Shown here: piece by piece, positions 1 to 24,665 of the stretch | Layout of the letters: every line of letters begins with the position of its first letter | Position numbering within the stretch: the stretch's first letter is position 1 | Assembly: GCA_002729175.1 (NCBI GenBank) | Contig: PBTS01000017.1 | Span: 1 to 24,665, forward strand | Length of the DNA: 24,665 bases | Source of the DNA: Fidelibacterota bacterium | GTDB taxonomy: Bacteria; Fidelibacterota; Marinisomatia; Marinisomatales; S15-B10 | Direction of reading: 5' to 3' | The notes under the pieces: model-generated | The model's input: the letters and a program-made list of their open reading frames with translations, nothing else | Told to the model about the DNA's origin: nothing | Database searches by the model: none | Position numbers and translations under genes: made by a program

Positions 1-271
1 ATGCCTTGTGGAAATTCCGGCAACGTGAATAGTAACCGAGACCTTCCCAGAACTTGAGCAGTTCATCCTGAGTGGCCAACGCTACTGACTCAATTGAAGG
101 AAATCGTTCCACCCATTTTATGTAATATGGTATCACTGTGTCAACTTGTGTCTGCTGTAACATCACTTCTGAGAGCCAGATTTTGTAAGAGTCCTCCTCT
201 CCCCGCCACGGCAAATCCCTCCGGGCTTTGTCATACCACTGTAGAAGGAGCGATGAAAAACGATTGGGCAT
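1..271 (-). CDS. mutY: A/G-specific adenine glycosylase, N-terminal part (runs off the window start)
   Basis: Not in the ORF track. Manual translation from ATG at 271 gives MPNRFSSLLLQWYDKARRDLPWRGEEDSYKIWLSEVMLQQTQVDTVIPYYIKWVERFPSIESVALATQDELLKFWEGLGYYSRCRNFHKA, which has the MutY motifs RDLPWR, SEVMLQQTQV and WEGLGYYSR. Confidence 0.96.
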   Translation of the reverse strand, partial: MPNRFSSLLLQWYDKARRDLPWRGEEDSYKIWLSEVMLQQTQVDTVIPYYIKWVERFPSIESVALATQDELLKFWEGLGYYSRCRNFHKA

Positions 272-272
272 C

Positions 273-287
273 TTTGTAACCTACAAA
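273..287. promoter_or_regulatory. Imperfect palindrome TTTGTA-ACC-TACAAA, candidate operator overlapping a -10-like box of mutY
   Basis: Inverted repeat 1 nt upstream of the mutY ATG. It resembles the palindrome at 722-736. Confidence 0.5.
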
Positions 288-294
288 TTACGGA

Positions 295-720
295 TTAGCT
301 TGTTCGCAACAGCTCTTTTGAAAGACTCCACAGGAGTGACTCCAGAGATTCCTTCACTAGTTCCCGCTTCTCAGGTGGAAGATCGTCAAGAATTCGACTA
401 CCAAGATTTTCAATCCGCGCCTCAAACCGGAACATGACAGCCTGGCCTTCTTCCGTAAGAAATACATTAACAAGCCGCCTGTCATCCTCATCTTTTTTCC
501 TGAATGCCAAATTGTGTTTTTCCAGGTTTTCCATCAGTCGTGTCAGTGTGCTGTTATCTATGCCCAGCTTGCCGGCAAGTCTGCTCATGTATATGCCGTC
601 ATCGGGGACGGATGAAAGGATGAAACATTGGGCCAGGGTTTCTCCCCGCCCGCACACATCCCGGCGGTGGAGAGCATTTAGGGAAAGGGCTAGTTCATTC
701 AGCAGTTCGCCGAAATCCAT
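295..720 (-). CDS. MarR-family transcriptional regulator
   Basis: 141 aa with a winged HTH (LAGKLGIDNSTLTRLMENLEK) and the MarR wing motif DRRLVNVFLTEEG. Confidence 0.93.
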   Translation of the reverse strand: MDFGELLNELALSLNALHRRDVCGRGETLAQCFILSSVPDDGIYMSRLAGKLGIDNSTLTRLMENLEKHNLAFRKKDEDDRRLVNVFLTEEGQAVMFRFEARIENLGSRILDDLPPEKRELVKESLESLLWSLSKELLRTS

Positions 721-721
721 G

Positions 722-736
722 ATTGTAAGTTACAAT
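722..736. promoter_or_regulatory. Perfect palindrome ATTGTAA-G-TTACAAT, candidate MarR auto-operator
   Basis: 15-bp inverted repeat 1 nt upstream of the marR ATG, overlapping a minus-strand TAACTT -10-like hexamer. Confidence 0.6.
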
Positions 737-769
737 TAACTATCTGTTAGCAAAACTCTCAACTCAAAT

Positions 770-1669
770 TCATAAGAGGGTATTGAGTGCCCTTGTATGT
801 TCCGGACCGGAGCCGCAACAAGAACCGACAATTCTAGCTCCTGCGGTGATCGCTGCTCTCATGGCTTCGGTAAACTCTTCTACAGAGAAATATTCTTCAA
901 TAGTGCCATCCGGAGAGGGCATGGACTTCCCAAGGTTTGGATAGAGTCCTACAGGCAAATCCGTTGTATTTGAAAGAACCTCCACAGCCTTAACTGCATC
1001 AGGTAAGCGAGAGCAATTGACAAGTATTGCTGAAGCGTCTTCACCAGATACCATGGATACCGTTTCGGTCAGTGAACTGTTATCAAGCAGATGTTCCGGA
1101 TCCCTGATTATGAAACTCACCCACTTTGGTATATCATGTGATGATACGGCTTGCAGGGCACACCGGGCTTCATCGAGCCGACCCATGGTTTCAATAAGCA
1201 GAAAATCAACGCCATCTTCAACAAGCCAGTTACCCAGTTCCCGAAACTCCTCCAAGGCTGCGTTTTCGCCAGGGAAGAGATCAGGAAGGTAACAGTCTTC
1301 TAAAGGAGCCACGGAACCGGCCACAAAGTGGGCCTCTCCGGCAGCGTTTCGAGCAACTTCTACAGCTGTTCTGCACACCTTACGGGCCCGCCGTGTTGCC
1401 TCTTTTAAATCGTTGGACATCTTCCTAAATGTTCTGGTGGTTGTCCTGAAGGTGTTGGTAGTAACAACATCTGCACCGGCATCTAGGTATTCAGCGTGGA
1501 TTTCCTCAACAGTGGAAGGTGAATTCTCCAAAATAGCCGCTGACCAGAGAGGCAACCCCACATCCACATTTCTCATGAGCAACTGTGTCCCCATAGCGCC
1601 GTCAAGTAATAGCGGCGATCCCGTATCAAGTTGATCTGTAATATCTGAATTGCCTTTTCCTACAGCCAT
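770..1669 (-). CDS. Homocysteine S-methyltransferase family protein (stand-alone Hcy-binding domain, MmuM/BHMT-like)
   Basis: Motifs LLDGAMGT, LWSA, YLDAGADVVTTNTF, GVDFLLIET and LYPN, with Zn-ligand cysteines in VNC and GSCCG. Confidence 0.9.
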   Translation of the reverse strand: MAVGKGNSDITDQLDTGSPLLLDGAMGTQLLMRNVDVGLPLWSAAILENSPSTVEEIHAEYLDAGADVVTTNTFRTTTRTFRKMSNDLKEATRRARKVCRTAVEVARNAAGEAHFVAGSVAPLEDCYLPDLFPGENAALEEFRELGNWLVEDGVDFLLIETMGRLDEARCALQAVSSHDIPKWVSFIIRDPEHLLDNSSLTETVSMVSGEDASAILVNCSRLPDAVKAVEVLSNTTDLPVGLYPNLGKSMPSPDGTIEEYFSVEEFTEAMRAAITAGARIVGSCCGSGPEHTRALNTLL

Positions 1670-1690
1670 AATAATATCAGATCAAACGAG

Positions 1691-2026
1691 TTAAGAGATA
1701 CGCGTCCCTTCAGGAACATCATCATCAAGCTTAAGAAGGACCACCGGTTCACCTTCCGGGCAGGCACCCAGAATCAGAACCTCGGACTTAAACCCGGCTA
1801 CTTTCAAAGGCGGCAAGTTCGCAACACACAAAACCTTTCTGCCCAAAAGATCTTCTTTGGAATAAAGATCAGTGATTTGAGCACTGGACTTCTTTTTCCC
1901 AAGAGGCCCAAGATCCACAATAATCTTATATGCTGATGTTTTTGCCTCAGGAAAATCGTCCGCCGAAAGAACACGGCCCACCCGTATATCCAGAGCTTTA
2001 AAGTCCGAAAGAGTTATCATACTCAC
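1691..2026 (-). CDS. csaA: tRNA-binding / secretion chaperone CsaA (OB fold); start is GTG 2026 or ATG 2020
   Basis: DFKALDIRVGRVL, SSAQIT, VANLPPLKVAGFKSEVLILG; 111 aa. Confidence 0.9.
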   Translation of the reverse strand: MSMITLSDFKALDIRVGRVLSADDFPEAKTSAYKIIVDLGPLGKKKSSAQITDLYSKEDLLGRKVLCVANLPPLKVAGFKSEVLILGACPEGEPVVLLKLDDDVPEGTRIS

Positions 2027-2029
2027 TTT

Positions 2030-2821
2030 TCAATAAATGGGGATAACCAACCGCACCATAATAGGTCGGCTATCTCTTTCTGGAACCAATCTTGAAGAAT
2101 CACCATTGCTAGCAGTTCGGTAGGCTGCGGCAAATCCCCGCCCCACAATAGTACCAAGAGCTGCTCCGGCTATAACGTCCGTCAGCCAGTGCTCATTATC
2201 GTGGATGCGGTGAACGCCTACCAACCCCGCAATCAGATAAGCCGGCACGCCGGCTTTTTCACCATAAAGCTCATCAACAACAGCTGCCACCGCAAAACTT
2301 CCTGATGTGTGACCGGATGGGAATGACCGCCTATTTTCACTGTTGGGGCGCAACCTTCCTGTAGCTTTTTTTATAACGATCGTAGTCATCATAGTAACAC
2401 CTATGGCTGAAGAAGAAAAGAGCAACCGATCCATTTTTTCATCCCGCGTACCGGATTTCAGTGCAGCCAGCCCCAGCAGTACCGGGTATGCCCACCTACC
2501 TCCGTAAAGATCAAGCTGGTGAGAAAGTGTATTGGACATGAGGCCGTGTTTCTGGCTGTATCGCTGTATGTCATCATCGTAATTACGCAGCGCAAAAATC
2601 GAAACAGCAGCGGTGCCGAGTAGGGTCAGATTCTGAGAAGATGTGAATGCCTCGGTTATACCGTCCATGAGATAATCAGAAGTGTTTAATTTTGCCGACA
2701 GAACAGTCGTACAAAAAACAAACCATAACAATGCTTTTCTCAATGTCTTTTTTCTCGTGGCGACTTTTTCAACAGGTCCATGAGTGAGGGCGTTTCGGAG
2801 GTCACTTCCATTGGGAAGCAA
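2030..2821 (-). CDS. PAP2-family membrane phosphatase; true start uncertain, possibly TTG at 2743
   Basis: PAP2 motifs KKATGRLRP, SFPSGH and RIHDNEHWLTD, with several hydrophobic segments. Confidence 0.88.
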   Translation of the reverse strand: MLPNGSDLRNALTHGPVEKVATRKKTLRKALLWFVFCTTVLSAKLNTSDYLMDGITEAFTSSQNLTLLGTAAVSIFALRNYDDDIQRYSQKHGLMSNTLSHQLDLYGGRWAYPVLLGLAALKSGTRDEKMDRLLFSSSAIGVTMMTTIVIKKATGRLRPNSENRRSFPSGHTSGSFAVAAVVDELYGEKAGVPAYLIAGLVGVHRIHDNEHWLTDVIAGAALGTIVGRGFAAAYRTASNGDSSRLVPERDSRPIMVRLVIPIY

Positions 2822-2846
2822 ATTTACGTGAAACAGGAAAGAGGTA

Positions 2847-3452
2847 TCAGCTGATTTCCGGTTTCAGACTTTCAAAATCTTTCACGAATTGCCCGTGGGA
2901 TCGATAGTGGATCACCGTCATTCCCATCTTTTCAGCTATTGCCACATTTTCCATATGGTCATCCACAAACAAACTTTCAGATGAATTGGCATTTGCTACT
3001 TTCAACATGGCATTGAAAAAACGTTCATCCGGCTTTCGTGCCCTTACCTCAAATGAATAGACGGCGCCGGCAAAACCGTCCATTTTAGATCTCACACCGC
3101 CGAGATTAATGTGGTGTTGATTGGTGTTTGAGGCGAGCCAGACAGGAATTTTTTTCGACAGCTTCTGAGCATAGTGGAAAGTTTCTGTTACATCACCCAG
3201 CATGCTCCGCCAATAATCAAAGAACTCTGTCTGCGTAAGTTTTTTCTCAGACGAAATATTCGCCATGACGCTGGAAAAGAATTGTTCATCCGTCAGTTTC
3301 CCCTTTTCGTAGTCATCATGCACCTCCCCGGACAAGGCCGACACTATTACGGCAGTTTCCTCACCGATGGTACGGGTAAGCTGGGAGACAACATCTTCGG
3401 GATAAATATTCAGGATTACATTCCCGATATCAAAAAAGAGAGTCCTGATCAT
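2847..3452 (-). CDS. HAD-superfamily phosphatase (YihX-like)
   Basis: Motif I FFDIGNV, motif II ASNTN, motif III RKPD and motif IV FVDD. Confidence 0.9.
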   Translation of the reverse strand: MIRTLFFDIGNVILNIYPEDVVSQLTRTIGEETAVIVSALSGEVHDDYEKGKLTDEQFFSSVMANISSEKKLTQTEFFDYWRSMLGDVTETFHYAQKLSKKIPVWLASNTNQHHINLGGVRSKMDGFAGAVYSFEVRARKPDERFFNAMLKVANANSSESLFVDDHMENVAIAEKMGMTVIHYRSHGQFVKDFESLKPEIS

Positions 3453-3502
3453 TGGGGGTTTAAACTGTCCGAGAATTCAGGGAGGAGTGCTGGCAGCGCC
3501 TC

Positions 3503-4582
3503 TCAGCCCAACACCAGTAAATCCTTGGGTGTCTGGTTGAGTATTTCGCACCCATCCTTCTGGATGAGTACATCATCTTCGATCCTTACTCCGCCAAACT
3601 CAGGTATATAAATCCCCGGTTCGATGGTCATGAGATAGTTCTCATATACGGAATCTTTACTTAACTGAGAAAAACGGGGGTTGGTATGAATCTCCAGTCC
3701 CAAGCCGTGCCCAGTTCCGTGATCAAAATATTCACCGTAGCCTTTCTCGTTGATGTGGTCACGGCATGCATCATCTACCTCTTTGCACGCCACCCCATCT
3801 CTGGCTGCTTCACAACCCAGTTGCTGTGACTCCTGAACGGTTTCATAGATTTCCCGGTGTTTGGTCGTCACTTCTTTAACCACAACAGTCCGGGTCATGT
3901 CAGCATGATATCCGTCATATTTTGCCCCAAAATCGAGGACCACAAAATCACCGGCCTGAATTTCCCGATCACCCGGGCGGGCGTGAGGAAGAGCTGAGTT
4001 CGGACCTGCCGCTATGATGGAATCGAAGGCGTCCGCTTCAGCTCCCAGCATTTTATACGTATAAGAAATCTTGGCGGCAATCTCTTTCTCCATAACGCCC
4101 GGACGGATCTCAGGAGCAATTTGATCAAAAGTTTGGTCTGTGATTTCAACAGCCGTTCGCGTGGCGCGGATCTCAGACTCATCCTTAACCATGGCAATTC
4201 GTTCAACAATTTCGCTGGTAGCTTTCCAGTCACACTCCGGAAAAGTGAGCCTTAATTTTTCCATGTCACTGACACTTACATGATCCCCTTCAAAAGCAAT
4301 TTTTTGCTTTCCTTTGAAAACATTATGTTTATGAAGAATCTGAATATGCGGGTCGCTACCGATGAGGATCTCCATTTCCTTCACTTGCTGTTTTGACTGA
4401 GTGTCGTATCGGCCATCTGAAACAAACCAGGTCGCATCTTCCAGAATGAGGCAACTTCCGGCTGAACCTGTAAAACCTGACAGATACCTGACATTGGTAA
4501 TGTAGGTAACGTACATCCCATCAAGCTCTTCCTCAGCGAGACGGGATCTCAGTTTTTTAATCCGGGATTCGGTAAGAGACAA
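3503..4582 (-). CDS. Xaa-Pro aminopeptidase/dipeptidase (M24B, YqhT/PepQ-like), TTG start
   Basis: Creatinase-N region (NVRYLSGFTGS, DGRY) and metal motifs LDFGA, ADMTRT, HGTGHGLGLEIH, TIEPGIY and GVRIEDD. Confidence 0.95.
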   Translation of the reverse strand: MSLTESRIKKLRSRLAEEELDGMYVTYITNVRYLSGFTGSAGSCLILEDATWFVSDGRYDTQSKQQVKEMEILIGSDPHIQILHKHNVFKGKQKIAFEGDHVSVSDMEKLRLTFPECDWKATSEIVERIAMVKDESEIRATRTAVEITDQTFDQIAPEIRPGVMEKEIAAKISYTYKMLGAEADAFDSIIAAGPNSALPHARPGDREIQAGDFVVLDFGAKYDGYHADMTRTVVVKEVTTKHREIYETVQESQQLGCEAARDGVACKEVDDACRDHINEKGYGEYFDHGTGHGLGLEIHTNPRFSQLSKDSVYENYLMTIEPGIYIPEFGGVRIEDDVLIQKDGCEILNQTPKDLLVLG

Positions 4583-5338
4583 TCAGGCGCTCCCACTGGA
4601 CTTGAGAAGATCCATGATTATTTTCTTCTCCTTCGCAATGCGTTTTTTGTCCACGCCCTGTTTACTGGACATTTTGGCCAGCACTTCCAGCGCCTGCTCA
4701 TAGAGCTTTTGACTTTTCAGCACCGCCACCAGTGTGAAGGTAGCCAGTTTGGGGGAAACTTCCAGTTCAGACAATGCCACCGCCTCGGCTGTTGCTGGCT
4801 TTTTTCTCATCGCCCGTTTTTTCGGTGGAGATTTTTTTGCCACCTGTTTTTTTTTCACTGTTTTTTTTACGAGCTTCTTTGGCTTTGGTTTGATGGCTTT
4901 TGCCGCTTGCTGTTTTTTCCGGGGTTTTCGCGATCTTTTCTTTTTCAGTTCCCCTATCGCTTGAAGTGCCAGTTTATTGCCGGGATCCATTTCCAGAATA
5001 GCGTTGTAACACTTCATCAGGATCGCTTGAGACCGTTTGAGGCCTGATTGAACTTCAGCCAGCAAGAGATAGGCGTTGAAGAAACTGGGGTCAAGCTCAA
5101 TAATCTTTTTCAAGCAAAGTTCGGCGTGTTGCAAATCTTTCCTGGCCATGAGGACGCGTGCCTGAAGAAAAAGCCCTGGCAAAGAATCTTTATAATAACC
5201 AAGACCTATTTCACAGACCTGACTGGCCCGATCCAAATCTTCGTTCAGCAGATAGTGCTCAGACAAAACAGGAAACAGGGTGGTGTCGAAATTATCAGCG
5301 AAATAGAATTCCAGATGTTCAAGGTTGGTTAAATCCAC
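4583..5338 (-). CDS. TPR-repeat protein with a Lys-rich low-complexity linker, GTG start
   Basis: TPR-like helices (LKKIIELDPSFFNAYLLLA, YNAILEMDPGNKLA), a basic stretch of about 50 aa, and a C-terminal TFTLVAVLKSQKLYEQALEVL helix pair. Confidence 0.75.
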   Translation of the reverse strand: MDLTNLEHLEFYFADNFDTTLFPVLSEHYLLNEDLDRASQVCEIGLGYYKDSLPGLFLQARVLMARKDLQHAELCLKKIIELDPSFFNAYLLLAEVQSGLKRSQAILMKCYNAILEMDPGNKLALQAIGELKKKRSRKPRKKQQAAKAIKPKPKKLVKKTVKKKQVAKKSPPKKRAMRKKPATAEAVALSELEVSPKLATFTLVAVLKSQKLYEQALEVLAKMSSKQGVDKKRIAKEKKIIMDLLKSSGSA

Positions 5339-5346
5339 AGCTTATT

Positions 5347-5757
5347 TCACTCCTTCCAGCGATTTGTTTGTACCCAGTAGGTAATGTAGTCAATAGTCTC
5401 CTGAATCGGTGTACCTGGACCAAAAAGTTTCCCTACACCTTGTTTAGACAGCTCTCCCATATCTTTTTCAGGAATGATCCCGCCACCGGTAATCAAAACG
5501 TCATCCATACCATTCTCCGTCATCAGTTCTTTTACTCTCGGAAAGATGGTCATGTGGGCACCGGAAAGAATTGAAAGCGCAATGACATCCGCATCTTCCT
5601 GCAGTGCCGCATTAACAATCATCTCAGGCGTTTGCCTCAGACCCAAATAGATAACTTCCATGCCAGCATCTCGGTAGGCCCTGGCCAACACCTTAACACC
5701 CCGGTCATGTCCATCAAGACCGGGCTTAGCCATCACTATACGTATCTTTCTTTCCAC
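5347..5757 (-). CDS. Cobalamin-binding subunit of an acyl-CoA mutase (methylmalonyl-CoA mutase C-terminal domain), GTG start
   Basis: [11 protein letters not shown] (DxHxxG), [15 protein letters not shown] and FGPGT; 136 aa. Confidence 0.95.
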
Positions 5758-5853
5758 GGAACCGATAAAGTCTAAAAAAAGTTCAGATCATTCTAACCGG
5801 AGGGCAATTTCGCAACGTCTCCACAAAATCAGAAGCGAAATTACCAGCACCCC

Positions 5854-5882
5854 TTGTGATTCTGTAAACGCAAAAGTACATT
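5854..5882 (+). promoter_or_regulatory. Putative sigma70 promoter TTGTGA-N17-TACATT, 6 nt before ATG 5889 (leaderless geometry)
   Basis: Hexamers at 5854-5859 and 5877-5882 in the divergent intergenic region. Confidence 0.5.
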
Positions 5883-5888
5883 TGTAAC

Positions 5889-6686
5889 ATGAGGGTAATG
5901 GGAAGATTACTGCTTTTCTTTTCTTTTTGTTTTGGTGCATTCGATCGCCAGCCCCTTTTACCTCTTCAGATCGCCGGCGGGACAGTTTTCCAGTCTTTAG
6001 GAACAACTGGTAATTTTTTCAGTGATCCTGCTTCGCTCCTCAAGGTTGGCGGCATTGTATCCGTGATAACGTCTAAACCGTTCAGAATTGTCTCATTGTC
6101 AGACAGATCCTTCATGGTTTCCTACCCTTCAGCCTATGGGAATCTGGGATTTTCTGTCCAGACGTCCGGTCTTTCAATTTATCGTGAAACGACAGTCGCC
6201 GCAGCAGCAGCTCGGAGATTCGGTGAAAGTCTGAATGCTGGGCTGCGCCTCTCCGTTCATCAGATCGATATTAAAAATTATGGGGCTCAGACAGTTCTTT
6301 CCCTGTCAGGCTCTTTGTTTTATCCCCTTTCAGAAACCGTCAGCTGGAGCCTTTTGGGATTCAATCTCAACGGGCCTCGTCTGGGTCAGTCACAAGAACC
6401 GCTCCCACAAATTCTCGCCACCGGTTTCAGGTACTTACCGGCGGGGCCACTTCAGGCACTTATCGAAATTGAGAAAGATCTCGCTCACCGGCCGCGGCAA
6501 AAGTTTGGTGTCGTTTGGGAAACTACATCATGGCTTACACTTGCTACAGGTTATGCTAACAATCCGGACCAGGCAAGTTTTGGCTTTTCACTACAGCTTT
6601 CACAAATCACCGTTGACTATGCAATCGCTTCACATCTCCATCTTCCTGAAACGCACACTCTGGCTATTCATTTTCGCCTCCCTTGA
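5889..6686 (+). CDS. Putative outer-membrane beta-barrel protein (PorV/PorQ/FadL-like style)
   Basis: N-terminal signal-like segment, an FSDPASL motif resembling the NPAxL of this barrel class, amphipathic strands (GFGFS-type, TVDYAI) and a terminal strand LAIHFRLP. Confidence 0.6.
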   Translation: MRVMGRLLLFFSFCFGAFDRQPLLPLQIAGGTVFQSLGTTGNFFSDPASLLKVGGIVSVITSKPFRIVSLSDRSFMVSYPSAYGNLGFSVQTSGLSIYRETTVAAAAARRFGESLNAGLRLSVHQIDIKNYGAQTVLSLSGSLFYPLSETVSWSLLGFNLNGPRLGQSQEPLPQILATGFRYLPAGPLQALIEIEKDLAHRPRQKFGVVWETTSWLTLATGYANNPDQASFGFSLQLSQITVDYAIASHLHLPETHTLAIHFRLP

Positions 6687-8484
6687 ACTGACCTCTACTG
6701 AGGCGCAAACCCTGGAGGATATTCTATCCACCCTTGTTGTGGATGAGGAAGAAAATGTTCTTTCTATGGAAGAACTGGAAATGCTGGAAAGCCTCGTTCG
6801 CCAGCCTGTTAACCTGAACAACGCCGGAAAAAGGCGGCTGGAGATGATCCCACTCTTTACGCTGGCTGACATTCAATTGATCCTGGCTGAACGGCGAAAA
6901 AAAGGAAAGTTTCAGTATGTTGACGAAGTGGCCGAAATCTCCGGCTTATCACTCATTGCGCAACAGTTACTTCCCCTTATTGCCACGGTGGAACGAGTGG
7001 GACCTGTTTCAATGGCTTTTAGAAACAGGTGGGCCACTTCCAATGAAGATTATCGTTTGCTGAACCGCGCTCTGTTTGTCGTTGGCGAGACCTCCGGTGG
7101 GATTGTTGTAGAGAGGGATCCCCTTGAACCGACCCTGGCCGATTTTATCTCAGCCCACACCAAATTTAAGACAAGGCAAGGCGTGGAAGTAATTGTAGGT
7201 GACCACAGGGTAGAATCAGGCTACGGCCTGGTTTTCGGACGAATCTCCCGTCCAATGAAGGGCGGTTGGCAGGTCACTTCAGTCTCCCGGGCAGGGCGAG
7301 GACTCCGTTCCTACCAATCTTCATCAGAGTATTGGGGACTCCGAGGCCTCGGTCTGCGGACTGAGAATTCTTTTGGCCGATGGACAGCTTCCGTCTCATC
7401 TTCACCTGCCGATGCCATTATAAAAGAAGACCAGGTAGTGTCCGTACAGCGAAGCGGTCTTCACAGCTCAGCAACTTCAATGGCCCGAAAGCACAATATC
7501 CGGGAAGAGATTCTCCTCTTAAACTGGGAGTCGACATTCAGCAACGGTCAAATCGGTGCAACGGCCGTTACAAACGGCTGGCAAATTCCCTCTGCTAATC
7601 GACAGTTTGAAGAAAGTTATCTTTCTCAGTACGGTGATGTGCCTCTCTTGAGCGGTTCACTGTTTTGGGAAGCCGCTACAACACCTGAGGGTAAAAGTGC
7701 CTGGCTCGGCGGTGTAACTCAAAACACACGTTCTGTCAGATGGATCTCCATGCTAAGGCATTACCCCGAAGAATGGCACACTCCGAGAAGTACCCCTTTT
7801 AGTGAATGGAGCGACAATGAGCTGAATGAGACAGGCATCTATCAGGCTATGGTGCTACGTGTAGGACAGTTACGGATTTCTTCCTACGGTGACCTGTATC
7901 GTGAATACATGGCTGATGAGACAGGTCAACAACCTATAGTCGGCGCTGAGACGGCCGTCATGGCCGATTACCGATGGCGGGGAGGGAAAAATGTTGTGTT
8001 CAAATGGAAAAGCGAAGAGAAAAGTCTGGAAGATAGACTTTACTTTCCTAAGGAGACTATCGCCCCCAGGAAGATGCGGCAGGCTACCCGTCTCCAGGGC
8101 AATACGAAGCTGGGTCGCACCATAAGAATCCGTCTGCAAGTGGACCATGTTGGATCAGAAGATAGCCACGGGCAAAATGACGGCAACAGTCTTTCCTTCA
8201 CGGGAGCGTGGGATACCAAACAGCACCACCTCTCTTTTCAATGGATCGTCTTCAATACATCAGATTACTCTTCCAGGGTTTATGTTTGGGGCCTTAACCT
8301 CCCTGGCGAGATGAGAAACTACGCCTATTACGGAAATGGGCACTCTGCTACATTGCGCTACCGGTTCTTGACCGTTACCGGTACGTCTGTCTCTTTTCGA
8401 GCACGAAGCTCTTGGGAGAATGAAAACGGTAAATGGAGCCCTCCCCGGTGGGAAGGCGGGTTCCAGATGGACCTAACTCTCTGA
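6619..8484 (+). CDS. ComEA-like helix-hairpin-helix domain protein fused to a probable outer-membrane beta-barrel
   Basis: Likely start is ATG 6619 (MQSLHISIFLKRTLWLFIFAS...AQ, signal-peptide-like). It has an HhH domain PVNLNNAGKRRLEMIP...ERRKKGKFQYVDEVAEISGLS, a GDHRVESGYGLV motif, a beta-rich body and the terminal strand GGFQMDLTL. Confidence 0.75.
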   Translation: MQSLHISIFLKRTLWLFIFASLELTSTEAQTLEDILSTLVVDEEENVLSMEELEMLESLVRQPVNLNNAGKRRLEMIPLFTLADIQLILAERRKKGKFQYVDEVAEISGLSLIAQQLLPLIATVERVGPVSMAFRNRWATSNEDYRLLNRALFVVGETSGGIVVERDPLEPTLADFISAHTKFKTRQGVEVIVGDHRVESGYGLVFGRISRPMKGGWQVTSVSRAGRGLRSYQSSSEYWGLRGLGLRTENSFGRWTASVSSSPADAIIKEDQVVSVQRSGLHSSATSMARKHNIREEILLLNWESTFSNGQIGATAVTNGWQIPSANRQFEESYLSQYGDVPLLSGSLFWEAATTPEGKSAWLGGVTQNTRSVRWISMLRHYPEEWHTPRSTPFSEWSDNELNETGIYQAMVLRVGQLRISSYGDLYREYMADETGQQPIVGAETAVMADYRWRGGKNVVFKWKSEEKSLEDRLYFPKETIAPRKMRQATRLQGNTKLGRTIRIRLQVDHVGSEDSHGQNDGNSLSFTGAWDTKQHHLSFQWIVFNTSDYSSRVYVWGLNLPGEMRNYAYYGNGHSATLRYRFLTVTGTSVSFRARSSWENENGKWSPPRWEGGFQMDLTL

Positions 8485-8610
8485 ATCTCCACCATATGCC
8501 GGTATCTTGGAGCGACTGGTAATGTTCTATCCATAAAATTTCTGTTAATACGCTCAAAAAATGGCCTTAGAGACAGTATTTATAGATGATTTAAAAAAAC
8601 GTACTGCACT

Positions 8611-8639
8611 TTGCAGATTGTTTTCTCTCTGAATAAATT
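8611..8639 (+). promoter_or_regulatory. Putative sigma70 promoter TTGCAG-N17-TAAATT, 6 nt before GTG 8646 (leaderless geometry)
   Basis: Hexamers at 8611-8616 and 8634-8639, with an AT-rich upstream tract. Confidence 0.55.
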
Positions 8640-8645
8640 CTTCCT

Positions 8646-10136
8646 GTGATCCGAAGTAAGCTAATCATCACGTTAGGCATGATGCTGGCGGGCGTGTTGA
8701 GCGCAAGCACAGTATCCGTCTATTACCCCAACGATCCCGACAAGCGGGAGTCCATCAAGACCTTTGATACGGGTAACACAACCTATATTTCCGGCGCAGA
8801 TTTCGTACGTGTGCTCGATGCCGGTATTTTTAGCAATATAGCAAGAGGAAAGATTGTCATTTACTTCGGAGGTCACAGGATCAAAGTCTCCGCCCACAGC
8901 AGTTTCGTTGTGATAGATGATCATGTTTACCAGATGCCGTCCTACGCCCTTTCCGATGGTTCGGACATTTACCTCCCCATGCGGCCGTTCATAGCTATCC
9001 TCCACCGCCACGCCGCGCCGGGAGTCAGTTATGACACCGGCCTCAACAGTGTGGTGGTTGAGCTCATTACTCACAATATCAAGGATTTGAGTATTGAGGA
9101 AAAAGCCAACGGAACTGTCATCCGCCTAGCGTCAACTCGCCAGTTTGAGGATGGCTCACTTACCGGCTGGTCAGCGCAAAACAGATGGTTTTATCTCACT
9201 GTATCAGGCGGCATTGCCGATTCCGTCGCACTGCGGAAGGCAAAGTTGGGCGGTATCGTCCGAGGTATAACCGTTGATCAGACAGGTCGTTCAGTTCAAG
9301 TTGCGTTTCAGCTTAGAACTGAAATCGAGAACTTTGAAATCTATCAAAATAATGCCCCCAACGAGATTGTGCTGACACTGAGAACTCCCTTAAGCTACAG
9401 CGCCGAAAAAATCAAAAAACTGAGAGACGCCTGGTACATTGACACAATTGTCATAGATGCAGGTCACGGCGGGAAAGACCCCGGGACTACGGGCAAGTAT
9501 GGCCTGAGAGAAAAATTCGTCACACTTGATATTGCCAAGCGCCTCGGGAAGCTCATTGAGAAAAATACAAATGCAAAAGTAGTCTACACCAGAGACGAGG
9601 ACGTATTTATTCCTCTATGGGAGCGGACTAAGGTCGCAAATGAAAGTAACGGAAAGCTCTTTATCAGTATTCATGCTAACGCTAACAATAACAGACGTAT
9701 TAAAGGATTTGAAACATATATTTTGAGGCCAGGAAAAACAGCTGACGCTGTGGAAGTGGCTGAGCGTGAAAACAGTGCCATCAAACTTGAGGAGGAAGCA
9801 TCCCGGTACGATCACCTGACAGAAGACAGCTTTATCATTGCATCTCTAATGCAAAATGCCTTCATGAAAGAGAGTGAAGATCTGGCCGCTATGGTCCAGT
9901 CGGAATTGCGGAAAAGCATTCCCTCACCCGATCGTGGTGTGAAACAGGCTGGATTTTATGTTCTTATTGGCGCTTCTATGCCTCATGCGCTACTGGAAGT
10001 AGGTTACCTTTCAAATCCCCTTGAAGAAAAGCAACTCCGCAAGCCCGGTTACAGGCAGAGTATCGCACAAGCCACGTTCAACGGCCTCCGCAGCTTCAAG
10101 GACAAATATGAGCGCGTCCTAGCAGAAGAAGGCTAG
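8646..10136 (+). CDS. N-acetylmuramoyl-L-alanine amidase (Amidase_3, AmiC-like) with signal peptide and N-terminal targeting domains
   Basis: Zn motifs IDAGHGGKDPG, LREK, FISIHAN and LLEVGYLSN, plus VAERENS and RGVKQAGFYVL. Confidence 0.95.
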   Translation: MIRSKLIITLGMMLAGVLSASTVSVYYPNDPDKRESIKTFDTGNTTYISGADFVRVLDAGIFSNIARGKIVIYFGGHRIKVSAHSSFVVIDDHVYQMPSYALSDGSDIYLPMRPFIAILHRHAAPGVSYDTGLNSVVVELITHNIKDLSIEEKANGTVIRLASTRQFEDGSLTGWSAQNRWFYLTVSGGIADSVALRKAKLGGIVRGITVDQTGRSVQVAFQLRTEIENFEIYQNNAPNEIVLTLRTPLSYSAEKIKKLRDAWYIDTIVIDAGHGGKDPGTTGKYGLREKFVTLDIAKRLGKLIEKNTNAKVVYTRDEDVFIPLWERTKVANESNGKLFISIHANANNNRRIKGFETYILRPGKTADAVEVAERENSAIKLEEEASRYDHLTEDSFIIASLMQNAFMKESEDLAAMVQSELRKSIPSPDRGVKQAGFYVLIGASMPHALLEVGYLSNPLEEKQLRKPGYRQSIAQATFNGLRSFKDKYERVLAEEG

Positions 10137-10171
10137 GCCCTTTTCAGGCGTCTCGTCACCCAAGCTCCATC

Positions 10172-11446
10172 TTGTCTACTCTCGATAAAGCAACATTAGA
10201 TTATCTCTATTCTCTGCGGCGAAGGGGAATCAAGATAGGACTTCACCGTACAGAAATTTTACTGAAGCGGTGCGAAAATCCTCATCACAACCTCCCTGTC
10301 ATTCATATTGCAGGGACCAACGGAAAAGGGTCCACTGCTGTCATGACCGCTTCCATTCTCAGAGCAACGGGTCGGAAAGTGGGGCTCTACACATCTCCTC
10401 ACCTGGTGAGGTTCAATGAAAGAATTCGGGTCGGAGGAATCCCCATCCCCGATGAGTGGATTGTATCATTCCTGAAAAAATATCGTGTTGAGATTGACAC
10501 CCTCGGCTCCACCTTCTTTGAAACCACTACCGCCATAATGTTTAGCTACTTCGCTCATGAGGCGGTTGATATTGCAGTGGTAGAAGTTGGCATGGGCGGA
10601 CGGCTCGATTCCAGTAACGTTTCGGAATCTGTTGTTTCGGTACTTACTCCCATAGATTTTGACCATATGGAATTTCTCGGTGGTGATCTCCCATCTATTG
10701 CCAGGGAAAAGTGCGGAATATTTAAAAGGGACGTGCCGGTGGTAACGGCTCCTCAATACGAGAAAGTGATGTCTGTCATCAAATCATCCTCAAAAGAAAA
10801 GGGGTGTCCTCTCTTTTTGATATCAGAGGTGTGTCCAGTCACCGAAGCTATTCAAAAACCCGACGGTAGTCGTTTCGCCGTCGGCGAAACATCAATAGAT
10901 CTCCCTCTGTTTGGCAAACATCAGGTGATAAATGCACAGACCGCCATAGCGGCGTGTAGCCTCTTTGATCCCAAGATCGACGATGATGTTATAAAAACAG
11001 GACTGACAAAAGTTGTATGGCCAGGGAGACTTCAAAAACTAAGTGGTAATCCATTAGCTTATTATGATGTGGGACATAACCCTCACGGTATAAGCACCGC
11101 AGTCCGATCTCTGAGAGAGATTTTCCCCAAAGCTAATTTTGGCGCAGTTTGCGGATTCAAGAAAAATAAGGACCTCGACAGCATCACAACTGTGCTAAAA
11201 CAATATTTCAATCAGATCATCACTATTCAACCGAGCCACGCCGAATTTCACTCTGCCGAAACAGTAGCTTCTTTTTTGAAAAAAGTGGGTATTCCTGCTG
11301 AAGCTTGTCAATCTGTTACTGAAGGTCTTAGGCGGTGCAAAGCGGGAAATGAGAGCTTGGACCTGTGGTTAATTTTCGGTACACACTTTATAGCGGAGGA
11401 TGTATTCAGCTTTTTTCATTTTCCCTTTGACAAAGGCGAGATTTAG
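10172..11446 (+). CDS. folC: Bifunctional folylpolyglutamate/dihydrofolate synthase, TTG start
   Basis: HIAGTNGKGS, YTSPHL..FNERI, EVGMGGRLDSSN, IAREKCGI, WPGRLQ and DVGHN. Confidence 0.96.
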   Translation: MSTLDKATLDYLYSLRRRGIKIGLHRTEILLKRCENPHHNLPVIHIAGTNGKGSTAVMTASILRATGRKVGLYTSPHLVRFNERIRVGGIPIPDEWIVSFLKKYRVEIDTLGSTFFETTTAIMFSYFAHEAVDIAVVEVGMGGRLDSSNVSESVVSVLTPIDFDHMEFLGGDLPSIAREKCGIFKRDVPVVTAPQYEKVMSVIKSSSKEKGCPLFLISEVCPVTEAIQKPDGSRFAVGETSIDLPLFGKHQVINAQTAIAACSLFDPKIDDDVIKTGLTKVVWPGRLQKLSGNPLAYYDVGHNPHGISTAVRSLREIFPKANFGAVCGFKKNKDLDSITTVLKQYFNQIITIQPSHAEFHSAETVASFLKKVGIPAEACQSVTEGLRRCKAGNESLDLWLIFGTHFIAEDVFSFFHFPFDKGEI

Positions 11447-11454
11447 TCTAAATT
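11427..11454 (+). promoter_or_regulatory. Putative sigma70 promoter of rho, TTGACA-N16-TAAATT, overlapping the folC 3' end
   Basis: Consensus -35 at 11427-11432 and -10 at 11449-11454, about 90 nt upstream of the rho ATG. Confidence 0.65.
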
Positions 11455-11544
11455 GAAATAGAGGCTGCCTTTTTTCAAGGTCTTTATAACTGCCTGATTC
11501 ATAGAATCTCAGTAATTCTAACAATTAATTAACGATTTATTCCC

Positions 11545-12792
11545 ATGGATGTAACACAGTTACAGGGCCAGAAGATCAAGGACTTAACCAAGCTCGCTCA
11601 AGAGATGGAAGTCCCCGGTTATTCCGGTCTGAAAAAACAGGAATTGATCATGCGCATTCTCGAGACCAGTGCCGAGAAAGAGGGGAAACTGTTTGCTTCT
11701 GGTGTTCTCGAAGTGATGCAGGAGGGGTACGGTTTCTTGCGATCGCAGGATTATAATTACCTCCCGGGGCCAGATGACATTTACGTCTCCCCTTCCCAGA
11801 TAAAAAGGTTCAATCTCCGCACAGGTCATCAGGTGGCTGGACAGATACGCCATCCCAAAGATAACGAACGTTTCTACGCCCTACTTAAAGTTGAAACGGT
11901 GAACGGCGAGGGACCGGATCAAGTCAAAAAAGCCATTCTGTTTGACAACCTCACACCACTCTACCCTGAGGAGCGAATAAAGCTTGAAGGGAAGCCGAAA
12001 GGATTTTCTATGCGGATACTTGATCTTATGTCACCTATCGGCAAAGGTCAGAGAGGACTAATTGTCGCCCAACCAAAGACAGGTAAAACAATTCTTCTAC
12101 AAAAAATTGCCAATACAACGCTTGAGAACCATCCTGAAGTTAAAATTATTGTGCTGCTCATTGCGGAGCGGCCGGAAGAAGTGACAGATATGGAGAGAAG
12201 CGTTGATGCAGAAGTGGTAAGCTCCACTTTTGATGAACCGCCAGAACGGCACGTTCAAGTGGCGGACATGGCTTTGGAAAAGGCCAAACGGATGGTAGAG
12301 TACGGCCATGATGTGATGATACTTCTTGACAGTATCACCCGCCTCGGCCGTGCACACAATGCGATAATCCCTCACAGCGGAAAAATCCTTTCAGGTGGTG
12401 TAGATGCCAATGCGCTTCACCGTCCCAGACGCCTCTTCGGAGCAGCCCGGAACACCGAAGAAGGAGGAAGTCTCACAATTATTGCAACAGCACTCATTGA
12501 TACGGGCAGTAGAATGGATGATGTCATTTTTGAAGAGTTTAAGGGTACCGGTAATATGGAACTCGTTCTAGACCGCCGCCTCAGTGACCGTCGCCTGTTC
12601 CCCTCCTTTGACCTTATACGTTCAGGGACACGGAAAGAAGAACTGTTACTTTCCAAAAAAGAACTTGCAAGAGTTTGGATTCTTAGAAAGATTTTAAATG
12701 ACATGACACCCATAGAAGCAATGGAGTTTCTCCTCGATAGAATGAAGCGGACAGAAAATAACGAAGAATTTTTGGATACGATGAATAATTAA
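11545..12792 (+). CDS. rho: Transcription termination factor Rho (415 aa, no large N-terminal insertion)
   Basis: [47 protein letters not shown] and [13 protein letters not shown]. Confidence 0.99.
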
Positions 12793-12799
12793 TCAATGT

Positions 12800-13708
12800 T
12801 TGTCAGTATACCGTCTTGTGTCTAAGGATCAATCTTATATAAAGTCAGTCGTAGTTCGCCTCTCCACCGATAAACCTGTTAGAAAAACGTCTTATCAGGT
12901 TAAGGGCGTTCTCATGAAAGAATTTCCGGACAATCCCATCATCCCATTTATCAACGGCTCTTACCGCAATAACTATCTGTATCCCCGAGTCCAAGTTAAG
13001 ATACTCAATGAACAGATTTATCTCATTGGAATCAAGGAAGGTGTTGAGCCCATTGAGTCCCTTGCTGAAAAACTGGACATTATGAACTTCGGCAATATCA
13101 CTTTCAAGGTCGAGGATGTGGTCACTGAAGTGAGCGATGATGGTTTGGGATCAACCGATAAGACAATCCAGTACAAATTTCTCACTCCGTGGATCGCCCT
13201 CAACCAGATTAATCTGAAACGCTATAAAGCGTTAACAGACAAAGATCGCTTAATACTGCTAAGACGTCTGCTGAGTCAAAATATCGCTTTCGTTGGAAAG
13301 GAGGTCGATCTCGCACTAGAAGAAAGAATTTTCGTAGATCTCAATCTGGAATCACTCCAGGCCAACTTGATGGATGAAGGAAAAATGGGCTGTTTTAACG
13401 GTGAATTCAGAACCAACTTTATTTTGCCAAACTTTATCGGCTTAGGAAACGGAATTACCAAGGGTTACGGTGTGCTCTTCAGTCAATTCAATTCGGCGGA
13501 CTTTTCCTCTGAAGAAACAGAACTGGCAAACAGCCAGTCTGACAATCAAGAAGTAGTGGGAGAATTGCCCGAAGGTTGGGAGGATGAAGCCATTGATCCG
13601 AATGACATCCCTCGAAGTAAACGGCTCAAAAAAACAGACACAGACAAAGAGCAAGAGACGGAAGGTCCTAACTTCAACACTGCCAAATATCACTCCAAGA
13701 CGCATTGA
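12800..13708 (+). CDS. cas6: Cas6b-family (RAMP) endoribonuclease-like protein, orphan, with a charged C-terminal extension; start is TTG 12800 or GTG 12818
   Basis: Cas6b-type motifs in order: YLYPRVQVK, LIGIKEG, GSTDKTIQYKFLTPWIALNQ, LRRLLSQNI, FNGEFRTNFILP and the G-rich loop IGLGNGITKGYG. Confidence 0.88.
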   Translation: MSVYRLVSKDQSYIKSVVVRLSTDKPVRKTSYQVKGVLMKEFPDNPIIPFINGSYRNNYLYPRVQVKILNEQIYLIGIKEGVEPIESLAEKLDIMNFGNITFKVEDVVTEVSDDGLGSTDKTIQYKFLTPWIALNQINLKRYKALTDKDRLILLRRLLSQNIAFVGKEVDLALEERIFVDLNLESLQANLMDEGKMGCFNGEFRTNFILPNFIGLGNGITKGYGVLFSQFNSADFSSEETELANSQSDNQEVVGELPEGWEDEAIDPNDIPRSKRLKKTDTDKEQETEGPNFNTAKYHSKTH

Positions 13709-13723
13709 TCTCGGCCAATCATT

Positions 13724-14908
13724 ATGATTGCTGAAAGAGTCCAGCGGATTCAGCCGTCTTTCACTTTGGAGATGACAGCGCGGGCCGCTGATTTAAGGAA
13801 TAACGGTGTAGATGTGATTGACCTTGGCGTCGGTGAACCCGATTTCAACACACCTGAAAATATCCGCCAAGCGGCCATCCGCGCCATGGCTGACGGTCAT
13901 ACAAAGTACACACCTGGAAGAGGAACACTTGAACTTCGCGAAGCGATATGTAAAAAACTGGAGCGCGACAATAATCTAGATTATACCCCAGATCAGATCA
14001 TTGTTTCAAACGGTGCCAAGCATTCCCTCAGCACTCTCTGTCAGGCTGCATTAAACCCGGGAGATGAAGTCATTGTCTTTGCACCCTACTGGGTTTCTTT
14101 TCCTGAATTTATCCGGCTGGCAGATGGAGAACCTGTCATCGTAAAAACTAGGACCGAGGACAATTTTTCTCCTGACTGGAATGATCTTGAATCAAAAGTC
14201 ACACCTAAGATTTCCGCAATAATTATTAACTCGCCTTCCAACCCGACGGGAGCAGTCTGGGACAAAGAAACAGTTACAAGGCTTCTTAAACTTGCCGCCA
14301 AACACGATTGGCTGGTGATCTCTGACGAATGCTACGAATTCCTCGTATATGATGCACCCTTCACAAGCACGGAGGTCTTAAATGAAGTAGGAGCCAATGT
14401 GGTAACGATTCAGAGTTTATCCAAGACTTACGCCATGACTGGATGGCGGATCGGATACGCGGCGGGAGATGCTGCAATCGTCAGCGCTATGGCGAAAATC
14501 CAGGGGCAGGCAACATCTTGCCCCAACTCAATTGCACAAAAAGCGGCCGTGGAGGCACTCACTGGTGATCAGACTGAAATTGAAACCATGCGCAATATTT
14601 TTGTGGAACGTCGGGATGCAATGATTAACCGCCTCAACACTGTTCCCAACTTTTCCTGCACCAAACCAGGGGGCGCATTCTATGCATTCCCCAATGTGAG
14701 TCACTACATAGGCCTAGCCGCTGATGGGAAGATAATCGACAGTTCTTTCGCCTTGAGTGATTATATTTTAGACTGTGCCAAGACGGTGACTGTAGCCGGT
14801 TCCGGCTTCGGATCAGAGGGCTACATTAGGCTCTCGTACGCCACCGACGAGTCAGTTTTTTTGGAAGGCATCAACAAGCTTGAAAAAGCGTTAAGTAATC
14901 TGAATTAG
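13724..14908 (+). CDS. Class I PLP-dependent aminotransferase (aspartate aminotransferase, subgroup Ib)
   Basis: GVGEPDF, NSPSNPTG, SDECYE, the PLP-lysine motif SLSKTYAMTGWRIGY, GAFY and IRLSYA. Confidence 0.95.
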   Translation: MIAERVQRIQPSFTLEMTARAADLRNNGVDVIDLGVGEPDFNTPENIRQAAIRAMADGHTKYTPGRGTLELREAICKKLERDNNLDYTPDQIIVSNGAKHSLSTLCQAALNPGDEVIVFAPYWVSFPEFIRLADGEPVIVKTRTEDNFSPDWNDLESKVTPKISAIIINSPSNPTGAVWDKETVTRLLKLAAKHDWLVISDECYEFLVYDAPFTSTEVLNEVGANVVTIQSLSKTYAMTGWRIGYAAGDAAIVSAMAKIQGQATSCPNSIAQKAAVEALTGDQTEIETMRNIFVERRDAMINRLNTVPNFSCTKPGGAFYAFPNVSHYIGLAADGKIIDSSFALSDYILDCAKTVTVAGSGFGSEGYIRLSYATDESVFLEGINKLEKALSNLN

Positions 14909-14917
14909 AGGAATAAA

Positions 14918-15136
14918 ATGAAAACTGGGATTCATCCTGAATATACGCTCGGTACAGTGACCTGCGCATGTGGAAACAGATTCCAAGTGCGAAGTACCGT
15001 GGGCGATATGCGAGTGGAAATCTGCTCCGCATGCCACCCATTTTTCTCCGGTCAGCAAAAACTGGTTGACACCGCCGGCCGTATCGAAAAATTCAAAAAG
15101 AAATATGGAAAGCTGAACGCCAAAGGCGAACAGTAA
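14918..15136 (+). CDS. rpmE: 50S ribosomal protein L31 (Zn-binding type A)
   Basis: [21 protein letters not shown] and DTAGRIEKF, with an SD-like GAGGA upstream. Confidence 0.98.
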
Positions 15137-15148
15137 CCAAACAAACAC

Positions 15149-15196
15149 AACGGTTTCTAGCGTCATCGGATAGAGATGGCCGGGAACCGTTTTTTT
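15149..15196 (+). terminator. Long hairpin plus U-tract (intrinsic terminator or attenuator) between rpmE and prfA
   Basis: AACGGTTTCT-AGC-GTCATC pairs with GATGGC-C-GGGAACCGTT around the loop GGATAGA, followed by T7 (15190-15196). Confidence 0.75.
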
Positions 15197-15212
15197 ATGC
15201 CCGAGAACTTCT

Positions 15213-16283
15213 ATGAAAGATAAAGTCAAACAGATCATTGAAAGATACGAAACTGTTACTGAACAGCTAGCTAAACCAGAAATTGCGTCTGATCCGGATA
15301 GATACCGCGACCTGGCGAAAGAACATCACGATCTGGACCCTGTAGCCAAAAAAGGGAGCGAGTATATCAATATAACGGATCAAATTGATGAAGATGAAGC
15401 TGTTCTGAAAGGTGACGATGAAGAATTGAAAGAACTAGTTCAAGAGGAGATTGAAGGATTAAGAGACGAAGCCCTGAAGCTGGAAGAAGAACTAAAGGTC
15501 CTTCTGCTACCTAAAGATCCACTGGATGAAAAAAATACCATCATGGAGATCCGGGCTGGCACGGGCGGTGAAGAAGCAGCCCTTTTTGCAGCTGATCTTT
15601 ATCGCATGTATGGCCATTTTGCGGAGCAAAACGGATGGGACATCAAACTGATTGCGGCAAATGTAACGGGAAACGGCGGTTACAAAGAGGTGATCTGCGC
15701 CTTCAAAGGTGACACTATTTTTGGTAAACTGAAATATGAGGGGGGCGTACATCGGGTGCAGCGTGTTCCCGCAACAGAGGCCAGCGGGCGCATCCACACA
15801 TCTGCCGCTACTGTCGCCGTCCTGCCGGAAGCTGATGAGGTCGATATTAAAATCAATACACAAGACTTGCGTATCGATACCTTTCGGGCGTCAGGAGCAG
15901 GTGGCCAGCATGTGAATAAGACAGAGTCAGCTATCAGGATTACTCACATTCCCACCGATACAGTGGTCACCTGTCAGGATGAAAAATCTCAGCACAAAAA
16001 TCGCGTGGCGGCAATGAAAGTTTTAAGATCCCGCCTTCTGGCTCGTGAGCGGAAAAAACAGCAGTCAGAGCGAGCGGAGGCAAGAAAAACCATGGTGTCC
16101 ACAGGAGATCGGAGTGCAAAGATCCGAACTTACAATTTTCCTCAAGGGCGAGTGACAGATCACCGCATAGAATTGACCCTTTACAAACTTGAGGAGATTA
16201 TGAACGGTGACCTCACCGAGCTCATCGAACAACTGAAAATTGCTGATCAGTTAGAGCAGTTAAAAGCGGAAAATCTCAGTTGA
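15213..16283 (+). CDS. prfA: Peptide chain release factor 1
   Basis: [11 protein letters not shown], the PxT motif [14 protein letters not shown] and [15 protein letters not shown]. Confidence 0.99.
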
Positions 16284-17170
16284 CAAACCTGCCTCTACCC
16301 GCCACTGTTCAGGAAAACTCCACAGTGCAACGGGTTTTGGAAGAAAGTGTAAGATTGCTGACTGATGCAAGAACTGACGCACCGAAAGCTCAGGCGGAAT
16401 GGCTTCTCCTCTCTCTCCTCAAACTTTCCAGATCTCAGCTCCACCTGGAAGCAGATCACCGCTGCCTCACCCACCAACAAAAAAAGATCTTTAAAGACTG
16501 GCTGAGACGTTCTGCTGCCGGTGAACCGGTTCAGTATATAACAGGTGAAACGGAATTTTTTGGTCTACCGTTCACTCTTACCGGGGATGTCCTTATACCG
16601 CGGCCCGAAACAGAGCGACTGGTTGAAATTGCAATTAATGAAGCAAATGAAAGCAAAGAATTTTCCATATTGGACATAGGTACGGGTTGCGGCTCTATTG
16701 CCGTCAGTCTCGCCCACTCACTTAAAGAGATTTCTGTCACGGCAACTGACAATAACAGAAGTGCCCTGAAGGTAGCACAACTGAACGCTAAGAAAAACGG
16801 CGTCGCTTCAAGGATTCAGTTCATCGATCATGACATTTTGAACGATGAGGTAGAAAATTGTTTTGATATCATCATCAGCAATCCGCCTTACGTACCGCTG
16901 AATGAATATAAAGCACTTCAGGATAATGTCCGGTGTTTTGAACCGAGAGAGGCATTGACAGAAGACGCTGACGGTTTAACTTTCTACAGAAGCTTTGCCG
17001 CCAAAGGGAAAAACTGGCTCCGGGAAGGCGGAATGATGATTTTGGAGGTGGGCTGTGGTAAACACCCATTACACGCCAAGGAACTATTTGAGTCAGCAGG
17101 GTGGACTAAGGTTGAGCTTTTTAAAGACTACAACGGAGACCTGAGAGTGCTGAAAGCAAAGAGATCATGA
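16280..17170 (+). CDS. prmC: Release factor glutamine methyltransferase
   Basis: [26 protein letters not shown] and SNPPY; overlaps the prfA stop by 4 nt. Confidence 0.97.
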
Positions 17171-18000
17171 AGAGCGTCTTGGCCACAATCAGGCTCTTCA
17201 GGCCCGTAAACCTTTTGCTTGGTGGAATGATGGTCACAGTTACGGCGGCGCTGGTTGACGCTCTGAACCAGACCGATCTTCTCATGAAAGGAACTTTTGT
17301 AGTAATGTCTTTCACAGCCGCAGCTAACGCATTTAATGATTATCGCGATCTGGAAACTGATAAAATCAACAGAACGAACAGGCCGTTACCGAGAGGTGAC
17401 CTTGCCCCAGAAACTGCACTGATACTCTCCATCCTACTTTTCATGATAGGTACGGGGATCTCATTTACAATAAACACAGGAGCTTTTATCATTGCCGCAG
17501 TTGTGGCCCTTCCACTCATGGTGGTCTACAGTTTATGGCTGAAAGGGACAATTTTGATTGGAAACATGATTGTAGCTGTAATCATTGGATTGTCATTTGT
17601 GTTTGCGGGAGCACTGTTTGGTGAATTGGACCGGATGATAATGCCATCACTACTGGCATTTGGGTTTACAATGGTCCGAGAATTCATCAAAGATATGGCT
17701 GATGCTGATGGAGACCGTGCAGCAGGGTTCATTACTTTTCCTGTTAAGTTCGGGATAGAAAAATCGGCAAGGATCGCCATTTTTTTGACGGTTCTTCTCA
17801 TGGCACTTCTAGTCGCTCCGTATTTAATGAACATCTACAGTGAAAAATATCTTGTGGCGGCATTTCTGGGAATTGGTATTCCACTCTCATATATCATAAG
17901 TTTGCTCGTGAAATCTCCCTCCTCAAACAACTGTCATACCGCTTCGCAGATACTGAAAGCCTCTGTTTTTCTTGGTTTGCTGGCCGTTTATCTCGGCTGA
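17167..18000 (+). CDS. UbiA-superfamily prenyltransferase, DGGGP synthase-like
   Basis: FRPVNL, NDYRDLETDKINRTNRPLPRG, YSLWLK...IGN and REFIKDMADADGD, with multiple transmembrane helices. Confidence 0.85.
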   Translation: MKSVLATIRLFRPVNLLLGGMMVTVTAALVDALNQTDLLMKGTFVVMSFTAAANAFNDYRDLETDKINRTNRPLPRGDLAPETALILSILLFMIGTGISFTINTGAFIIAAVVALPLMVVYSLWLKGTILIGNMIVAVIIGLSFVFAGALFGELDRMIMPSLLAFGFTMVREFIKDMADADGDRAAGFITFPVKFGIEKSARIAIFLTVLLMALLVAPYLMNIYSEKYLVAAFLGIGIPLSYIISLLVKSPSSNNCHTASQILKASVFLGLLAVYLG

Positions 18001-18004
18001 GGCC

Positions 18005-21000
18005 ATGGCTTCAGAATTCGTACATCTCCACAACCATACAGATTACAGCCTTCTTGATGGTGCTCAGAAAGTACCCACACTATTAGATACAGTTACCGAT
18101 CTGGGTATGGATGCCGTTGGTGTCACAGAACACGGCAATATGTTTTCCGCAGTTTCTTTTTACAAAGCAGCAAAAAAAGCAGGCGTCAACCCGATTATCG
18201 GCTGTGAAGCGTACGTGGCACAGGGTGACCGTTTTGACAAAACACCCAAACGGGACGGCGGATGGGGCAATAACCATCTTGTTCTTCTGGCACAAAACTA
18301 CACCGGTTACAAGAACCTCATGAAGCTCACCACAGCAGGCTATCTTGAAGGATTTTACTATAGACCCCGAGTTGACAAAAATCTCCTGAAAGAATACAGC
18401 GAAGGGATTATTTGTCTCTCAGCGTGTTTGAAGGGAGAGGTACAAGAGTACGCCGTCAAGGATGATCTGGATGGTGCCAAAAGGACTGCTCTAGAATATG
18501 CGGAAATCTTTCCCGGGAGGTTTTATCTGGAACTGCAGAATCACAGCATTCCGGAGGAAGAAGTCTCCCGAACCGTTGTTAGTAACTTGGCGCAAGAACT
18601 GAGCATTCCCCTGGTTGCCACCAACGACTGCCATTACGCACTGAAGGAGCACTGGGAAGCACACGACATCATGTTTTGCCTAGGAACAGGCAAAGAACGG
18701 AATGATCCCAATCGCCTGCGATACGCCACGCCAGAATTCTTCTTTAAATCTCAAGATGAGATGTGGAAGCTATTCAAAGATTATCCTGGCGCGCTGGAAA
18801 ATACTCGATTGATTGCTGATTCATGCGATCTGGAGTTACCACTGGGGGAATACCTCTTGCCCACATTTCCAATACCTGAAGACGCTGGAGCAACCACGTC
18901 TGATGATTTCCTCTCACACTCCTGCCTACAAGGACTGAAAAATCTCTATCCGTTAGTTACTCCTGAACTCAAATCTCGCCTTGACTATGAACTAGACGTT
19001 ATCCAAAAAATGGATTTTGCCGGTTATTTTCTTATCGTTATGGATTTTGTCCAATATGCCAAGGATAACAATATTCCTGTGGGTCCCGGACGGGGTTCTG
19101 TGGCGGGAAGTCTGGTAGCTTATTGCCTCGGTATCACTACCATTGACCCCATAAAATACAATCTTCTTTTTGAGCGATTCCTCAATCCCGAACGGATTTC
19201 CATGCCTGACATTGACATCGATTTTTGTTACGAGCGACGGTCCCATGTCATCGATTATATCAAGGAGCGATATGGTGAAGATTCGGTAACTCAAATTATA
19301 ACCTTCGGCAAATTGAAAGCTCGCCAGGTTGTCCGTGATGTAGGGCGTGTACTGGGGATGAACTTGAGTGAGGTTGACAAAATAGCCAAATCCATCCCTG
19401 CCGGTCCCGGTATCTCTCTGGACTCAGCCCTAGAGATTAGTAGCGATCTTCAGGAACATGTTGATAAAGACGATCAACACAAAGACCTGATCAATTATTC
19501 AAAAACACTGGAAGGAATGAATCGCCATGTGTCAACTCACGCCGCTGGTGTGGTGATAGCGCCGGGCGATCTCACCGATTATATCCCCCTATACAAATCA
19601 CCGCAAGGCGATATTACCTCCCAGTATGACATGAAAGACCTAGAAGATTTAGGGCTTTTAAAAATGGACTTCCTCGGCTTGCGGAACCTCACAGTCATCG
19701 ATCAGACAATAGCTCTTCTTAAAGAAAAAGGAATCAAACTTAATATTGAAAAGTTGCCCCTCGATGATGAAGCTGTGTATAAACTGTTTTCCAAGGGCAA
19801 GACCGTCGGCGTGTTTCAATTTGAATCCGCGGGCATGAGGGAATACCTGAAAAAATTGAAGCCAACATCAATTCAGGATCTCATTGCCATGAACGCTCTA
19901 TACCGCCCCGGCCCCATGGAAAACATTGGCGAATTCATCAAACGAAAACACGGAAAAAAGAAGATCAAATACATTCATCCCGATCTGGAATCGATTCTTA
20001 AAGAAACTTACGGAATTATCGTTTATCAGGAACAGGTGATGCAGATTGCTAATAGCATCGCAGGTTTTTCACTGGCACAAGCGGATTTAATGCGCCGGGC
20101 CATGGGAAAGAAACAAAAGAAACTCATGGAAAGCCAAAAAGAGGACTTCATTAAAGGGGCGACTGGTCAAGGTACGGATAAAAAAAAGGCAAAGGAAATC
20201 TATAATCTAATTGAGAAGTTTGCTCAATACGGTTTCAATAAAAGTCACAGTACCGCCTACGCCTATATCGCCTACCAGACGGCCTATCTTAAAGCGCATC
20301 ACTCTGCCGAATTTATGGCGGCAAACCTAACCAGTGAAATGACTAACACAACTCGTGTAGTGACTCTCTTAAATGAATGTCAGAAGCTAAAAATCACCAT
20401 CCATCCACCTGATGTAAACGAATCAGACATCAACTTCAAGGCTCTGGATGAAAAAACTATCTCTTTCGGATTGAATGCTATAAAAAATGTCGGCGCAAAA
20501 GCTCTCAAGAATATTCTCTCCGAAAAAAATGAACAAGAACAGTTCACAACTCTGTACGACTTTTGTGAACATCTCGACTTAAGGCTTGTTAACAAAAAAG
20601 TGCTTGAAAGTCTAGTGGCTTCCGGCGCTATGGATTCACTGGAGGGGAATCGAGCACAACAATATGTTGTAGTCGAATCAGCGCTTAAGTTCGCCCAGCA
20701 GATGCAGGCTAACGCTGATGATAATCAATTTTCAATTTTTGGGGGTGAGACATCAGAATCTCAGATAATTGCAAAACCCACTCTCCCAGACGTATCTGAT
20801 TGGAGTGAGACTGAAAAGCTAAAGCGTGAGAAAGAGTTGATGGGCTTTTATCTCACAGGCCATCCATTGCTTGAATATTCCGATATCCTGGAAAATTATT
20901 CGAATTACGACTTTTCAGATGCTTCTGACGATACTGAGATTGAGCAGATCCGGGTTGGTGGAATCATACGGGACATTCGTCATCACTTTGACAAAAAAAA

Positions 21001-21442
21001 TCAGCAGATGGCTTTCTTTAATCTAGAATGCCTAGGGGGTTCTGTTGATGTACTTGTTTTTCATAAAACATTTACAAATTATAAGCAGTTCATAAGTGAC
21101 GACGGTCTCATCTTCGTCAAAGGCCGCCCAACCTCACGCATGTCTGATGATACACCAAAAATGATTGCTGAATCCATTGAATCACTTGATGAAGTTCAGG
21201 GAAGAAATCCGTCCACAGTCAATATTGTAGTAGAGGTTGATAAAATGAAAGAAGAGGATGTGAATGCCCTCTACCGGTTAACCAAGGGGCACGCCGGTAA
21301 TTCTCCCATTTTTTTTCACCTCTACGAGGACGAAGGAAACGGAAAAAAGTTTTACGCCAAAACTGTTAAGGTCACACCGGATGAAGCATTTATCGGAAAG
21401 CTTAAGGGGCTTTATGGCGATGAGAACGTTTGGGTGGAGTGA
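18005..21442 (+). CDS. dnaE: DNA polymerase III alpha subunit; start adjusted to ATG 18005
   Basis: PHP domain [41 protein letters not shown] and a C-terminal OB fold. Confidence 0.99.
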
Positions 21443-21900
21443 TGATTGCTTTGCTCCAACGTGTATCGGAAGCAAAAGTCACCGTCGACAATAAAATCGC
21501 TGGAGAGATCGGTCCGGGGCTTCTCATTTTTCTCGGTGTTTTTCAGAACGATGCCCAAGAAGATATGAAATTTCTAACGAACAAGATCGTTTATCTTCGC
21601 ATTTTCGAGGATGATGCTGGAAAAATGAATAGATCGCTTCTGGATGTTGAGGGCGCCGTTTTAGTGGTGAGCCAGTTCACACTGTGTGCCGACACCAAAA
21701 AAGGACGAAGGCCAAGCTTCATTAAAGCGGCTCAGCCGGAGCTGGGAGAAAAATTTTATAACAGTTTTATTCAGGATCTCAAAGAAAGAGGTATTTCTGT
21801 TGCAACAGGGATTTTCGGTGCCATGATGGACGTACAGCTTGTCAACGATGGTCCCGTTACATTTGTGTTGGACAGCAAAAAGAGTTTGATGTCCGACTGA
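21442..21900 (+). CDS. dtd: D-aminoacyl-tRNA deacylase; start adjusted to ATG 21442, overlapping the dnaE TGA
   Basis: LLQRV, LRIFED, SQFTL, GRRPSF and NDGPVT. Confidence 0.97.
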
Positions 21901-21986
21901 TTTAGAAGAGGCAAGAGTTTCATTAATCTTGGTACAGCATTTGGGGGGAATCTATCTAGATGCCTTTGTGACGATGGAAAAAGTCA

Positions 21987-22346
21987 TTATCGCTTCTCCT
22001 TCTCCACCACCTTGAAGACTTTCTCTCCCGGCTTTGCCATCCTGTGGCGCTCCCGTGCAAGCCGCTCAATATAATCCAGATCATTTTCGAGTTTATCCTT
22101 CTCGCCAATCAATTCCTCCTGTTCGGCACGCAGACTGTCGATATCCTCCATTAGGTGAGTTTTCTCTCTTTTGATTGTATAAAGCCGGTACACTCCGTGA
22201 TCACCAAAGAAAAAGATGATCACCAGAATTAGAGCTCCCAGAATGAGAATTTTAGGAAGAAGATTCTTGCTTGGTGATGGGACACCAATCCACCGGACGG
22301 GTCGGCGACGGCGCTTAGAAAAGAGTCCCCGCCTTTTTCGTGCCAT
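21987..22346 (-). CDS. ftsB: Septum formation initiator FtsB/DivIC family
   Basis: One transmembrane helix, FGDHG, a coiled coil and YIERLARERHRMAKPGE; sits directly downstream of eno, the classic synteny. Confidence 0.9.
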   Translation of the reverse strand: MARKRRGLFSKRRRRPVRWIGVPSPSKNLLPKILILGALILVIIFFFGDHGVYRLYTIKREKTHLMEDIDSLRAEQEELIGEKDKLENDLDYIERLARERHRMAKPGEKVFKVVEKEKR

Positions 22347-22350
22347 CTTT

Positions 22351-23649
22351 CTACCCTACTTCGGAAGAATGTCCCAGTACTTCCATGCCAGGAAAGGTGG
22401 CTGAATTGCCAAGTATCTCCTCTATCCGAAGCAGCTGATTATACTTACAGATACGGTCAGTCCGGGAAGCTGAACCCGTCTTTATCTGGCCCATCCCCAT
22501 GGCTACAGCGAAATCAGCAATGGTGGTATCCTCAGTCTCACCAGACCGGTGAGATACCACGGCCGCCATGCCGTTCTCTTGCGCCAGTTTCATAGTCTCC
22601 ACAGTTTCTGTTACACTGCCCACCTGATTCAGTTTTATGAGAATAGCATTCATGGCGGGTAAATCGATGGCTTTTTTCAGGCGTGTCATGTTTGTGACGG
22701 TAAGATCATCTCCAATGATTTGGACTTTTTTCCCAAGTGCTTTGTGGAGCTCCGTCCACCCTTCCCAGTCATCTTCTGACAGCCCATCCTCAAGGGAAAC
22801 AATAGGGTACTTCTGAATCAGTGTGCTATAGAATTCTATCATTTCGCCACTTGTCAGCTCTCTCTCTTCTGAATCGAGACGGTAAATATTGCGGTTGGCC
22901 TCATACAGCTCCGAAGCGGCTACATCGAGCGCAAGATAGATTTCCTTTCCTACTTCGTAGCCCGTTTTGGAGATGGCCTCCAAAATAACTTCGATGGCCT
23001 CTTCATTTGAACGGAGGTTCGGAGCAAATCCCCCTTCGTCCCCCACGGAGGTATTAAGATCCCTTTCCCCAAGAACCGATTTGAGATGATGAAAAGTCTC
23101 GGTTCCCATCTGGAGTGCCTCTGAAAAGCTGGAGGCACCGATCGGAAAAACCATGAATTCCTGAATGTCTACATTGTTATCGGCATGGCTACCACCATTC
23201 AGGATATTCATCATTGGAATGGGAAGAAGGGTTGATCTTCCGTTGGAAAGATAATTAAAGAGTGGCAACCCCTTGTAAGCTGCCGCGGCGTGGGCCACCG
23301 CCATGGAAACACCCAAAACGGCATTCGCACCCACCTCTCCTTTGTTCTCTGTCCCGTCGCATGAGATGAGAAGTTCATCCACACCTCGCTGATTGAGAGC
23401 ATCTTGGCCAGTCACTGCCGGACCTAGAACTCCTGTCACATTGTGGACAGCCTTCTGTACACCCTTCCCGAGATAAAAGGCTTTATCCCCATCTCGAAGT
23501 TCCACTGCTTCGTGACTCCCGGTGGAGGCACCCGATGGTACAGCCGCACGACCGAAACTGCCGCTCGAAAGTAAAACGTCAACTTCAACGGTGGGATTAC
23601 CACGGGAATCGAGAATCTGTCTTGCCTTGACTTGCGAAATGCTACTCAT
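22351..23649 (-). CDS. eno: Enolase; start adjusted to ATG 23649
   Basis: [46 protein letters not shown] and QIKTGS. Confidence 0.99.
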
Positions 23650-23688
23650 TTCCTTATACAACCTTCCAGTTTGCCAAAACCTGCCCTA

Positions 23689-23697
23689 AAAATAGCA
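23689..23697 (-). promoter_or_regulatory. Possible extended -10 element (TGcTATTTT) for eno
   Basis: TGn followed by a TAnnnT hexamer about 40 nt upstream of the eno ATG; no clear -35. Confidence 0.3.
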
Positions 23698-23862
23698 CTT
23701 TCTCGATCCACAGACATCTGGAAAAATCGATGATGCTGAGGAAGGGAGTTGGTTGTCCGAATAACGATCTCCCTGTATATTCGCCATCTGGAACTACCTG
23801 CAACAGGAAAACGTATCAGACCAACCCACTGAAAATAGAGGATCTCGCTTTTTAATACTCAC

Positions 23863-24665
23863 GTGACACCGCCCCTCAGACAACTCACTCGGCAAACTTT
23901 GGTCTACGGCACCGGCAATGTGCTGACCAGACTTGTCACTTTTCTCCTGTTACCTCTCTTTACTAATGTGCTTACTCCCGGGGAGTACGGTCTCGCCACT
24001 CTTCTCTACGTTTTTCTCGGCTTTATGAATATTGTCTATCATTACGGGTTAGACACCGCGTTTATGCGTTACTATAATGAGGCCGACGGCCCAGACGCCC
24101 AGCAATCACTCTTTTCAACAGCGCTCTGGCTCAGTCTGGGGACAAGTTGCGTGCTGTCATTTCTGATTTTGTCAGGCTCGTCCGGCCTTTCATCTCTCCT
24201 GTTGGGGGGCGATCAATATACTCATCTTTTTAAGCTGGCGGCCGGAATCCTCCTTCTGGATGCCATCAGCCATGTCCCCTTTGCCCATCTGAGATTGGAG
24301 GGTAGGGCCACCCTTTTCGTCTTAATCAAGCTGATAAATGTGATCACCACCCTTGGGATGAATATATATCTCGTAGTGATGAAAGGGATGGGACTTGACG
24401 GTATTTTCCTGAGCGTTGCCGCGGCTTCGGCAGTGACTACCTTTTCTGTTTTGTCTGCAACGGCCGGATCTTTGCAATTTGCTTTTAATAGCAGTAGTGT
24501 CAGCTCCCTCTTAAAATTTGGTCTCCCTTTTTTGCCTGCGGGCCTCGCTTCCATCGCTATGGAGTCCATAGACCGATATATTCTTGCCAGCCTCACTGAT
24601 GCCGCTACAGTAGGTATCTACACCGCCGGCTACAAGCTGGGGATCTTTATGCTTCTCATCACAAC
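23863..24665 (+). CDS. Wzx/MOP-family oligosaccharide flippase, N-terminal part (runs off the window end)
   Basis: Not in the ORF track. Manual translation from GTG 23863 gives MTPPLRQLTRQTLVYGTGNVLTRLVTFLLLPLFTNVLTPGEYG...GLDTAFMRYY...LLKFGLPFLP...IDRYIL...VGIYTAGYKLG, open to the window end. Confidence 0.92.
   Translation, partial: MTPPLRQLTRQTLVYGTGNVLTRLVTFLLLPLFTNVLTPGEYGLATLLYVFLGFMNIVYHYGLDTAFMRYYNEADGPDAQQSLFSTALWLSLGTSCVLSFLILSGSSGLSSLLLGGDQYTHLFKLAAGILLLDAISHVPFAHLRLEGRATLFVLIKLINVITTLGMNIYLVVMKGMGLDGIFLSVAAASAVTTFSVLSATAGSLQFAFNSSSVSSLLKFGLPFLPAGLASIAMESIDRYILASLTDAATVGIYTAGYKLGIFMLLIT

Follow-up and report, generated by a model that had tools for sequence, protein, structure and literature searches.

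A Cas6b-derived gene, which we name cas6L, stands directly behind rho in the genome of a member of Marinimicrobia/SAR406 (Fidelibacterota) and is an orphan, not a working part of a CRISPR system. It seems that a component of CRISPR immunity has been re-used in SAR406 for ordinary RNA work. On balance, cas6L probably encodes an exapted, non-cleaving RNA-binding protein that is co-expressed with rho. Our literature search found no paper on the rho-linked cas6L family.

The window, i.e. the whole stretch of 24,665 nt that was analysed, carries cas6L in a cluster of transcription and translation genes (Table 1). The TTG at 12800 follows the rho stop codon TAA (12790-12792) after 7 nt, the frame stays open throughout until its own stop (13706-13708), and the aminotransferase ATG (13724) lies 15 nt beyond it. 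Same-family relatives start about six codons further in, so the real start may be GTG 12818 rather than TTG 12800. The translation contains YLYPRVQVK, YKFLTPWIALNQ, FNGEFRTNF and GLGNGITKGYG. An earlier note, made from the sequence alone, had described a Cas6b-like ORF with these four motifs between rho and the aminotransferase gene, with no other cas gene or transposase around it. The coordinates and motifs agree with that description, and a Pfam scan of 20 other large ORFs of the window returned housekeeping families or no family, with neither cas genes nor transposases among them. The Rho encoded in the window shares 69-94% identity with the Rho proteins of the relatives' loci.

Table 1. 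Positions in the window of cas6L, its parts, the neighbouring genes and the transcript signals.
Feature	Position	Strand	Basis or remark
Promoter-like site TTGACA-16-TAAATT	11427..11454	+	Consensus scan, 10/12 matches; a consensus match is no proof of function
Candidate transcript 5' end, 76 nt before rho ATG	11469..11469	+	RNA-library contig starts, two studies
rho, transcription termination factor, 415 aa	11545..12792	+	Pfam Rho_N, Rho_RNA_bind, ATP-synt_ab
cas6L (name coined here), Cas6b-derived gene, 302 aa	12800..13708	+	TTG start
Cas6b_N domain, residues 14-105	12839..13114	+	Pfam PF17955; model pLDDT >88 throughout
Codons P49-F50-I51, at the place of H38-N39-H40 of canonical Cas6b	12944..12952	+	phmmer alignment to 4z7k
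Cas6b_C domain, residues 118-226	13151..13477	+	Pfam PF17262
Glycine-rich loop GLGNGITKGYG, residues 214-224	13439..13471	+	Alignment of rho-linked sequences
C-terminal tail of cas6L, 72 aa, 18 D/E, 8 K/R	13490..13705	+	Short conserved motifs
C-terminal motif PNFNTAKYHSKTH, pattern [FY]N...[YF]H.[KR].[HL] at protein end	13667..13705	+	
Class I/II aminotransferase, 394 aa	13724..14908	+	Pfam Aminotran_1_2, E 1e-79
Presumably rpmE (ribosomal protein L31), 72 aa	14918..15136	+	Likeness to L31-like ORF of locus L057; name partly assumed by us
prfA (peptide chain release factor 1)	15213..16283	+	Pfam PCRF and RF-1

The cas6L protein is a true member of the Cas6b family, with matches far above chance. 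It was recognised by the Pfam models Cas6b_N (E 8.9e-12, 45.5 bits, cut-off 25) and Cas6b_C (E 9.9e-28, 97.1 bits, cut-off 39.4) as well as by the PADLOC Cas6 model (E 2.7e-46), and it matches Cas6b of PDB entry 4z7k with E 2.1e-25 and 28% identity. A search of NCBIfam gave no match, and the look-up in the ESM Atlas returned generic Cas6b clusters only. The AlphaFold2 model (pLDDT 85, pTM 0.81) predicts the two-domain Cas6b_N and Cas6b_C architecture of tandem ferredoxin-like/RRM folds. Its best Foldseek match was 4z7k_A (E 8.8e-18, target-normalised TM 0.80), followed by other Cas6 enzymes. The predicted fold is thus that of a RAMP/Cas6 protein, as the earlier note had supposed. The C-terminal glycine-rich loop of Cas6b is present too, though the basic residue at position 217 is gone.

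The link to rho is the most persistent feature of the locus. Of the 41 related loci, 35 combine an immediately upstream rho with the absence of both histidines of the catalytic pair; the other six encode HNH. In detail, rho lies directly upstream at all 20 loci of the order, at L003 and at 14 of the 20 others. The gap between rho and cas6L ranges from -4 to 114 nt in all 35 loci, and the pair is retained at eight loci where cas6L is not followed directly by the aminotransferase and at several without the folylpolyglutamate synthase (FPGS) gene upstream. Note that the syntenic block amidase-FPGS-rho-cas6L-aminotransferase-rpmE-prfA-prmC is functionally mixed and that the adjacency to rho may be a historical accident.

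Contigs from RNA libraries of three studies span the rho/cas6L junction (X1 record 4, X3 record 15, X7 record 19), and the cas6L/aminotransferase junction is spanned as well (X1 record 4, X3 record 15, X7 record 20); such contigs may include DNA, and one that covers two genes does not prove a single transcript. In RNA run X10, no contig covered 12782-13423. A scan of the plus strand from 11750 (within rho) to prfA revealed no terminator-like site. Two contigs (X7 record 17 and X10 record 8) start at 11469, that of X7 with adapter sequence just before this position, which gives a weak hint of a transcript 5' end. The promoter-like site upstream of it overlaps the 3' end and stop codon of the FPGS gene; its TTGACA and TAA(A/T)TT words recur upstream of rho in relatives from the order, in a stretch that is partly coding.

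We tentatively consider, as a special case of the preferred reading, that the function of cas6L is specific to Rho, either as an RNA adaptor or anti-adaptor for Rho or in feedback on the rho-operon mRNA. The adjacency in 35/35 His-less loci, the short gaps, the contigs across the junction and the correlation of cas6L divergence with that of Rho (see below) all fit such a function, but plain vertical inheritance would produce the same correlation, and Rho has stayed similar in the lineages from which cas6L was lost (61-73% identity, present in 5/5 genomes checked). Somewhat more doubtful is the narrower version in which cas6L is a sequence-specific RNA adaptor that recruits Rho to chosen transcripts, or excludes it from them, without cutting; here the core, together with the motif-bearing tail in the marine order, would mediate recruitment or exclusion. 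NusG, Rof/YaeO, Psu and Hfq are known to act on Rho. No likeness of cas6L to Rho-associated termination or antitermination factors was detected by sequence (Pfam) or fold (Foldseek). Prediction of a Rho-cas6L complex (25-row alignment each) scored 0.07 and 0.03, where the mark is 0.32, and speaks neither for nor against a contact.

No RNA partner of cas6L was found. An Rfam scan of the window at gathering thresholds gave 0 matches. No CRISPR-repeat-like sequence was found in the own genome when type I-B repeats of 37-38 nt from loci L054 and L047, in two relatives, served as queries; the matches were of chance level, 10-15 nt long, apart from two longer ones with mismatches, of 18 and 21 nt, and the best E was 0.14. 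The rho leader was rejected as a target: the 110 nt upstream of rho at 19 loci of the order share the promoter-like words only, which overlap the FPGS 3' end, and the leaders are otherwise unlike one another. The word AGGTGTAGCA, which recurs in several rho-cas6L spacers, was likewise discarded as a target motif and is read as a Shine-Dalgarno-like ribosome-binding site.

According to the alignments, cas6L has lost both catalytic histidines and two further basic residues conserved in the family. In the phmmer alignment to 4z7k, H38 is replaced by P49 and H40 by I51. Histidine occupies these two columns in 95% and 97% of 96 canonical sequences, whereas none of the 31 aligned rho-linked sequences has it in either; HNH is present in 6/6 copies without rho linkage. 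Lysine or arginine at positions 192 and 217 occurs in 93% and 95% of the canonical sequences and in 0/31 rho-linked ones (position 217 is N in cas6L, inside the glycine-rich loop), and serine or threonine at 164 in 94% of the canonical versus none of the rho-linked sequences. Other parts of the protein are retained, among them K35, K67, R150 and K221 together with the glycines of the loop. Lysine or arginine at 221 is kept in 100% of the rho-linked sequences, G216, G222 and G224 are invariant in 25 of them, and the aromatic core residues Y125, W131, F199 and F203 are present in cas6L.

As both histidines are absent, processing of cellular RNA, which the earlier note had offered beside binding, is disfavoured. 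In M. maripaludis Cas6b, the double mutant H38A/H40A has drastically reduced cleavage, while single His mutants leave considerable activity (PMC3479195). The loss of the histidines does not prove the loss of cleavage, since S. solfataricus Cas6 cuts without the canonical histidine and has no single essential residue (PMC3652601). Cas6 active sites are plastic, and cas6L could still be an endoribonuclease with a rebuilt active site whose substrate is a cellular RNA outside CRISPR, for instance the precursor of a stable RNA or the mRNA of an operon. The aromatic residues equivalent to Y47 and Y49 are largely kept in the rho-linked sequences (position 59, 77%; position 61, 94%), in line with this. 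We nevertheless regard it as unlikely: besides the histidine pair, the basic residues at 192 and in the loop at 217 are gone, and the alignment of 25 rho-linked sequences offers no invariant His, Lys, Arg, Asp, Glu or Ser as a polar or charged substitute.

The assembly is a metagenome-assembled genome (MAG) of 87 contigs, 93% complete with 7% contamination. No CRISPR array was detected in any of its contigs, a search for Cas1 found none, and tblastn with 16 type I-B proteins of relatives matched cas6L alone. Neither near cas6L nor elsewhere in the genome was an array or cas operon found, which at 93% completeness does not prove absence. A repeat on contig C57 was rejected as an array, being a protein-coding tandem repeat. 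A second Cas6b_C match (contig C1) is not a paralogue either: it lies in the same syntenic block and belongs to another lineage that was binned together with this one.

Among the relatives, cas6L is present in 39 of 41 and Cas1 in eight of 41 (0/15 genomes of the own family), and 31 of the 39 carriers have no Cas1 match. The rho-cas6 synteny thus persists in relatives that mostly lack Cas1, a comparison that the earlier note had asked for, and its view of an orphan gene held across the genome, where neither array, Cas1, type I-B gene nor a CRISPR locus lacking its cas6 turned up. Genuine type I-B systems do occur in the group: four of the six HNH copies adjoin cas8b, cas7b, cas5b and cas3 (L047, L051, L052, L054), cas1, cas2 and cas4 are additionally present at L052 and L054, and repeat arrays at L047 and L054. 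Five genomes (G031, G034, G051, G054 and G062) have a second, lower-scoring copy apart from rho; the two inspected, those of G031 and G034, retain HNH, and that of G034 lies inside a type I-B operon. The rho-linked cas6L coexists with a separate, intact cas6b in genomes with a type I-B operon. CRISPR surveys that draw on marine metagenomes are probably misled by the NCBI label "CRISPR-associated endonuclease Cas6" on cas6L proteins.

A Cas6 enzyme can act on an array far away in the genome, and arrays are often lost in assembly, which leaves some room in an incomplete and partly contaminated assembly for cas6L as a trans-acting crRNA maturase of an array elsewhere in the genome; but the empty searches of this assembly, the many carriers without Cas1, the HNH-bearing second copies of G031 and G034 and the missing histidines make this very improbable.

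The gene is inherited vertically, but it is not universal in the phylum. A Cas6b-family gene was found in 56 of 151 sampled genomes, a count that takes in ordinary type I-B cas6b; cas6L was found in 0/7 sampled genomes of family f12, and several other families gave no match as well. At L057, L059 and L060, cas6L is cleanly gone and the aminotransferase gene comes straight after rho. Such clean losses occur in lineages with reduced genomes (~1 Mb); cas6L is accessory and dispensable rather than essential. Where the gene is present, its distances correlate with those of Rho (Mantel r 0.76, reached by 0/2,000 permutations), so that the two proteins diverge in step; synteny, too, is kept in relatives. 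The rate of evolution of cas6L is more than double that of Rho (mean p-distance 0.62 versus 0.27). In a quick maximum-likelihood tree, a branch with SH-aLRT 98 separates 98 canonical rows from the His-less side, which comprises all 31 rho-linked rows and 21 His-less representatives; the named sources of the latter are Marinimicrobia/Fidelibacterota, with one MAG labelled Lentisphaeria.

As judged from its codons, cas6L is under purifying selection, with dN/dS of 0.16 (core 0.10) at dS 0.48 in the comparison with G002. The frame is intact without internal stops in 39/39 cas6L-bearing relatives, and invariant fold residues are kept although the sequences share only 23-30% identity. The C-terminal tail is confined in the alignment to the order-level clade, whose proteins have 60-130 aa extra. 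Its dN/dS is 0.42 versus 0.10 for the core, and its pLDDT is 40-65 apart from residues 251-270 (83-87). A motif of the PNFNTAKYHSKTH type was present in 24 of 28 homologues of at least 270 aa; L018 and P0122 carry a near-variant, and P0121 and P0129 end in unrelated sequence. Of the 9,892 stop-to-stop frames of the own genome, only the two that encode cas6L have it. That cas6L is a decaying or neutral remnant riding in a conserved operon is hardly credible: repeated losses and the fast divergence would suit a remnant, but the intact frames, the low dN/dS, the kept fold residues and the tail motif gained in the order-level clade speak against it.

We thus return to cas6L as a non-cleaving RNA-binding protein. 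It would descend from the type I-B crRNA endoribonuclease Cas6b, have parted from CRISPR at an early stage of the Marinimicrobia/SAR406 (Fidelibacterota) lineage and then have become fixed directly after rho. Like Cas6b, the protein would still bind a specific RNA that is single-stranded or weakly structured, but it would hold this RNA instead of cutting it. It is most likely an accessory factor that acts on cellular transcripts, given that its gene shares an operon with rho. Its role could be to mark, shield or chaperone particular RNAs, perhaps keeping Rho off or bringing Rho on. The tail added in the order-level clade, which bears three short conserved motifs, probably serves for the docking of a partner.

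If cas6L binds a defined RNA without cutting, it represents a naturally occurring, compact module for sequence-specific RNA binding; should it modulate Rho, it would be a new kind of termination factor. SAR406 is among the abundant groups of the dark ocean, and if the adaptor reading is true, gene-specific termination control in this phylum would have been built from an immune part. According to NCBI, the cultured Fidelibacter multiformis carries a protein in the 90% cluster of one rho-linked representative, so the question is open to bench work.

The closest known system is Cas6b of M. maripaludis (PDB 4z7k/4z7l), with which cas6L shares the two-domain fold, both Pfam families, the glycine-rich loop and the aromatic core, whereas its catalytic histidines and the K/R at 192 and 217 are missing from cas6L. 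Unlike type I-B Cas6b in general, cas6L has no array or cas operon, is fixed behind rho, inherited vertically and, in this clade, tailed. The canonical cas6b genes of the phylum (L047, L051, L052, L054) belong to the same family with 25-31% identity to cas6L, but they encode HNH, lie in cas operons, lack a tail and are separated from cas6L by the tree branch with support 98.

Pyrococcus horikoshii has a non-catalytic Cas6 homologue, encoded in a genome with CRISPR arrays, that reportedly binds repeat RNA without cleaving it. Its structure was matched by the cas6L fold (3qjj_B, E 7.3e-06), but the Pyrococcus protein is of another Cas6 subfamily (14% identity) and has no link to rho. The title of PDB entry 3qjj is "One RAMP protein binding different RNA substrates".

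Where Cas proteins have been turned to uses outside immunity, most known cases are nuclease-dead effector complexes, such as transposon-associated systems and array-less modules. Cas6 of Sulfolobus solfataricus (Sso1437) lacks the canonical catalytic histidine, as does cas6L, and its authors emphasise RNA recognition and chaperone-like activity (PMC3652601); Sso1437 is, however, an active crRNA processor in a CRISPR system, whereas cas6L stands outside any CRISPR setting. Another parallel is a derived type I-E module of Streptomyces that includes a STAND NTPase and has no array. It resembles cas6L in having Cas RAMPs without array or adaptation genes (PMC8730458), but modules of this type are multi-gene effectors with a predicted role in defence, while cas6L stands alone as a Cas6 gene among housekeeping genes of one operon. 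The Cas6 passages of that review describe no solo Cas6 beside rho. A single Cas6 that has long been kept as a vertically inherited housekeeping gene beside rho would represent a different route of exaptation.

The gene directly behind rho, designated cas6L, encodes a Cas6b homologue without the catalytic pair and without a CRISPR context; it is fixed in this position, vertically inherited, under purifying selection, present in contigs from RNA libraries and lost in some lineages. The protein clearly belongs to the Cas6b family. The Pfam models Cas6b_N (residues 14-105, E 8.9e-12) and Cas6b_C (residues 118-226, E 9.9e-28) both match over their curated cut-offs, the PADLOC Cas6 match has E 2.7e-46, and an NCBIfam search gave no match. 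The observation of a Cas6b-like orphan ORF behind rho, made in an earlier note on this DNA, was confirmed as a whole: all motifs quoted there are found in the translation, and the spacers on both sides have the lengths it gave. The gene order in the window is amidase, folylpolyglutamate synthase (FPGS), rho, cas6L, aminotransferase, rpmE, prfA, prmC, UbiA-family prenyltransferase, dnaE and others; these neighbours are all ordinary genes and, as the note had claimed, no other cas gene or transposase was found among them. As relatives of the same family begin ~6 codons downstream of the TTG, the true start of cas6L may be a GTG.

Features of the window around cas6L (positions in nt)
Feature	Position	Strand	Remarks
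Two overlapping ORFs	5889-8484	+	upstream of amidase; 265 aa and 749 aa, both without a Pfam match at E 1e-5
Promoter-like TTGACA-16-TAAATT	11427-11454		15 nt before 11469
Start of contigs in runs X7 and X10	11469		adapter directly before it in X7
rho stop codon (TAA)	12790-12792		
cas6L ORF	12800-13708	+	302 codons, open from TTG; TTG 7 nt downstream of the rho stop
Possible cas6L start (GTG)	12818		
Aminotransferase (class I/II) start (ATG)	13724		15 nt after the cas6L end
Second promoter-like site TCGACA-17-GATTAT	14736-14764		within the aminotransferase gene, in its 3' part
Start of a contig in run X7	14784		adapter before it

An AlphaFold2 model of cas6L was built on 25 homologues (mean pLDDT 85, pTM 0.81; core residues 16-230 mostly >90). 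The RAMP fold, whose absence the earlier note had set against its own reading, is predicted here, because Foldseek ranks M. maripaludis Cas6b as the best match in the PDB (4z7k_A; E 8.8e-18, target-normalised TM 0.80, 28% identity), followed by type IV, Thermus and Pyrococcus Cas6 enzymes.

The homologues, usually labelled "CRISPR-associated endonuclease Cas6" in the databases, come from hosts named as Marinimicrobia, Neomarinimicrobiota or Fidelibacterota MAGs. Of 151 genomes sampled evenly from the phylum, 55 gave a match with a single-protein query and 56 with a 25-row profile, counts that take in ordinary type I-B cas6b genes. The profile bit scores (best per copy) form two groups, with at least 226 for full-length rho-linked copies and at most 164 for canonical copies; a truncated rho-linked copy (genome G076) scores 176. 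Forty-one loci were fetched and the window genes were mapped onto them by tblastn. The synteny that the earlier note proposed to follow in relatives is conserved: 35 of these loci have rho as the immediately preceding gene in the same orientation (20/20 of the own order, 16 families; L003, on another contig of the source assembly; 14/20 others), and in each of them the gap between the rho stop and the first start codon measures -4 to 114 nt. Words of the GAGGTG/AGGTGTAGCA type, 5-8 nt before the cas6L start in the spacers of L021, L023, L025, L026, L027 and L003 (duplicated in L025 and L026), are interpreted as Shine-Dalgarno-like; no such word occurs in the 7-nt spacer of the window itself. 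The rho-cas6L pair outlasts its flanks, since the aminotransferase does not come next in 8/35 loci (L016, L018, L024, L028, L039, L040, L049, L055) and FPGS is not upstream in several.

The six loci away from rho are those of the copies with HNH (H38-N39-H40 of M. maripaludis Cas6b). There, cas8b, cas7b, cas5b and cas3 adjoin the copies of L047, L051, L052 and L054, with cas1, cas2 and cas4 additionally in L052 and L054 and repeat arrays, according to the array script, in L047 and L054; L045 and L050 are cut by contig ends. The match between rho linkage and lack of His is complete in the 41 loci, which are kin and not independent samples. Note also that PADLOC candidate-defence matches stand beside two canonical cas6b genes (PDC-S05 at L050:358-876; PDC-S02, also PD_DExK, at L051:7483-8619).

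The whole block occurs a second time, on contig C1 of the source assembly (L003 1-19001, many N), in the order amidase-FPGS-rho-cas6L(348 aa)-aminotransferase-prfA-prmC-dnaE. Its cas6L is 48% identical to that of the window and nearly identical to that of genome G022 (family f9). Rather than a paralogue, this appears to be sequence from another family whose contig was binned with the MAG (1.83 Mb, 87 contigs, 93% completeness, 7.1% contamination).

The scan of the genome suggested in the earlier note revealed no array, Cas1 or type I-B gene in the 93%-complete assembly. A k-mer chain script found no CRISPR array in the 87 contigs; its sole candidate (contig C57, 9050-9400) was rejected as a protein-coding tandem repeat with a unit of ~72 nt (like NGDKYVGEWK), which we take to be MORN-like. 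Cas1 (PF01867) gave no match in the assembly, and the same search was positive in 7/14 control genomes. With 16 Cas proteins from type I-B operons of relatives, the sole tblastn match was cas6L itself. Among 41 relatives (source assembly counted), all incomplete MAGs in which absence means "not found", cas6L was found in 39 (both misses in family f12) and Cas1 in 8, with 0/15 in the own family; as all eight Cas1-positive genomes carry cas6L, 31 of the 39 carriers of cas6L are without a Cas1 match. Five genomes (G031, G034, G051, G054, G062) possess a second, lower-scoring Cas6b copy away from rho. The second copies read, those of G031 and G034, both keep HNH; therefore, cas6L is no stand-in for a missing cas6b.

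A quick maximum-likelihood tree, whose 150 rows each have 170 or more core residues, is split by one branch (SH-aLRT 98) into 98 and 52 rows. The larger side holds all 82 H-x-H representatives, all 8 one-His representatives, all 6 I-B-locus copies and 2 His-less representatives, and the smaller one all 31 rho-linked sequences and 21 His-less representatives. The rho-linked/His-less group would have a single origin, given a root on the canonical side, as assumed here. Across 25 genomes, the distances between pairs of cas6L cores correlate with those between the Rho proteins of the same genomes (Mantel r 0.76, reached in 0/2,000 permutations), with cas6L evolving faster (mean p-distance 0.62 for its core vs 0.27 for Rho). 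Compared with the same-genus genome G002 (dS about 0.5), dN/dS is 0.16 for the whole of cas6L, 0.10 for its core and 0.42 for its tail, 0.07 for rho and 0.11 for the aminotransferase gene. The gene is accessory, since it is missing between rho and aminotransferase in two f12 loci and one f17 locus that keep the block. It was found in 0/7 sampled genomes of family f12 (~1 Mb); the context is different in two other genomes.

Parts of the stretch are present in 19 RNA-library runs from 10 studies, and four runs from four studies (X1, X3, X7, X10) were compared with the window. A single 4,287-nt contig of X1 spans 11181-15467 (rho, cas6L, aminotransferase, rpmE, prfA start), a 14-kb contig of X3 covers 10000-14562, and in X7 rho/cas6L is bridged by contig 12553-12958 and cas6L/aminotransferase by a separate contig 12929-14150; libraries of RNA may also contain DNA, a contig over two genes is not equivalent to a single transcript, and contig depth ranks no genes. 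There is a weak hint of a transcript 5' end at the contig start shared by X7 and X10. The promoter-like TTGACA / TAA(A/T)TT pair lies over the end of the FPGS gene, at its final codons and stop, and is found again in front of rho throughout the order (L016-L034), a conservation that may come partly from the coding sequence (F-P-F-D-K-G). On the + strand, no terminator-like site was found between 11750 and prfA. Possibly, rpmE-prfA have an internal start near 14736-14784.

In the order-level clade including this genome, 60-130 residues are added after the core (72 in the window's cas6L, with 18 D/E and 8 K/R). Three short motifs recur in this tail: F/Y-N-P-x-x-F-x-F-D-E just after the core, E-(D/E)-(V/I)-P-(K/R)-(S/P)-(R/K)-R in the middle and [FY]N...[YF]H.[KR].[HL] at the end. 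The terminal one is present in 24/28 homologues of at least 270 aa (near-variants in L018 and P0122, unrelated ends in P0121 and P0129) and, among 9,892 frames of the source assembly, only in the two cas6L frames. The tail model is confident only for residues 251-270 (pLDDT 83-87). As short conserved motifs sit in a disordered tail, docking to a partner is suggested.

In a phmmer alignment with the Cas6b of 4z7k (E 2.1e-25), H38 and H40 are replaced by P49 and I51 in cas6L, and Y47 and Y49 correspond to Y59 and Y61. A MAFFT alignment of 155 sequences has His at either catalytic column in 0/31 rho-linked sequences, HNH in 6/6 phylum copies away from rho and H-[NQH]-H in most database representatives. 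Five rho-linked sequences left out of it, L003, L033, L035 (N-derived X), L038 (truncated) and L049, likewise lack His at both positions by eye. L033 and L035 (G007 and G011, one genus) read P-H-I, with His only in the middle place of the ancestral H-N-H, which is neither catalytic position. Column by column, 96 canonical vs 31 rho-linked sequences have His at window position 49 in 95% vs 0% and at 51 in 97% vs 0%, K/R at 192 in 93% vs 0% and at 217 (in the G-loop) in 95% vs 0%, and S/T at 164 in 94% vs 0% (aromatic in 94%). K35, K67, R150, K221, the loop glycines and the aromatic core are retained; in a 25-sequence cas6L alignment, none of the invariant residues is His, Lys, Arg, Asp, Glu or Ser. 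Judged from these residues, the active site and a portion of the RNA surface appear to have been remodelled in a directed way rather than to have decayed.

The earlier note had interpreted the gene as a domesticated Cas6 possibly working with Rho. This interpretation finds partial support. The Cas6b homologue without CRISPR context, kept behind rho, stands; a specific link to Rho is an attractive idea for which only the gene order speaks, and a function of this kind appears rather unlikely. We lean slightly towards a protein that binds RNA without cutting it and has a role in cellular RNA metabolism. The literature searched, which mostly excluded subscription journals, yielded no paper on a Cas6 that is linked to rho or serves as a housekeeping gene; a 2022 review of CRISPR exaptation names none in its passages mentioning Cas6, and the species description of Fidelibacter multiformis does not contain the words Cas6, CRISPR, Rho or termination. 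In M. maripaludis Cas6b, according to Richter et al. (2012, PMC3479195), H38A or H40A alone leaves part of the activity, but the double mutant loses most of it. The loss of cleavage in cas6L is thus likely but not certain, because the Cas6 of S. solfataricus lacks the canonical His and yet cleaves (PMC3652601).
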